Shown: piece by piece, positions 1 through 62,613 of the stretch
How the letters are laid out: the number at the start of each line of letters is the position of its first letter
How positions within the stretch are numbered: the stretch's first letter is position 1
DNA from: Verrucomicrobiota bacterium
Lineage (GTDB): Bacteria; Verrucomicrobiota; Verrucomicrobiia; Limisphaerales; CANJSG01
Assembly: GCA_038209745.1 (NCBI GenBank)
Contig: JBBQXJ010000017.1
Span: 1 to 62,613 of the forward strand
DNA: 62,613 nucleotides
Reading direction: 5' to 3'
The notes under the pieces: generated by a model
What the model saw: only the letters and a program-made list of their open reading frames with translations
What the model was told of the DNA's origin: nothing
Database searches by the model: none
Made by a program: the position numbers and the translations under genes

Positions 1-88
1 CCACCGGCGTGCTCTCATACTCGGCCCCGCCCACCTCCCAGCTCTCGTCGAGTCCCAACAACCGTTCAAAGGCCTTTTCAGGTATCAT
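1..88 (-). mobile_element. 5' end of a probable ISL3-family transposase gene, truncated by the window edge
   Basis: ATG at 88 reads MIPEKAFERLLGLDESWEVGGAEYESTPV to the edge, resembling the 'F..LLGL...WEV....' N-terminus of ISL3 transposases. Bases 89-340 upstream are AT-richer than the host sequence. Confidence 0.6.
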
Positions 89-417
89 CGGACCTCACCA
101 TGCCATATCCTCCTTCAGCCACTGCAATCAGCGAGGAACCGAAATACTTTCATGGCAGGGCTGGGTATATTTGGTAAGCACAGGGGACACTCTCCTCTGA
201 TCCCCAAAGCACCATCGGGGTGCTCAGAACAAAGGCGGGGCATCGCATGGATGCTTGAGATTAAGGTCCTGCATTCAAAGGACGCCATGCCCCCAATCGG
301 GTTGAACTACTAGACCCGATCGGGGGTAGTTGTGGGTAACAGGCGGGGGCGAAGGGCAGACGGGGAAAGCCCCGCCGGCAAGTGGCTTCGTCCGCCAATG
401 GCAGCGGGTCGCGGGGC

Positions 418-1116
418 TCAGGGCGCCTTGGAGGACATGTATTTCGCGACGGCTTCGGTTCGGGAACGCACGTGCATCTTCTCATACACGTGCTTGAGGT
501 AGCTGTGGATGGTCTCGACGCTGAGGCCCAGCTTTTCCGCGATTTCCTTGTTCGAATAGCCGCCGGAGAGAGCCACGAGCACTTCCTTTTCCCGGGCGCT
601 GAGACGGACGATTTCGTCCCGTTGTTTGGCCCGGTCGCGGAAATAGGCGGCGATGCGGCGGGCGATGCCGCTGGTGATGGGGACTCCGCCCTGGAGAACG
701 TCCAGGAGCCCGTCGCGCAGATCCTCGGGGCGGGCCTGCTTCAGGAGGTAGCCGTCGGCGCCGGCTTCCAAGGCTGGGAAGACCATCTCTTCGTCGTCGG
801 ACGCGGTGAGGATGAGGATGCGGGTCTCGGGCAGGAGCTCCTTGAGCTTGGCCGTGCATTCGATGCCCGACATGCGCGGCAGGAAGATGTCCATCAGGAT
901 CACGTCGGGCCGAACCTTGGGGATCTCCCGCAGAGCGTCCTCGCCGGTTGCGCACGCGCAGACACATTTGAAGTCGCCGAAAGTCTCCAGCAGACGGGTC
1001 CACCGTTCGCGGATGTCCTTCTGGTCTTCGACCAGGGCGACGCGGCGCACCACGCGACTGGCGGAATCGGCTGGGGCGATGGAATCTGGAGGGGTCATGA
1101 TGGCCGTTTCATTCAA
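418..1116 (-). CDS. NarL/FixJ-family response regulator (REC + LuxR HTH)
   Basis: VALVEDQ, DVILMDIFLP, GADGYLLK receiver motifs; LSAREKEV...GYSNKEIAEKLGLSVETIHSYLKHVYEKM HTH. Confidence 0.95.
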   Translation of the reverse strand: MNETAIMTPPDSIAPADSASRVVRRVALVEDQKDIRERWTRLLETFGDFKCVCACATGEDALREIPKVRPDVILMDIFLPRMSGIECTAKLKELLPETRILILTASDDEEMVFPALEAGADGYLLKQARPEDLRDGLLDVLQGGVPITSGIARRIAAYFRDRAKQRDEIVRLSAREKEVLVALSGGYSNKEIAEKLGLSVETIHSYLKHVYEKMHVRSRTEAVAKYMSSKAP

Positions 1117-2615
1117 CCATGCTCTTCGGCGCCGGAGGAATTATTCTTTGCGGTTCCATTCCCGGACAGGACGCGGCGGATCCGGTTCCAGGAGGAGTGG
1201 TTGAGCGGCAGGCGAAACTCGATCCGACACCCGCGGCCCGGTTGGCTGACGACCTGGCAGGTGCCTCCGACTTCGAGCGCGCGCTGCTGCATGTTGGACA
1301 GGCCGTTCCGGTCGGGATCGGCTTTGGCCGGATCGAAGCCGCTTCCGTTGTCTTCGACGACGACGACGAGGGTGTTGTCCTGGCAATGGCAGCGGAGATG
1401 CACCTCGGTGGAGCGGGAGTGGCGCACGACGTTGTTGAGAGCCTCTTTCACCGCGAGGAACAGATTGCGGCGGGTGGCGACATCGCAGGCGTCGGACGGG
1501 AGATCCCCGTCGACGTCGAACCGGCACCGGATCGGGGTCTGGCGGAGGAAGGTCTCGGCGTATTTGCAGGCGTAGGAGACGAGATCGCGGACCGTGTCGC
1601 GCTGGGAATTGATCATCCAGATCGTCTCGTTCATCGAGGTGAGCAATCCCCGGGTCTGCTCGCACAGCTCGGTGATCTGGCTCCGGACCGAGGAATCGCG
1701 CGGAAGCTCCGTCCGCGTCGTTTCTCCGAGGAGGACGAGCTTGGTCAGGCCGGCGGTCAATTCGTCGTGGATGTCGCGGGCGATCCGGGCGCGTTCTCGT
1801 CGGACGATCTGTTGCTCGCGGGACTGGATGACGACCCGGCTGCCGAGGTGCAGGCAGAGGAAGATGACGATGCCGCAAACGCTCGCGAGGGTGGCCTGAA
1901 ACCAACCCGCCTGCCAAAATCGCACTTCGATGGGAAACAAAGGCGGGGCCTGCTTGATCGTCGAAGGGCCGGGGTTTTGCCAGGGAGCTCCACCGAGCGG
2001 GGCCACCACGACCGATTGGCCCCATCGATCCAGCGGTGTCCGGCGCCGTTCCCAATGTCCTTCGCCGGGCGGCACCACGCGCCAACCCGTTCCTGAGCCC
2101 GTCTCAACTGTGCGGCCGTCCGCCAGCTCGATCTTGAGGCCCAGGAGAACGCCCGCCTGGTCGAAATCGTTGACCGCCTGCACGGCGAGAATGTGGGGTC
2201 CTGGCTGGAGGATCAGGGTCACATCGTATTCGGTGATGATCCGCCAATCCGAGCCCTGCCCAAGGACACGGCCGTCGAGGAACACGCGGTAGAAGTTGTC
2301 CGCCGCGATCCGCAGCCGGGCCCGCCCGACATCGGTGTCCGCCGGAATCTCGAACCGTGTCCAGAACCCACACTCCTGTCTGGCTTGCGTGTCCTTGTCC
2401 CACATCCAGGAACCCAGTCCGAACATCGGCTCTTCCGCGCCCTCGACGTGAACCGGCTCCGGTTCGGCCGCGCCAAGTCCCCCGCACCGGAGGACCGTGG
2501 CGATCAAGACGACAAGGAGGGCGACGCGCCGAAGGAGGCGCGCGTTGAACCGGGAGGACGATTGGATCCACGGGGTCATCTGCGGTCGTTCAAGTCGATG
2601 CTGCGAAGCCATCAT
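1113..2615 (-). CDS. HisKA_3 sensor histidine kinase with an extracytoplasmic carbohydrate-binding-like (rhamnosidase N-terminal-like) domain
   Basis: RIARDIHDE H-box, EALNNVVRH N-box, DNGSGF and GLSNMQQR; N-terminal signal, beta-sandwich motif ARLRIAADNFYRVFLDG...HILAVQAVN, one TM segment; 4-bp overlap with the regulator. Confidence 0.92.
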   Translation of the reverse strand: MMASQHRLERPQMTPWIQSSSRFNARLLRRVALLVVLIATVLRCGGLGAAEPEPVHVEGAEEPMFGLGSWMWDKDTQARQECGFWTRFEIPADTDVGRARLRIAADNFYRVFLDGRVLGQGSDWRIITEYDVTLILQPGPHILAVQAVNDFDQAGVLLGLKIELADGRTVETGSGTGWRVVPPGEGHWERRRTPLDRWGQSVVVAPLGGAPWQNPGPSTIKQAPPLFPIEVRFWQAGWFQATLASVCGIVIFLCLHLGSRVVIQSREQQIVRRERARIARDIHDELTAGLTKLVLLGETTRTELPRDSSVRSQITELCEQTRGLLTSMNETIWMINSQRDTVRDLVSYACKYAETFLRQTPIRCRFDVDGDLPSDACDVATRRNLFLAVKEALNNVVRHSRSTEVHLRCHCQDNTLVVVVEDNGSGFDPAKADPDRNGLSNMQQRALEVGGTCQVVSQPGRGCRIEFRLPLNHSSWNRIRRVLSGNGTAKNNSSGAEEHG

Positions 2616-2702
2616 GCCAAGGGTCTCCCTTGCTGTCAGGTCTTTGCCCCCGGGATCTGGCGCGAAGGTTCTCGGCGATGAATGAACGAACCGGTTCCTC
2701 GG

Positions 2703-3659
2703 CTACTTGGGTAAGAGCGCGGCGAACCGGAGGCCGCGCGTGCTGGCCCGGAATTCGTGGATTCCGAAGCGCGCCATGGCCCCTTCCAAAATGGCCAGAC
2801 CCGGAAGGATGACGTCGGCGCGTTCCGGCGGTATGCCGGGCACGGAACGCCGTTCCGCGAGAGGCAATGACCAGAGCCTTTCGATGATGGCCGAGATCTG
2901 TTCGGACGTGAGGCGGACGTCTTCGATGGCTTGCCGGTCGAAGTCGTGGGTCGCGAGGTGGACCCGCGCGAGGATGGACGCGGTGCCACCGGTGCCGACG
3001 AGGACGGGTTTTCCGTCGAGCCCGGCGAGGGCCGGCTCCAGCACCGGGACGACTTCGCGATCCAGGAAGTTCCGGATCCAATCGCGGTAGCGGGCCAACG
3101 ATTCGGAGGTCGGCGGGTCGGGCAAGGGCGACTTCTCCAAGAGGCGGACGGTGCCGAGCTTGAAGCTGTGGCGGAACACGGGGACGCGGTTTTCGCCAAG
3201 GATGAACTCGGTGCTGCCGCCACCGATGTCGAGGATGAGCACCGCGGCATTGGCGAAGAGCGGATGGCTGGCCACGCCGGCAAACGTCCAGTCGGCCTCC
3301 TGCTCGCCGGTGATGATCTCCACCGGGGCACCGGCGGCGGCTTCGACGGCGGAGACGAGCTCGGCTGCGTTGACGGCGTCACGGGCGGCGCTGGTGGCGA
3401 CGATTCGAACGGACTCGACGCCGAGGGCGCGGGCGCGGTGGGCGAATTCGCCGACGGTGCGGGCCGTGTCAAGAATGGGGCCGGGTTGAAGGCGGTGGGT
3501 CTCGTAGAAACCCTGGCCGAGCCGGGTCTGGCGGCTGGTTTCGAGGACCGGCTCCACATCGGCGGCGAGGTCGGCGACCAGCAGCTTCACGGAGTTGGTG
3601 CCGATGTCGATGACGGCGCGGCGAGGGACGTGGCCTGAACGTGGCGGAGATGGGCTCAT
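2703..3659 (-). CDS. ppx: Ppx/GppA-family exopolyphosphatase (short form)
   Basis: VIDIGTNSVKLLV, ATSAARDAVN, ITGEQEA, DIGGGSTE, ERADVI, GLR. Confidence 0.93.
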   Translation of the reverse strand: MSPSPPRSGHVPRRAVIDIGTNSVKLLVADLAADVEPVLETSRQTRLGQGFYETHRLQPGPILDTARTVGEFAHRARALGVESVRIVATSAARDAVNAAELVSAVEAAAGAPVEIITGEQEADWTFAGVASHPLFANAAVLILDIGGGSTEFILGENRVPVFRHSFKLGTVRLLEKSPLPDPPTSESLARYRDWIRNFLDREVVPVLEPALAGLDGKPVLVGTGGTASILARVHLATHDFDRQAIEDVRLTSEQISAIIERLWSLPLAERRSVPGIPPERADVILPGLAILEGAMARFGIHEFRASTRGLRFAALLPK

Positions 3660-3674
3660 GGGTGGAGAAAGAGC

Positions 3675-4664
3675 CTATTTTACTTCGCGTTTGGCCAGCA
3701 CGGCGCCACCGATGATGCCGACGTTGTCGGCATCTTCCGCGGCGATGATCTCGGCGGCTTTGCCGAGGGAAGGCATGGCGTAGTCCTTGGCCACCTCGAC
3801 GATGATGCTGAGCATCTCGTCTTCGAGGGCGTCGATCACGCCGCCGCCCAGGACGACGACATCGGGATTGAAGATGTTGATCAGGTTGCCGACGGCGATG
3901 CCGGTGTAGAAGGCCGCGTCGGCCACGATCTTGCCGACGAACTTGTCGCCCTTGCGGATGGCTTTGCGGAGGTCGCCGCTGCGCATGTCGGCGAGATCGG
4001 GCCCGAGCATGTCGGTCAGGAGCGTCTTCTCGCCCTTCTTCACCGCTTCCTTGATCTGGCGGAACATGGCCGTGCGGCTGGCGAGGGCCTCGAAGCAGCC
4101 TCGGTTGCCGCAGCCACACTTCTGATCGGACGAGGCTTCGAGGACCATGTGGCCGACTTCGCCGGCGGAACCGCTGGCGCCTCCGTAGATCTTGCCGTCG
4201 AGCATGATCCCGCCGCCGATGCCGGTGCCGAGGAAGAGGCCGAGGACGTGGCGGTATTTCCCTTTGAGCTGCTTTTCATGGACGCCCAGCGTGCAGGCGT
4301 TGCAGTCGTTCTCCACGAAGACGGGCACGTCGAGCCGCTTCTCCAGCTCTTTCTTCAGGGCAATGTTCTCCCACTTGGGCAGGTTCGGGGCGAAGAGCAC
4401 CTTGCCGGCGACGGGATCCACGGCGCCGGCGGCTCCGATGCCGATGCCGCGCACCTGTTTGAGATTGATGTCGCAGTCGTCCACGGCGTCGCGCACGACA
4501 CGGGCGATCCGATCAATGACGGCATCGACTCCGCGATCGGCCTTGGTGCTGATCTTCTCGGTGCCGAGGAGGCGGAGTTGCTGGTCGAAGACGCCGGCCA
4601 ACAGCTTGGTGCCGCCAAAGTCGACGCCGACGAAGATTTCCGGTTTGGGGCTGGGTTCGGGCAT
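3675..4664 (-). CDS. ROK-family sugar kinase (glucokinase-like)
   Basis: GVDFGGTK, VENDCNA, GTGIGGG, GEVGHM, CGCGNRGCFEA zinc motif; no HTH. Confidence 0.93.
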   Translation of the reverse strand: MPEPSPKPEIFVGVDFGGTKLLAGVFDQQLRLLGTEKISTKADRGVDAVIDRIARVVRDAVDDCDINLKQVRGIGIGAAGAVDPVAGKVLFAPNLPKWENIALKKELEKRLDVPVFVENDCNACTLGVHEKQLKGKYRHVLGLFLGTGIGGGIMLDGKIYGGASGSAGEVGHMVLEASSDQKCGCGNRGCFEALASRTAMFRQIKEAVKKGEKTLLTDMLGPDLADMRSGDLRKAIRKGDKFVGKIVADAAFYTGIAVGNLINIFNPDVVVLGGGVIDALEDEMLSIIVEVAKDYAMPSLGKAAEIIAAEDADNVGIIGGAVLAKREVK

Positions 4665-4781
4665 GCCGTTTCGGGTTTCGGTTTCCTGCCGTGTCGTCGC
4701 GGCCGAAGGGCGGCGATTCCGGGTCCGTCGCGCCTCGATCGGAATGGGCCGATCGGGCCGGACGCGTTGATGCCCGCTTGG

Positions 4782-5534
4782 TTACTTGGCCCGCAGGACC
4801 GCTTCAATCTTCTTTCGCAGCTCGCGGGTGATTTCCTCGGACGAGCGGCTGGCGTCCACGATGGTGAACCCGTAGGTCTTCTGGAGGCGCTGGAAGGTGT
4901 CGGCGATCATCGCCTGGTAGCGGATGAAGCTGTCGAACATGTCGCGCGAAAGTCCGAGGTCCATGCCGCTCTCCCAGTAGTCGAGGGAGAAGTCCTTGGC
5001 GAAGTTGCGCTGGACGAGCTCTTCGGCCGGCACGTTGAGGTAGAAGACGGCGTCGGGGACGAGGGCGATGCCGTAGAGGTTGCGCAGCCACGCCTCATCC
5101 ATGCCGCGGACCATGTCGCGCGCCATCAACGTGTAGATATAGCGGTCGCAGAGGACGATCACACCGGCGCGGAGGGCGGGCAGGATGGTGTTCTCCAGCT
5201 GGTCCGCAAAATCCGTCGCGTAGAAGAGGCTGAGCGTCGTTCGGCTGAGGATGTTTCCGCGCTTGGCTTGGTCCAATTCCTCGCTGACGAGAGTGGAGCG
5301 CTTGATGCCGACCTGGATGGCAGAGTGGCCACAGCCTTCAAGCCATTGGATCAATTGGGCGATCTGGGTGGAGCGGCCGGAGCCGTCGGCGCCTTCGACC
5401 GCGATGAGCTTGCCTCCGAGCTCGGCCGGGTCCACTCCGGGCAGGCCGTGGCCGTAGTAGCGGCGTTTGACCGCCACGGGCACCGGGATGGCGGTGGTCT
5501 TGGGGGAACGGTTCTTCGCTGTCTTCGCTTTCAT
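4782..5534 (-). CDS. Thymidylate kinase-like protein with a variant P-loop (GxxGxGRST)
   Basis: LIAVEGADGSGRSTQ, LCDRYIYT; start taken at MKAKT (ATG 5534). Confidence 0.85.
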   Translation of the reverse strand: MKAKTAKNRSPKTTAIPVPVAVKRRYYGHGLPGVDPAELGGKLIAVEGADGSGRSTQIAQLIQWLEGCGHSAIQVGIKRSTLVSEELDQAKRGNILSRTTLSLFYATDFADQLENTILPALRAGVIVLCDRYIYTLMARDMVRGMDEAWLRNLYGIALVPDAVFYLNVPAEELVQRNFAKDFSLDYWESGMDLGLSRDMFDSFIRYQAMIADTFQRLQKTYGFTIVDASRSSEEITRELRKKIEAVLRAK

Positions 5535-5991
5535 CCGAAATATGCCGCGAACATTCACCTTGTGGGGTTGGGCAGGCAAGCGCCGTCGAAGAATCCCGTG
5601 GGTGGATGAGAGCGATTGGGGACGCTGCCGATTTGAATTGTGGCTGCGGAAACCGTCGTCGCAGTTTTGGCGATCGCACGAGTGATTCGAATGTGGAGGG
5701 TGAACCGTTGGAGCAGGACGTTTTGCAGGTGGCCCACGTCAGTTCGACGACGGCACCGTGGCGTTCTTAACCTTTCGAAACGCAGCGTTTCCGCGCGGGA
5801 GTCCAGCGGTTGGTCCCTGGGATTCAGGAGGCTGACGGATATGGACCGCTCGGCTCATCCCGGATGGTCCGACTTCCTTGGCGTCGGACGCGAGGGACTC
5901 AACGCGCCGGACGCTCGCGGTCGTGCATTGCGGCTCTTGCAGAGCTTCCGCCAATCCAAGCTGAGGTAGGAGAGGAAGCTTGGCCGCCCTC

Positions 5992-6285
5992 TCAGCGCAG
6001 CAGGATCCATCCGAAGAAAGCGGCGAGCAAGAGACCCAGCGCGGTCAACACCACCCAGTTCTTGCCTTCCCGCTTGGGCCGGACCCGTCCGCCGGAGTCG
6101 AACTCGCGCTCCACGAACTCGTCGTAGTCGAATTCCTCGTCCGGCAGTCCCAATCGGTCGGCCGTGTCTCCGTCCTCGTTCCAACCGGTGGTCCAATCCG
6201 CCCCGCAATTGGGGCAGGCCCGGGCGTTGCGGGGAACCTCCTCATCGCAATTGGGGCAGGGATCGGGGGCCGGTCGGCGCGTCAT
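5992..6285 (-). CDS. Small zinc-ribbon protein with a C-terminal membrane anchor
   Basis: CPNC...CPNCG, acidic DEEFDYDEFVEREF tract, hydrophobic C-terminal helix. Confidence 0.8.
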   Translation of the reverse strand: MTRRPAPDPCPNCDEEVPRNARACPNCGADWTTGWNEDGDTADRLGLPDEEFDYDEFVEREFDSGGRVRPKREGKNWVVLTALGLLLAAFFGWILLR

Positions 6286-6352
6286 CGGGAGAGAGTCTAG
6301 CCGGCGCGACGACCATTGAAAATGATTCTGGTCGGGCCGGAGTCGGGGCAAC

Positions 6353-6386
6353 AAAAAGCCCGACGACCCGGGTGGGTCGTCGGGCT
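6353..6386 (-). terminator. Intrinsic terminator downstream of rho
   Basis: 13-bp perfect stem AGCCCGACGACCC / GGGTCGTCGGGCT followed by a U-tract on the minus strand. Confidence 0.8.
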
Positions 6387-6402
6387 ATTAAAAAAGGAAC
6401 GA

Positions 6403-8292
6403 TCAGCCGACCCCCATGCCGAGGAGGAACATGATGTTGCTGGGAGTCTTGCGGAGCTTGCCGAGGAGCAGCTCCATCCCTTCCACCGGCGGCACCCCGG
6501 TGAGGGCGCGGCGGAGGATGACGATCTTGTTGTATTCGTCGGGGTGGTAGAGGAGCTCCTCTTTGCGAGTGCCGGAGCGCTCGATATTGATCGAAGGGAA
6601 GATGCGGCGATCCACGAGTCCACGGTCGAGGTGGACCTCCATGTTGCCGGTGCCTTTGAACTCTTCAAAGATGACTTCGTCCATCCGGCTGCCCGTGTCG
6701 ACGAGGGCCGTGGCGATGATGGTCAGCGAGCCGCCTTCCTCCAGATTGCGCGCGGCGCCGAAGAAGCGCTTCGGCTTATGGAGCGCGTTGGCGTCCACGC
6801 CGCCGGAGAGGATCTTGCCGGAATGGGGCTGGATCGTGTTGTAGGCGCGGGCCAGACGGGTGATGGAGTCGAGGAGGATGACGACGTCGCGCTTGTGCTC
6901 GACCATGCGCTTGGCCTTCTCGATGACCATCTCGGCGACCTGCACATGGCGTTCGGGCGGTTCGTCGAAAGTGGAACTGATGACCTCGGCCGGGCGGCAG
7001 CTGCGCTCCATGTCGGTCACTTCCTCGGGGCGCTCGTCGATCAGGAGGATGAAGAGGTAGGCCTCCGGGTTGTTCTTGATGATGGCGTTGGCCAGTTTCT
7101 GCATCAGCACGGTCTTGCCGGTGCGGGGCGGGGCGACGATGAGGCCGCGTGTGCCCATGCCGATGGGCGAGACCAGGTCGAGCACGCGGGTGTTGACCTC
7201 CTCGGCCGTCGTTTCCAGGAGGAAACGACGGTTCGGGAACAGCGGGGTGAGGTTCTCGAACAGCGTCTTGTCCTTTGCCTTGTCCGGATCGATGCCGTCG
7301 ACGTTCTCAACCTTGAGCAGCGCGAAGAACTTCTCCTTTTCCTTGGGCGGACGGATCTGGCCTTGGACCAGGTTGCCTGTCTGGAGATCGAAACGGCGGA
7401 TCTGGGACGGCGAGACGTAGATGTCCTCGGGGCAGGGGAGGTAGTTGAAGCTCTGGGAACGGAGGAAACCGAAGCCCTCCGGCAGGATCTCCAAAACTCC
7501 TTCGGCGTAGAGGATTCCGCCGCGTTCAGAGTTCCGGGCGAGGATGTGGAAGATGACTTCATGCTTCCGCATGGTGCCGAAGTTCTCGATGCCGAACTCC
7601 CTTGCCATCTGGTTCAGCTCGGTGATGGGCATCGCTTGCAGCTTGGCGATGTTCAAGTGGCGTCCGGGCTGTATCTCTACGACCGGTTGCGGCGCCGGGA
7701 GGGCAGCCTCGACGTCGGGCAGGTCCAGGGGTCTGCGAGGCGGCTGGGCTTCGTTCGGATCGAAGGCGGGTTCGTCACCGGTCTCGGGCCGATAGGCGGG
7801 CTCGCGTGGGCCGGGAGCGGGGCCGCGCTGGGGTGGACCGCCTCTCCGACCTTGCTGCCCTGGGCGACCGCCGCGATCGTCGAATTGTCTGGGCCGTTCC
7901 TCGCGGGGCCTCTGGGCGATGACTGGCGGCCTCGATTCCGGTTTGAATGCAGGAGTCGGGGCAGGCTTGACGGCGGGTTCTGCGGCGGCGGGAACGGCCG
8001 CTTTCGGTTCAACCCCAGGTTGGGCGGCCTGATCAAACATCGGCTCGTGTCGTTCGGCCGGGGCTGCCGGAACTTCGAGCGCGACTGGAGGGGTCGGCTC
8101 GACCACGGCAGCAGGGGTGGCGATCAGTTCGGGCGTCGCTGCTGGTGCCGCCGCTGCCTTGGAGGCTGCTTTTGCGGTGGGCTTTGCTGCGGGCTTTGCA
8201 GTGGACTTTGCAGTGGACTTTGCGGCGGGCTTTGCGGCGGGCTTTGCAGTCTTACGGGGAGCGCTTTTCGGAGTGGCGCGAGGTGGAGGCAT
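6403..8292 (-). CDS. rho: Transcription termination factor Rho with a long low-complexity N-terminal extension
   Basis: [69 protein letters not shown]. Confidence 0.98.
8170..8250 (-). repeat. 12-bp imperfect tandem repeats encoding AKP/AKS tetrapeptides in the Rho N-terminus
   Basis: Repeated CTTTGC(A/G/T)G(T/C)GG(G/A) units on the + strand; protein [28 protein letters not shown]. Confidence 0.85.
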
Positions 8293-8567
8293 AAAGCGGA
8301 TTTTGAATTACAACGTTGGGCTTGAGGGAGACATCGGCAGAGCTGGATCGTTCGATCTCAGTGCCAGTAGCATGGGAAATTCCCGGCGGATGCCGTCTCA
8401 GGCCGGCTGTTCTCCGGCCCGCAACTAGCCGGCGAGGAGTGAACAGCGGATAACCCCTCGAAGTTGGAGGCTTACTTGGAAACCGTCAAGGGCGGGTTCA
8501 CGTCGATCAAGGGGTGATCATTTTGCCGGCCGGAGCGGCATTTGCCGGGAGCCGGAGGGAACGCCCC

Positions 8568-8602
8568 AAGAAAAAGCGCGGAACGGCTGGCCATTCCGCG
8601 CT
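8568..8602 (-). terminator. Intrinsic terminator after the PEP-CTERM gene
   Basis: Minus strand AGCGCGGAATGG-CCAG-CCGTTCCGCGCT followed by TTTTCTT. Confidence 0.7.
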
Positions 8603-8619
8603 CAGGGAGAGGAGATCTT

Positions 8620-9345
8620 TCAACGCCGACGGCGGGCGCGCAGAGCCAAGGCGCCGCCTCCGACCAAACCGAGCATCGCTGTGGTCGGTTCAGGAACGGG
8701 AGAAACGCGGGTGCCGGAGACGCCCACCATGTCGAAGCGCCATGTGCCGGAGGTGCTGTAGCTGGCTCCTCCTGACGGCAGATAGGACGCCGCCCCCGAT
8801 CCGGTGGCGGTGCTTTCAAACTCGGAGACAATCCGGAAGGCGAAGCTAGGATTGTTGCCGACCCCCGAGATGCCCGAAAGGTCCACCGACCGTTGCGACC
8901 AAGTGTCCGCCAGAGTGACGCTGAAGATGTTCAAGTCGATGAACACCGATCCGTCCAGCGAATACTGGAACCTCTCGAAGCGGCTGGCGGTGGAGCTGTG
9001 GCGGATGCTGAACGTGACGGTGATATCCTCGAACGAGGCGGTCCCCACCTTGGTGCCCACCCTGAACTCGACCCCGCTAGTTTTGTTCGCGGAACCATTG
9101 GGTGGATAGGTTTTGGTGTTCCATGCGAGGTTTCCGGAGCCGCCGGCCGGATCCCCTGAACCGTCGTTTCCAGTGGTGGCAAAGGTCGCGGTGGTCGTGT
9201 CGCCCGCCAAAGCCGCCGTGCCGGAACCAACGGAGGGCGACAAAGTGCCACTGTTGAAATCCCACTGGGTGACAGTGTCGGCGGCGGCGGGCAGTGCGCA
9301 GGCAGCGGTCAAGGCAATGAGCGAGTTTCTGAGGAGATGTATCAT
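8620..9345 (-). CDS. PEP-CTERM sorting-domain surface protein
   Basis: Signal peptide (ALPAAA-D), S/T/G-rich beta-sandwich, C-terminus VPEPTTAMLGLVGGGALALRARRRR. Confidence 0.93.
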   Translation of the reverse strand: MIHLLRNSLIALTAACALPAAADTVTQWDFNSGTLSPSVGSGTAALAGDTTTATFATTGNDGSGDPAGGSGNLAWNTKTYPPNGSANKTSGVEFRVGTKVGTASFEDITVTFSIRHSSTASRFERFQYSLDGSVFIDLNIFSVTLADTWSQRSVDLSGISGVGNNPSFAFRIVSEFESTATGSGAASYLPSGGASYSTSGTWRFDMVGVSGTRVSPVPEPTTAMLGLVGGGALALRARRRR

Positions 9346-9422
9346 TAGTGGGAGATTTGGTTGGGGGTGATCTTGGGAGCAAAAGCGAAGTCCTTAATTT
9401 AGACAAAAACTGTCTGGTTTCC

Positions 9423-9536
9423 TCATCTGCGACGACGCATGACGACCAAAGCGGCCAAGCCAATTCCGGTCAAGGCCAGAGTCGTGGTTTCCGGCATAAC
9501 ACCACCCGGGTGCCCGTGAGAGCGAGTTGGACCCAT
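9423..9536 (-). pseudogene. Orphan PEP-CTERM-like tail (37-aa mini-ORF or gene remnant)
   Basis: Not in the ORF track; reads MGPTRSHGHPGGVMPETTTLALTGIGLAALVVMRRRR-stop; frame is closed upstream at about 9570. Confidence 0.65.
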
Positions 9537-9804
9537 GGACCCAGAGGAAGCGTCATCGGGGAACTTGAATCAGTCCGCGCCGGGAAGCCAAACGGGACCT
9601 GCTGGGGGTGGGTTATATCCTGGAGACGCAGGGAGGTCTGCCGTTTATCTGCGCGAAAGCTCACCAAAAATCCGCAATTTCTCAGGGGTTCAGAAGGGAT
9701 CGACGTTGACACTCCCCTGTGCTGACTTTGAACTCCATCCCGTTCCGTTCCCCCCAAACCACAATGTGTTCCGTTGCATTTCCGGGAGAATGGCGCCATG
9801 TGCC

Positions 9805-10926
9805 ATGAGCAATAAATTCAACATCGCCGTCATCGGTCTCGGGTTCGGCGCCGAGTTCATTCCCATCTGGCAGAAGCATCCGCAGACGAACTGCTATGCC
9901 ATCTGCCAGCGGAGCGAGAAGAAGCTGAACGACGTCGGCGACTACTTCGGTGTCGAAGTCCGCTATCGCGAATTTGCCGATGTCCTCAAGGATCCCAAGG
10001 TCGACGCGGTCCACATCAATTCCCCCATCCCCGACCACGCGTGGATGTCCATCGAGGCGCTCAAGGCCGGCAAACACGTTGCCTGCACCGTGCCCATGGC
10101 CACCAACATCGCCGACTGCAAGAAGATCGTGGATCTGGTGAAGAAGACCGGCCTCACCTACATGATGATGGAAACCGTGGTCTATGCCCGGGAATACCTC
10201 TTCATGAAAGAGCTCCTCGACAAGGGTGAGCTCGGCAAGCTCCAGTTCGTCCAAGCCTCCCACCAGCAGGACATGGACGGTTGGCCCAACTACTGGCCCG
10301 GCCTTCCGCCGATGTGGTATGCCACGCACTGCGTCGGCCCCGTCTCCGGCCTCGTCGGCCAACCTGCGGAATACGTCTCCTGCTTCGGCTCCGGCACCGT
10401 CCGCAAGGAACTCCAGCAGCACTACGGCAGCCCCTTCGCCGTCGAGACCGCCCACATCAAATACGCCAACAGCGACGTCAGCGCCCGCATCATCCGGTCG
10501 CTCTTCGACACCGCCCGCCAGTACCGCGAGAGCATCGACGTCTACGGCGACAAGAAGTCCGTGGAATGGCCGTTGGTCGAGCACGACCCGCTCATCATCC
10601 ACACTGCGAAGAAGCCCGAGCCCAAGATCCCGAAGGCGGTCAAGTGCCCCGACTTCGCGAAGCGTCTCCCGAAGAGCATCGCGAAATACACGACCCAGGG
10701 CGTCTATGACGACAGCAAGAAGACGCACTTGAGCTTCACCCAGGGCAGCGGCCACGGCGGCAGCCATCCGCACTTGGCCAACGAGTTCGCCAATGCCCTT
10801 GCCGAAGGTCGCGAAACCTTCCCGAACGCCAAACAGTCGGCCAATTGGACCTGCGTCGGCCTCTGCGCCCACGAGTCCGCTTTGGCTGGCGGCAAGATCG
10901 TGAAGCTCCCGGCGTTCACGCAGTAA
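9805..10926 (+). CDS. Gfo/Idh/MocA-family oxidoreductase
   Basis: NIAVIGLGFG Rossmann motif, DAVHINSPIPDH, AGKHVACTVPM; start at MSNKF. Confidence 0.92.
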   Translation: MSNKFNIAVIGLGFGAEFIPIWQKHPQTNCYAICQRSEKKLNDVGDYFGVEVRYREFADVLKDPKVDAVHINSPIPDHAWMSIEALKAGKHVACTVPMATNIADCKKIVDLVKKTGLTYMMMETVVYAREYLFMKELLDKGELGKLQFVQASHQQDMDGWPNYWPGLPPMWYATHCVGPVSGLVGQPAEYVSCFGSGTVRKELQQHYGSPFAVETAHIKYANSDVSARIIRSLFDTARQYRESIDVYGDKKSVEWPLVEHDPLIIHTAKKPEPKIPKAVKCPDFAKRLPKSIAKYTTQGVYDDSKKTHLSFTQGSGHGGSHPHLANEFANALAEGRETFPNAKQSANWTCVGLCAHESALAGGKIVKLPAFTQ

Positions 10927-10940
10927 TCGCGGGCCGCTTG

Positions 10941-10975
10941 AAGGCGGCGGACCAAGAGCCGGTTCGCCGCCTTTG
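10941..10975 (+). terminator. Hairpin, probable terminator after the oxidoreductase
   Basis: AAGGCGGCGGACC-N7-GGTTCGCCGCCTT then TGGTT. Confidence 0.55.
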
Positions 10976-11164
10976 GTTCACCGCTGATTTCTTCCTGTGT
11001 TCTTGCATGGAAGTGGACGTTCCCTTCGAATGCCTCGAACCCTTTTTTCAAAAGTCCAATTCGATGTCCGCCCGGGACTGTTCCCGCAGGACATTTATTG
11101 ACGTAACCCCGGCCAATCCGGCATTGAATCCGGACGTCTCCACATCCAACTACCCTGACTAACT

Positions 11165-12790
11165 ATGAGCAATGGAACTGATTCGGGCATCGCCCCGAAC
11201 GCAAAACGGCTTCTTTGGGCCGGCTTTCTGGCCATTCTCGCCGCCGGCATCGGCTTCGGCATCCGCGGCGGAATCTTGGCCAACTGGGCCGCCGACTTCG
11301 GCTTCACCGGCGCGCAGCTCGGGGCCATCGGCGGGGCCGGCTTCACCGGATTCTGTTTTGGCATCATCATCGGCGGCGTGATCGTGGACAAGATCGGCTA
11401 CGGCAAGCTGGTCGTCGCGGCCTTCCTGTTCCATGTGCTGTCGGCGTTCATCACTTTTGCCGCGGCCAAAGGCCAGGCCCAGGCCACCGCCTACATGTTC
11501 CTGTATATCGGGACCTTCGTCTTTGCCCTGGCCAACGGAACCCTCGAAGCCGTGGCCAATCCGCTCGTCTCCACGTTGTTCCCCAAGAACCGCACCCACT
11601 ACCTCAACATCCTCCACGCGAGCTGGCCGGCCGGTTTGGTGATCGGCGGTCTGGTGGGCTGGATTCTCGGAGACGGAATGCATGTCAGCTGGAAGCTGCA
11701 GCTGGGACTCTTCCTTGTTCCGACCGTGCTCTACGGCATCGCGTTCCTTGGCCAGCATTTCCCGAAGTCCGAAGCTTCCACCAAGGGACTCAGCGTCGGC
11801 GACATGCTCAAGGAGGTCGGCATCCTCGGGTCGATCGTGGCCTGCGGTCTCGTGGGACTTTTCTTCAAGGACCAGCTTGGGGGCATCCTGTCCTTCTTCA
11901 CGGGCAGCGAGTTCTTCGGCTCCGCCGCTTGGAGCTACATTTCCTGGGGCGTCGCTCTCGTCCTGTTGTTGATTGTGGGCGGCAAGACCGGCTTCGCCGT
12001 GGGATCGCTGCTCTTGTTCATCCTGTTTGCGACCCACGCGCTCGTCGGGGCGGTCGAGCTGGGCACCGATGGTTGGATCCAGAACATCACCGGCAACATC
12101 CTGACGCCGGCAGAAGGGAAGATCCTGTTCGTGTTCACCTCGCTGTTGATGTTCGCGCTTCGGTTCTGCGCGCACTTTATCGAGAAGAGCCTGAAAGTTT
12201 CGCCGATCGGCCTCCTTTTCATCTGCGCTATATTGGCGGTGATCGGCTTGCGATTGGTCAGCGGGATCGAAACCTTCGTGGGGGCGTTGGCCGCGCTGGC
12301 CGTCTACGCCCTCGGCAAGACCTTCTTTTGGCCCACCATGCTGGCGGTCGTCGGTGACCGTTTTCCGCGCACCGGCGCGATCGCGATGTCGATCATGGGC
12401 GGTGTCGGGATGATGTCGGCGGGTCTCCTTGGAGGTCCCGGCCTCGGCTACGCCAAGGATCGCTTCACCACGGAGCATCTCACCTCCACCAACCCCGCGC
12501 TCTACGAGCAATACAAGGCCCCCACCTCCAGCAAGTTCCTCTTCCTCGATGCGGTGACCGGACTCGATGGCACCAAGCTTTCGGAGGCCCAAACCGCCAA
12601 GGTCAAGACGCCCGACCAGAAGGCCGTGGTGGAAGCCAGCATCATCGGTGACCGGAAGACGCTGAAGGCGGATTCGTTCATTCCCGCCACCATGGCGGCG
12701 ATTTTCCTCATTCTGTTCGTCTACTTCAAGTCGATCGGCGGCTACAGACCGATCCATATCGACATGACGAAGGGCACAGCCGAGTCCTGA
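11165..12790 (+). CDS. MFS transporter (probable sugar substrate)
   Basis: Many TM helices; [10 protein letters not shown] loop motif, [31 protein letters not shown]. Confidence 0.9.
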
Positions 12791-12809
12791 CCTCGATCCT
12801 GAATTACGC

Positions 12810-12848
12810 AAAGAAGGCGGCTCCGCCATGGAGCCGCCTTCTTTTTTT
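12810..12848. terminator. Bidirectional intrinsic terminator between the converging MFS and trpF genes
   Basis: AAAGAAGGCGGCTCC-GCCAT-GGAGCCGCCTTCTTT followed by a T-run. Confidence 0.9.
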
Positions 12849-12857
12849 CGGGTCCGC

Positions 12858-13481
12858 TCAATGGTTCCTCGCGAATGCTCCCTGGGCCGCTGCGACGAAG
12901 GCCCGGACCTTGTCCGGATCTTTCCGTCCCGGAGCCGATTCCACTCCGCTCGAAACGTCCACGCCGAACGGGGCGACTTGGGTGATCGCCGCTGCGACGT
13001 TGTCCGGAGTCAATCCGCCCGCCAAGACAATGGGTCTTCCGAGTTCCTTCGCTTCAACGGCCAAGTCCCAGTTGAACTGCGCACCGGTGCCACCGTGTCC
13101 GGCCGTCGAATAGGCATCGAGCAACCACGCATCGGTCGCATAGCTGGACAGTGCGGTGAGCGACGAGGCGTCCTTGATCCGGAAGGCCTTCATCGTCATC
13201 AGACCGAAGCGCAGGCAGAAATCCGGCGGTTCCTCGCCGTGGAACTGGAGGACCGACAACCCCGCAGCCTTGATGGCGGCCCAGACCAGCTCCTCCGATG
13301 GATTCACGAAGACACCGACGTGGGCGGTGAACGGCGACAGACCGTCGACGATGGCGGCCGCCTGCTCCGGCGTCACGGCGCGGACGCTCTGGTCATAGAA
13401 CATCAGGCCGATGGCGCTCGCCCCGGCGTCCGCCGCCACCCGCGCATCTTCTCGGGAAGTGATGCCGCAAATCTTGATCAT
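12858..13481 (-). CDS. trpF: Phosphoribosylanthranilate isomerase
   Basis: IKICGIT, LQFHGEE, LLDAY, GGTGAQFNW, LAGGLTPDNV, GVDVSSGVE. Confidence 0.97.
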   Translation of the reverse strand: MIKICGITSREDARVAADAGASAIGLMFYDQSVRAVTPEQAAAIVDGLSPFTAHVGVFVNPSEELVWAAIKAAGLSVLQFHGEEPPDFCLRFGLMTMKAFRIKDASSLTALSSYATDAWLLDAYSTAGHGGTGAQFNWDLAVEAKELGRPIVLAGGLTPDNVAAAITQVAPFGVDVSSGVESAPGRKDPDKVRAFVAAAQGAFARNH

Positions 13482-13563
13482 CGTAAGGAGCCGAAGCGAG
13501 GAACGCCGGTTCGGCAAGCGGTTTCCGTTCTTCGCGACGTCTTCGACGAACGTTTCGAGCCGC

Positions 13564-13589
13564 TGTAAGTCGGTTGCCGGCTGCACAAC
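13564..13589 (+). promoter_or_regulatory. Putative ECF-sigma promoter upstream of the DUF1223 gene
   Basis: TGTAAG-N12-TGCACAAC; same layout as the motif at 15360-15385 on the minus strand. Confidence 0.6.
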
Positions 13590-13597
13590 CCATCTCC

Positions 13598-14347
13598 ATG
13601 CATTTGTTCTCCATCCTGATCACGGTCGGCGCCTTGGGTCTTGTCCAGTCGGTTGCCGCGGACGAGCGGTCGACTCTCACGCTGCGCAGCGGTCCCGAAC
13701 ATGTGGCGTTGATCGAGCTTTTCAGCAGCGAGGGCTGCAGCAGCTGTCCGCCGGCGGATAAATGGGTTTCGTCGCTGACGAACGCATCCGGGCTCTGGCG
13801 CGACTTTGTGCCCGTGGCGTTCCATGTCGACTACTGGGACGGACTCGGCTGGCCGGATCGGTTCGCCTCGCCGGCCAACACGGCGCGTCAGCACGCGTAT
13901 GCCCAATTTTGGCGATCCAGATCGGTCTACACTCCGGGCTTCGTGCTGAACGGGAAGGAATGGTCGGGCTATCAGGCCCCGGGCGCGAAGAGTGGTTCGG
14001 GAGGCAAGCTGGAGGCCACGTCAACGGCGACCCACTCGGTCCACATTGCCTACACGTTCGACGCGGGAACGGCGGCGTCTCCGATCGTGTTCCACGCGGC
14101 GTGGCTCGGCTTCGGCCTGGTCAACGACGTGCGACGCGGGGAAAACGCCGGGCGGAAACTAGGGCATGATTTTGTGGCTCTGGCCCACGCCGAAAAGCTC
14201 TCCTCCACCGTGGCGGGTCCGTCCGAAACGACCCTCCGTCTCGATCCTCCGAAAGCGGCAGGAACCAACCGCGTCGCCCTCGCGGTGTGGGTCCAGGACG
14301 CGAAGACCGGCCGGGTGCTGCAAGCCGCGGGCGATTGGGCCAAGTGA
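13598..14347 (+). CDS. DUF1223-family secreted thioredoxin-fold protein
   Basis: Signal peptide; ELFSSEGCSSCPPAD, FHVDYWD, VYTP, RGENAGRKL.HD. Confidence 0.9.
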   Translation: MHLFSILITVGALGLVQSVAADERSTLTLRSGPEHVALIELFSSEGCSSCPPADKWVSSLTNASGLWRDFVPVAFHVDYWDGLGWPDRFASPANTARQHAYAQFWRSRSVYTPGFVLNGKEWSGYQAPGAKSGSGGKLEATSTATHSVHIAYTFDAGTAASPIVFHAAWLGFGLVNDVRRGENAGRKLGHDFVALAHAEKLSSTVAGPSETTLRLDPPKAAGTNRVALAVWVQDAKTGRVLQAAGDWAK

Positions 14348-14364
14348 CGCGCCGCGCCGGGAGG

Positions 14365-15009
14365 TCACTCGGTGCTTTCCGGCGTGCGGCCGAGCCAGGC
14401 GACTTCGAGGCAGCGCCGAAGGGCGAAGCGGGCCCGGTGAAGCATCACCCAGAGGTTGTTCGGCGTGATGCCGAGGGCCGCACAGATCTCCTCGGTGGAT
14501 GTATCGTCGACCTCGCGCATCAGAAACACGCGGGCGCTCCGTTCCGGCAGCTTGGCCGTACAGTGGTTGAAGGCCTTCCAGAATTCGTCCCGGTCGAGAT
14601 TCTCGACGGTTCCGCCCCATTCGCCCGGCGCCCGGTCGGCGGCCCAATGCGGCAGAAAGCCCCGGTCCTCGAAGCTCCGCGTCTCTTCGTCCCCATGAAA
14701 ATCGAGATCGGTGAAGGTCGTCTCGCGTCCCGCGCGGCGGAAATGGTCCAAGATCTTGTTCCGCAAGATTCCGGTCAGCCAACTCCGCTCGGTGGAGCGG
14801 CCTTCGAAACGGTGGTGCGCCTTGATGCCGGCCAAGAGGGCTTCCTGCACAAAATCCTCGGCCAAGGTCGGATTGCGCAGGCGGGACAGGGCGAAGTGAA
14901 AGAGATAGTCGCCGTGTTCATCCACCCAGCGTTCAGGGTGGGCGGCGGGACCGATGGAAACCGGCGTTTCGTCACCCGTGGTCATGGTCGCAATCTCCTT
15001 CGTCGACAT
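14365..15009 (-). CDS. ECF sigma-70 factor
   Basis: AEDFVQEALL, FEGRSTERSWLTGILRNKILD (region 2); VFLMREV...EEICAALGITPNNLWVMLHRAR (region 4). Confidence 0.93.
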   Translation of the reverse strand: MSTKEIATMTTGDETPVSIGPAAHPERWVDEHGDYLFHFALSRLRNPTLAEDFVQEALLAGIKAHHRFEGRSTERSWLTGILRNKILDHFRRAGRETTFTDLDFHGDEETRSFEDRGFLPHWAADRAPGEWGGTVENLDRDEFWKAFNHCTAKLPERSARVFLMREVDDTSTEEICAALGITPNNLWVMLHRARFALRRCLEVAWLGRTPESTE

Positions 15010-15331
15010 GCTTCTTGAGCGCCGCTTTGAGGCGCTCCTTGGCTTCGGGAGACAGACGCTTGGGCGAACCGTTCTCGGGACGCCAGCGCCGGGCCGTGCG
15101 GTGGAGCAGATTCAGCTGCGTCCGATAGCGCCGACAGGCGGAGCACATGGCGAGGTGGATCCTGGCCCCGATCCGGTCGAACAAGCCGGGCTCGCGCTCC
15201 AGCGCGTCGGAGCTCCGTCGGGTCATCTCCCGGCAACCGGGCATGAGGGAGGCGCGTGCCCGTTCCAGGGCCTTGGTGCAGCGTTCGAGGAATGTCATGG
15301 CGGCCGCGGTGGCCGGTTCGCCGTCTGCCAT
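14972..15331 (-). CDS. zf-HC2 (ZAS) soluble anti-sigma factor
   Basis: C...(CREMT)...HLAMCSAC HxxxCxxC motif; overlaps the sigma gene; start may be at 15298. Confidence 0.85.
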   Translation of the reverse strand: MADGEPATAAAMTFLERCTKALERARASLMPGCREMTRRSSDALEREPGLFDRIGARIHLAMCSACRRYRTQLNLLHRTARRWRPENGSPKRLSPEAKERLKAALKKHVDEGDCDHDHG

Positions 15332-15359
15332 CGACGACGAGCCTGCTCACCTCCGGTCC

Positions 15360-15385
15360 GTCGTGCAAGGCCCCCGCGCCTTACA
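15360..15385 (-). promoter_or_regulatory. Putative ECF-sigma promoter upstream of the ZAS-ECF operon
   Basis: Minus strand TGTAAG-N12-TGCACGAC. Confidence 0.6.
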
Positions 15386-15448
15386 ACGGGGTCCTTTAAT
15401 GGCCACGTCGTTCTTCACAAGTCGGAGCCGGCCCGACATGCTCCGCGT

Positions 15449-16333
15449 GTGCCCTGGCAGAAAATCACCTTGATCGGCGTCGGCCTGCTTGGCGGGTCCA
15501 TCGGACTTGCCGTCCAGCAGCGGAAGCTGGCCGCCCGGGTCGAGGGATATGTCCGTCGCGCCGCCACGATCGGCGAGTGCGAGCAGATGGGCATCCTCCA
15601 CCATGCGCATCGGGATCTGGTCCCCTCGGTGGAAGGCGCGGATCTGGTCGTTTTCTGCACGCCCATTGCCCAGATGAAGGACTTGGCCCGGAGCATCGCG
15701 CCGCACTTGAGGCCCGGCGCCATTGTGACCGACGTCGGCAGCGTGAAGGGCACCGTCGTGGCGGATCTGGATCCGATCTTCAAGGAGGTCGGCGTCGCTT
15801 TTGTCGGGAGCCACCCGATGGCGGGGGGCGAGAAGTCCGGCCCGCTTGCAGCCAAGGCCAACCTCTTCGAAGACGCCGTCTGCGTGGTCACCCCGACGGC
15901 TTCGACGCCCAAGCCGGCGCTGGAAAAGGTGGAACAGTTCTGGAGGGATCTTGGATCCCGCGTGCTGCGGATTTCACCGGAGGCGCACGACGATCTCGTG
16001 GGCCGTTCCAGCCACTTGCCGCACGTGGTCGCCGCCGAACTGGCCAATTACGTCCTCAGCCCCGTCCACCCGAAGGAGCAGGCTCTTCTCTGTGCCGCCG
16101 GATTTCGCGACATCACGCGGATCGCGTCCGGCTCCCCCGAGATGTGGCGCGACATCTCGCTGGCGAACCGGAAGAACCTGTCGCGCGTTCTTGGCGTGTT
16201 CATCGAGGATCTCCAGGAATTCCGGCACGCGCTCGATGATGGCGACGTCCGCGTCGTCGAGGAATTCTTCGAGAAAGCCAAACAGCGGCGCGGTGCCTGG
16301 ACCGGAAACGGAGCGTCTCCGTCTCCGGAGTGA
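15449..16333 (+). CDS. tyrA: Prephenate dehydrogenase
   Basis: IGVGLLGGS, TDVGSVK, FVGSHPMAGGEKSG, HD...SSHLPH, GFRDITRIA; GTG start inferred. Confidence 0.93.
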   Translation: MPWQKITLIGVGLLGGSIGLAVQQRKLAARVEGYVRRAATIGECEQMGILHHAHRDLVPSVEGADLVVFCTPIAQMKDLARSIAPHLRPGAIVTDVGSVKGTVVADLDPIFKEVGVAFVGSHPMAGGEKSGPLAAKANLFEDAVCVVTPTASTPKPALEKVEQFWRDLGSRVLRISPEAHDDLVGRSSHLPHVVAAELANYVLSPVHPKEQALLCAAGFRDITRIASGSPEMWRDISLANRKNLSRVLGVFIEDLQEFRHALDDGDVRVVEEFFEKAKQRRGAWTGNGASPSPE

Positions 16334-16377
16334 ATTTCCCCCACCTCCTGCAGGCCTGAATCTGTCGCAACCGCCGA

Positions 16378-17706
16378 ATGTCCCTCCCCAGCCTCATCGA
16401 AATCGTCCCGCTCAAAGCCCCGGTCACGGCCGAGATCACCGTGCCCGGCTCCAAGAGCATCACCAACCGCGCCCTGGTTCTCGCCGCGTTGGCCGATGGC
16501 GCCACCACGTTGCGAGGTGCGCTCTGGAGCGAGGACACGCAGGTGATGGTCGAGGGTCTGACCCGCTTGGGTTTTGAGGTGCGGGTGGAGCCGGATCCCG
16601 CCGAGGACTGTAATAGGACCATCACGGTGGAAGGACTGGGCGGCGCGATTCCCCGGGAGGGCACACCGGAAAAGCCGCTGGAGCTCTTCGTCGGCAATGC
16701 CGGCACGGCCGCCCGCTTCCTCGCCGCAATGGTCTGCCTGGGCAATGGCGTCTATCGCCTCAGCGGCATTCCCAGGATGCACGAACGGCCGCAGGCGGCG
16801 CTCTTCCAGGCCCTTCGGGAACTGGGCTACCGGATCGACGCGACGAACGACAAGCTGCCGGCGGTGATCCACGGGCAAGGAACGCGGAGCGCGGAAGTCA
16901 GAACACGGAGCTGCGCGGTGAGCGTGGATGAGAGTTCGCAGTTTGCGTCCGCTCTGATCCTCAGCGCCGAAGTCGGCGGTTGGGAAATCTCCATCTCTGG
17001 CCATGACGACGAGGAGCTGCCGTATGTGGAAATGACCAAGGAAATGGTGAAAGCCTTTCCGAAGAACGGGGGGGGATTTCAGATCGAGTTGGACTCCTCA
17101 AGTGGCAGCTATTTTTGGTCCGCCAACACGTTGTTCGCCTGGGCGTCAAAATCCGGTTCGGAGGAGACAGAGATTTCAGTCCCCGACTGGCCGAACACCG
17201 GTTGGCAATTGGATTCCAAGTTTCATGACTACTCGAAGGACGCGATCGGACTTAAGATGATCGATCCGGTGTCCCGAAAGGCTCAGCTTGCGGACAGCAT
17301 TATGACAGCAATCGTGATGGCGCCGCTCGAACCACGTAGCATACCAAAACGCTTCACCGACCTTGGCCGCCTCCGCGTCCAGGAGTGCGAACGCGTCGTC
17401 GCCCTGCGCACGGAGCTGACCAAGTGCGGCGCGAGGGTGATCGAAGAAGGCGACACTTTGACGGTTTATCCATCCGAACTCCACGGCGCGGAGATCGAGA
17501 CCTACAACGACCACCGCATGGCCATGTGTTTCGCCGTGCTTGGTCTAAGGGTTCCCGGCATCAAAATCCGCAACCCGGCCTGCGTGAAGAAGACCTTCCC
17601 CAACTTCTTCCAGAAACTCGCCGCAGCCCCACCCCACGGCCTCGGCGCCACCATTCTCGATGGCGCGGGTCGGCCGCTCTCGGGCGACGCGCTCTTTGCG
17701 GATTAA
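16378..17706 (+). CDS. aroA: 3-phosphoshikimate 1-carboxyvinyltransferase (EPSP synthase)
   Basis: PGSKSITNRAL, GNAGTAARFL, RMHERP, SSQFASAL, NDHRMAM, CVKKTFPNFF. Confidence 0.95.
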   Translation: MSLPSLIEIVPLKAPVTAEITVPGSKSITNRALVLAALADGATTLRGALWSEDTQVMVEGLTRLGFEVRVEPDPAEDCNRTITVEGLGGAIPREGTPEKPLELFVGNAGTAARFLAAMVCLGNGVYRLSGIPRMHERPQAALFQALRELGYRIDATNDKLPAVIHGQGTRSAEVRTRSCAVSVDESSQFASALILSAEVGGWEISISGHDDEELPYVEMTKEMVKAFPKNGGGFQIELDSSSGSYFWSANTLFAWASKSGSEETEISVPDWPNTGWQLDSKFHDYSKDAIGLKMIDPVSRKAQLADSIMTAIVMAPLEPRSIPKRFTDLGRLRVQECERVVALRTELTKCGARVIEEGDTLTVYPSELHGAEIETYNDHRMAMCFAVLGLRVPGIKIRNPACVKKTFPNFFQKLAAAPPHGLGATILDGAGRPLSGDALFAD

Positions 17707-17919
17707 CAGGAGCTCGTATTTGGGCGATGTGAGCTGGCGTTTTTCCTCAAGGATTCCGGTTTTGGCGCCGATAGGTGACATGAGCCGGGGCGCAGGACCG
17801 AGGGTCGTGCTCTCTTCTTCCGCTGGGTCGCAGGTCGACCTGTGGTGAACATTCCCCGATTGAAACATGAAGAACTGGATCGCCGTAGCGGGTCTGGCCG
17901 CGGGTATTGAACCAACGCC

Positions 17920-18351
17920 ATGAACGAACCGCATGCAGCCACGATGGAAGCGACGCGGCCTCTCTTGCCACGGGGTCCCATCGTCTTGGTGGACGACGAC
18001 GAGCTTCTGCGCACCGCCCTCGTGGCGATCCTTGAGCGGGCCGGTTTCACGGTCCATGCCACGGTCGACGGTGAACAGGCGCTCCGCTTCATCGAGAAAA
18101 ATCCGGTCAGTCTCGTGATCACCGATCTGATCATGCCGCAGATCGAAGGCATCGAGCTCATCGTGCGCCTGCGCAAGAGCCGTCCGGATCTCAAGATCAT
18201 CGCCATCTCCGGTGGAGGCAGAGTGCGGCCCGAGACGTTTCTGGGCGCGGCCAAGTCGCTGGGCGCTTGGAAGGTGATGAGCAAGCCGTTTTCCACCCCC
18301 GATCTGATCGCCGCGATCCACGAGGCGCTCGAAACGACGCCCGGGATCTGA
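17920..18351 (+). CDS. Single-domain (CheY-like) response regulator
   Basis: VLVDDD, LVITDLIMP, IIAISGG, KPF. Confidence 0.9.
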   Translation: MNEPHAATMEATRPLLPRGPIVLVDDDELLRTALVAILERAGFTVHATVDGEQALRFIEKNPVSLVITDLIMPQIEGIELIVRLRKSRPDLKIIAISGGGRVRPETFLGAAKSLGAWKVMSKPFSTPDLIAAIHEALETTPGI

Positions 18352-18390
18352 AGATCTGCGCGAGCTGCTCGGTTCGTGCTTTTGGGTGGG

Positions 18391-19719
18391 CTATTGGCCC
18401 AGGCAGTAAAGCGTGGCTCCGGCGCGGATCAAGAGTTGCCCGTCCGAGAGCACGATGGAGGACCGCAGCGCCCGGTCCGTGTCGTCGCCGAAATCGGCCG
18501 TGTGGAGGAGCTTGAACTCGTCCTTGCCCGCCTTCGCCACGAACACTTCCCCCTGCATGTTCATCGAGTAGATCTTGCCGTCGGCGGCGGTCGGGGAGGA
18601 TTCGAACTGGCTGCGGCTGTCGAAGCGGCCGGTCCAGAGCGTCTTCCCGGTTTTCGGATCCACGGCGAGCAGCAGCTTCTTGTTCCCGTTCAACACGTAG
18701 AAGAGTCCGTCGTAGAAGAGGGGCGTGGGCACGTCCGAGGTGAGGTCGCGGTCGTCCGCGCTGGACCAGGCGATGGCGTCGTCGTTGAGGGTGCCGTGGA
18801 GACCGAGCTTGATGGCGAAGACGGGTGCGTTCTTGGGACCGCAGCCGAGGACCACGCCTTCTGCCGCCACCGGTGACGGGACCAGTCGCCAATGGGTGAT
18901 CCGGGTCGGATTCCAGGTGCCCCAACGCCAGAACTCCTCGCCCGTCTTGGGATCGTGGCCGCTCAGCATGTCGCCGCCGGAGACGAGGATCTCGGTTCGC
19001 CCGTTGTAAGTGTGGGGAATCGGCGAACTGAAGGCTTCGCGCGATTCCTGCCGTGCTTCGGTGGGACGAATCACCTTGAAAAGCTGCTTTCCAGTCGTGG
19101 GATCCAGTCCGAGCAGGTAGGAATCGCTGGGGCCATCCTTCACGCCACGGCCTTGGGCCGGCACGTCGCGCTGAAGAACCTGGAGATAGAGCACGCCGCC
19201 GTGGACAAGCGGGCTGCTCGAGAAGGTCCATTGGAAGGCGAACTGGCCGTGGTCCTTCTCGATGTTTCGCGCCCAGACCTTGGTGCCGTCGAGATCGAAG
19301 GCGATGAGGTCGGACGTGCCGTAGAAGAAATAGACACGCATCCCGTCGGTCGTGGGAGAAGGGGAGGCGTAGTTGCTCTTGTCGTCGCGGCGGAAGCCGG
19401 GCGTGACCGTCTGGCGCCAAAGTTCCTTGCCCGTTTTCCGGTCGAGACAGAGCGCGAGCAGCGACTGGGACTCCTTGTCCGTCGAGCTGACGAAGACTCG
19501 GTCTCCCAAGACGATCGGTGTGGCCGCGGAGGGTCCGGGCATGGCGGCGGCCCACTTGACGTGTTCGGTTTTTGAAAAGGTTTCAGGCAGCGCCTTGGCC
19601 GTTGAGGAACCATTGAAATCGGGTCCGCGCCAATGGGTCCAGTCCTGTGCCAAAATGGCGTTGGCCAGAAGGAGACATCCGGCGAGCAGAGGGCGGGCAA
19701 GGTGGGTCGGTGGGTTCAT
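18391..19719 (-). CDS. PQQ-binding-like beta-propeller secreted protein
   Basis: Signal peptide, DWTHWRGP start, repeated TGKELW / SSP / DG..Y blades. Confidence 0.88.
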   Translation of the reverse strand: MNPPTHLARPLLAGCLLLANAILAQDWTHWRGPDFNGSSTAKALPETFSKTEHVKWAAAMPGPSAATPIVLGDRVFVSSTDKESQSLLALCLDRKTGKELWRQTVTPGFRRDDKSNYASPSPTTDGMRVYFFYGTSDLIAFDLDGTKVWARNIEKDHGQFAFQWTFSSSPLVHGGVLYLQVLQRDVPAQGRGVKDGPSDSYLLGLDPTTGKQLFKVIRPTEARQESREAFSSPIPHTYNGRTEILVSGGDMLSGHDPKTGEEFWRWGTWNPTRITHWRLVPSPVAAEGVVLGCGPKNAPVFAIKLGLHGTLNDDAIAWSSADDRDLTSDVPTPLFYDGLFYVLNGNKKLLLAVDPKTGKTLWTGRFDSRSQFESSPTAADGKIYSMNMQGEVFVAKAGKDEFKLLHTADFGDDTDRALRSSIVLSDGQLLIRAGATLYCLGQ

Positions 19720-19893
19720 GGATTCTGTTTCCTGCAATGGTGACCACCGGCGGTTACAGCCGGCGACGTCTCGGTTTCGCGGAATTTGAGCGGCGGGAAG
19801 GTGGAAGAATTCAACCGGGAAGCAGAAACGCCCCGCCGGGGAGATTCCGTCAAGCTCCAGGCCGACCGGACGCCGGCCAATCCAGCGGAAGTT

Positions 19894-20196
19894 CTACTGC
19901 TCGCCGAACTTGGTGGCCAAGAGCCTCTCGAGTTCGTCCAGCGCGGCCGTGGCGTCGCCGCCCTCTGCCGTCAGGCGGATGCGGCAGCCGGGACCGGCGG
20001 CCAGCATCATCAATCCCATGATGCTCTTGCCGTTGACGGTTTCACCGTCCTTCTCGACGAAGATGCTGGCTTCGAACTTGTTGGCGGTTTTGACGAACAG
20101 CGCCGCGGGCCGGGCATGGATGCCCTTCAAATTGGATACCACCAGCTCGCGCTGGAGAGTTCCTGCCTTGGTCGTCGTTGTGTTGCCACCGCTCAT
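19894..20196 (-). CDS. ptsH: Phosphocarrier protein HPr
   Basis: GIHARPAALFVK and NGKSIMGLMML motifs. Confidence 0.95.
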   Translation of the reverse strand: MSGGNTTTTKAGTLQRELVVSNLKGIHARPAALFVKTANKFEASIFVEKDGETVNGKSIMGLMMLAAGPGCRIRLTAEGGDATAALDELERLLATKFGEQ

Positions 20197-20321
20197 CGGA
20201 GCGGGAGTCTTGGGGACGGAGGCTTGATTGGCGAACGAAATTTCTCCGGGCAAGATTTCGGCGTGGAGGCCCCGATCTCGTAAGCCAGGGCCTACCCCCG
20301 CTGCGTCGTTCGGGGAACCGC

Positions 20322-21743
20322 CTATTTGCTTGGATTGGGAGCAGCGCCGTCCTGCCTGTTGAGCTGTTCCGCGCTGATCGCGGAGGGCGCGGGGTGGGCG
20401 AGGGTCAACGCAGCCTTGTCGTCCGCCCGCTTCAATTCGGAAGCGAGGCGGGCCGTCAGCTCCCGGACCCTGATCGCGTGGGCCGGATCATCGGCGAGGT
20501 TGCGCGTCTCGAATGGATCCGTGAAAAGGTCGAAGAGCTGGGTCACATCGACCTTGGGATAGCGGATGAGCTTCCAGCGGTCGTCACGGATGGCCCGCTG
20601 CACGTCCCGATAGGCGAACACCAGATCGGACCTTCCCGCGTGGCCGGGATCACGCAGCACCGCGCTCAGGTCCAGGCCGTCGTTGCCTTCGGGTGCGGGC
20701 ACATGGCAGACGGAGCCCAGCGTGGGGAGCACGTCGAAAAGGTAGCACATCGCGTCGGTCTTCCGGTCCGCAGGAATGCCCGGGCCGGAGACGACGAGCG
20801 GGACCCCGACGGAGTGTTCGTAGAGGTTCTGCTTGCCGATCAAGCCGTGGCTGCCGCGCGCGACCCCCGAGTCGGCGGCGAAGACCACGATGGTGTTCTT
20901 GGCGAAGGGCGACGCTGCCAGCGCGTCGAGCACCTGGCCGATCAAGGAGTCGAGGTAGGAGATGTAGCGGTAGTATTCGGCGATCTGTGTCTGCACCTGC
21001 GCGGGGGTTCGCGGCCACGGCAACAGCCGCTCGTCGCGGACTTCCATCTCTCCGTTGTTGAACGGATGCAGCGGGAGAAAGTTCGGAGGAACCGGGATCG
21101 TGGCCGGGTCGTAGTGGACGGGAAAGTCCTCCGGCACGATGTGGGGATCGTGCGGGGCGTCGAACGGCACGTAGGCGAAGAACGGCCCTGATTTGTGTTC
21201 CTTGAGGAAGCGCACGGTTTCATCCGCGAACGCCTGGCAGGCGTGCTTTGAGGACAGTTTCGGTGGGGTCAGGCGACCGTCCTCCACGTGGCTCAGCTTT
21301 GCGTGCATCGGATCCGTCATACCGCCGACGAAGACGCTGCGTGCGATCTGGAAGACTTTCGGCAGAGAACGGTTCCCGTTGTGCCATTTGCCGCTGGTGA
21401 AGGTCGTGTAGCCGGCCTTCGCGAACGCTTCGGGCCACGAGACGCCGCTCAGCATCGTCTCGTCGGCGTGGAACAGGGAGCGGCCCGACAGCAGCATCGC
21501 GCGCGACGGGACACAGGTGGCGCCGTGGAAGCCTCCCTGCATGTAGGCACGGTTGAACGACAGTCCGCCGCGAACCAGCCGGTCGAGGTTCGGCGTCCGG
21601 ATCACGGGATTGCCCAGCGCGGCGATCGTGTCCGCCCGCTGGTCGTCGGCGAAGAGGAACAGAATGTTGGGCGGCGAATCGGCCGCTCGGGAGGCGGTGC
21701 CTCCGATGAGGACCAGGCAGAGACCGAGGAGGAGCTTGATCAT
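20322..21743 (-). CDS. Formylglycine-dependent sulfatase (S1 family)
   Basis: Signal peptide, PNILFLFADDQ, TPNLDRL, CVPSRAMLLSG, GKWH, PHDP, GKQNLYE. Confidence 0.93.
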   Translation of the reverse strand: MIKLLLGLCLVLIGGTASRAADSPPNILFLFADDQRADTIAALGNPVIRTPNLDRLVRGGLSFNRAYMQGGFHGATCVPSRAMLLSGRSLFHADETMLSGVSWPEAFAKAGYTTFTSGKWHNGNRSLPKVFQIARSVFVGGMTDPMHAKLSHVEDGRLTPPKLSSKHACQAFADETVRFLKEHKSGPFFAYVPFDAPHDPHIVPEDFPVHYDPATIPVPPNFLPLHPFNNGEMEVRDERLLPWPRTPAQVQTQIAEYYRYISYLDSLIGQVLDALAASPFAKNTIVVFAADSGVARGSHGLIGKQNLYEHSVGVPLVVSGPGIPADRKTDAMCYLFDVLPTLGSVCHVPAPEGNDGLDLSAVLRDPGHAGRSDLVFAYRDVQRAIRDDRWKLIRYPKVDVTQLFDLFTDPFETRNLADDPAHAIRVRELTARLASELKRADDKAALTLAHPAPSAISAEQLNRQDGAAPNPSK

Positions 21744-21852
21744 GGGAAGGTCGGTGGTTCGCGGGGGAGCCTGCTCCCGGATCGTTGCGGATTGAAGGCT
21801 GAAGTCCTTCTTCAGCGGGCGTCTCCGGCTCCTGCCCGGTCTCGGCGCGGGC

Positions 21853-22677
21853 CTATGGATTCGCGTCGGCGGCCCCAGGGATGTCCAGCTTGAAGAGCCG
21901 TGCGGCGTTCTTCCACAGGATCTGCTCCTTGTTGACGGGAGGCAGGCCCAGCTCGTGGACAAACTTCAGGTAGGTGCGCATCCGGCAGATCGGCCAGTCC
22001 GTCCCGTAGAGCAGATAGCGCGGCTCGCCGGCGTAGAGGATCATCTCCTTCACCTGCTGGAGCATGAACTTCTTGAAGTGCGACTTGAAGTCGCCCAGCA
22101 CCAGGCCGGAGATGTCGGCGTAGACGTTCTTGTTCTTGTAGACGATCTCCATGCAGTCGCGGATCCAGGGGTTGCCGATGTGGCAGACCACGAGCTTGAG
22201 GGCGGGATTGTCGACCGCCACGTCGTCGATGTGGAGCGGGTGCGAATAGCGGAGCTTGCCCTTGGGATTGAACGTGTCGCCGGTGTGGATCATGACCGGC
22301 ACGTCGAACTCCATGGCCAGGTCGTAGATCACCTGGCAACGCTTGTCATAGGGGTAGAACGGCTCGTATCCGGGATAAAGCTTCAGCCCGACCACCCGGC
22401 GGTCCTTCAGGAAATCGGCGACCTCCCGCAGGTCGCGCTCGCGGTAGTTCTCGAAGCTGATGCCGGCGACCACGTGGAGGTTGTCGATTCCTTCGGTGGC
22501 CTTGACGACCTGGGCGGTGGAGGGGCGGTGCTCGTTGACCATGTAGGACGTCAGCACCATGGCGTGGTCCACCTTGTTGTAGGCCAGGGATTCTTGGAGC
22601 TGCTCCAGGCATTTCTCCACGGGGACGACCTGGGTTTCGTCGTAGTTGTTCAGGTGCGTATGGACGTCAATGATCAT
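21853..22677 (-). CDS. Amidohydrolase_2 family protein
   Basis: IIDVHTH, GLKLYPGY, VMIHTG, CHIGNP, YADISG, YGTDWP. Confidence 0.9.
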   Translation of the reverse strand: MIIDVHTHLNNYDETQVVPVEKCLEQLQESLAYNKVDHAMVLTSYMVNEHRPSTAQVVKATEGIDNLHVVAGISFENYRERDLREVADFLKDRRVVGLKLYPGYEPFYPYDKRCQVIYDLAMEFDVPVMIHTGDTFNPKGKLRYSHPLHIDDVAVDNPALKLVVCHIGNPWIRDCMEIVYKNKNVYADISGLVLGDFKSHFKKFMLQQVKEMILYAGEPRYLLYGTDWPICRMRTYLKFVHELGLPPVNKEQILWKNAARLFKLDIPGAADANP

Positions 22678-22763
22678 CGGTGAGCCTTTCCGTTCCGCTG
22701 GAAGCCGGGAAGCGGGCGCCGCTCCAAGGAACATTCAATCCTAGCACATTTGGCGGCTCCAAG

Positions 22764-23774
22764 TCACGTCCCCAGCAGGGTTCCCTCCAGGAAGGCAGTT
22801 CCGTTTTCCAGGGCGAGAAGGTTTTCCACAGTGACGCGCGCGATCTCGTCGAGAGCTTCGCGGGTGAGGAACGCCTGGTGCGCGGTGATGAGCACGTTGG
22901 GGAAGGTCAACAACCGGCCCAGGACGTCGTCCTGGAGAACGCCGTCGGAATGGTCCTCGAAGAAGATCCCTTCCTCCTCCTCGTAGACGTCCAGGGCCAC
23001 GCCGCCGATCCGGCCCGTCTTCAGGGCCAATATGAGCGGGGCGGTATCGATGAGCTTGCCTCGGCTGGTGTTCACGAGATGGGCGCCGGGTTTCATCAAC
23101 GCCAGGGTCCGGGCGTTGATGAGATGGCGGGACTCCGGGGTCAGCGGCAGGTGCAGCGAGACGATGTCGCCCGCGCCCAGGAGCGCGTCCATGCCGGTGT
23201 ATTCGACGCCGTGCCGCTTCGCCCATTCGGGATCTGGAAACGGATCACAGGCCAGCACTCGCGTGCCGAACCCGCGAAAGATCTGCGCGGCGATCCGGCC
23301 GATCTTGCCGGTGCCGATGATCCCCACGGTTTTGCCATGGAGATCGAAGCCGACGAGACCTCCGAGGGAGAAGTTCAGCTCCCGCACGCGATTGTGGGCG
23401 CGGTGGATCTTGCGGTTCAGGGTGAGCAGCAGCGCCACCGTGTGCTCGGCGACGGCGTGGGGCGAATAGGCGGGCACGCGGGTGACGGCGACGCCCAGTT
23501 CGCGCGCGGCCTTCACGTCCACGTTGTTGAAGCCGGCGCAGCGCAGCGCCACCAGCCGCACGCCTTCCCGCGCGAGGATCTCCAGACAGGCTCGGTCCAC
23601 TCGGTCGTTGACGAAGACACACACGGCCTGGGCGCCCCGGGCGGTGGTGGCGGTCTCTGCGTTGAGCCGGAACTCGTGGAAACGCCAGTCCACCCGGTCA
23701 TGGCCGGGTGTCTTGCCGAAGAACTCGCGGTCGTAGGATTTGGCGTCGTAGAGGGCGGTGGTCTTGGAGGGCAT
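22764..23774 (-). CDS. ldhA: D-lactate dehydrogenase (D-2-hydroxyacid dehydrogenase)
   Basis: ALRCAGFNNVD, VPAYSPHAVAEH, IIGTGKIG, NTSRG, LDVYEEE, HQAFLTREAL. Confidence 0.92.
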   Translation of the reverse strand: MPSKTTALYDAKSYDREFFGKTPGHDRVDWRFHEFRLNAETATTARGAQAVCVFVNDRVDRACLEILAREGVRLVALRCAGFNNVDVKAARELGVAVTRVPAYSPHAVAEHTVALLLTLNRKIHRAHNRVRELNFSLGGLVGFDLHGKTVGIIGTGKIGRIAAQIFRGFGTRVLACDPFPDPEWAKRHGVEYTGMDALLGAGDIVSLHLPLTPESRHLINARTLALMKPGAHLVNTSRGKLIDTAPLILALKTGRIGGVALDVYEEEEGIFFEDHSDGVLQDDVLGRLLTFPNVLITAHQAFLTREALDEIARVTVENLLALENGTAFLEGTLLGT

Positions 23775-23822
23775 GGGTGGGGTGACGTTGACGGTGGATT
23801 CTTCGACGCAGGAGCCGTCCCT

Positions 23823-24779
23823 CTATTTTGGCCAGAGAGTTCCCACGTAGACGATGTAGCCCCCGAGGAGCAATCCGGCCTCCCAGCGTTGCAGGATGCG
23901 TCCGCTCCACAGCATGGGGACCAGAGCGACGGCGAACGCGATCGCCACATACAGATCGGTCATCTTGATTCCCTCGCCCGTCATAGGACGGACCAGGGCC
24001 GCCATGCCCAGGATGCCCAGCATATTGAAAATGTTGGAGCCGATGATGTTTCCCAGCGCGATGTCGGGCTCCTTTTTGAGGGCCGCCACGATGCAGGTGA
24101 CCAGTTCGGGCATGCTCGTGCCCAGCGCCACGATGGTCAGCCCGATGATCGCCTCGTCGATCCCGAAGCCACGGGCCAACCGCGTCGCCCCGTCCACGAG
24201 AAAGTGTGATCCGGCGGCTAGCAGCCCGAGGCCGGCGATGATGAGCAGCAGATCGCGCCAGAGGCTCCCGCGCGCCGCGGGAACCGCCTTCGCGAATTCC
24301 GCCTCCACCTCGGGGGAGACATTCATCCTCTTCGCATACCGCACGGTGAAAGCTGTGTAGGCGATGATTCCGGCGAACAGGACGGCCCCCTCCATCCGGC
24401 CGATCGCGAGGTCGGAGAGCATCCAGGCGGCCAGGATGGAGGCTCCGACCATGATGGGCGTGTCGATGCGGAGAATCTGGAGCTTCACCCGCAACGGACA
24501 AATCAGCGCGGTGAGGGCGAGGATCAGGCCGATGTTGAGGGAATTCGATCCGATCACGTTGCCGATGGCCACGGCGCCCCTCCCGGCGAGCGTCGCCTGC
24601 ACGCTGACCACCATCTCCGGCGCGCTCGTGCCGAAGGCGACCACCGTCAATCCCACCACCAGCGGCGTCAGGCCGAGGCGCAGTGCCAACGCCGAGCTGC
24701 CGCGCACCAGTCCCTCACCGCCGAAGAACAGCAGCACGAGACCGAACAGGACGAACAGGGTGGGAGATGGGATGGACAT
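23823..24779 (-). CDS. Ca2+/Na+ antiporter (CaCA/YrbG family)
   Basis: Two alpha repeats: GTSAPE...GNVIGSN and GTSMPE...GNIIGSNIFN. Confidence 0.93.
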   Translation of the reverse strand: MSIPSPTLFVLFGLVLLFFGGEGLVRGSSALALRLGLTPLVVGLTVVAFGTSAPEMVVSVQATLAGRGAVAIGNVIGSNSLNIGLILALTALICPLRVKLQILRIDTPIMVGASILAAWMLSDLAIGRMEGAVLFAGIIAYTAFTVRYAKRMNVSPEVEAEFAKAVPAARGSLWRDLLLIIAGLGLLAAGSHFLVDGATRLARGFGIDEAIIGLTIVALGTSMPELVTCIVAALKKEPDIALGNIIGSNIFNMLGILGMAALVRPMTGEGIKMTDLYVAIAFAVALVPMLWSGRILQRWEAGLLLGGYIVYVGTLWPK

Positions 24780-24842
24780 GGAATGTGTGGGCTCGGTGAC
24801 GGGAGACCATCAGTCTTCGGGACGCCGCGCGGATGGCTCTCT

Positions 24843-24989
24843 TCAGGGGATGGGGTTGGTCGGAGAGTCGGACTCTCCCGTGGTGTTCGAGGTCTCCTGC
24901 TCGATCTCCTTCGCCTGATCCGAGCTGCGGAGCAGGCGGTCGGCTTTGGCGAGTTGCTCCACCGCGCGGCGTTCCATGACAGTTGCCAT
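24843..24989 (-). pseudogene. 48-aa mini-ORF, possible remnant of a deleted gene
   Basis: ATG 1 bp after the upstream stop; MATVMERRAVEQLAKADRLLRSSDQAKEIEQE...; no recognisable domain. Confidence 0.3.
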
Positions 24990-24990
24990 T

Positions 24991-25455
24991 TCATGGCGAA
25001 TCTGGCCCGGGGTGGTCGGCCTCGGCCTGCGCAATGTGTCCGTTGTGGGCGGCGAAATCCTCGTCCTCGCCCCGGAGCAGCTCCGGTAGGACTTCGCGGA
25101 AGTCCCTTCGTCGGCACCATTCGCGCATGTAGTCCTCCCACGAGAGCCAGAGCCGGCGGGTCTGGCGGTCCATTCTGTCCTCATAGACGAGGATGTTGAG
25201 GAGGGTGTATTTGCGCTCGCGCTGGTCGTCGGTCAGCAGCGGCTCTGCGCCCTGTTTGCGCAGCAGATGCAGGTCGGCGTTGTCCAGGGCCAGCTTCAGG
25301 AAGCTGGTGTAGTCGTCCGAGAGGCGCTGGTAGATCTCCTCCTGGTCGTTCTGCCGTTCGCGTCGCTGTTCCCGGACGAAGACGAGGATGGCCAGAGGTA
25401 AACCGACGATGGTCACCACGTAGCTGGCCGCTTCCAGGAGTTCGATGGTCGTCAT
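24991..25455 (-). CDS. Conserved hypothetical protein with an N-terminal TM helix (DUF4760-like)
   Basis: TM segment followed by helical EEIYQRLSDDY...WLSWEDYMREWCRR. Confidence 0.7.
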   Translation of the reverse strand: MTTIELLEAASYVVTIVGLPLAILVFVREQRRERQNDQEEIYQRLSDDYTSFLKLALDNADLHLLRKQGAEPLLTDDQRERKYTLLNILVYEDRMDRQTRRLWLSWEDYMREWCRRRDFREVLPELLRGEDEDFAAHNGHIAQAEADHPGPDSP

Positions 25456-25471
25456 GGGGAATCGCCGGGGT

Positions 25472-25579
25472 TCATGCGCCGCCGGCTGCTCTGCGCCGGC
25501 CCCGTTTCTCGACCTCGAGCCGTCGCGCGATCTCCTCGGTCGGCAGCGGGTGCCAAGTGGGGTCGGGCTCTGGGTTCAT
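25472..25579 (-). pseudogene. Probable collapsed cation-transporting P-type ATPase (N- and C-termini fused, 35 aa)
   Basis: MNPEPDPTWHPLPTEEIARRL resembles the 'WH.l..eev...L' start and EVEKRGRRR the 'E.EK...RR' end of type II P-type ATPases. Confidence 0.5.
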
Positions 25580-25905
25580 CACAGGGTTGGGCGAGCGTTT
25601 CGTTGCGCGTCCACAATGCACCGCCGGAGCTTCGGGAGGCAACGCGGACCGGCCTTGCCCCCTGTGGAATTCCCGGTGCTTGTTTCCACCGGGCACGGGC
25701 AAGTCGCCTCCCCGGCTCGACAGACTTGTCCAACGGATTTCGGCGGCTTTGCGGGGACCGGACCGGAGGTTCCGGACGAAGAGCGTGACAGTGAACAGGT
25801 GAAGGAGAACGTGGGTGTTCCCGGCTTCAAGAGGGCGCAATGGCCTCCAGAAGCGCGCCGCATCGTGGGGTGACGGCCCGGGCCACGCTTGATGGAAGTC
25901 GCCGT

Positions 25906-28287
25906 CTACTGCGTTTCGATGCGGTAGAAGCGGGTCGCCATGCCCATCGCGACCGGATCTTCCACCGCGACCGAACGGGCCGCCGGTGTGGGATCCAAAA
26001 CTATCAACTGCTGCCACAAGCCGGTGGCCAGGGAATCCCGATACTGGATGAAGTAGCCTTGGTTGGCCGCGGCGGTGAACTGGATCTGGATCGTGTTCGA
26101 TGTCGTGAGCGACGCCGTTGCGATGAGCGGCGAACCCGCGACGGTCCAGGTCGACGAGCGGGTGAGAACCGCGGCGTCACCGAGGAGCGGATCGTCCTGA
26201 TAGAGCCCGGAATCGCGCTTGCCGCTGACTTCCACGTGATGGGCGCCTGGAGCCAGATTCGTCAGGGTGATCGGTGTGGCGACGGGGGTTTCCCCGCTCC
26301 AGTCGCCGCCATCGAGGCGCCACTTGTAGGCGGTGTAGCCGGAGCCGTCGGGCCAGTCGTTCGACGGAATGCCGCTGCCGGTGCGGTTCAAGCCGACCAC
26401 CAGGGTGGCTTCGGTCGCCATGGTGGCTCCGGGTTCACCGGAGATGGAGGAGCCCATGGGAACCACGCCGCCGATGTCCTGGCCGTTGGGTCCGGCGCCG
26501 AGGGCGGGCGAGCCGGGCAGGAGGCTGAACCAATCCCAAAGGATCTGCGCCTCGGCCCAGTTGGTGAAGTAGGTGTCCGCGAGCTGGGGGATGTGTTTCA
26601 ACATCGGATCCGCGGCGGAGTTGCCACCGCCTGGACCGGTCCAGGGGAGCGAGGTCAGGTTGTTCGTGAAGGTGACCCGCGCGGTGGTCACGTTGCGGGT
26701 GAGCGCCTCGACGTCGTAGAGGACGTTCCCTTCGAGGTAGCAGCCGGCGCCCTGGGTCGTGCCGTCGTCCGCCAGAATGACGACCGCACCCGCGGTGTCG
26801 ACGCCTCCCTGGTGGGTCTGGTGGACGACGGTGTTGTTGATCATCGTGTAGAAATTGCCCTGCTTCGCGTCGGCCGCTTCATCGCAGTCGTAGAAGAGGT
26901 TCCCGATCATGGTGATGTCGGAAACGCTGCTGCCGTCGCTGCCGCCGCTGACGCCGCTGGACGAATCCGGAGTGCCCGCGTTCTTGTGGAAGTGCAGGAA
27001 GATGTTGCCCTCGACCCACGCGTCCGTCCCGTCGATGTCGAACCCGTCGTCGTCGCTGCCGACCAGGACGTTCTCGAGGAAATGGACGATGGGTCCCGGA
27101 CGTTTGCCACCGGTGAAGTCCACCACGTCGCTGTAGCCCCTCGCTTTGCCGAAGAAATTCCGCACGAAGATCCCGTGGCCGTCGCTCCGGATGCCGCCCG
27201 CACCGTGCACTGGTTCGAAGGAGGCCGTGCCCGGAGGAAAGTGGCAGTGACTGATGACGAAGGACGCATCGTCCACGTGGATGTAGGGCGCGCCGGCATT
27301 GAGGAAAACGAGGGAATCAAGGACGACGCTGCCGGCCGACACCTGGATGCACGGTGTGCCGGTGGAGTTGGCGTTGAACTCAAATCGCGCGTGGGTGATC
27401 CGTGACTCGGGGGAACCAATGCCGCCATTGATCGTCACGTTGCCCCAATTGCCGCTCGCGCCGGAGCGGGTGAAGACGATCGGGGCGTTGGTCGTGCCTT
27501 CGGCCAGCAGAATCCCACCGTTGGCGACCGTCAGGTTCACGCCGGCGCCGAGCTCGACAGTGACGCCCGGCTCGATGACGAGCGTCTCGCCGTTGGCGAC
27601 GGTCACGCTGGCGGTCAGGACGATTGGACTGTTGGTGGCGGACCAGTGGTTCGTGACCGGCGGTGGCGGCACGTCGTAGTAGAGGTCGGACACGAGGAGG
27701 CAGTCGCTGCTGCTGGCGCTCTGGTTGATCGCCATGATCGCCAGCGTATGCGTTCCTGGAACGGCCAGCGCGCTTGCCAGCCCGAGGTCGGCGATCGTGG
27801 CGGGCTGCGGGGAGCTGTTGCCGAGCGACGATTCACGGCTGCCGCTCGCGGTGGCGTTGCTCGCGGGCTGTGCCGGCGCTCCGGGGGAGTTCACGCTGCC
27901 GAGATAGACCCCGTCCAGCCAGACGATGTAGCCGTCGTCCCAGTCCATCTTGAGGAACAGATGCGCGTCCGCCGGAAGCGCGGCGGCGACGGTGAACTGC
28001 TTCCTCAGGTAAAACGTGGTGTAGCCGCCTGCCATGTCGGAGAGGACGGTCTGGAGATTGGCCCTTTCCGGTGCGTTGTCGGCATAGCCGAATCCGCCGT
28101 TGCCCGTGAGCCAGCCGGTGCCCAGCGCCGCGTCGGCGGTGGTCTTCCAGTCGGTCTGTGGTGCGCTGGTTCCTTTCCGGTAGCGCCAAGCGTCCCCGTG
28201 TTGGAGCAAGGGCACGGGTGCGGCGAAGGTGGCGGTTGCGAAGGCCGCAAAGATGAGGGCGGCGCCGGAAAGGAAACGTCTGGGCAC
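25906..28287 (-). CDS. Large secreted protein: N-terminal galactose-binding-like domain, right-handed beta-helix region, C-terminal RFYR domain
   Basis: Signal peptide; WRYRKG...GGFGY...YLRKQF; TLVIEPGVTV...GTTNAPIVFT; DDGFDIDGTDAWVEGNIF; ends TRFYRIETQ. Confidence 0.85.
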   Translation of the reverse strand: MPRRFLSGAALIFAAFATATFAAPVPLLQHGDAWRYRKGTSAPQTDWKTTADAALGTGWLTGNGGFGYADNAPERANLQTVLSDMAGGYTTFYLRKQFTVAAALPADAHLFLKMDWDDGYIVWLDGVYLGSVNSPGAPAQPASNATASGSRESSLGNSSPQPATIADLGLASALAVPGTHTLAIMAINQSASSSDCLLVSDLYYDVPPPPVTNHWSATNSPIVLTASVTVANGETLVIEPGVTVELGAGVNLTVANGGILLAEGTTNAPIVFTRSGASGNWGNVTINGGIGSPESRITHARFEFNANSTGTPCIQVSAGSVVLDSLVFLNAGAPYIHVDDASFVISHCHFPPGTASFEPVHGAGGIRSDGHGIFVRNFFGKARGYSDVVDFTGGKRPGPIVHFLENVLVGSDDDGFDIDGTDAWVEGNIFLHFHKNAGTPDSSSGVSGGSDGSSVSDITMIGNLFYDCDEAADAKQGNFYTMINNTVVHQTHQGGVDTAGAVVILADDGTTQGAGCYLEGNVLYDVEALTRNVTTARVTFTNNLTSLPWTGPGGGNSAADPMLKHIPQLADTYFTNWAEAQILWDWFSLLPGSPALGAGPNGQDIGGVVPMGSSISGEPGATMATEATLVVGLNRTGSGIPSNDWPDGSGYTAYKWRLDGGDWSGETPVATPITLTNLAPGAHHVEVSGKRDSGLYQDDPLLGDAAVLTRSSTWTVAGSPLIATASLTTSNTIQIQFTAAANQGYFIQYRDSLATGLWQQLIVLDPTPAARSVAVEDPVAMGMATRFYRIETQ

Positions 28288-28545
28288 GAGTCATTTTTAG
28301 ACCAACGCGGCGATTGGGCGCAATCGCACAGGTCGATGCCGGGTCAATGGGTCGGGTGGCACGAGATGGATCCCGTCAGCCGGTAAAGTTCGGACAATCG
28401 GGGCGAATGGTCGGTCCCGGGCAGGGAAGCACGAAGGGGAGATTTGGCTTCCCGAGGCATTGTTGTTCGGATAACACGCCGCACCGATTTTTGCCCCCTC
28501 TTGGGCAGTTTGATCGCGTCCATAAACTTGTCCCTAGATCCGCCC

Positions 28546-29913
28546 ATGCTCCTTCCAGCCAAACGCCGCCGTCTTGGTCTTCCCGCCGCGCTTCTGTGCA
28601 CGCTCGCCTTGGCGGCCCAGGCGCAGGCCCCCGTTTCGGCCCCGAAGATCGACTCCGGCGACAACGCCTGGATGCTCGCGAGCACCGCGCTGGTGCTGCT
28701 GATGACCGCGCCCGGTCTCGCCCTGTTCTACGGCGGCCTCGTCCGCACCAAGAACGTGCTCGCGACGATGATGCAGAGCTTCTTCCTCATCTCGATGGTC
28801 AGCCTGCTGTGGTTTGTCTTCGGCTACGGCGTGGCCTTCGGCGAGGGCGGCGCGTTCTTCGGCAATCCCCTCCCGCATCTCTTCCTGCGCGGTGTGGGGG
28901 CGGCGCCGGATCCGGACTACGCGGCCACGATTCCGGCGCAGACCTTCATGCTCTACCAGATGATGTTCGCGATCATCACGCCGGCGTTGATCACCGGCGC
29001 GTTCGCGGAGCGGATGAAATTCAGCGCCTTCGTCGCGCTGATGACCGGCTGGGTGGTGATCGTCTATTTCCCGCTCACCCACATGGTCTGGGGCAAGGGT
29101 GGCCTCTTCAACTGGGCGCTCGGCGGCACCGTCCCGGTGCTGGATTTCGCGGGAGGGACGGTCGTCCACATCAGCTCCGGTGCGGCCGCTCTGGTCTGTG
29201 CGCTGGTGCTCGGGCCGCGGCGTGGATTCCCGCGCGAGCCGATGCTGCCGCACAATGTCGTCATGAGCCTCATCGGCACCGGGTTGCTCTGGGTCGGGTG
29301 GTTCGGCTTCAACGCCGGCAGCGCCCTGTCCAGCGGAGCGTTGGCGACGAGCGCCTTCGCAGCCACCCACTTCGCCGGAGCGGCGGGCGGGTTCGCCTGG
29401 TGTTTGGTGGAGTGGATGGAAAAGGGCAAGCCGAGCGTGCTGGGCGTGGCGTCCGGCATGGTGGCGGGTCTCGCGACGATCACCCCGGCTTCGGGCTTCG
29501 TCAGCGTCCCGTCTGCCGTCCTCATCGGCCTGTGCGGCGGAACCTGCTGCTACTTCGCGGTCACGAAGCTGAAGGCGAAGTTCCACTACGACGATTCGCT
29601 CGATGTGTTCGGCGTCCACTGTTGCGGCAGCATCGTCGGCATGCTGCTGCTCGGCTTCCTCGCCAGCGCGGAAGTGAATCCCCTGATCGGAAACACCTTT
29701 CGGGAGAACGGCGCGGTCGTCTCGCTCGCCGGCGGCGGCGCGCAGTTTGGCCGTCAATGCCTCGGTGTCGTTTTCACCTTTGTGTTCAGCGTCTGCGTCA
29801 CCTACGTCCTGTTGAAGATCATCGGCGCCACCCTCGGCCTGCGGGTGGAGGCCGAGGCCGAACGCTCCGGACTCGATGTCAGCCAACACGGCGAAAGCGC
29901 CTACAACGAATAG
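28546..29913 (+). CDS. amtB: Ammonium transporter
   Basis: PGLALFYGGLVR, QMMFAIITPALI.GAFAER, DFAGGTVVH, GWFGFNAGS, DDSLDVFGVH, GLDVSQHGE.AY. Confidence 0.97.
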   Translation: MLLPAKRRRLGLPAALLCTLALAAQAQAPVSAPKIDSGDNAWMLASTALVLLMTAPGLALFYGGLVRTKNVLATMMQSFFLISMVSLLWFVFGYGVAFGEGGAFFGNPLPHLFLRGVGAAPDPDYAATIPAQTFMLYQMMFAIITPALITGAFAERMKFSAFVALMTGWVVIVYFPLTHMVWGKGGLFNWALGGTVPVLDFAGGTVVHISSGAAALVCALVLGPRRGFPREPMLPHNVVMSLIGTGLLWVGWFGFNAGSALSSGALATSAFAATHFAGAAGGFAWCLVEWMEKGKPSVLGVASGMVAGLATITPASGFVSVPSAVLIGLCGGTCCYFAVTKLKAKFHYDDSLDVFGVHCCGSIVGMLLLGFLASAEVNPLIGNTFRENGAVVSLAGGGAQFGRQCLGVVFTFVFSVCVTYVLLKIIGATLGLRVEAEAERSGLDVSQHGESAYNE

Positions 29914-30045
29914 GCCGGAACGAGGCCGGGCGAAGGTCATCCGCACCCGGCAGTCTGGGCGCGTTTTCGGAGCTTGGAGTCTGGAATTTTCCCGCTCAGG
30001 CTCTTTTCCGATCCCCGGTAGTCTTCGGCGCATCGCTCATTCCCC

Positions 30046-30924
30046 ATGGCCACCGAAATTCCTGAAGAACTGAAGCTGGGACTGCCCCAAAACCTTTGGG
30101 GCAAACTTCTCATGACGACGCCCATCGTCATGACCGTGATCGCCACGCTCCTCGCGGGTCTCGCCTCGAGCGAGATGACCAAGGCCCAATACGACCGCGC
30201 CTACGCCGCGCAGCTCCAGTCCAAGGCCGGCGACCAGTGGAGCTATTTCCAGGCGAAGAAACTCCGGGGGGCGATGCAGCGCAATTCGCTCGAACTGCTC
30301 CAGGCCACCCTGGACATCCACCCGCTTTCCCCGGCCGTTCTGGCGAAGGCGGACCCGAGGGCGGCCGCTGCTCTGGAGCGGAACGAACTTCCGGCAGTCA
30401 CGGAATCTTCCATGGACGACCGGGTCAAGGCGGCGGTCAAAGCGCTGGAGAATTTCCAGACCGAGCCGGAAATCGCCGCCCTTTTGAAAGGCGTGGGTCC
30501 CGAGACGGTCGCATCCGCCCTGCAATCGGCGAAGCGCGCCGCCATCGCGTTCGACGTCGCCACCAAGTCGCTCACCAAGACCATCGACGAGATCCAGAAG
30601 TCATTGTCGGAGGACAAGTCCCTCGCCCACGATTTCGCCGCCGCCAAGATGGGATTCAATGCGGCTCGCTATGAGGCCGAAGCGCGGTTGAACCAGTCCG
30701 TCGCCAACATGGTGGAACTCCAGGTTCGTCAAAACAACGTGTCCGCGGAGCGGCACCAGGCCCGGAGTGGATGGTTCTTTCTCGGCATGCTGTCGGCCCA
30801 GGCAGCGGTGATCGTGTCCACGTTCGCCATGGCGGCGCGGCAACGAAACCTGCTCTGGACCCTGGCCGCCATCGCCGGGTTGGCCGCCGTCGTCTTCGCG
30901 ATCTACGTCTACCTGCGCGTTTAG
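30046..30924 (+). CDS. DUF4337-family membrane protein
   Basis: TM segment, QSKAGDQWSYFQAK motif, coiled coil, two C-terminal TM segments. Confidence 0.75.
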   Translation: MATEIPEELKLGLPQNLWGKLLMTTPIVMTVIATLLAGLASSEMTKAQYDRAYAAQLQSKAGDQWSYFQAKKLRGAMQRNSLELLQATLDIHPLSPAVLAKADPRAAAALERNELPAVTESSMDDRVKAAVKALENFQTEPEIAALLKGVGPETVASALQSAKRAAIAFDVATKSLTKTIDEIQKSLSEDKSLAHDFAAAKMGFNAARYEAEARLNQSVANMVELQVRQNNVSAERHQARSGWFFLGMLSAQAAVIVSTFAMAARQRNLLWTLAAIAGLAAVVFAIYVYLRV

Positions 30925-31025
30925 CGGGCGGGCAATATCAGGTCGTGTCGGTCGGCGTGCTCGGCAGGCGCCGAAGACAATCCGTTTGCCGTCCCGGTCC
31001 GCATTCCGTATCTCTGCCCGCCTCC

Positions 31026-31820
31026 GTGGAAAAGCTGCCCATCTCCGTGTGCTTCATCTCCGGCGCTGAAGAGCGCCGGATCGGCCGCGCCTTGGCCAGT
31101 GTCGCGGGATGGGTCGAGGAGATCGTGGTCGTCCTGAACGAGGAGGTCGCCGACGGCACCGAAACCATTTGCCGGCAGCACGGTGCCACGGTCCATCGGC
31201 ACACGTGGCTCGGTTTTCGGGGGCAGAAGAACCTCGTCGGCGAACACGCGACGCAGCCGTGGATCCTCCAGCTCGACGCGGACGAAGAAGTCTCCGTCGA
31301 CCTCCGCGCGGAACTGGAACTCTTCTTCACCGGAGACCAAAAGCGTTTCGCCGGCGCCTCCTTTCCTCGGAAGACCTGGTTCCTCGGCCGCTGGATCACG
31401 CACGGAGACTGGTATCCAGACCGCGTTCTCCGGCTCTACCGGAAAGACTCCGGCCAGTGGGGCGGTTCGGAGGAACATTGCTTCGTGGCACTGAAGGGCG
31501 CGCAGCGAAAGCTCTCCGGCGACCTTCTGCACTACAGCAATCCGACCATCGCCAGCTACCTGCTGAAGTTTCCCTACTTCGCGGATCTCTACCTGAAGCG
31601 GCAGCTCGCGTCCGACGCCGGGTGGTCCGCGCCCGCCGTCGTGGTGCGCTCGCTCTGGCGCTTCTTCCGTGCCTACGTCTTCAAGCTCGGTTTCCTCGAC
31701 GGTTATCCCGGCTTCTTCATCGCCTTCTCCACCGCCTACTCGACGCTCTTCCGGCACACGCGGCTCTACGAGCATCGCCAACCGGCGCTCCCGCCATGTC
31801 GCGAACCCGACTCTCGCTGA
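31026..31820 (+). CDS. GT2 glycosyltransferase (WaaE/KdtX-like)
   Basis: WLGFRGQKN, WILQLDADE, WYPDRVLRL, GFLDGYPGF; GTG start inferred. Confidence 0.9.
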   Translation: MEKLPISVCFISGAEERRIGRALASVAGWVEEIVVVLNEEVADGTETICRQHGATVHRHTWLGFRGQKNLVGEHATQPWILQLDADEEVSVDLRAELELFFTGDQKRFAGASFPRKTWFLGRWITHGDWYPDRVLRLYRKDSGQWGGSEEHCFVALKGAQRKLSGDLLHYSNPTIASYLLKFPYFADLYLKRQLASDAGWSAPAVVVRSLWRFFRAYVFKLGFLDGYPGFFIAFSTAYSTLFRHTRLYEHRQPALPPCREPDSR

Positions 31821-32593
31821 TCATCAGCACCTACAACCGGCCCGACGTGCTGGCCAAGTGCTTCGCGGGCGTCGATCTCCAGTCCACGCCGCCGGACGAA
31901 GTGTTGATCGCGGACGACGGCTCCAAACAACCGACCCGCGACCGGGTCGAAGCGTGGGCCAAGACGCGCCCCTTCCCGGTGAAGCACGTCTGGCAAGAGG
32001 ACGACGGCTTCCGCAAGACGGCGATCCTGAACAAAGCCGTCGCCGGCGCTTCAGGCGACTATCTGGTTTTCACCGACGGCGACTGCGTCCCGCACCGACG
32101 GTTTGTCGGAGACCATCTCGCAGTTGCGGAACGCGGCTTCTGGGTCCAGGCCCGACGCTGCTTCGTGGAGGAGAAGTTTGTCCCGCAGTTTGAACCCGGC
32201 CGAACCCCCGTGCTTCGTTGGATGCTGACCGGCCGGATCACGGGTGCTGCGAAGGGAATTCGCCTGCCCTTTCCCATCGTCAAACGCGACACCGCGCAGC
32301 GCGGGATCATCGGCTGCAACATGGCCGCCTGGCGCGACGACGTGGTGGCCGTGAACGGATTCGACGAAGAGTATTCCGGCTGGGGCATCGGTGAAGATTC
32401 GGACCTTGGCACCCGGCTCTACCACCTTGGCCGGCCCCGCAAGTTTGTCTACGCTCACGCCATCGTGTTCCATTTGAACCATCCCGCCGCGCCTCGCGAC
32501 CATGTCGGCGAAAGTCTCGCCCGCCTGCAGGGAACCATCCGTTCCAAACGCCTCCGCTGCGACCGGGGTCTCGACCAACACCTCCCGAAATGA
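31796..32593 (+). CDS. GT2 glycosyltransferase with a GT7-like C-terminus
   Basis: SLIISTYN, IADDGS, FTDGDC, GCNMA, NGFDEEYSGWG.EDSDL. Confidence 0.92.
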   Translation: MSRTRLSLIISTYNRPDVLAKCFAGVDLQSTPPDEVLIADDGSKQPTRDRVEAWAKTRPFPVKHVWQEDDGFRKTAILNKAVAGASGDYLVFTDGDCVPHRRFVGDHLAVAERGFWVQARRCFVEEKFVPQFEPGRTPVLRWMLTGRITGAAKGIRLPFPIVKRDTAQRGIIGCNMAAWRDDVVAVNGFDEEYSGWGIGEDSDLGTRLYHLGRPRKFVYAHAIVFHLNHPAAPRDHVGESLARLQGTIRSKRLRCDRGLDQHLPK

Positions 32594-33297
32594 GCGCCCC
32601 CGTGCAGGAAGATCAACTGGTCTGGGAATACTTCGGCCGAGCGACCGAAGGCTTCTTCGTCGACGTCGGGGCGAACGATCCCAAGACCTATTCGCAGACG
32701 TGGCTGCTGGAATCCAAAGGATGGAAAGGCCTGCTGGTGGAACCGCTCGGACGGCTTGCCGAAAACCTGCGCGCCTCCCGGCCGGCCAGTCGCGTCTTCC
32801 AGGTCGCCTGTGGCGGGCCGGGACACCCCGAGACGGCCGACTTCCATGAAGCGGCGGAAGACGGCCATTCGTCGCTCGAGCCGAACCGGGTGGATCCGGG
32901 CATCCGCTACATCCGCAAGGAAACCGTCCGCGTGCTTTCGCTCGACGAACTCCTGGACGAAGCCGGCACCCCGGAGATCGACTTTATTTCCATCGATGTC
33001 GAGGGCACCCAGTTCGATGTTCTGCGCGGCTTCACTCTAGGCAAACACCGTCCGAAACTCCTCTTCGTCGAGGACCATTTAACCGATTGGAAGACGCACT
33101 TTCTCATTCGGCGACAGGGCTATCACCTGGTGAAACGCACGGGGAACAACAACTGGTATGTGCCCGAGGGTGTGAAAGGTCCCGCGACGACGTTCGGTGA
33201 ACGACTGAAGCTCTGGCGCAAAGTATGGCCGGGCACTCCGGCCCGCCGGCTCAAGGCCCTCTGGGACAAGTTCCGCACCGCCCGCCGTTCGGCATGA
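32590..33297 (+). CDS. FkbM-family methyltransferase
   Basis: FFVDVGAND, LLVEP, IDFISIDVEG. Confidence 0.9.
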   Translation: MSAPVQEDQLVWEYFGRATEGFFVDVGANDPKTYSQTWLLESKGWKGLLVEPLGRLAENLRASRPASRVFQVACGGPGHPETADFHEAAEDGHSSLEPNRVDPGIRYIRKETVRVLSLDELLDEAGTPEIDFISIDVEGTQFDVLRGFTLGKHRPKLLFVEDHLTDWKTHFLIRRQGYHLVKRTGNNNWYVPEGVKGPATTFGERLKLWRKVWPGTPARRLKALWDKFRTARRSA

Positions 33298-34487
33298 GCC
33301 TGCGCGCGCTCCATCTGAACTCCCTTCTCACCGGCGGCGGCACGGACGATCAGTGCGCCCGCTTGGCCGAAGGGCTGCCGGCGTTCGGCGTCGAAGCCTC
33401 CGTGGCGGGTCCGGCTGGGCGGGAGTTTTCGCGGATCCTTGGCGAACGCGGTGTGCCCTTCGTCGCCACTCCCGGGGAAGGTCCCGCCAAGCTCCGCTTC
33501 ATTCTGGCCGCCGCCAAGGAACTGAGACGCGGACGACACCAGATCGTCCACGGTCATCACGGACGCGACATCTGGCCGACGATCCTCGCGGCGAAGCTTT
33601 CCGGCACGCGGCCCAAAGTCGTTCTCACCCGCCACATGGCCAAGAGCCCCAGCTCGTGGCCGAGCCGACGATTTCTCCTTGGGCAATGCGACGTCTTGAT
33701 CGCGGTCTCCGGGTTCACGGCGGACGTGCTGCGGAACGGGCGCTTCGAACCGGACTCGCCCAATCCCGAGCGCCGTTCCCGGCCACCGCTGCGGGGTGAT
33801 CCCGCGAAGATCCGGGTGATCCACGGCGGGATCGACGACGCGCGCTTCCAGCCGCTGCCCGATGAAGATCCACGGGTTGTGGCGCTGCGACGCGAATGGC
33901 GGGTGGAACCTTCCGACTTTGTTTTCGCCGTGGTCGGCGGCTATTCGCTGCCCCGTGGAAAAGGGCAGCGCGAGTTCCTCGAAGCCGCCGCCCGAATCAC
34001 CCATCAGATTCCACATGCCAAATTCCTGATCGTCGGACGCGGGAACATGACGGACCTTCTCCGCGAGGACATCCGCCGCCTGGGCTTGGAAGGACGCGCC
34101 GCGCTCACGCCCTACTGCACCGACATGCCGGCCGCGATGAACGCCATCCACTGCATGGTCCATCCGCAGGTCGGCACGGAGGCCTTCGGCCTGGTGGTTT
34201 GCGAAGCGCACGCCTGTGGCCGGAGCGTCATCGCGTCCGATCTGGACGGAATTCCAGAAGCCTTCGCGGCCGGCGGATCGGGAAAATTGGTTCCGCCCGG
34301 ATCCGTCGACGCGCTCGCCGCAGCCATGCGCGAGGTCGGGCAACGGCCGCCCGTCGATTGGGAAGAACGGCGGGCGATGCACCAAAGGGTCGCCGCCCGG
34401 TTCTCGCTGGGCGAGATGAGCCGCAAGGTGGCAAACCTCTACCGGGAGCTTTGCGCCGGATCAGCGACTTTGGGCGGCCAACGGTAG
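33294..34487 (+). CDS. GT4 glycosyltransferase
   Basis: VIHGGID, KGQ, EAFGLVVCEAHACG, DGIPE. Confidence 0.92.
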   Translation: MSLRALHLNSLLTGGGTDDQCARLAEGLPAFGVEASVAGPAGREFSRILGERGVPFVATPGEGPAKLRFILAAAKELRRGRHQIVHGHHGRDIWPTILAAKLSGTRPKVVLTRHMAKSPSSWPSRRFLLGQCDVLIAVSGFTADVLRNGRFEPDSPNPERRSRPPLRGDPAKIRVIHGGIDDARFQPLPDEDPRVVALRREWRVEPSDFVFAVVGGYSLPRGKGQREFLEAAARITHQIPHAKFLIVGRGNMTDLLREDIRRLGLEGRAALTPYCTDMPAAMNAIHCMVHPQVGTEAFGLVVCEAHACGRSVIASDLDGIPEAFAAGGSGKLVPPGSVDALAAAMREVGQRPPVDWEERRAMHQRVAARFSLGEMSRKVANLYRELCAGSATLGGQR

Positions 34488-35399
34488 CACTTTCTCGTTG
34501 AGGAACCGGACCCCGATCTCCGGATAGAAGTGGACGGGATCGGTCTTGTAGAAATTGGTCCGCGCGCTGAGGGCGCTGTGGGTCAGATCGACGACGCCTG
34601 GGAAGATCGCGCGAACCGCCTTCACGGCGTTGCTCCACTCGGTGGCGGCGGCCCCGGTCTCCAACCCGGGAAGGATGTCCTCTTCGACCGGGCTCAGGTA
34701 GGGCAGGAGCTCCGCTCCACGCTCGCGAACCAGCGAATCGATCGCCCTCAGTTCTTCGACCCGGCGCGGGTCGAAGCGGAATGCTGCGAGCCGTTCGATC
34801 TGCGAATTTCGCTGGCTGCGTTGCCACGCTTCGTCGTCCACGTCTCGCTGGGCCTTCCACTCGTCGGAGGCCGTGGTGCCGTCTGGAAGGTAGCTGCCGG
34901 CTTTCCCCGCGATCCGACTGGTGATCGTCTTCGCGGAATACTCCAGCGCTTTGAGGCTGGCGAGATAGCTGCCGAGCATCTTGGGGCCCAGCGGATCAAA
35001 GGCCTCGGTCGGGATGCGATCCGATTCCGAGCCGAGCGTGAAGGGATCGAGGTTCAGGAGAACGAGCTTTTGGCCCTGCAGGTTGCGCTCGAGAAAGAGG
35101 CGGATCTCCGCAAGGTTCGCCCCTTCAAACGCGGCGTTGAAGAATCTGCCTCCTGCAAGACGCGCCACCGGCAGCATCGCCGCGCGGCTGTTGCCGAGCA
35201 GGAGGGCGTCATGTGGAAAGCGCTTCGCCTCCGTCAGCTTGAACTCGCGCGACGCGGAGATGTAGACGCCCAGCCGGTTCAGACCGAAGCGATCCCACGG
35301 ATCGACGAACAGGTTGATCGACACCGTCAGCACGAGGATGCCGGCGACGATCCAGGCGAAGCGCCGCAGAAAGTTTCGTCCTCCGCCCTGGCTCTTCAT
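34461..35399 (-). CDS. SGNH-like periplasmic partner of the MBOAT (AlgJ/DltD-like)
   Basis: N-terminal TM anchor, LLLGNSRA, C-terminal DPVH (DxxH); directly follows the MBOAT gene. Confidence 0.72.
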   Translation of the reverse strand: MKSQGGGRNFLRRFAWIVAGILVLTVSINLFVDPWDRFGLNRLGVYISASREFKLTEAKRFPHDALLLGNSRAAMLPVARLAGGRFFNAAFEGANLAEIRLFLERNLQGQKLVLLNLDPFTLGSESDRIPTEAFDPLGPKMLGSYLASLKALEYSAKTITSRIAGKAGSYLPDGTTASDEWKAQRDVDDEAWQRSQRNSQIERLAAFRFDPRRVEELRAIDSLVRERGAELLPYLSPVEEDILPGLETGAAATEWSNAVKAVRAIFPGVVDLTHSALSARTNFYKTDPVHFYPEIGVRFLNEKVLPLAAQSR

Positions 35400-35404
35400 C
35401 GCGT

Positions 35405-36859
35405 TCAAAACTGCCAGTAGAGGAATTCGCTGACGTTGGAGAGGCTCAAGACACAGGCGGCGAAGAGCAACGCAAGCCCGCACGCCCAGAGGGTGTTGGG
35501 ACGCCATGCCAACCGCCTCCACCAGCCGGACCGGTCGCCGTCGGTCATGGTGTGGAAGACCAAGTTCTGGGAGTTGGGCAGCCAGCGAACCGCTGCGACC
35601 AGCAGCGCCGCGTAGATCCAAAAGCGTGGTTTGACCAGGGGTGGTCCCCCGGGGCCGGCTCCGAATTCGGCCAGTTTCGCGTAGATCCGTCCGGCTGCCG
35701 CAAGGTTGTCGGCTCGGAACAACACCCATGACAAGGTGACAAAGGCAAATGTCCCGCCCCACGCGATCGCCGGCGGCATCGATATCCTTTCGCCGGCCGT
35801 CTTGCGCCAGATGAAATTCACCGCCAGCGCCAAGCCGTGGAGAGTTCCCCAGACGACAAAGGTCCAGTTCGCCCCGTGCCACAGACCGGCGATGGCCATG
35901 ACCAGGGCGAAGTTGAAACAGGCGCGGAGCTGGCCGACGCGGCTGCCGCCAAACGGAATGAACAGGTAGTCGCGGATGAAGTTCGACAGCGTGATGTGCC
36001 AGCGCCGCCAGAACCCGCTGATCGAACGGGCGGCGTAGGGCGAGTCGAAGTTGAACGGCAGCTTGACGCCGAACATGCGTCCCAAGCCGATGGCCATGTC
36101 GGAATAGCCCGAGAAGTCGAAGTAGATCTGGAACGTATAGGCGAACAACCCGAGCCAGGCATCGGCGGTCGAAAAATCCGCACCGCTGGCCGCCGCCGCA
36201 AAGACCCGGCTGGCCGAAGCGGACAGGCCGTCCGCGATCAGGACCTTCTTGGCCAATCCCAGCGTGAACAGCGTGACGCCTTCCGCCATCCCTTCGGAGG
36301 AGCACCCCCGGTTCTCGCGGTTGCGGAACTGCGGGAGCAGCTCCGAATGGTGGACGATGGGGCCGGCGATGAGCTGCGGGAAAAAACCCACGAACAGGCA
36401 GTAGTCGGGAAACGAGCATTCCCCGATGAGGCCGCGATACGAATCCACCAGAAAGCCGATCTTCTGGAAGGTGTAGAAGGAGATCCCCAACGGCAGAGCC
36501 AGCTTGAGCAGGGGCCAATCCGTGCCGAACAGCGCGTTGGCGTTGGCCATGAAAAAGCCGGCATATTTGAAATAGCCCAGCACGCCGAGATTGACCACGA
36601 GACCCACGACCAGCAGCAGCTTTCGGATCCGGTGATCCAAAGCCCCCCGGCCCACCAGGCGACCAAAGACGTAGTTGAACGTCATGGAGGCCATGAGCAG
36701 GAGCAGGAATCGCGGGCTCCCGAAGGCGTAGAACACGAGCGACGCCAGCAGCAGCATGATCTTGCCGGGAGCGGCCCCCGCCTTCCGCGCGATCACATGC
36801 CAGAGCAGCAAGGTGACTGGCAGAAAGACGAAGATGAATGCGTAGGAATTGAAAAGCAC
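35405..36859 (-). CDS. MBOAT O-acyltransferase (AlgI/DltB-like)
   Basis: LPLGISFYTFQ, FPQLIAGPI, FDFSGYSDMAIG, FWRRWHITLS, GLWHGA, ends EFLYWQF. Confidence 0.95.
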   Translation of the reverse strand: MLFNSYAFIFVFLPVTLLLWHVIARKAGAAPGKIMLLLASLVFYAFGSPRFLLLLMASMTFNYVFGRLVGRGALDHRIRKLLLVVGLVVNLGVLGYFKYAGFFMANANALFGTDWPLLKLALPLGISFYTFQKIGFLVDSYRGLIGECSFPDYCLFVGFFPQLIAGPIVHHSELLPQFRNRENRGCSSEGMAEGVTLFTLGLAKKVLIADGLSASASRVFAAAASGADFSTADAWLGLFAYTFQIYFDFSGYSDMAIGLGRMFGVKLPFNFDSPYAARSISGFWRRWHITLSNFIRDYLFIPFGGSRVGQLRACFNFALVMAIAGLWHGANWTFVVWGTLHGLALAVNFIWRKTAGERISMPPAIAWGGTFAFVTLSWVLFRADNLAAAGRIYAKLAEFGAGPGGPPLVKPRFWIYAALLVAAVRWLPNSQNLVFHTMTDGDRSGWWRRLAWRPNTLWACGLALLFAACVLSLSNVSEFLYWQF

Positions 36860-37041
36860 CGCGCGGGAGCTTCTGGCCGGGACGCCGGCAAACTCAATTT
36901 CATTTCTCGCGTGAAGCCGCTTCCGTGGTCGAAACCGTTTGATAAGTGTTTCTCCGCATCCTTAGCATCCGCCCCACGCTCGCAGTCATCGACCGGCCCG
37001 GCCGGTTCCGGCATGAAGCCGATTCCGGGCAAAACAGACCC

Positions 37042-37995
37042 ATGAGCCAGTCCGACGTCCCAGAATCCGCGCTCGCCGAGTCCCTTCGGCGGACATTCCG
37101 CACCTACCGGAACCTGTCGCTCAGTCCCGGACACGCGCTCCTGCGACGTTTGTTCCGGGCGATGATCGCCCGCCACCAGTCCATCCGCCTGCGCAACGGC
37201 ATCCGTCTGGTGGTGGATCTCGACAGCGTCGTTCAGCACACGATTTTCTGGATGGACGGCGACATGGAGGTGCAGCTGGAGTGGGCCGTCCGCGAGTTCC
37301 TGCCCGTCGGCGGCACCTGTGTCGATTGCGGCGCCAATTGCGGCTACATCGGGTTGTTCGCCCGCCGGATGCGGAGTGCGCGGGTGGTCTTTGTGGAGCC
37401 GCATCCCGTCCTGGCGTCGACCGTTCGGCGCAACATCTCGGTCAATGGCTGGGACGCCCACTGCAAGATCGTGGAAGCGGCGGCCTCGGACCGCGAAGGC
37501 TCGGCCCAGCTTTTCGAGAGCCCGGACTACGACGGCGAACATTCGCTTCTTCAGGACTGGGCTGGAAACCGCAAAAAGGTTCGTGGACTGGAAGTTCGGC
37601 TGACCACGCTGCCGAAGATTTTCCAGGAACAGGGCCTCGGCCGCATCGATTTCCTCAAAGTGGACACCGAAGGCCACGACGTCACGGTGCTCAAAGGCCT
37701 CGGTTCGGAGCTGCGACCCGATCGAATCCGGGTGCTCTACACCGAGCTTGGGCGTGATCGCGACGAGGGCATTCGGCTGCTGCAGGCCGCCGGATACGAA
37801 GGCTACGTCTACCTTCCTCGGCGCGGCAAAGTGGTTCGCCGTCTCGTCGCCGGCTACCGCGAAGACCGGCCGCTGATGCTCTTCACCCCGTTGTCGGAAG
37901 CGACCGAGGCACGTGCGGAGACTCTCTGGTTGCCCAAGGACGGCCCGGAGACCGCCCACATGGCCGCGCTCCGGGCCTTGGCCGGCGGTGGCTGA
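37042..37995 (+). CDS. FkbM-family methyltransferase
   Basis: VDCGANCGY, FVEP, IDFLKVDTEGHD. Confidence 0.88.
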   Translation: MSQSDVPESALAESLRRTFRTYRNLSLSPGHALLRRLFRAMIARHQSIRLRNGIRLVVDLDSVVQHTIFWMDGDMEVQLEWAVREFLPVGGTCVDCGANCGYIGLFARRMRSARVVFVEPHPVLASTVRRNISVNGWDAHCKIVEAAASDREGSAQLFESPDYDGEHSLLQDWAGNRKKVRGLEVRLTTLPKIFQEQGLGRIDFLKVDTEGHDVTVLKGLGSELRPDRIRVLYTELGRDRDEGIRLLQAAGYEGYVYLPRRGKVVRRLVAGYREDRPLMLFTPLSEATEARAETLWLPKDGPETAHMAALRALAGGG

Positions 37996-38063
37996 GCCTC
38001 GCCATCCACCCAATCCCGATCCTTGCCAGCTTTCGGCGCAGGCCCTTAGTTTCCAGGCCTACT

Positions 38064-38582
38064 ATGTCGGTCCAACCCACCATCCTGAACGTCGGCTGCG
38101 GCCCGGTGAGAATGCCTGGATCCGTCGGCGTGGACTTCGACCCCGAAAGCACGGCGGACGTGATCCACGACCTAGACGTCTACCCTTGGCCGTTCGAGGA
38201 CAAGTCGTTCGACCGGATCGTTTGCGCCCACGTCCTGGAGCACCTCCAGCTGCCTTATAAGGCGATGATCGAGCTCACCCGCATCGCCCGGCCCGGCTGC
38301 CGCGTGGAGATCGCGACACCGCACTATTCCTCCCCGGATTCCTGGGGCGACATCACCCACTACATGCACTACAGCATGAAAACTTGGGAGCCCTACTACC
38401 AACGCAGGGACGGCAAGGAGACCTTCGACCTCGTTTCCAAGAAGTTGCTGTTCAGCCGGGGTCTGCCGTCGCTGATCGGACGCGCCATCGCCGCGGTCTT
38501 CGGGTTGGCGTTCTACGAGAAATATTGCTGCTTCGTTTTCCGCGCCGGAAACATGGAGTTCGTCCTCCGCCGCAAAGGCTGA
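38064..38582 (+). CDS. Class I SAM-dependent methyltransferase (Methyltransf_11-like)
   Basis: LNVGCG, HDLDVYPWPF, HVLEH, DITH. Confidence 0.85.
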   Translation: MSVQPTILNVGCGPVRMPGSVGVDFDPESTADVIHDLDVYPWPFEDKSFDRIVCAHVLEHLQLPYKAMIELTRIARPGCRVEIATPHYSSPDSWGDITHYMHYSMKTWEPYYQRRDGKETFDLVSKKLLFSRGLPSLIGRAIAAVFGLAFYEKYCCFVFRAGNMEFVLRRKG

Positions 38583-38588
38583 ACCCGC

Positions 38589-39338
38589 GTGAGCTCCTCC
38601 GCCAACACGCTCCCCGGCCGCTGGGACGGTTACGATGAATGGGTCCGCCAGTCCGACCAGGTATGGGAATTTTTCGGCCGCCGCAAGGAAGGCTTCTTCA
38701 TCGAAGTGGGCGCCAATGATCCTGAGATCGGATCCCAGACCTTCCACCTGGAAGAGCAGGGTTGGAGCGGCATCCTCGTCGAACCGCAGGTGTCGCTCGT
38801 CGCCCAACTCAAGGCGCGCCGGACCCGGTCCAAGGTGGTTCACGCGGCCTGCACTTCCCGGGAAAAGTCCGGCCAAGGCGTGATCCATCTTCCGAAAAAC
38901 GCCTACCACGGTTTCGCCACCACGGATCCGACGGCCGAGGAAGAAGACGTCGAATTCGACCGTCAGGAGCCGATCACGCTCGTGACGCTCGATTCCATCC
39001 TGGAAGAGGCCGTGACGCCCGCCGTCGATCTTCTGTCGGTCGACACCCAGGGAACGGAACTGGATGTTCTGCGGGGATTCAACCTCGGCAAATACCGGCC
39101 GAGGCTGATCCTCTTGGAGGACCACGTCACGGCGCTCGACAAGCACCGGTATCTCCAGTCCGAGGGCTACAAGCTCGTCCGGCGCACCGAGCTGAACAAC
39201 TGGTATATCCCCGAGGAAGCCGCGCCTCCGAAACTCGAGCCCGGGGAAAGGCTGAAGCTCTTCCGGAAAGTTTTCCTCGGGATGCCCTTCCGGAAGCTCC
39301 GCGCCTGGCGACATCGCCGTCAGCGGCTCGCGAAATAG
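38589..39338 (+). CDS. FkbM-family methyltransferase (paralog of 32590..33297)
   Basis: FFIEVGAND, ILVEP, VDLLSVDTQG, NNWY. Confidence 0.9.
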   Translation: MSSSANTLPGRWDGYDEWVRQSDQVWEFFGRRKEGFFIEVGANDPEIGSQTFHLEEQGWSGILVEPQVSLVAQLKARRTRSKVVHAACTSREKSGQGVIHLPKNAYHGFATTDPTAEEEDVEFDRQEPITLVTLDSILEEAVTPAVDLLSVDTQGTELDVLRGFNLGKYRPRLILLEDHVTALDKHRYLQSEGYKLVRRTELNNWYIPEEAAPPKLEPGERLKLFRKVFLGMPFRKLRAWRHRRQRLAK

Positions 39339-39408
39339 TTTTCCGCCCAAGCGCGGTCCGGACAGACCTCGCGTCGCCCGGGACCGTCCGGCCATAGTTC
39401 GACACCGC

Positions 39409-41217
39409 ATGAAGGAACTGTTCTCCAGACTCCTGCAACTGATCCGCCCCTACCGGCAACGCATGGTGCTCGGCATCCTGTGCGGCGTGGTCGCCGGCTT
39501 GATGAGCCCGCTGCTGATGGTCGCGGTGAAGCTGGCCTTCAATTTGATCTTCCCCGGCGAGGGCACTTCCTTGGCCGGCGAGATCAAGAGCCCGTTTCTG
39601 CAGAGCCTGGCCCACGCGGCCGAGCAATGGCTGCCCCAATCCGGCGGAGCGGGCCGTGGCATGGTCTTCCTCGCCATCGCGGCCATTCCGACCGTCATGT
39701 TCGTTCGCGGGATCGCCACCTACCTGAACAGCTATTTCCTGAACTGGGCGGCCATGCGGGCGATCAACGACCTGCGCATCCGGCTCTTCGACCATCTCCA
39801 CACCCTTTCGCAGGACTTCTTCAACCGCACCAGCACCGGTGAGCTGGTCTCCCGGATCTACAACGACACCTACCAGATCCACGCGGCGCTGAGCGGATCC
39901 ATCAGCGTCGTCGTCACGAAGCCCGTCGAGATCATCGCGCTGGCCGCCTTCCTCATCAGCCAGCAGCCGCGTCTGACCGTGATCTCCCTGACCGTGCTGC
40001 CGCTGTGCATCGTGCCCATCACCATCTTCAGCCGGAAGGTGCGCAAGAGCAGCGAAGGCGTCCACGCGGAGACCGCGAAGCTGGGCGACGTCATGCAGGA
40101 AGCCTTCACCGCGAGCCGCGTGGTCAAGGCCTACAACCTGGAGGCGACCGTCGGAGACCAGTTCCGCAAGGCCACCGGCCGCTATTTCGGCTACTGGATG
40201 CGCACCATCCGCAGCCTCGAACTGCCCGGCCCGATGATCGAGTTCTTCGGAGCCGTGGGCATTTCCATCATCTTCCTCATGATCTCCCGCGAGACGAAGG
40301 CACCGATGTTGGCGGGCGACTTCATCTCCTTCGTCGGCTCGCTCTTCCTGCTCTACCAGCCGGTCAAGCAGCTCTCCCGGATGCACGCGGAACTGCAACG
40401 GGCGCGCACCGCCAGCGACCGCGTCTATGAAATGTTGGCGTTGAAACCGACGGTGGCGGATCCCGTGTCGCCCAAGCCGTTGGTGGCTGCCGGCGCGGAC
40501 ATCGTCTTTGACCATGTCGGTTTCCGGTATGGGGAACGGTCCGCTCTGGAAGACTTCAACCTCACCATCCGCGCCGGCCAGGTGGTGGCGCTCGTCGGTG
40601 AAAGCGGCTCGGGCAAGACCACCGTCAGCAATCTGCTGCTGCGATTCATCGACCCGGCCGAAGGAGCGGTCCGCATCGGGAAAACCGATCTCCGGGAAGT
40701 CTCCCAACGAACGCTCCGCTCCCAGATCGCGATCGTCACCCAGGACGTGGTGCTCTTCAACGACACCGTTCGGCAGAACATCGCCTACGGCCGCCCCGGC
40801 GCCACGGAGGAGCAGATCCAGCATGCGGCCCAACTGGCCCACGCCCACGAGTTCATCCTCGAAAAGCCGGAAGGCTACGAAACGATCGTGGGCGAGAAAG
40901 GAGTCACGCTTTCCGGCGGCCAGCGCCAACGCATCGCCATTGCCCGGGCCATCCTGCGCGACGCGCCGATCCTGGTTTTGGACGAAGCGACCAGCGCCCT
41001 CGACAACGAGAAGGAACGCGCCGTGCAGGCCGCCTTCGACGAGTTGATGAAGGGCCGCACCACGCTCGTCATCGCCCACCGGCTCTCCACCATCCAGAAC
41101 GCCGATATGATCGTCGTCATGGACCAGGGACGCATCGTGGAAACGGGGCGCCACGAAGAACTCATCGGGCAAGGGGGCCACTATCAGAGACTGTATGCGC
41201 TCGAGTCCCGTGCTTGA
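39409..41217 (+). CDS. msbA: MsbA-like ABC exporter (TMD + NBD)
   Basis: GESGSGKT, LSGGQRQR, LDEATSALD, AHRLST; N-terminal TMD; LPS-type gene context. Confidence 0.8.
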   Translation: MKELFSRLLQLIRPYRQRMVLGILCGVVAGLMSPLLMVAVKLAFNLIFPGEGTSLAGEIKSPFLQSLAHAAEQWLPQSGGAGRGMVFLAIAAIPTVMFVRGIATYLNSYFLNWAAMRAINDLRIRLFDHLHTLSQDFFNRTSTGELVSRIYNDTYQIHAALSGSISVVVTKPVEIIALAAFLISQQPRLTVISLTVLPLCIVPITIFSRKVRKSSEGVHAETAKLGDVMQEAFTASRVVKAYNLEATVGDQFRKATGRYFGYWMRTIRSLELPGPMIEFFGAVGISIIFLMISRETKAPMLAGDFISFVGSLFLLYQPVKQLSRMHAELQRARTASDRVYEMLALKPTVADPVSPKPLVAAGADIVFDHVGFRYGERSALEDFNLTIRAGQVVALVGESGSGKTTVSNLLLRFIDPAEGAVRIGKTDLREVSQRTLRSQIAIVTQDVVLFNDTVRQNIAYGRPGATEEQIQHAAQLAHAHEFILEKPEGYETIVGEKGVTLSGGQRQRIAIARAILRDAPILVLDEATSALDNEKERAVQAAFDELMKGRTTLVIAHRLSTIQNADMIVVMDQGRIVETGRHEELIGQGGHYQRLYALESRA

Positions 41218-41265
41218 CGCGAATCGGGTTCAAACCGCTCCCGCGTCTCGCGGCGGGCTTACGAC

Positions 41266-42237
41266 ATGAAATCCAAATCTCAGGACGATGCCGGGGGAAT
41301 CGGGAAAACCGGCGACGATCCGGCGCTCTATCTGAGGCGCTTTTTCTTGATCGGCCTCGGCCTTGTCCTGTGCGTCGCGGCGATCAATGGGGTCGTCGAT
41401 CCCTACGACCGGTTTGGCCTGAACCGGCTCGGCGTGTTCGTTCCGGCGGAACGCGAGTTCAAGACCACCGAGGTCGAACGCTTTCCCCACGATTCTCTGC
41501 TCATCGGAAACAGCCGGGCCGCCGTGATTCCCGCTTCCGAACTGCGGCCCGGCCGTTTCTTCAACGCCGGTTTCGGTGGCGCGAGGCTGGATGAAATCGA
41601 GTTCTTTTTGGACGCCCATCTCAAGGGGCAGAAGACCGTGGTGCTGGGGCTGGATCCCTACCTTTTGGGGATGGACATCTATGTCGGGGACACGCTGACG
41701 CCCGGCGCGTCCCGCTTGCAGGAGACCATGGGCTACATCATCGGCAGCAAGACCCTGGAGTATTCCTGGAAGACGGTCTGGGATTCTCTCCGAGGCAAGC
41801 CGGCCCGATTGCAGGACGACGGGACGATCCGAAGCGATGGATGGCAAAGGCATCGTGAACTGGGGAATGGCGACTCAAACCAGGAACAGATCGAGGAAGG
41901 CCGAAGACTGCTGGGGCGGTTCGCGTATGGTCCGGAGCGGATGGAACGCTGTCGAGCGATCGGTCGACTGGTCCAGAGCCGTGGGGCACGCCTCTTTGTC
42001 TACTTGGGACCGGTCCATGAAGACGTCCTTCCGGTGCTTGAAGAGCCGCGAATCCGTTCCGACTGGAATCGGACGGTGAAGGAATGCCGGGAAATCTTTC
42101 CCGGCATCATCGATTTCACACGGGGTGACTTCAGCGGCCGCACCAATTTCTTCGAGACGTTGCACTTCGTCCCCGAGGTGGGGGTTTCATTGATCAACGA
42201 GCGGCTGCTGCCTGGGCCCGGTCAACCTGATCCGTGA
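41266..42237 (+). CDS. Second SGNH-like protein, paralog of 34461..35399
   Basis: VDPYDRFGLNRLG, REFK, FPHDSLLIGNSRA shared with the paralog; C-terminal ETLH. Confidence 0.72.
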   Translation: MKSKSQDDAGGIGKTGDDPALYLRRFFLIGLGLVLCVAAINGVVDPYDRFGLNRLGVFVPAEREFKTTEVERFPHDSLLIGNSRAAVIPASELRPGRFFNAGFGGARLDEIEFFLDAHLKGQKTVVLGLDPYLLGMDIYVGDTLTPGASRLQETMGYIIGSKTLEYSWKTVWDSLRGKPARLQDDGTIRSDGWQRHRELGNGDSNQEQIEEGRRLLGRFAYGPERMERCRAIGRLVQSRGARLFVYLGPVHEDVLPVLEEPRIRSDWNRTVKECREIFPGIIDFTRGDFSGRTNFFETLHFVPEVGVSLINERLLPGPGQPDP

Positions 42238-42263
42238 CGGAGCCGCCTCCGGTCCGTGGAAAC

Positions 42264-43856
42264 CTAACGGCGGAACCGCCATCCTCCACAAAACAGAGCC
42301 CAAGCCGCTCCCAGCCCGACACAGCTCCAGCCGAGCCAGTCGCCATTCGTCTGATAGAAGGTGGGCGTTGCGACGGGGCGCGGGATTTCCAGTTCCGCCA
42401 AGAGAATGCCCGGGGCGTAGATGCTGCCGAGTTCGTCCCGCAGGATCTGCCGGAGCCGGCCGAACTCGTCGATCCAGCAGGTGAGGCCGTTGTTCGTGCA
42501 GCGCACGAGCGGGCGGCGGTTTTCGACGGCGCGGAAGAGCGCGCTGGCCGCCTGTTGCCATTGCTCGGAACTTTCGCCGAACCAGCCGTCGTTGGTCAGG
42601 TTGAGCAGGAAATCGGTCTCCTTGGCGACCGAGCCGCGGGCCAGCGGGGCGAACATGTCCTCGAAGCAGATCAACGGCGACGCCGTGAACATCTCCTCTC
42701 CGGCGTGGATCGGGAACGCGCCCGGACCGTCGCCCGACGCGAAGCCGCTCCCGATCGGCGTGAGCCATTTCATGAAGGGCAGCCAGCGTTCCAGGGGAAT
42801 GTATTCGCCGAAGATCACGAGCTGGCGTTTGCGGTAGCTGGCGATCGGGCGGCCGTTCGTGTTCACCATGAAGGCGGCGTTGAAATACCGCTCCACCCCG
42901 TCGACCGAATCCCCGTCGTCCGCGCCGAAGAGCAACGGCACGCCGCCTTCCCGCAGCACGCCGACCAGTTCGAGGTAGTCTTCCCGGGAGATGCTGGGCA
43001 GCGAGGCTTCGGGCCAGACCACGGCGTCCGGCTGGTTCGTCAGGGCGGCACGGGTCAATTCCAGCAGCGCGTGGAAACGGTTGGTCGACTCGGCCGGATC
43101 CCAGATGAGGAGCTGCGGAATGCTCGGCTGCACCAGTGCCAGCTTCAGCGTGCGATGCTCGCTGGCCCCTGTCCGGATCGTCTCCATCCCTCCGACGTAG
43201 ACCGCCACCACGGCCAGCAGGGGCAGAAGGATTTCGCCCGACAAGGTCCGCCGTTTGCCCGGTTCCCGCAGCAGCACCGCCATGGCTCCGAGCAGGCAGG
43301 TGGAGAACCACACGATCAGAAACGTGACCCCGCCGACGCCCGTGATCGCCGCGAGCTGGATCAACGGCGTCAGCCGGAACTGGGATACGCCGAGATTGTT
43401 CCAGGGGAACCCGGACATCAGCCGGTTCTGCACCAGCTCCAAACCCGTCCATAGCGCCGCACAACCGAGCGCCCAGGCCTGGCGCCGCGCCCAGGGGAGC
43501 CGACCCAGCCGTTGGAGAGTCGTGCCGCCCGACTCCGCCGGCAGAGTTCTCCAGCAGAGCCATGCCCACAGCGCGGGATACAGCGCGACATAGGCGGACA
43601 GACAAAACCAGCCGCCGACCGCACCGGCCGGGAACGGGATGAAGAGGAGCCAGTGCAACATGCCCAGCCAACCCGCAAGACCGGCCCAGTAGCCGGCCAC
43701 GAAAGGTCTCGCTCCCGCTTGGGCGGCGAAGAGAACGAGCGCGGGCACCAGCCAGGCGAGCCCCGCGACTTCAGCGCCGGGAAACGCCAGCGTCCAGACC
43801 GCTCCGGTCAGGAGCGGGAGCCAAGCGGCCTTGAGAATGGAGGCGAACCGTTGCAA
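42264..43856 (-). CDS. lnt: Apolipoprotein N-acyltransferase
   Basis: GFPW, VWPEA, YRK..LVIFGEYIP, LICFED, LTNDGWFG, RAVEN; start uncertain (TTG 43856). Confidence 0.93.
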   Translation of the reverse strand: MQRFASILKAAWLPLLTGAVWTLAFPGAEVAGLAWLVPALVLFAAQAGARPFVAGYWAGLAGWLGMLHWLLFIPFPAGAVGGWFCLSAYVALYPALWAWLCWRTLPAESGGTTLQRLGRLPWARRQAWALGCAALWTGLELVQNRLMSGFPWNNLGVSQFRLTPLIQLAAITGVGGVTFLIVWFSTCLLGAMAVLLREPGKRRTLSGEILLPLLAVVAVYVGGMETIRTGASEHRTLKLALVQPSIPQLLIWDPAESTNRFHALLELTRAALTNQPDAVVWPEASLPSISREDYLELVGVLREGGVPLLFGADDGDSVDGVERYFNAAFMVNTNGRPIASYRKRQLVIFGEYIPLERWLPFMKWLTPIGSGFASGDGPGAFPIHAGEEMFTASPLICFEDMFAPLARGSVAKETDFLLNLTNDGWFGESSEQWQQAASALFRAVENRRPLVRCTNNGLTCWIDEFGRLRQILRDELGSIYAPGILLAELEIPRPVATPTFYQTNGDWLGWSCVGLGAAWALFCGGWRFRR

Positions 43857-43902
43857 CGCGGGGGAGTTTGCCCGGAGGCCGCAAACCGATACCAGCCCGC
43901 CG

Positions 43903-44763
43903 TCATGTGTCGCCGAACGGATTCGACTTCTTCGCCGCCCCCCGCGGTTTGGCGGCGGGCGCGTTTTCGAAGGGATTTCCCTCCGTTTCCGCCGGAGCTT
44001 CCCCACGATCGAACCGAAACACGGCCACTCCGAGAAAGACCCAGCCGACGACGAAATGGGCGGCGGCGACGAAGGCGAGGCCCGGGAGATCCACGATCCG
44101 CAGGGCATAGAGCACGAGCGCGAGGATCATCAACCCGCATCCGGGCATCAGCCCTGCGGCCGCCACTTTCCAGCAGCCCACCACGCCGATCTTTCGCCGG
44201 GCGATCAGCGCGACGATCCTCAGCGGCAGACAATACAGCGTCGCCAGGGCCGTCCAGACGCAGACCAGCCAAACGATCGTGGCCAAGATTGCGCCCGCGA
44301 GGACCAGCGGTTTCCACGCCGCCCATTTCGGACCGAGATGCGACGGGCCCAGCGCGATGGTTGTGTCTCGTGGATAAGATTGCTCCACGCAGCCGAGCAA
44401 CGAACACGCCTTCCATCCGGATCGGTGGAACAACAGCCGGACATCCGAAGGGTGCGTGTCCGGCAGCTGCGCGTCGGCGTCGACGTCGATGCTCAGAAAC
44501 GGGCTCGAGGCGGTGAACGTGCCGTCGAGACCGAACAGCTCGCCCAAGGAGAGGACCGCGCCCTCCGGCAGTTCTCCGGTGATCCGGTTGACCACCGGCA
44601 CGCACATCTGGGAGAGGAAAAAAACGACCGCGAACCCCGTGGCCACGGCGAAACAAAGGAGGACCACGTAGAGCCGGGTGAACGACGCCAAAGCGAATCC
44701 CGCCGCGCCTTTCGGCGTCAGAGGGAGCCATGGCTTCGAAAAAATCGCCCAGGTCATTCGCAC
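43903..44763 (-). CDS. Conserved hypothetical membrane protein
   Basis: N-terminal TM, periplasmic loop, several C-terminal TMs; ends with NPF motifs. Confidence 0.7.
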   Translation of the reverse strand: MRMTWAIFSKPWLPLTPKGAAGFALASFTRLYVVLLCFAVATGFAVVFFLSQMCVPVVNRITGELPEGAVLSLGELFGLDGTFTASSPFLSIDVDADAQLPDTHPSDVRLLFHRSGWKACSLLGCVEQSYPRDTTIALGPSHLGPKWAAWKPLVLAGAILATIVWLVCVWTALATLYCLPLRIVALIARRKIGVVGCWKVAAAGLMPGCGLMILALVLYALRIVDLPGLAFVAAAHFVVGWVFLGVAVFRFDRGEAPAETEGNPFENAPAAKPRGAAKKSNPFGDT

Positions 44764-44870
44764 CTGTTGGTCTAGCGGCCACCGGACGCCTTCGGCAAGA
44801 CCGCTGTGGGCGGAGGCGGCTTGCTTCCGGACCGGTCGCGGACGATGTTCCTTCCTCGACCCTGATGACC

Positions 44871-45335
44871 ATGAAGCCTTTTCTGACGATCCTCCTCGCC
44901 GCCACCACGCTGTTCCTTGCCGGCTGCGCCAGCAGCACGGTCGAGAGTCGGCGCATCGAAAAGACGGCCGCCTACAACTCCCTCCCGGCGGACCAACGCG
45001 CTCTGGTGGATCAAGGCCAGGTCCGGGTCGGAATGAACCAGGACGCCGTCTATATCGCCTGGGGCATGCCCCAGCAGAAAACCCAGGCCGAGGACGGCAA
45101 GGGCCTGAGCGAAACGTGGGTCTTCAACAGCTCCACGCTCGACACCTACAACTACTGGACCTTCCGCGAGCGCACCGATCCCAAGGGACGGAGCTACCTC
45201 GACCGCGTGATGGAGTCCGACAGCCAGATCAACAGCTACGTGTCGGCCGAGATCACCTTCTCCGACGGCGTCGTGAAAGCATGGCGGACCTTCCCCACCC
45301 CTCCCAGCCGCAGCGGCTTCCGGTCGCTCTACTGA
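44871..45335 (+). CDS. Lipoprotein (SmpA/OmlA-like fold)
   Basis: Lipobox LAGC; GQVRVGMNQDAVYIAWG.P...ETW. Confidence 0.8.
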   Translation: MKPFLTILLAATTLFLAGCASSTVESRRIEKTAAYNSLPADQRALVDQGQVRVGMNQDAVYIAWGMPQQKTQAEDGKGLSETWVFNSSTLDTYNYWTFRERTDPKGRSYLDRVMESDSQINSYVSAEITFSDGVVKAWRTFPTPPSRSGFRSLY

Positions 45336-45435
45336 GCGTGAACCAAGTTGATCGTTTCAAGCACTGGAGGAAGCTAAGTTCAACGGCCCTTGTTCTGGGC
45401 GAAAGTGAATTGGGAACAGTCCCGCTCCCCACGCT

Positions 45436-45774
45436 ATGCGAGGTATCGAGTATTTTCTGATTCGTTTCGGATTGTTCATTCTTATTGGCGGAGGCAGCGC
45501 TTAATTGCTGTGGTTTCTGATCCGTCATTTTGAGATCCGTGAGCATCGAGGACTGAATCTTGCCGGTGCATTGTTTGGGCTGGCTTACTTGTCTTTTCTT
45601 TCATGGTTTACCGGGAAGACGGCCGAACACATGGTGTTCGAGGATAGAAAACTGGGCGCTTCATTGAGGTTGGCGGTTTTGGATTTGCGCTTCTTTATGG
45701 GGTTTCTGCCATTTGTCGGCCGTTGGCTCATGCCGCCGTCGGACAAGAGGGACGATGACGACAAGACGGCCTAG
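45436..45774 (+). pseudogene. Cassette-like membrane protein gene with an internal stop codon
   Basis: MRGIEYFLIRFGLFILIGGGSA, TAA at 45502-45504, then in frame LLWFLIRH...DDDDKTA; AT-rich relative to host. Confidence 0.6.
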
Positions 45775-45854
45775 CTAGTCGATCCAGCGATTCAGCCGTC
45801 GCGGTTGCAATTGGCGCGCCTCGTGGCCGCGTCGCTGGGCTTGGGCCGTTGGCC
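45769..45854 (+). mobile_element. Degenerate integron attC-like site
   Basis: GCCTAGC (R''-like, contains the upstream stop), CAGCGA/TCGCTG inner complementarity, GTTGGCC (R'-like); next ATG at 45868. Confidence 0.55.
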
Positions 45855-45867
45855 TACTTCGCGCGCC

Positions 45868-46569
45868 ATGAACATATCCGACCTCAAAAGACCGTTTGGA
45901 GACGAGTATCCGGCCGCGGTAATGGTTGACGGAGCTCGGCTGCCGCTCCGCCGGGAGCGTCGGTTCTGGCGCAGCTACAAGTCGGATGAACACAAAATGG
46001 TCAGTCAGGTTTCTCGTTTCATGGACGGTTCGGCTTCGATCAGCGTTTCAGAGCTGCATCAGGAGTGGCCGGGTTGGACGGAGGATATGAGGTCGGATTT
46101 TTGTCAGTCGTCTGGTTGGCTGGACGAGCAGTCCGATTTTCCAGAGATGCTCCGCTTCATCATGCGGCATGGCGCCCCGGAGCACTGGTCTGCCATCGCC
46201 TTGAGCGTTGCATCGCGAGTTCCACGCAACGAGGCGTTCGATGTTCTTGTTGGCGCTTTGGGGAGCACGGAGATTGGGCTCGGCTCCAACATCGCCCAAG
46301 CAATCGGCCACACGAGGCACCCGGACGCAGAGGCTGCGCTTCGTAGACTCTTGGCAGTGCTGTGGTCGAATCCTTCACTGTGGGAGGAGGATGATTTCGT
46401 CAATTGGGTGGGTTTCGAAGTGACGACGTGCATTGAGCAGCTCATTGATGTGGTGGCTCCATCTTCTGATTTCACCGATCAGGTGCGTCGGCTTTCCGAC
46501 CATGTTTGTTCAGGCAACCGAGAGTCGTGCCGCAACTTCCTATCGAAGCACTATTCTTGGCTCAACTGA
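45868..46569 (+). CDS. Hypothetical cassette-like protein (helical, HEAT-like)
   Basis: Open frame with lower GC immediately after the attC-like site; AQAIGHTRHPDAEAALRRL. Confidence 0.65.
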   Translation: MNISDLKRPFGDEYPAAVMVDGARLPLRRERRFWRSYKSDEHKMVSQVSRFMDGSASISVSELHQEWPGWTEDMRSDFCQSSGWLDEQSDFPEMLRFIMRHGAPEHWSAIALSVASRVPRNEAFDVLVGALGSTEIGLGSNIAQAIGHTRHPDAEAALRRLLAVLWSNPSLWEEDDFVNWVGFEVTTCIEQLIDVVAPSSDFTDQVRRLSDHVCSGNRESCRNFLSKHYSWLN

Positions 46570-46628
46570 GAGCTGTGTGCGTGGCCTGGGCTAAACATGC
46601 GCCAAGCTCAGAGCCGATCCTCCATCGC

Positions 46629-46958
46629 TCAGCCGATCGCCACCCAGACTTCGCCGGCTTCCACTTTCGTCCGATACGACTTCACCGGTTTCTCCGGATT
46701 GCTGCGGCAGGCGCCCGTCTTCACGTCGAAGGCCCAGCCGTGGAGCGGGCAGTAGACGCAGCCGTTCTCCACATGACCGGCGCCGAGCGGGGCGCCTTTG
46801 TGGGAGCACTCGTTGTCGATGGCGAAGAACGCGCCGTCGAGATTGACCAGCGCGAGTTCGTGCCCGGCCATTTGAATGGTCCGGCACTGGCCGGGAGCCA
46901 GGCTGTCGGCGGTGGCGGCGCGGTGCCAGTGGGCGGCGGGGTCGGAGGCGGGAGTCAT
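46629..46958 (-). CDS. Rieske [2Fe-2S] ferredoxin (NirD-like)
   Basis: CSHKG and CPLHGWAFD ligand motifs. Confidence 0.93.
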   Translation of the reverse strand: MTPASDPAAHWHRAATADSLAPGQCRTIQMAGHELALVNLDGAFFAIDNECSHKGAPLGAGHVENGCVYCPLHGWAFDVKTGACRSNPEKPVKSYRTKVEAGEVWVAIG

Positions 46959-47407
46959 GGGCGGCGCTTCAGGATCTTCTCGATGGCGGCCTGCCGCGTT
47001 TGCCGGGCCAGCGCGAGCGCGCCTTTCCTGCCGTAGACGCGGACCGAGAACCGGCGCCGGGTGATCTCACCGGGACGGTCCGACCAGACGGCTTCGGCGT
47101 ATTCGTAAATGTAGTAGCGGCCGTTCCGTTTGGTTTCCTTCAGACAGATCCGGACCCCGCGTTTCGGATCGAGCAGGCGTTCGGCCTTGACCGTGGCCGA
47201 GGGTTTCAGCGTCTGCTCCAGGCGGTCGCGTTCGGCCATGGCGGCCTTCAGCGAGGCGGCTTCGCCACCGTGGCCGTGGTCGCCGATGTAGACCTGGGTC
47301 ATCTTCCCTTTGCGGGTGAAGCGAACGAGCCAACCACCCGTGGCGCGATCGACGGCGGGGTTGGCTTTGACGCGGGCGATGTTCCGCAGCTTGGGCGGGG
47401 CTTTCAC
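46955..47407 (-). CDS. Tandem AP2-domain-like basic protein
   Basis: GWLVRFTRKGK...GGEAASLKAAMAERD and GVR...AVW...RRRFSVRVYGRKGALALARQTR; GTG start overlaps the TPR stop. Confidence 0.65.
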   Translation of the reverse strand: MKAPPKLRNIARVKANPAVDRATGGWLVRFTRKGKMTQVYIGDHGHGGEAASLKAAMAERDRLEQTLKPSATVKAERLLDPKRGVRICLKETKRNGRYYIYEYAEAVWSDRPGEITRRRFSVRVYGRKGALALARQTRQAAIEKILKRRP

Positions 47408-47901
47408 GGAGTGGTGGCGGGCGGGGTGGACGAGCCGGTCGCCGACGGGTCGCCGTGGGGCTTGGCCTTCTTCCAGGGCATGTCGGGGAACTTGGTGGGG
47501 ATCTTCATGGCGGCCGGTTTGGGCTGGGCCATCTGGAGCTCGGGATCGCCCTGCGGCGCGGCCTTGGGATCGGGGGCCGCCATGTTCTCCTTCCATGAGG
47601 AAATGCGGGCCTGGAGGCCGTGGTGTTCGGCGGTCTTCTTGTCGCCGGACTTCATGTAGAAGAGGGAGAGATTCGTATGCACGAGCTGCTCGTTCGGGCG
47701 GAGCTTCTCGGCTTTGTGGCCTTCCTCGATGGCCCGGGCGAAGTCGCCCTTGCGATAGTAGGCGCCACCCAGAGCGAGGCGCGCGTCGAAGTAGTCGGGA
47801 TCCTCGGCCAGGACGGAATCCAGCTTCTCGATGGCGGCGTCGAACTGGCCCATGCTGAAGTCCAGCATGGCGTCGTCATATCGGTCTTGGAGCGACTGCA
47901 T
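47404..47901 (-). CDS. TPR protein
   Basis: AIEKL...DPDYFDARLALGGAYYRKGDFARAIEEG; NLSLFYMKSG. Confidence 0.88.
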   Translation of the reverse strand: MQSLQDRYDDAMLDFSMGQFDAAIEKLDSVLAEDPDYFDARLALGGAYYRKGDFARAIEEGHKAEKLRPNEQLVHTNLSLFYMKSGDKKTAEHHGLQARISSWKENMAAPDPKAAPQGDPELQMAQPKPAAMKIPTKFPDMPWKKAKPHGDPSATGSSTPPATTP

Positions 47902-47951
47902 ACGGCACTGTTGCGCGAAGCTCCGGGAGGTTCAAGGGGCCAGCCGGCGTT

Positions 47952-49109
47952 TCACCGGGGCCCGCTGTCGGCCCGCCAGATCAGCCAGCCGCCGATCGCC
48001 TGGAAGAGGAAGTTGGGCGCCCACAGCACCAGGCTCGGATTCAGCCAGGAGCCCGGGCCCAGCGACTGTCCCACGACGAAGAAGGAGTAGTAGAGCAGGA
48101 CCAGTCCCAGCGCGATCGCGATGCCCGCGCTGGTCTCGCGGCGGTGCGCCCGGATGCCGAGCGGAATGCCGATCAGGGTGAAGCCGACACAGGCGAAGGA
48201 GAACGACGCCATCCGGTGCATCTGCACGCGGATGCGACCGGTGAAGTCGCGCCGTTCGCGGTCGACCTTTTCGCGTTGTTCCGGGGTCAACGCGTCGATC
48301 TTGCCCGCGAGCTCCCGCTTCATCTGGGTCTGGAGTTCGCGGAGCTTCGCCCGCAGCTGGGAGAAGGTCATGTTGCTCAAACCGAAGTCGGCCGGATTCT
48401 GGGCCAGCTTCGGACGGAAGGTCGGCAGGGTGTAGTCGCCGAGATATTGTCCCGAGTAGAAGTTGGTCTCCGTCACCTGTGTGACCCACCAGTCGGTCAG
48501 GGTCACGGTGATGGTTCCCTTGTCCGGATCGCGGCTCAACCGACCGGACTCGGCGCGCATCCACTGCTGGGTCTTCGAGTTGGACTGGTAGATCTCGATG
48601 TCCTTGAGCACGTCGCCGCGCACGCGGCCGACGTAGTAGGTGAACCCGCCTTCGGACAGGTATTGCCCCTCGGGAATGGAGCGCGTGCTCTCGGTCAGCG
48701 CCTCGAACATCACCTTCTTGAAAGCCACTCGGCAACGCGGCGCCAGATCGAGATTCACCCAGAAGCACAGTCCGCTCAGCAGGATGGCCAGGCCGACCAT
48801 CGGCACGGCCAACGCCGCCACGCTGATGCCGCTGGCCCTCATGGCGGTCAGCTCCGAGTCCGCGCTCAGCCGGCCGAAGACCAGGAGCGACGCGCAGAGC
48901 AGCCCCATCGGCAGCGAGAAGGCCAGGACGTAGGGGATCAGCATTGCGACCGCCTTGGCCACGACGGCGAGCGATGCCTTCTGGCTGACCACGAGCACGA
49001 GGACGTCCTTCAGCAGATTGCCGAGGAGGAGGAGGCCCGTGAACACGACGACGGTCATGGCCAGCGTCGCGAGAGTTTCGCGAAGGAGGTAGAGCCGAAG
49101 TGTCTTCAT
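47952..49109 (-). CDS. LptF/LptG-family LPS export permease
   Basis: LPMGLL..LLVFGRLSADSELTAMRASGIS, IGIPLG, WAPN. Confidence 0.92.
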   Translation of the reverse strand: MKTLRLYLLRETLATLAMTVVVFTGLLLLGNLLKDVLVLVVSQKASLAVVAKAVAMLIPYVLAFSLPMGLLCASLLVFGRLSADSELTAMRASGISVAALAVPMVGLAILLSGLCFWVNLDLAPRCRVAFKKVMFEALTESTRSIPEGQYLSEGGFTYYVGRVRGDVLKDIEIYQSNSKTQQWMRAESGRLSRDPDKGTITVTLTDWWVTQVTETNFYSGQYLGDYTLPTFRPKLAQNPADFGLSNMTFSQLRAKLRELQTQMKRELAGKIDALTPEQREKVDRERRDFTGRIRVQMHRMASFSFACVGFTLIGIPLGIRAHRRETSAGIAIALGLVLLYYSFFVVGQSLGPGSWLNPSLVLWAPNFLFQAIGGWLIWRADSGPR

Positions 49110-49158
49110 GTCGGAAGCCTGATACCTGATCCGGAAGGCCAGAGGCCAGCCCGCTCGC

Positions 49159-49812
49159 TCAAGCGGTCTTCTTCTTCAGGTCGAGGCTGCGCCAGCAATA
49201 CCAGCTCGCGATCGTCGCGTAGGGCCGCCATTTTTTCGCGATCATTCGCGACCGCTTCTCGTCCGGCAGATCCTTCAGCCCATACAGGTCCCGCAGCGCC
49301 ATCCGCACGCCGAGATCGCCATGCGGCAGGACATCCGCGCGCCCCAGCGAAAACATGAGGAACATGTGCGCGGTCCATTCGCCGATGCCCTTGATCCGGA
49401 CCAGTTCTTCGATCACCGCTTCGTCCGACAACCGGTGCAGGTGGCCCAGCCGCACGGCGCCGTCGTCCACCTTGGCCGCGAGATCGAGCAGGTAGGACGC
49501 CTTCTGCGGGGAAACTCCGGCGGTGCGAAGCTGCTCCGGCGTGAACCGGCGGAGATTGTCCGCGGTCAGGCGGCCGGGCTTCAACAGCTCCAGCAAGCGG
49601 CGCTTGATCGAAGCCGCGGCGGACGTCGAGATCTGCTGGGAGAGGATCGAGTTGGCCAGCATCGCGAAGCGGTTCCGGCGCGGCTTCAATCCGAACGCGC
49701 CGGCTTCATCGATCACCGCCGCCAGGACCGGATCGGCTCCACGCAGATGGGCCATCCCCGCGGTCGAGATCTCGGCGGACAGGACGACGATGGCGGTGGG
49801 CACGGACGGCAC
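49159..49812 (-). CDS. DNA-3-methyladenine glycosylase II (AlkA-like, HhH-GPD)
   Basis: ILSQQIS, IKGIGEWTAHMFLMFSL, LPHGDLG, WRPY; start uncertain. Confidence 0.9.
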   Translation of the reverse strand: MPSVPTAIVVLSAEISTAGMAHLRGADPVLAAVIDEAGAFGLKPRRNRFAMLANSILSQQISTSAAASIKRRLLELLKPGRLTADNLRRFTPEQLRTAGVSPQKASYLLDLAAKVDDGAVRLGHLHRLSDEAVIEELVRIKGIGEWTAHMFLMFSLGRADVLPHGDLGVRMALRDLYGLKDLPDEKRSRMIAKKWRPYATIASWYCWRSLDLKKKTA

Positions 49813-49817
49813 GGCGT

Positions 49818-50468
49818 TCAGCGATGAACGATGACGTCCACGGCGTGGAAGCGGACCTTGGGGGTCGCGGCGTATCGGTCCGCCGCCGAACGGTAGCCGG
49901 CGGCGCAGGCGACGACCGTGGCATAGCCGGTTCCAGCGAGGCCAAGGACCTCGTCGTATTTGGCGGGATCGAGGCCCTCCATCGGGCAGGTGTCCACGCC
50001 GAGCAGCGCCGCTGCCGCCATGAACTGGCCGAGCGCGATGTAGAGCTGGTGCGTCTGCCAGGTGTCCAAGGTGCCGTCCGCCGCCGCTTTGCCGAGACTG
50101 CCCATGATGACCTTCTTGAAGGGCGCGAGCGCGTCCACCGTCGAGCCTCGCACCTCGGCGGTGCGGGCCATGTAGCGGTCGACCTCCGGTTCGCCGAGAC
50201 CCTTCTTCACGGTGAAGACGACGAAGTGCGAGCAGTCCTTCGGCTGGGTCTGGCCCCAGGAAACCGGCACGAGCCGTTCGCGCAGGGCGAGGTCGGTGAT
50301 CACCTGGAATTTCCACGGCTGGATGCCGAACGAACTGGGCGCCAACACGAGGGACTCCTCGAGGGCGGTCCAGAGTCCGGGGGCGATCTTGCGGGCAGGA
50401 TCGAAGGCCTTGGTGGCGTAGCGCCATTGGAGAGCCTCCAGCAGTTGGGTGGTGGCGATGGGTGTCAT
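49818..50468 (-). CDS. NfsB-like NAD(P)H nitroreductase
   Basis: WRYATKAFD, APSSFGIQPW, DTCPMEG, GYR, KVR. Confidence 0.92.
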   Translation of the reverse strand: MTPIATTQLLEALQWRYATKAFDPARKIAPGLWTALEESLVLAPSSFGIQPWKFQVITDLALRERLVPVSWGQTQPKDCSHFVVFTVKKGLGEPEVDRYMARTAEVRGSTVDALAPFKKVIMGSLGKAAADGTLDTWQTHQLYIALGQFMAAAALLGVDTCPMEGLDPAKYDEVLGLAGTGYATVVACAAGYRSAADRYAATPKVRFHAVDVIVHR

Positions 50469-50489
50469 GCGTCTTGGGAGGAAATGAAA

Positions 50490-50527
50490 CGGGGGAAGCA
50501 GAGAACTGACAAGCTCTGCTTCCCCCG
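50490..50527 (-). terminator. Hairpin, probable terminator after trxA
   Basis: 14-bp stem CGGGGGAAGCAGAG / CTCTGCTTCCCCCG, followed by TTTCATTT on the minus strand. Confidence 0.6.
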
Positions 50528-50566
50528 GTGGATTGCGATCGGACGGGAGTTTGATCGGGCGACGGA

Positions 50567-50917
50567 TCAGCCGAGGAGCGGCGTGACCTTTTCGATCAGA
50601 GCGCGTTTCGACACGGCTCCCACGGTCTGGCCCGCCACTTGCCCGTCCTTGAAGAACAGGAGCGTGGGGATGCTGCGGATGGAGAACTGCACGGCGGTCT
50701 GCGGGCACTGGTCCACGTCCACCTTCACGATCTTCAGGCGGCCCTTGTATTCCTTGGCCAGCTCGTCGAGGACGGGAGCGACCATGCGGCAGGGCCCGCA
50801 CCAGGGCGCCCAGAAGTCCACGAGGACCGGCAGGGAGGATTGGATGACATCTTCGGCAAAGGTCGCGTCGCTGGTGGCGATCGGACCGTCGGTCTCGGGT
50901 TTCAAGGTCGTATTCAT
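50567..50917 (-). CDS. trxA: Thioredoxin
   Basis: [18 protein letters not shown]. Confidence 0.96.
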
Positions 50918-51121
50918 GACAACAATTCGGAAGAGACTACGCGGGAACGAACGGCGGTCAAATCATCGGAACCCCCGTTGCTGATCCCCGCGTTTGCGAC
51001 CAAGCCGATCGGGATCACTCGATGGGCGTAGACAAAAAAAGTCCGCCGGCGGCTCGGAGTCCGCCAAGCATGGGGCACGGCGGGAAGAATCCGCGCTCGT
51101 TTGTGGAAACTCCCGTCAAAA

Positions 51122-51604
51122 TCAGCAGCTCGTCGGCACTTCCTGGATCACTTCGACGCAGTGCGGGATGGCGCCGACGACGAAGCCGAGGCACTCGACG
51201 GCTCCGCTGGGTTTGCCGGGGAGACAGACCACCAACGCGCGGTCCACCACGACGGCCAGGCTGCGGGAGAGGATGGCATTCCTTGTGATTTTCAACGATT
51301 CCATCCGCATCACTTCGCCGAAGCCGGGCAGCTCGCGGATGGCGATCTCGCGCACGGCTTCGGGAGTCACATCGCGCAGGGCGACGCCGGTGCCGCCGGT
51401 GGTCAGGACGAGGTTGCAGCCCTTGTTGATCAGCTCGCGGACCCTGCGCTGGATCTCGCGGACTTCGTCGGGCACGAGGGCTTCCGCCGCGACCCGCCAA
51501 CCGTAGCCTTCGGCCGCCTTCTTCACGGCGGGACCGCCGAGGTCGTCGTAGAGTCCTTTGGAGGCGCGGTCGGAGACGGTGATGATGCCGACGATGATTT
51601 GCAT
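51122..51604 (-). CDS. mog: Molybdopterin adenylyltransferase (MogA/MoaB)
   Basis: ITVSDRAS, TTGGTG..RDVTPEA, LPGFGE, LPGKP. Confidence 0.9.
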   Translation of the reverse strand: MQIIVGIITVSDRASKGLYDDLGGPAVKKAAEGYGWRVAAEALVPDEVREIQRRVRELINKGCNLVLTTGGTGVALRDVTPEAVREIAIRELPGFGEVMRMESLKITRNAILSRSLAVVVDRALVVCLPGKPSGAVECLGFVVGAIPHCVEVIQEVPTSC

Positions 51605-51650
51605 GGGGGAATCGAAGCGGAACGAACCGGATGGGTGAAGATCTTTATCT

Positions 51651-51711
51651 GGAACCGGGCATCTTGGATCGTGGATCGGATGGCCGGTCCCAGATTCAAG
51701 ATCCCGGCTCC
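51651..51711. repeat. Imperfect inverted repeat built from degenerate 7-mer units between moaC and mog
   Basis: GGAACCGGGCATCTTGGATC versus reverse complement of 51693-51711, GGAGCCGGGATCTTGAATC. Confidence 0.6.
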
Positions 51712-51715
51712 ACGC

Positions 51716-52174
51716 TCAGATCGGCTTCTTGGTTTTTGACACCAGCTTCACTTCTTCGATGACCATCTGTTTGTCCACGGCTTTGCACATGTCGTAGATC
51801 GTCAGAGCGGCCAGGGACACGGCGGTCAGAGCTTCCATCTCGATGCCCGTCTGGGCGGCGATCTTGGCCGAGGCGATGATCAGGATACGGTCGCGGCTGG
51901 AGGGAATCTCGAAGCGCACTTCGCAGTGGGTGATCGGCAGGGGATGGCAAAGGGGGATCAAGTCGCCGGTGCGTTTGGCGGCCATGATGCCGGCGAGCCG
52001 GGCGGTGGCGAGGACGTTGCCCTTGGCGATCTGGTTGGAATCGATCAAATCCAGCGTGGCGGGCTGGAGACGGATCTCGCCGGAAGCGACGGCTTCGCGG
52101 AGGACGATCGGCTTGGCGGAGACGTCGACCATGCTGGCATCGCCGTGGGCATCGATGTGGGACAGAGCGCTCAT
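51716..52174 (-). CDS. moaC: Cyclic pyranopterin monophosphate synthase
   Basis: MVDVSAK, AGIMAAKRT, LIPLCHPL, TGIEMEAL, IYDMCKAVD. Confidence 0.97.
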   Translation of the reverse strand: MSALSHIDAHGDASMVDVSAKPIVLREAVASGEIRLQPATLDLIDSNQIAKGNVLATARLAGIMAAKRTGDLIPLCHPLPITHCEVRFEIPSSRDRILIIASAKIAAQTGIEMEALTAVSLAALTIYDMCKAVDKQMVIEEVKLVSKTKKPI

Positions 52175-52184
52175 GCGGAGAAAC

Positions 52185-52240
52185 GATACCGGATGCCGGA
52201 TGCCAGATGCCAGATGCCAGATGCCAGATGCCAGATGCCG
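52185..52240. repeat. Heptamer tandem repeat (GATGCC[A/G]) x8
   Basis: GATACCG, GATGCCG, GATGCCA x5, GATGCCG. Confidence 0.95.
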
Positions 52241-52295
52241 TCGGCTGACCGGGGTGAATGAATCTGGTATCGGTGATCTGGTCCTGAAAGTTTTC

Positions 52296-52321
52296 TGAAA
52301 CTCCGGGGTCTCGGCCGTGTC
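52296..52321 (+). promoter_or_regulatory. Putative autoregulatory ECF promoter
   Basis: TGAAAC-N16-TGTC, 38 bp before the ECF start; resembles the SigW-type TGAAAC-N16-CGTA. Confidence 0.45.
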
Positions 52322-52359
52322 CTTGCCACATCGGTGCGACCCCAACGGTCCACGCCACA

Positions 52360-52917
52360 ATGCCTGAATTGGAACAGTTTGAGACGTTCATGTTGAACTA
52401 CCAGAACATGGTGTTCACGCATGCGTTCCGACTGCTCGGCAACCCGGCCGAGGCATCGGACGTGTCCCAGACCGTCTTCCTGAAAGCCTACGAACGCTTC
52501 GCCGAGCTCGCGGACAGTCCGACGGTCGGCGGCTGGCTCAAGAGGGTGGCGACGAACCTGTGCCTGAACCATCTGCAGCGCTACCGGGCGCGGTGGCGGC
52601 TTTTCTCCGAGATGACGACCGGAGACGACGAGGATGATCGGCAGCCCGATCCCGCCGCCGAAGCGCCGTCGCCGGGGACGTTGGGCGACGATGAAAAGCG
52701 GCTCCTGGAAGAAGCGCTGAGGCGCCTGCCCGACAGCCAACGGGTGCCGTTGGTCCTGCACCATTTCGAGGACCTGAGCTGCGAACAGATCGCCGCCGAA
52801 CTCAACGTGAGCGTCGGCAAGGTGAAGACCGACATGCACCGCGGCCGGCTCGCGTTGCGAAGGAAGCTGCTGCGAAACGAAGCCGGAGAATTGTCCGCCC
52901 TGAGAACTGGAGCCTGA
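52360..52917 (+). CDS. ECF sigma-70 factor
   Basis: DVSQTVFLKAY, WLKRVATNLCLN, EQIAAELNVSVGKVKTDMHRGR. Confidence 0.93.
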   Translation: MPELEQFETFMLNYQNMVFTHAFRLLGNPAEASDVSQTVFLKAYERFAELADSPTVGGWLKRVATNLCLNHLQRYRARWRLFSEMTTGDDEDDRQPDPAAEAPSPGTLGDDEKRLLEEALRRLPDSQRVPLVLHHFEDLSCEQIAAELNVSVGKVKTDMHRGRLALRRKLLRNEAGELSALRTGA

Positions 52918-52923
52918 CGTGCC

Positions 52924-53400
52924 ATGAGTGAAAACCAAGATCCCGAACTGGAGGAATTGATCGCCCGGAAGCTGCGCGACTTGCCGGACCAGATCGCACC
53001 GGCGTCCCTCGCGTCCTCCGTGCTGGCCACGCTCCGCGCCCGGCAAGCGGCGCCCTGGTGGCGGCGGAGCTGGTTCCAATGGCCCGCGTCGCTGCGGTTC
53101 GCTTCGGCGGGGTTGGCGTTTGCGATCAGCACGCTGCTGCTCTGGACAGCGTGGAGCTATTGGCCGGACGCGGCGGCGCGCTACGACAGCGTCGCGCAAA
53201 GCGGGACGACGTGGCTGGCGACTTGGAGGAACTGGTTCAACGGCGCGTCGCTTCAAGCGCGGACCTATCTGGACACGGTGCCGACCTCGTTCTTGTTCGC
53301 CGCGATCGGTGTGGTGGCCGCCTGCTATCTGATGTGCATCGGTCTTGGCACCGCCTTCGTCCGCTACTTCATTTTCTCCAAGCAAACCTTACGGTCATGA
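52924..53400 (+). CDS. Putative membrane-bound anti-sigma factor
   Basis: Follows the ECF gene; LRDLPDQIAPASL, PWWRRSW, two TM segments. Confidence 0.7.
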   Translation: MSENQDPELEELIARKLRDLPDQIAPASLASSVLATLRARQAAPWWRRSWFQWPASLRFASAGLAFAISTLLLWTAWSYWPDAAARYDSVAQSGTTWLATWRNWFNGASLQARTYLDTVPTSFLFAAIGVVAACYLMCIGLGTAFVRYFIFSKQTLRS

Positions 53401-54947
53401 AATCCCGAATCCTCTCCCTCCTGTTGGCGGCCGCTTCGATCTTGGCGGCGACCCAAACGATCCAAGCCGCTGAAACGCTGCCCGAACCGGCAGCCGCTCC
53501 GGCGGCGCCTGCCGTCGATGTGCCCCCTCCGGCTCCGCCCGCCGATTTGGCCGAGCCGGCACCCGCCGCGCCGGCTGAACCGAGTGCTCCCGTGTTCCAA
53601 GAGCAGGCGCGAGATTCCTACGGCCAACACCGGGACCGGATCAAAGTCGGATCCAATCTCAAGATCGCGGCGAACGAGGAGGTGAACGACGTCGTAGTGG
53701 TGATGGGCAACGCCACGATCAACGGCCGCGTCCACCGTGATCTGGTGGTGGTGTCCGGCGATGCCGTGCTGAACGGCAAAGTGGACGGCGACGTGAGGGT
53801 GGTGTTCGGCACGCTCACTTTCGGACCCGACGCCGAGGTGGGCCGAGATTTGATCGTGGTCGGCGGCGAGATCAAATCGGAGGGCGAGATCAAGGTCGGC
53901 GGCGCGCAGATAAACGCCGGAGTGATCGGAGAATTCCCGGCCCTCGACGCGGCCATCCACTGGGTGCGGTCCGGTCCGCTGCTGGGGCGCCCGCTCACGT
54001 TCGGGCTTGGCTGGGTCTGGGTGGTGGCCGGCGTGCTTCTCGCGTTTCACGTGCTCGCGCAGCTGTTGTTCCCGAAGCCGGTCCAGGCCTGCGTGGCCTC
54101 GCTGGAGAATCGGCCGGTGGGATCGCTCTTCGCCGGTGTGTTGTTCCTGCTGCTTTTCGCGCCGGTGGTCGTGCTGCTGTCGGTGTCCGTGGTCGGCATC
54201 GTGGTGATTCCCTTCCTGCTGTGCGGCATGATCGTGGCGGCGGTGTTGGGCAAGGTGGCGATCTATCGGTTCGTGGGCCAACAGCTCGGTCGGCAGTTGG
54301 GTCTGTCCGTCTTGGAGGCGCCACTGCTCGCACTCGTGGGCGGAACGGTCCTGTTCTACGCGCTCTACCTGGTGCCGGTGGTCGGACTGCTCTGCTGGGG
54401 CGCGATCAGCGTCGTGGGGCTTGGCTCCGCCGTGGCGGCGGTCGCCAGCGGGTTGCGCCGTGAAACGCGTCGTCCTCAAGCCGCGCCGCCTCCGAACCCG
54501 CCAGCGGGCGCCGGCGGAGAGTCGCCTTTCTTCGGCGGCGCCGCGGAGGCAGTTTTCTATCCGACGAACCGGGTTGGCTTCTGGGCGCGGACTCTTGCCA
54601 CCGCGCTGGACATGGTGCTCATCGGCACGGTGGTCGCGGTGCTTCATCCGCCGGGCCCGGCGTTCCCGTTCGTTCCCCTGGTCTGGGCGCTCTATCACAT
54701 CGCCATGTGGTCGTGGAAAGGCACGACCATCGGCGGGATCATCCTGGGACTGCGGATCGTCCGGACGGACGGACGGCCGATCAACTTCGCCGTGGCCTTT
54801 GTGCGGGCGGTTTCCAGCGTGTTCTCGGCGCTGGCGTTCGGGCTGGGCTTCTTTTGGGCCGGCTGGAGCGAGAGCAAACAATCGTGGCACGACCGGATCG
54901 CCGGCACCTGCGTGTTGCGCGTCGCCGATGGGCAGTCGCTGGTGTGA
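53397..54947 (+). CDS. Membrane protein: bactofilin-like beta-helix + multi-TM + C-terminal RDD domain
   Basis: Signal peptide, P/A linker, VVVMGNATINGRVHRDLVVVSGDAVLNGKVDGDV repeats; GFWAR...LD...WHDRIAGT RDD motif. Confidence 0.8.
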   Translation: MKSRILSLLLAAASILAATQTIQAAETLPEPAAAPAAPAVDVPPPAPPADLAEPAPAAPAEPSAPVFQEQARDSYGQHRDRIKVGSNLKIAANEEVNDVVVVMGNATINGRVHRDLVVVSGDAVLNGKVDGDVRVVFGTLTFGPDAEVGRDLIVVGGEIKSEGEIKVGGAQINAGVIGEFPALDAAIHWVRSGPLLGRPLTFGLGWVWVVAGVLLAFHVLAQLLFPKPVQACVASLENRPVGSLFAGVLFLLLFAPVVVLLSVSVVGIVVIPFLLCGMIVAAVLGKVAIYRFVGQQLGRQLGLSVLEAPLLALVGGTVLFYALYLVPVVGLLCWGAISVVGLGSAVAAVASGLRRETRRPQAAPPPNPPAGAGGESPFFGGAAEAVFYPTNRVGFWARTLATALDMVLIGTVVAVLHPPGPAFPFVPLVWALYHIAMWSWKGTTIGGIILGLRIVRTDGRPINFAVAFVRAVSSVFSALAFGLGFFWAGWSESKQSWHDRIAGTCVLRVADGQSLV

Positions 54948-54978
54948 TCCCGTTGTTGTTCCGTTAAGATTCGTAGCT

Positions 54979-55015
54979 CGCCGCCGCGTCGACACCGATG
55001 CGGCGGCGTTGTTTT
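54979..55015 (+). terminator. Intrinsic terminator of the ECF-RDD operon
   Basis: CGCCGCCGCGTCG-ACAC-CGATGCGGCGGCG then TTGTTTT. Confidence 0.75.
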
Positions 55016-55066
55016 CCGGGGATTGATTCGGCCGGGCTCGGTCGCATAGTTCGACCACCCCAATCT

Positions 55067-56092
55067 ATGAAACCCCTCCTTGCTGCCGCCATTGCCGGAA
55101 CGTTTCTCTGCACGACCGCCTGCCAAAGCCCGGCGCCCTCGCCGTTTCCGCCCGCGTCTCCCACGCTCGGCAGGATCGAACGCCTCGACCCGGCGCTCGA
55201 CGCGGTGATCGCGCCCGGCACGCGGATCGAAGTGCTCGGCAGCGGCTTCACTTGGGCGGAAGGTCCGGTCTGGCTGAAGCGCGAGCATGCGCTGCTCTTC
55301 TCCGACGTGCCGAAAAACACGATCTACCGCTGGACCCTCGGCTCGGGCGTTCATGCCTCCATCGAGCCCAGCGGCTACACCGGCTCGATCCCGCGCGGCG
55401 GCGAGCCCGGCTCCAATGGACTTACCACCGACGCCCAGGGCCGCTTGCTCCTCTGCCAACACGGCGACCGTCAGATCGCTCGACGAGAAAAGGACGGTTC
55501 GTTCACTCCGCTGGCCACCGGTTACGACGGCAAACGGTTCAACAGCCCGAACGATCTCGTGGTGAAATCGAACGGCGACATCTACTTCACCGACCCGCCG
55601 TATGGACTGGAGAAGAACAACGCGGATCCAAAGAAGGAGATTCCTTTCAACGGCGTCTATCGCCTTCAGCCAAACGGCAAGGTGACCCTGCTGACGAAGG
55701 ATCTGACCTTCCCCAACGGCTTGGCCTTTTCGCCCGACGAAAAGACGCTCTACGTGGCGGTGTCGGATTCGGCCAACCCGGTCGTGATGGCCTATGGCGT
55801 GCAGCCGGACGGCTTGATCGCGAACGGACGCGTGTTCTTCGACGCGAAGCCGCTCGTGGCGGGCCGGAAGGGATTGCCGGACGGAATGAAGGTGGATCGG
55901 ACGGGCAATGTCTTCACCTCCGGGCCCGGCGGCATCCTGATCCTCACGCCGACGGGCAAGCACCTCGGGACGATCTTCACGGGTGAAGCCACCGCGAACT
56001 GCGCCTTCGGCGACGACGGTTCGACGCTGTATCTGACGGCGGACATGCATCTCTGCCGGGTGCGGACCAAGACGATCGGGTGCGGATTCTAA
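55067..56092 (+). CDS. SMP-30/gluconolactonase-family protein (probable lipoprotein)
   Basis: WAEGPVW, GSNGL, FNSPND, FTDPPYG, FPNGLAFSPD, PDGMKVD. Confidence 0.93.
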   Translation: MKPLLAAAIAGTFLCTTACQSPAPSPFPPASPTLGRIERLDPALDAVIAPGTRIEVLGSGFTWAEGPVWLKREHALLFSDVPKNTIYRWTLGSGVHASIEPSGYTGSIPRGGEPGSNGLTTDAQGRLLLCQHGDRQIARREKDGSFTPLATGYDGKRFNSPNDLVVKSNGDIYFTDPPYGLEKNNADPKKEIPFNGVYRLQPNGKVTLLTKDLTFPNGLAFSPDEKTLYVAVSDSANPVVMAYGVQPDGLIANGRVFFDAKPLVAGRKGLPDGMKVDRTGNVFTSGPGGILILTPTGKHLGTIFTGEATANCAFGDDGSTLYLTADMHLCRVRTKTIGCGF

Positions 56093-56101
56093 TCTGAGTT
56101 C

Positions 56102-57140
56102 ATGGGCAACTTTGGGATGGAGGATTCACCGCGAGGCGCGAGGGGGTTCCGCCTTTGGTGGGTCATTGTTCTTGGGCTCGGTGTCATCGCGGCGGGCATG
56201 CTGCTCGTGGTGTGGCAACTGGAGAGGAACTCGACCCGGCAGGTGTTGGACGAGATGTCGCGGCGCGGCGCCCAAGGATTCAGCGGCGGTTTGATATGGA
56301 GCAGATACGAACCTTTCACGGCGGCGTTGACGAACAAGGCCCTGCTGGCTCCGCCAAAGGACTTCGTCGAGCAGGGGGAAAAAGCGCTGCCGGATCTGTT
56401 GAAGCTGCTGGATCGGGATGTCACCGGAGCTGGGGGGGCTCCGAACTGGATGGACAGGCTTCCTCCGATCATCCGGCGCTGGCTTCCCGACAATTCGAAC
56501 CAGCGTGACGTCGGGCGTGCCATCGCCGCGTTCTACGTCCTCGGCTCCAATGCGGCGCCCGTGTTGCCGGAGCTCTCCCATCGGCTCACGAACTACTCCA
56601 CGTCGACCGCGGCGGCCCATGCCTTGGCCGGGATCGGACCGATGGCACTCCCGGCCTTCGCCAGCGCCCTGGCCTCGTCGAATGATTGGGTGCGATTCTG
56701 TGGAGCCTGGGGTCTTGGCCAACTGGGAACGGCTTCCCGCCCCCTATGCCGGCAGGGTGGCGCAGGCGTATCGGGTCAGTGCCACTTCCGGCGGATCGGG
56801 CCTCATGCTCTGGAGTCTGGAAAAACTAGGCGGTCCTCCGGAAGCAACCGTGCCGACAATTGTCTGGGCGCTCGGCAACACCAACAGTTTTGAATACGTC
56901 AACTCGGCGAGGGTGGCGCTTTCTGCCCTGCGTCGTCTGGATGAAATCGAACGGCTCCCCGCCGGCCATCCCGATGCTTGGACCCAGGCGCAACGGGCCT
57001 GGTTCAACGCCCAGCGACCCGCCTTGGTGCGACAACTGGAAAGTCTGCCCGAAGACAGCGCGGCCTCTGGTCGAAGCCCGAGTCTGGAGATCAAGCAGAC
57101 GGCGCAGGCGCTGAAGAACTTCGGCACGAACTCGCTTTGA
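56102..57140 (+). pseudogene. HEAT-repeat membrane-anchored protein split by a +1 frameshift
   Basis: HEAT-like AAHALAGIG...WVRFCGAWGLGQLG continues as ASRPYAGRVAQAY if one C is removed from the C5 run at 56740-56744. Confidence 0.7.
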
Positions 57141-57148
57141 GCCGGTGG

Positions 57149-59980
57149 TCAGGGCAGCACGGCGCGGAAATATCGCTCCGGCTGGCCGGCGCTCCCGGGA
57201 TCGACCACCGTCTGGAGGCTGCCCTGCATGAGAACATTGGAAAATGTCTGCCACGGGGTCGCCGACTGGAGGTCCATCTTCGACTCGAGGGTCAACGGCT
57301 TGCCAGCCGGACCGGCGATCTGGAGCTGGAGAGCATCTCCGCTCCTGGTGCCGGAGAAGACGGCGACGGCTGCGTTGGTGGAGGTGAGGCTGCCACCGGA
57401 ACTGCTGACGACGACGCGATAGCTGGCGCCGCTGGTGAAGGTGATCGGGCCCAACAAAAGATTGGACGCGGTGGCCCCCGGGATTTCGACGCCGTTCCTC
57501 TGCCATTGAAACAACACCGGACCGGAAGCCGTCGCGGAGACGGAAAGGATCAGGGACTGGCCCGGGGCGGTGATCGCGGAAAGGGGATGGGCAACAATGG
57601 TGGGAGCGGGAGGCGGCGCGATGAACTGGAAGAGTGTCCCGAGGTTCGCCTCTCCCCCGGCGAAGGTGGTGCCGAAAACGCTGTCCCCGCCCACGGCCAG
57701 TCCCGCGACGGGAAGCCGGCCTTCACCGGGCACGCCGAAGTGGTAGAGCGAGGTGAAGCCGGAGCCATCCTTCGCCAATCGATAGAGCGTTCCGACACTG
57801 AAAGACCCGCCTGCCGACATGGCGCCGTAGAGCAGCCCGTCCGCTCCTTCGACCAGGCGTCCCACGGGCTGATAGCCCTGAGTGGCCGCATTGGTGATCG
57901 AAAGGAGGACTGTGTAGCCGGAGTTGGAGGGATCGTAGCGGAAGACCGTTCCGAAACCGCTGGCGCCGCCGACGCGGGTCACTCCGTAGAGCCGGCCGTC
58001 GGAGGCTTTGAGCAGCCCGCCGGAAGGATCGAGCCCGTCGGTGGCGGTGGCACCGAAATGGTGGAGGACCTGATAGCCTTCGCCGAACATGCCGACGCGG
58101 AAGATCACGCCCCAGTCGCTTGATCCTCCATACGGAGCAACTCCGTAGAGGAACCCTTGGGATTCGGCGACACCGTTCCGCGGGCCGGCGCCATCCGTGG
58201 CATTGCTGACGAAGTCATGGATCGGCAGGAACTCGTTCCCGTCCCGGGTCAGGCGGAACACCATGCCGGTCGAGCTTCCGCCCCCGAGCCGGGTCGTGCC
58301 GTAGAGCGCGCCGTCGCTGCCCAGCAGCAGCGACCCCGAGGACTGGCGGCCGTCGCCCGGCAAGGAGGTGAAGCTTCGCAGGATCTGGAAGCCCGTTCCG
58401 TTGGTGCCTATGCGGTAGACGCCACCAAAGTTGTTGGCCCCGCCGAAGAGGGCTGTTCCGTAGAGAGAGCCGTCGAGTCCGTCGATCAGGGGGCCGGCTG
58501 GGTTCAGAAGATTGGTCGCACCGGGACCGAAGTTGCGGAGCACGGTGTAGTTCGTTCCTGTTCGGTGGATGCGATACACGGTGCCGCCACCATCGCTCCC
58601 ACCGTCCCGCGTGACTCCGAAGAGGTCGCCGCCCGGCTGCGCCAACACGGTTTGGTCGAGGGTAAAGCCGTCGCCGCCGGCGGAGCTGAATCCGAACAAG
58701 GTGGCCGAGTTGTCGCCGTCCCGGTTGAGCCGGACCAAGGCGCCGTCTCCGGACAAGCCACCGCGAACGGTGACTCCAAAGAGGGCATTGGTGATCTCGA
58801 TGAGGCCGGCCCGCGGTTCGATTCCGTCGCCGGAAAACGCCCCGAAGTGTTTGACGACCGAGTAGTCTCCGGTGGTTCGGTTCAATTTGAAGACGGTTCC
58901 GCTATTGCCGTTCGTGCCCCCTTCGGGTGTGACGCCGTAGAGGAGGCCGTCCGAGGCTTCGAGCAGCTCCGAGCCCGGATACTTGGCGTCGTCGAACAGG
59001 GCGAAGTGCCGGATGATCGAGAATCCGCCGCCGGTTCGGCCGAGGCGAAAAACGGTTCCGACGTCATTGGTTCCGCCATAGCGACTGACCCCGTAGAGGA
59101 GTCCATCGGTCTTGCTGACGATCACGCCGCCCTCGATCAATTCTGGGCTCCCGGGGTTGAACGACGGGGACAAAAGGACTTTGAAGACGCTTCCGTTGGT
59201 GTTGATCCGGTAGACGGTCCCGACTTCGTTGCTCCCCCCGGAGTAGGTCGTGCCATAGAGGAATCCTTCCAGATTCGGTCCCTCGACGAGCGCCGAGTTC
59301 GGGGTGTCGCCGTCGTTTTCTCCCCCGTGAAAGTGGCGGATGACGGAGAAGTTGGATCCGTCGCGAGAGAGCCGGAACACGGTTCCAAGTCCGAAACTTC
59401 CGCCTTGGGTTGTGGTGCCATAAAGAAACCCGTTGAACGACTCGACCAGCCCGGCTTTCGGATAGGTGCCGTCGCCGAACGAGGTTCCGAAGCTCTTCAA
59501 AAGAGTGTAGTCCAGGCCATCCTTTGAAACTTTGTAGAGGGTTCCAAGGCCGCGGGCGCCTCCCGAAAAAGTGGTGCCGTAGAGGAACCCGTCTTTGCCC
59601 TCGATCAATCCCGCGTAGGGTGTGGCTCCGCTGTTGGTGAAGGACAGCTGCTTGAGGATCGACAGATCCTTCCCGTCGCGGCCGATCCGGAAGATCGTGC
59701 CGAATCCGTTGCTTCCGCCAAACGGCGTCGTCCCATAGAGAAACCCGTCAGATCCCGATAGTAGACGCCCTTGGGGCTGTGCTCCGGAGAACGCGGTCAC
59801 TCCGAACGACCGGAGTTGAATGAGGGTGGTCTGGGCATGCAGGGAGAAAAGCGGAAACAGGCAAACCAGCAGGCATACCCCTTTCTTTACAAAGCCCTTC
59901 ACGACACTCGGCAGGCCCGAAAACGACGCGGACGGTGGAAACATCCCCATCAGAGTTTCGGAATTTTCCGTAGCTGTCAA
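57149..59980 (-). CDS. GloVer tandem-repeat (choice-of-anchor) secreted protein with an Ig-like domain and a C-terminal RYFR domain
   Basis: 14 repeats of G..P...L....DG.LYG.T..GG....G.VF; Ig-like PLS...LSVSA...FQWQRNG...YRVVVS; true start probably downstream of 59980. Confidence 0.88.
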   Translation of the reverse strand: MTATENSETLMGMFPPSASFSGLPSVVKGFVKKGVCLLVCLFPLFSLHAQTTLIQLRSFGVTAFSGAQPQGRLLSGSDGFLYGTTPFGGSNGFGTIFRIGRDGKDLSILKQLSFTNSGATPYAGLIEGKDGFLYGTTFSGGARGLGTLYKVSKDGLDYTLLKSFGTSFGDGTYPKAGLVESFNGFLYGTTTQGGSFGLGTVFRLSRDGSNFSVIRHFHGGENDGDTPNSALVEGPNLEGFLYGTTYSGGSNEVGTVYRINTNGSVFKVLLSPSFNPGSPELIEGGVIVSKTDGLLYGVSRYGGTNDVGTVFRLGRTGGGFSIIRHFALFDDAKYPGSELLEASDGLLYGVTPEGGTNGNSGTVFKLNRTTGDYSVVKHFGAFSGDGIEPRAGLIEITNALFGVTVRGGLSGDGALVRLNRDGDNSATLFGFSSAGGDGFTLDQTVLAQPGGDLFGVTRDGGSDGGGTVYRIHRTGTNYTVLRNFGPGATNLLNPAGPLIDGLDGSLYGTALFGGANNFGGVYRIGTNGTGFQILRSFTSLPGDGRQSSGSLLLGSDGALYGTTRLGGGSSTGMVFRLTRDGNEFLPIHDFVSNATDGAGPRNGVAESQGFLYGVAPYGGSSDWGVIFRVGMFGEGYQVLHHFGATATDGLDPSGGLLKASDGRLYGVTRVGGASGFGTVFRYDPSNSGYTVLLSITNAATQGYQPVGRLVEGADGLLYGAMSAGGSFSVGTLYRLAKDGSGFTSLYHFGVPGEGRLPVAGLAVGGDSVFGTTFAGGEANLGTLFQFIAPPPAPTIVAHPLSAITAPGQSLILSVSATASGPVLFQWQRNGVEIPGATASNLLLGPITFTSGASYRVVVSSSGGSLTSTNAAVAVFSGTRSGDALQLQIAGPAGKPLTLESKMDLQSATPWQTFSNVLMQGSLQTVVDPGSAGQPERYFRAVLP

Positions 59981-60240
59981 ATGAGGTGATCCAACCTGGT
60001 TTCGCCAGCCCCAGTGGCCGCATCAAGGCAAAAAACCGGGCCAGACAGGCTGGGGAAGCTTGAAAGGCCCGGGGAGCTTCGAGTTCAATGAGGGATTACG
60101 AGGAGATTCCGGTTTTCGTTTGAACGACCGATCACCGGAAATCAGGTTGGGCCAAAAAGATCATTTTTACAGTGGCCCGAAATTCGTAGTGCGTGATCCG
60201 GGTTATAGATGTGCCATGCAAGGACCACCCCGTCAATCCA

Positions 60241-60264
60241 CCTTTGTGAAAGATTTCACAAAGG
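60241..60264. promoter_or_regulatory. Perfect palindromic operator (Rex- or CRP/FNR-type)
   Basis: CCTTTGTGAAA-GA-TTTCACAAAGG; contains TTGTGAA-N4-TTCACAA and TGTGA-N6-TCACA. Confidence 0.65.
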
Positions 60265-60392
60265 ACGATAACCGACTGATCTCCAGATGAATTCCGTTCG
60301 ATGAAAGTCTTGGTCTCCTAGGCACCCGATGGCTGGACCCAGGGCGAAACCCCCGGCTTGTCACCAGCCCGGCACTCCCTCATGGTCCCGGC

Positions 60393-60797
60393 ATGGCTGA
60401 AATCGCGAAGTTCGTCCACCACGGGGCTGCTCAGGTGACACCGAAGATTCTTAAGGGGATTCATCGCAAGCTGCCCATGCTCAAGCTGGAGTTTGCCCAG
60501 ATCAACGCCCCCAAGTTTCCACACCTTGTTGAACAACTGGAGTTCTTGGCCGATGTCGTCGAGGATTTCGCGGAAGGGGCCGGCGAAGATCTCCCCTACA
60601 ACGCCGTGGCCGGGGCCGCCTTTGCCTTGGTCTACGCCCACCGGCAGATGGACCTCATCCCGAACACGATTCCTGAATTCGGCCATGCGGACGACTCCGC
60701 CGTGGTTCGCGCCGTGTTGATGGACCACGAAAAGTCGCTTGGTGCCCACGCCTCCCGCATCGGCATCAGCTGGTCCAAGATCACGGTCCGTGCGTGA
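60393..60797 (+). CDS. DUF1232 (YkvA)-like protein
   Basis: AAFALVY...DLIPNTIPEFGHADD.AVV. Confidence 0.8.
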   Translation: MAEIAKFVHHGAAQVTPKILKGIHRKLPMLKLEFAQINAPKFPHLVEQLEFLADVVEDFAEGAGEDLPYNAVAGAAFALVYAHRQMDLIPNTIPEFGHADDSAVVRAVLMDHEKSLGAHASRIGISWSKITVRA

Positions 60798-60860
60798 CCG
60801 TTGCTGGAGGAAGAATTTGGCCTGTCGTTCCTTCGGGTCGGAGGTGGCCCCATAAATAGC

Positions 60861-61020
60861 GGGTCGGCGAAACCTTCGTTTTTCAGCGCGTTCTCCCTGA
60901 TCGAGCTGTTGGTGGTCATCGCCATCATCGGCATCCTTGCCAGCATGTTGTTGCCGACTCTGGGGGAAGGCGAAGGAACAGGGGAAGTTGATCAAATGCA
61001 TCAGCTTCGCTACAAATTAA
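60861..61020 (+). pseudogene. Truncated prepilin-type N-terminal cleavage/methylation gene
   Basis: AFSLIELLVVIAIIGILASMLLPTL; removing one G from the G5 run at 60962-60966 gives GKAKEQGKLIKCIS, then a stop at 61018-61020. Confidence 0.75.
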
Positions 61021-61095
61021 GTGCTTATTGACAGGGGTTTATGACTTATTTTTTGGCGATTGTGCCCCGGTTGTGCCTTTCATGGAGGTGAAAGC

Positions 61096-61710
61096 GTGAG
61101 TGGCTTGCGAAATCCGGAGGTGAAACTTCCGCTCCGGGCCCTCATGGGGCAGTTCGGTTTCGAGGTGCCGGCGGCGTCGGTGGCGGGGTCGGGGAAGTCG
61201 TTCGCCTGCCCGTTCTGCGGGAACAAATCCGCGAGCTTCAAGGAGAAGAACGGACGGGAGCTTTTCAAGTGCTTCCATGCGGGCTGTTCTTCGGGAACCC
61301 AACAGACTCCGGGCGCGTGGGACTCGACCGGGTTCATCGTCTGGCATGAAAAACTTTCAGGGACGGAGGCCCGCAAGGATGGCTGGATGCGGCACATAAA
61401 AATGGCGGGGCTGTGGGAGGAGAAGCAGCAGGTGACGTCGTTCCCGGGGGCGAACGGCCGCAAGCTGGCGCCGCCGGCGCCTCCAAAGGACATCGACCTG
61501 CATCCGGAGGCCTCGGAAGAGGAGCAGGCGGCGGCGAACCTGGCCGCGATCTCCCCTGCCCGGGCGGAGTTGCCGCTATCGGAACTCTGGGGCTACTCCA
61601 ACTCCATCCGGAGCCTGAGCCGGGGACGCGCCAGCTACAGCATGACGCCCTCGCACTTCGAACGCGTCCCCGACGCGCTCGCGGCCAAGGTCGTCAGCAC
61701 CGCCGCGTGA
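61096..61710 (+). CDS. Chimeric ORF: primase-like zinc-finger N-terminus fused to an EF-G domain V C-terminal fragment
   Basis: CPFC...FKCFHAGC; last ~50 aa AELPLSELWGYSNSIRSLSRGRASYSMTPSHFERVP; GGAGGTG before GTG 61096. Confidence 0.65.
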   Translation: MSGLRNPEVKLPLRALMGQFGFEVPAASVAGSGKSFACPFCGNKSASFKEKNGRELFKCFHAGCSSGTQQTPGAWDSTGFIVWHEKLSGTEARKDGWMRHIKMAGLWEEKQQVTSFPGANGRKLAPPAPPKDIDLHPEASEEEQAAANLAAISPARAELPLSELWGYSNSIRSLSRGRASYSMTPSHFERVPDALAAKVVSTAA

Positions 61711-61723
61711 GGGCGACCCGCAC

Positions 61724-61751
61724 GCGGAGCCCGTCTCACGGCGGGCTCCGC
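61724..61751. terminator. GC-rich hairpin after the EF-G tail
   Basis: GCGGAGCCCGTC-TCAC-GGCGGGCTCCGC. Confidence 0.5.
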
Positions 61752-61859
61752 TCAGATGCCGGGATTCTAGAGGCAAACGATGGGGCCGACGGGTGGTGTT
61801 CGGGTTGTTCTGGAGCTTCTCCTCCGATCGGGAATCCGGATCGGAATCGGAGAGCCGAA

Positions 61860-62075
61860 TCAGGCGCCGGATTCCTCGATCGAGACGATCGATGCGACTT
61901 CGAGATATTTGACGCCGTCGCCGCCGTCCGTGAAGACGCCGAGTAGACGCCCGTTGGGAGACAGAAAAGCAAAATCCGGAGCAGGCACCGAAAGTGGCGG
62001 ACCCTCGGTGGATCGCACCCGAAACGCCCGAAATGGCTTGGTCGCAAGTGCGGCGGCGATGGCTTTCTTGGTCAT
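61860..62075 (-). CDS. Small hypothetical protein of a PVC-type family
   Basis: MTKKAIAAALATKPFRAFRVRSTEG...VPAPDF..LSPNGR...IVSIE pattern. Confidence 0.65.
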   Translation of the reverse strand: MTKKAIAAALATKPFRAFRVRSTEGPPLSVPAPDFAFLSPNGRLLGVFTDGGDGVKYLEVASIVSIEESGA

Positions 62076-62258
62076 CTCGATGGAGTTGGTTATGGTTCGG
62101 TTTTGGGCCTCCCTCAACCTCATGGGGGGCGTCTCGCGTTCATCCTCGTCCCAACCACGCTCAACCACGCTCAAACATATCCTCGGAGCCGTCCAGCGAA
62201 GCGAAGAAGGCATTTGGGGAAGAGGGTTAGGAACGAAGCACCCAAGACCGAAACTGAG

Positions 62259-62613
62259 CCGGGCTCATGCAGAGGAAGAGGTAGTGGCCAAAAGGGGCAT
62301 CGTCTGGCGTTGTGGGAGATGTGAAACTTGCGACAACTGAAGCCGTCGCGGAGATGGCGAACCAAACGATGCGGCTGGAATTGGGTACCAAGGACGGGTT
62401 GAAGCCGATGCGGATCGGCTTCAACGACCAGCGCCTGACGGCGCACGGCGGGTTGGCGGTGTGGACGCGGTTCATCACCGAACAGGGTCTCCGGGCCGAG
62501 TTGCGCCGCGTGCTGCCCCATGCGCCCACCGGCCCCAATGCCTATGATCCGTGCGACACGGCCCTCGGTTTCATCGGGGGCATCCTGTGCGGCGCGGACA
62601 AGCTCTCGCGGGT
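62259..62613 (+). mobile_element. IS1380-family insertion sequence, left end and 5' part of the transposase (ATG 62354), truncated by the window edge
   Basis: MANQTMRL...FNDQRLTAHGGLAVW...NAYDPCD...GILCGADKL matches the DDE_Tnp_1_4 N-terminus; candidate left end CCGGGCTCATGCAG. Confidence 0.8.

Follow-up and report, generated by a model that had tools for sequence, protein, structure and literature searches.

A very large, uncatalogued family of FN3-like, mostly C-terminal domains on exported proteins of Verrucomicrobiota, probably serving as a shared surface-docking or sorting module

The window analysed, a stretch of 62,613 nucleotides from a Verrucomicrobiota genome, carries two genes on its reverse strand whose products end in the domain referred to here as the RFYR domain or tail. 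The first gene (25906–28287, reverse strand) encodes a 793 aa protein comprising a signal-peptide-like N-terminus, an unassigned passenger with a weak beta-helix signal, and an RFYR tail formed by the last 72 aa (25909–26124, reverse strand), which terminates in ...ATRFYRIETQ before the stop codon at 25906–25908. The gene is as described in the original prediction, while the beta-helix label given to its product is a weak one: the match to Pfam Beta_helix (E 0.03, 14.4 bits) lies below the cut-off of 25.9 bits, and a PDB sequence search gave no match at E ≤ 0.01. Two orthologues of this protein, P0153 (97% identity over the tail) and P0154 (83%), both carry a precomputed PF28492.1 assignment.

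The second gene (57149–59980, reverse strand) codes for a protein in which a signal peptide precedes 14 stretches of GloVer repeats; these are followed by an Ig_3-like domain (residues 793–859) and an RFYR tail, again the last 72 aa (57152–57367, reverse strand), with ...PERYFRAVLP preceding the stop codon at 57149–57151. Counted from a TTG, the protein has 943 aa; since its database copy, P0274 (100% identical), has 933 aa, the start is probably the ATG at 59950. The GloVer identity assigned to it earlier is borne out by a match to TIGR03803 with an E-value of 1.1e-154 and 502 bits (cut-off 44), spread over the 14 stretches as tandem repeats, and the C-terminal strings previously read for both proteins are exact. 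The envelope of the family HMM stops 2 aa short of the ORF end in both cases, with i-E values of 9.2e-17 for the tail of the first protein (tail 1) and 3.3e-11 for that of the GloVer protein (tail 2).

Pairwise BLASTP between the two tails gave 18.1 bits with an E-value of 0.006 and 6/15 identities, which is marginal taken alone. Despite this, a profile of the 65 other tails of the same genome, from which both window tails were excluded, scored tail 1 at 40.4 bits and tail 2 at 43.2 bits, whereas none of 1000 shuffles exceeded 10.6 bits. A jackhmmer search seeded with tail 1, run on the C-terminal 100 aa of 16,736 ORFs defined from stop to stop, collected 75 tails at E ≤ 0.01, tail 2 being among them at 5.2e-13; a contrary result was obtained with tail 2 as the seed on full ORFs, where the search converged at 2 hits. 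On the strength of the profile scores relative to the shuffles and of the jackhmmer collection, the likeness of the two tails is not due to chance: both are members of one large family, and the two proteins do end in a shared module, as had been proposed. The tails of the genome are 9–32% identical to tail 1, and the best-conserved positions of the domain are the W, the second R, and the aromatic pair.

In the 4.58-Mb genome, 67 of the 78 RFYR domain matches end no more than 10 residues from the stop, and an unbiased search of full ORFs found 52/60 matches to be terminal. A rescanned public collection gave the same picture, since the domain was present in 121/121 proteins, with the last copy within 10 aa of the end in 115/121; a single copy was found in 107/121 of these proteins and was terminal in 103/107. 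The protein usually ends 4–5 residues past the [FY][FY]R strand, often with Pro, this spacing being observed in 41/65 tails of the genome and 78/113 public proteins. The C-terminal tendency claimed earlier is therefore confirmed, while the non-terminal copies comprise three proteins of the genome in which the signal peptide is immediately followed by the domain, two with internal copies, and one with two tandem copies; tandem arrays in public proteins reach tens of copies. Proteins with N-terminal or internal copies were searched for anchor or barrel domains, and none were found.

About 97,000 cluster representatives match the family at E ≤ 0.001, a count that includes cross-hits to FN3 and discoidin arrays. 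A second genome contains at least 148 matches; at first it looked like a case outside the phylum, but the sample of its phylum shared contigs and coordinates with that of the window's own phylum, to which it is therefore assigned. Matches were found in 124/301 genomes of the window's own phylum, as compared with 5/121 (weak matches) and 0/121 genomes of two other sampled phyla, so that the domain is common in the former and rare or not found in the latter. The "verrucomicrobial" label originally attached to the tail is consistent with these tallies and with the source names of the homologues. Within the phylum the presence of the domain is patchy, from 19/21 and 9/9 genomes in families f4 and f25, through 9/26 in f5 and 3/15 in f26, to 0/48 and 0/21 in f20 and f27.

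The proteins that carry the tail are mostly exported and otherwise dissimilar. Signal-peptide-like N-termini were predicted for 50/60 tail proteins versus 554/1980 (28%) control ORFs, and a lipobox-like motif occurred in 2/53 tail proteins. A Pfam family could be assigned to 47/67 passengers, the remaining 20/67 having none; the assigned types include CotH+LTD, LamG, S8, M10 and M12B peptidases, cyclophilin, BspA LRR, ice-binding-like, GH16, CBM6, several propeller types, and C-type lectin, with carbohydrate-active enzymes in the minority. Passenger similarity was absent in 192 of 222 tail-similar pairs, indicating module shuffling. The genome thus contains about 67 RFYR tails on unrelated exported proteins, in agreement with the signal peptides and diverse passengers anticipated from the two window genes. 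The Ig_3/I-set domains of the tail proteins are internal, and no distinct linker or cleavage motif was found upstream of the tails.

The AF2 model of tail 1 (pLDDT 93.9) is a six-stranded FN3-like sandwich, the FN3 fold proper having seven strands. The best structural matches are FN3 domains: the top matches of a VIA structural search were nearly all FN3, with rmsd values of 2.0–2.8 Å over 63–72 residues and Z ≤ 7.4, which according to the tool may mean merely a common arrangement. A Foldseek search of the model against the PDB yielded nothing at E ≤ 0.001. The tail is shorter than FN3; in single-domain FN3 chains of 89–96 residues the range aligned with it stops at residue 70–77, and therefore, judging from these aligned ranges, the tail apparently lacks an equivalent of the last FN3 strand.

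At the level of sequence profiles, the best matches in the PDB were instead CBM32/discoidin (F5/8 type C) modules (E 5.6e-5 over 55 aa), such as DD1/DD2 of a Paenibacillus glucanase/chitosanase (4zxe, 2rv9, 2rva), followed by FN3con (E 0.003) and the Fn3-like protein 3mpc (E 0.0043). The likeness to discoidin is colinear over 55–62 residues, including the "Y-x-(I/L)-Q-x-S-x-D...W" and "RF(V/Y)R(V/L)" strands. However, the discoidin chains matched have 136–138 aa compared with 65–75 aa of the tail, and the tail profile covers only their middle (about 56–118), ending about 19 residues before the chain end; the tail is not a full discoidin domain, and the structural matches favour FN3 over discoidin. 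Among the 67 tails, two matched Pfam F5_F8_type_C_2 (best E 0.051), while Pfam fn3 (PF00041) was not among the families matched by any of them at E ≤ 1. No model covering the domain was found in Pfam-A, NCBIfam 20.0, or the Pfam 38.1 labels shown by ESM Atlas, and full-text searches of the literature available without subscription found no paper describing it. RFYR domains, which are FN3-like beta-sandwiches of ~65–75 aa, form a very large and so far uncatalogued family. Had the tail been a known Ig or CBM fold with no positional bias, the idea of a terminal signal would have been undermined; the predicted fold is indeed FN3-like, yet the positional bias is strong, and to our knowledge ordinary FN3 domains have no terminal bias.

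Homologues of the GloVer protein illustrate what can occupy the C-terminal position. Among the best 120 homologues, the RFYR tail was found at the end of 74 by HMM and of ~11 more by eye, while the alternative ends were TIGR04183 (T9SS type A) in 3, NF038114 (PxKF, NCBIfam short name "rightmost") in 2, and SLH in 1. The RFYR tail is thus the slot equivalent of known sorting and anchoring domains in these proteins. A locus search with P0160 matched through the PKD part of this protein alone (query residues ~50–220), and not through its tail.

A close analogue is the T9SS type A CTD of Bacteroidota (TIGR04183/PF18962 Por_Secre_tail), which like the tail is a ~70-aa beta-sandwich forming the very C-terminus of proteins that have a signal peptide and widely differing passengers, occurs in tens of copies per genome, is restricted to one phylum, and uses the same slot in GloVer homologues. 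In sequence they differ, since 0/67 tails matched it at E ≤ 1 in NCBIfam or Pfam, and a whole-genome TIGR04183 search gave no matches from 8 candidates, although the model works, as it scores the GloVer homologues P0340, P0362, and P0390 above the cut-off. No T9SS CTD stood among the 50 VIA matches, which is not evidence against a likeness of fold. PF14349 SprA_N, used to look for the T9SS translocon (SprA/Sov), had no matches in the genome (92% complete), in a search that also gave 0/14 in control genomes and is thus unvalidated. Moreover, given its N-terminal, internal, and tandem copies, the RFYR domain is not confined to a single, strictly C-terminal copy as in T9SS; terminal signals such as T9SS CTDs and PEP-CTERM are not known to be placed in these ways. 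A PEP-CTERM (TIGR02595) nature, defined by a PEP motif, a hydrophobic helix, and a basic end, was rejected for the tails, because they lack such a helix and end in a beta-strand plus 4–5 polar residues or Pro; the genome has six PEP-CTERM matches, in genes other than the tail genes, and three exosortase genes. For PxKF both matches in the GloVer homologues are at or near the C-terminus, where the RFYR tail is an alternative to it. Dockerins, ~70-aa, mostly C-terminal modules of many unrelated secreted cellulosomal enzymes, dock onto a scaffold, but they are Ca-binding helical modules rather than beta-sandwiches, and we know of no cohesin-like receptor for the RFYR domain. Neither PxKF nor dockerin was among the Pfam and NCBIfam matches of the 67 tails.

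A search for a partner within ±6 kb of the 67 tail genes, with the ORFs clustered by BLASTP, revealed generic families alone and no dedicated partner, translocon, or peptidase. The largest group was formed by histidine kinases (10 ORFs near 7 tail genes), followed by ECF sigma factors (near 5 tail genes) and prepilin-like proteins (near 4); other neighbours were PSCyt/PSD1, DUF1501, AcrB, and ABC transporters. Verru_Chthon cassette A (TIGR02600) was dropped as a partner, its 21-bit N-terminal match being below the cut-off. The genome has six secretin genes, of which one, on contig C11, lies ~4.5 kb away from a gene that carries the domain internally; it belongs to a PilM–secretin pilus cluster, separated from the domain-bearing gene by thioredoxin-like and unassigned genes, and no link between them was seen. 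The co-occurring translocon or peptidase that had been expected was thus not found around the tail genes, nor was a conserved neighbour. The proposal of an export or surface-anchoring signal stands in part: it is supported by modularity, terminal position, signal peptides, and slot equivalence, while the N-terminal, internal, and tandem copies and the lack of a detectable machinery count against it.

Taken as a whole, the tail probably has a shared surface-docking or sorting role. One could hypothesise, in a reading that we hold tentatively and at slightly less than even confidence, that the RFYR domain, which bacteria of the phylum attach, almost always last, to Sec-exported proteins with unrelated passengers, is a folded address or docking module. 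Following export, a single common partner at the cell surface or outer membrane would recognise it in its folded state; this partner could be a surface glycan, a receptor, or part of a secretion machine, and recognition would place or hold the passenger at the surface. Binding to a shared partner and the surface location of the tail proteins are what we infer. The tail contains no hydrophobic segment and is therefore not a membrane anchor; it is probably not a linear cleavable tag either. Since N-terminal and tandem copies are tolerated, a folded docking module fits better than a terminal signal. Against docking, the conserved W, second R, and aromatic pair may serve to maintain the fold rather than to form a binding surface, because the pattern is shared with FN3 and discoidin cores.

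This resemblance of the conserved residues to fold determinants would also suit an ordinary structural or binding beta-sandwich (a spacer, a stabilising cap, or a CBM-like glycan binder) having no common partner and standing at the end simply because small accessory domains are usually added there. The cross-matches of the family profile to ordinary FN3 and discoidin arrays, the CBM32/discoidin and FN3con sequences at the top of the PDB search, and the long tandem arrays point in the same direction, but we consider this explanation somewhat unlikely, given that the RFYR domain is terminal in 86–95% of cases, in contrast to the internally placed Ig_3/I-set domains of these proteins, that the distance from the RFYR strand to the protein end is narrowly distributed, that the passengers are mostly other than carbohydrate-active enzymes, and that the tail fills the anchor slot of a "choice-of-anchor" family. 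The terminal position, the signal peptides, and the tens of cargo proteins per genome would also be expected of a cargo tag of a dedicated, hitherto unrecognised outer-membrane translocation or attachment pathway, T9SS-like and possibly with sortase-like removal of the tail. Its replacement of T9SS type A domains in GloVer homologues, its restricted and patchy distribution, and the absence of TIGR04183 matches from the genome agree with such a pathway, which nonetheless appears unlikely in view of the non-terminal and tandem copies, the lack of an upstream cleavage motif and of a neighbouring machine, and the low identity to tail 1, with no signal-like motif besides the fold positions.

A more specific version, in which the tail is the cargo tag of an undiscovered, phylum-specific outer-membrane sorting or attachment pathway analogous to T9SS and is read by strand addition, is likewise doubtful. 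There, with the FN3 G strand apparently missing, the F strand (RFYR) would be exposed at an open edge of the sheet, to which the partner would add a strand, and the tandem arrays would be scaffolds or substrates of the same module. T2SS-type machinery is widespread, while the tail is nearly confined to one phylum, which makes it quite improbable that the tail is an FN3 domain assisting export through general pathways (Sec/SecB or type II secretion) and possibly removed after secretion. FN3 domains of some T2SS substrates do take part in export: according to one report, Xanthomonas CbsA depends on its C-terminal FnIII for interaction with SecB and for efficient export, and the secreted form lacks this domain (PMC9190976), and another describes several distant flexible loop regions of Pel3 that jointly form a composite T2SS secretion signal, its section headings naming "loop 3 of Fn3" as the key region (PMC7949064). 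The Pel3 structure 4u49 matches the tail over chain residues 25–93 with a Z of 6.8, but this likeness does not extend beyond the fold, and dozens of FN3 domains tie with it; the six secretin genes count in favour of this reading, but the sole secretin locus near a domain-bearing gene is the pilus cluster mentioned above.

The means by which the many large enzymes and adhesins of Verrucomicrobiota cross or reach the outer membrane are poorly understood. With ~67 exported proteins tagged in one genome and at least 148 matches in another, the tail of the RFYR family offers a direct experimental handle on this question. The tail further supplies a rule for annotation, by which the surface or secreted proteome of a phylum abundant in soil and water could be predicted, and a curated RFYR model alone would annotate very many "hypothetical" C-termini.

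Both genes of the original prediction were confirmed on the reverse strand of the window, the first at 25906–28287 (793 aa) and the second at 57149–59980 (943 aa counted from TTG); the database copy of the second protein, P0274, comprises 933 aa, and its likely start is therefore the ATG at 59950. TIGR03803 identifies the second protein as one with GloVer repeats (E 1.1e-154). The first gene is real, but its proposed beta-helix label corresponds to a weak Beta_helix match (E 0.03) below the cut-off, and no sequence relative of the protein was found in the PDB. A direct comparison of the two C-terminal tails gave 18.1 bits (E 0.006) over 15 residues, a match that would not be convincing alone. 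A family profile constructed without both window tails scored them at 40.4 and 43.2 bits, versus 10.6 bits for the best of 1000 shuffles, in agreement with the predicted sharing of this module, hereafter the RFYR tail.

Several other features of the window and of its relatives were observed. An ORF adjoining the first gene (28444–29913, forward strand, 489 aa) appears by eye to encode a transporter that crosses the membrane several times and may be of the ammonium-transporter type. An ECF-type sigma-70 factor (Sigma70_r2/r4_2) is encoded at 52288–52917 on the forward strand; ECF sigma genes of a similar kind lie within 6 kb of five of the 67 tail genes, which could reflect regulation of exported proteins or merely a common family. 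Among public homologues, P0153 and P0154 are orthologues of the first protein and the only ones with the precomputed Pfam label PF28492.1, while PF28321.1 occurs on five of the 120 listed public proteins; the homologues with either label are P0153, P0154, P0158, P0159, P0161, P0180 and P0182.

The genome containing the window (4,578,594 bases in 140 contigs, GC 63%, rated 92% complete; the window is contig C17) was searched with jackhmmer: seeded with the first tail and run on the C-terminal 100 residues of each of 16,736 stop-to-stop ORFs, it recovered 75 tails at E <= 0.01, including the GloVer tail at 5.2e-13. A 64-position family profile detected 78 domains in 76 full-length ORFs, and 67 of these domains finish within 10 residues of the stop, mostly 1–5. 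Terminal copies accounted for 52 of 60 in an unbiased jackhmmer search of the full ORFs; the same type of search seeded with the second tail halted at two matches. In an alignment of 67 tails, identity to the first tail ranged from 9% to 32%, and conservation was at least 90% at a single Trp and at the second RFYR Arg. Of the tails encoded in this genome, 41 of 65 terminate 4–5 residues past the [FY][FY]R strand and 37 of 67 have Pro as their final residue; the corresponding figures for public tails are 78 of 113 and 44 of 115.

The expected C-terminal position was thus largely borne out, but N-terminal and internal copies exist. The domain stands directly behind the signal peptide in three proteins (loci L082–L084), encoded on contigs C26 (33254–39082; 1942 aa, with Big_5 and TSP3 repeats following), C8 (70573–72348; 591 aa) and C31 (44437–46677; 746 aa), the latter two having no Pfam or NCBIfam family. 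Internal copies were found in two proteins (contigs C21 and C11), and a 5028-aa protein on contig C61 ends in two copies. No known anchor was found in any protein with an N-terminal or internal copy.

Signal-peptide-like N-termini, called by a crude rule with seven proteins cut at contig ends left out, were present in 50 of 60 tail proteins versus 554 of 1980 control ORFs, as anticipated. A lipobox-like motif occurred in only two of 53, and no special linker was found in the 25 residues upstream of the domain. The predicted variety of passengers was likewise evident: a Pfam family was found for 47 of 67, and these families are very diverse, including CotH with lamin-tail domains, LamG, Ig, TIG, DUF11 and CARDB; peptidases (three S8 subtilases, one M10 and one M12B); propellers (NHL, RCC1, FG-GAP and DUF5122); and cyclophilin, BspA-type LRR, an ice-binding-like domain, PAP2, GSDH, GH16, CBM6 and C-type lectin. 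Passenger similarity was absent in 192 of the 222 tail pairs similar at BLASTP E < 1e-3; judged from these sequences, the tail has become attached to unrelated proteins. Locus L038 (contig C18, 20731–25749), a 1672-aa tail protein, has a match to the cohesin domain (PF00963, E 8.4e-9) at passenger residues 1468–1563, just before the tail, which is curious in view of the dockerin-like logic of the latter.

GloVer proteins bear the NCBIfam label 'choice-of-anchor'. Of the 120 top-scoring homologues of the GloVer protein in the window, the HMM places an RFYR tail at the end of 74, and in about 11 others the tail is evident by eye. The final domain is a T9SS type A sorting domain scoring above the cut-off in three (P0340, P0362 and P0390) and the PxKF 'rightmost' domain in two. 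SLH (precomputed PF00395) is present in one homologue, another finishes in a hydrophobic, basic stretch, and in several the chain stops directly behind the repeats. The RFYR tail therefore occupies the same slot in which its relatives hold known sorting or anchoring domains.

In the window's genome, no match to the T9SS sorting domain model TIGR04183 was found, and the translocon model SprA_N gave none in a search whose control was not validated. Three exosortase genes (C34, 13433–14221; C20, 3878–4606; C69, 3108–3854) and at least six PEP-CTERM proteins (from 92 candidates) indicate a second, smaller sorting system alongside. The end of one PEP-CTERM gene, at C21:33363, lies four bases ahead of the start of the tail-bearing gene L017. 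Six secretin genes are present, and the neighbours of tail genes included no recurring gene family except generic ones.

The family profile matched 97,477 cluster representatives at E <= 0.001, a number that includes cross-hits, since some listed matches are ordinary FN3 or discoidin arrays, and 4,911 at E <= 1e-10. Among the 150 matches listed, which are skewed to multi-copy proteins, 117 of 149 have their last copy no more than 10 residues from the C-terminus. A second, less biased set comprised 121 proteins: the final copy is terminal in 115, and 103 of the 107 single-copy members carry it at the end. In the window's phylum, 124 of 301 genomes had a match at E <= 1e-5, with a pattern patchy by family (f4, 19/21; f25, 9/9; f5, 9/26; f20, 0/48; f27, 0/21). 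The 7.2-Mb genome G303 (carrying locus L091) of this phylum has 148 matches at this threshold, more than twice as many as the window's genome; by its record title it is a Candidatus Acidoferrum MAG, in conflict with the taxonomy used, in which a sample of its phylum comprises the same contigs as that of the window's phylum. Two other phyla were sampled at 121 genomes each: five genomes had one or two weak matches apiece in the phylum to which a MAG titled Bacteroidota belongs, and none matched in that of a MAG titled Cellvibrionales.

In scans of the 67 tails at E <= 1, each Pfam family hit at most two tails and each NCBIfam family at most one; the precomputed Pfam labels of public homologues included no accession common to all, and full-text searches of openly accessible literature returned no paper on the domain. 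ESM Atlas neighbours (score 0.91–0.92) are clusters of hypothetical proteins of about 70 aa that have no Pfam 38.1 family and are most frequent in Verrucomicrobiota. An AlphaFold2 model (67-tail alignment as input; pLDDT 93.9, pTM 0.78) has six strands. Foldseek returned no match at E <= 0.001, its weak top rows being FN3 domains. Against 48,161 chains, VIA-align gave a best Z of 7.4, where Z < 8 may reflect merely a common arrangement; nearly all 50 rows were FN3 domains, among them those of CtXyl5A and Pel3 and the Fn3-like protein 3mpc. For single-domain FN3 chains of 89–96 residues the aligned range stops at residue 70–77, so the tail seems to match FN3 strands A–F, halting where the last strand would come, as judged from aligned ranges rather than coordinates. 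Compared with PDB sequences, the family profile matched CBM32/discoidin modules best (E 5.6e-5, colinear over 55–62 residues), followed by FN3con (0.003) and 3mpc (0.0043). That the tail is an FN3 domain assisting export, as reported for CbsA (PMC9190976) and Pel3 (PMC7949064), is quite improbable.

Taken together, the bias towards the C-terminus, the export signals, the variety and shuffling of passengers, the slot shared with known sorting or anchoring domains and the restriction at phylum level argue, at the sequence level, for a shared, position-dependent role of the tail in the placement of exported proteins. The tolerance of N-terminal and tandem copies, like the lack of a cleavage motif or hydrophobic anchor, suits a folded docking or recognition module better than a strict terminal signal. 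The favoured, still tentative reading is that the RFYR tail serves as an address or docking module for a shared partner: recognised by this one partner, the folded module would help to place the exported passenger. That it is an ordinary accessory domain appears somewhat doubtful, and we regard a dedicated translocation tag as unlikely.
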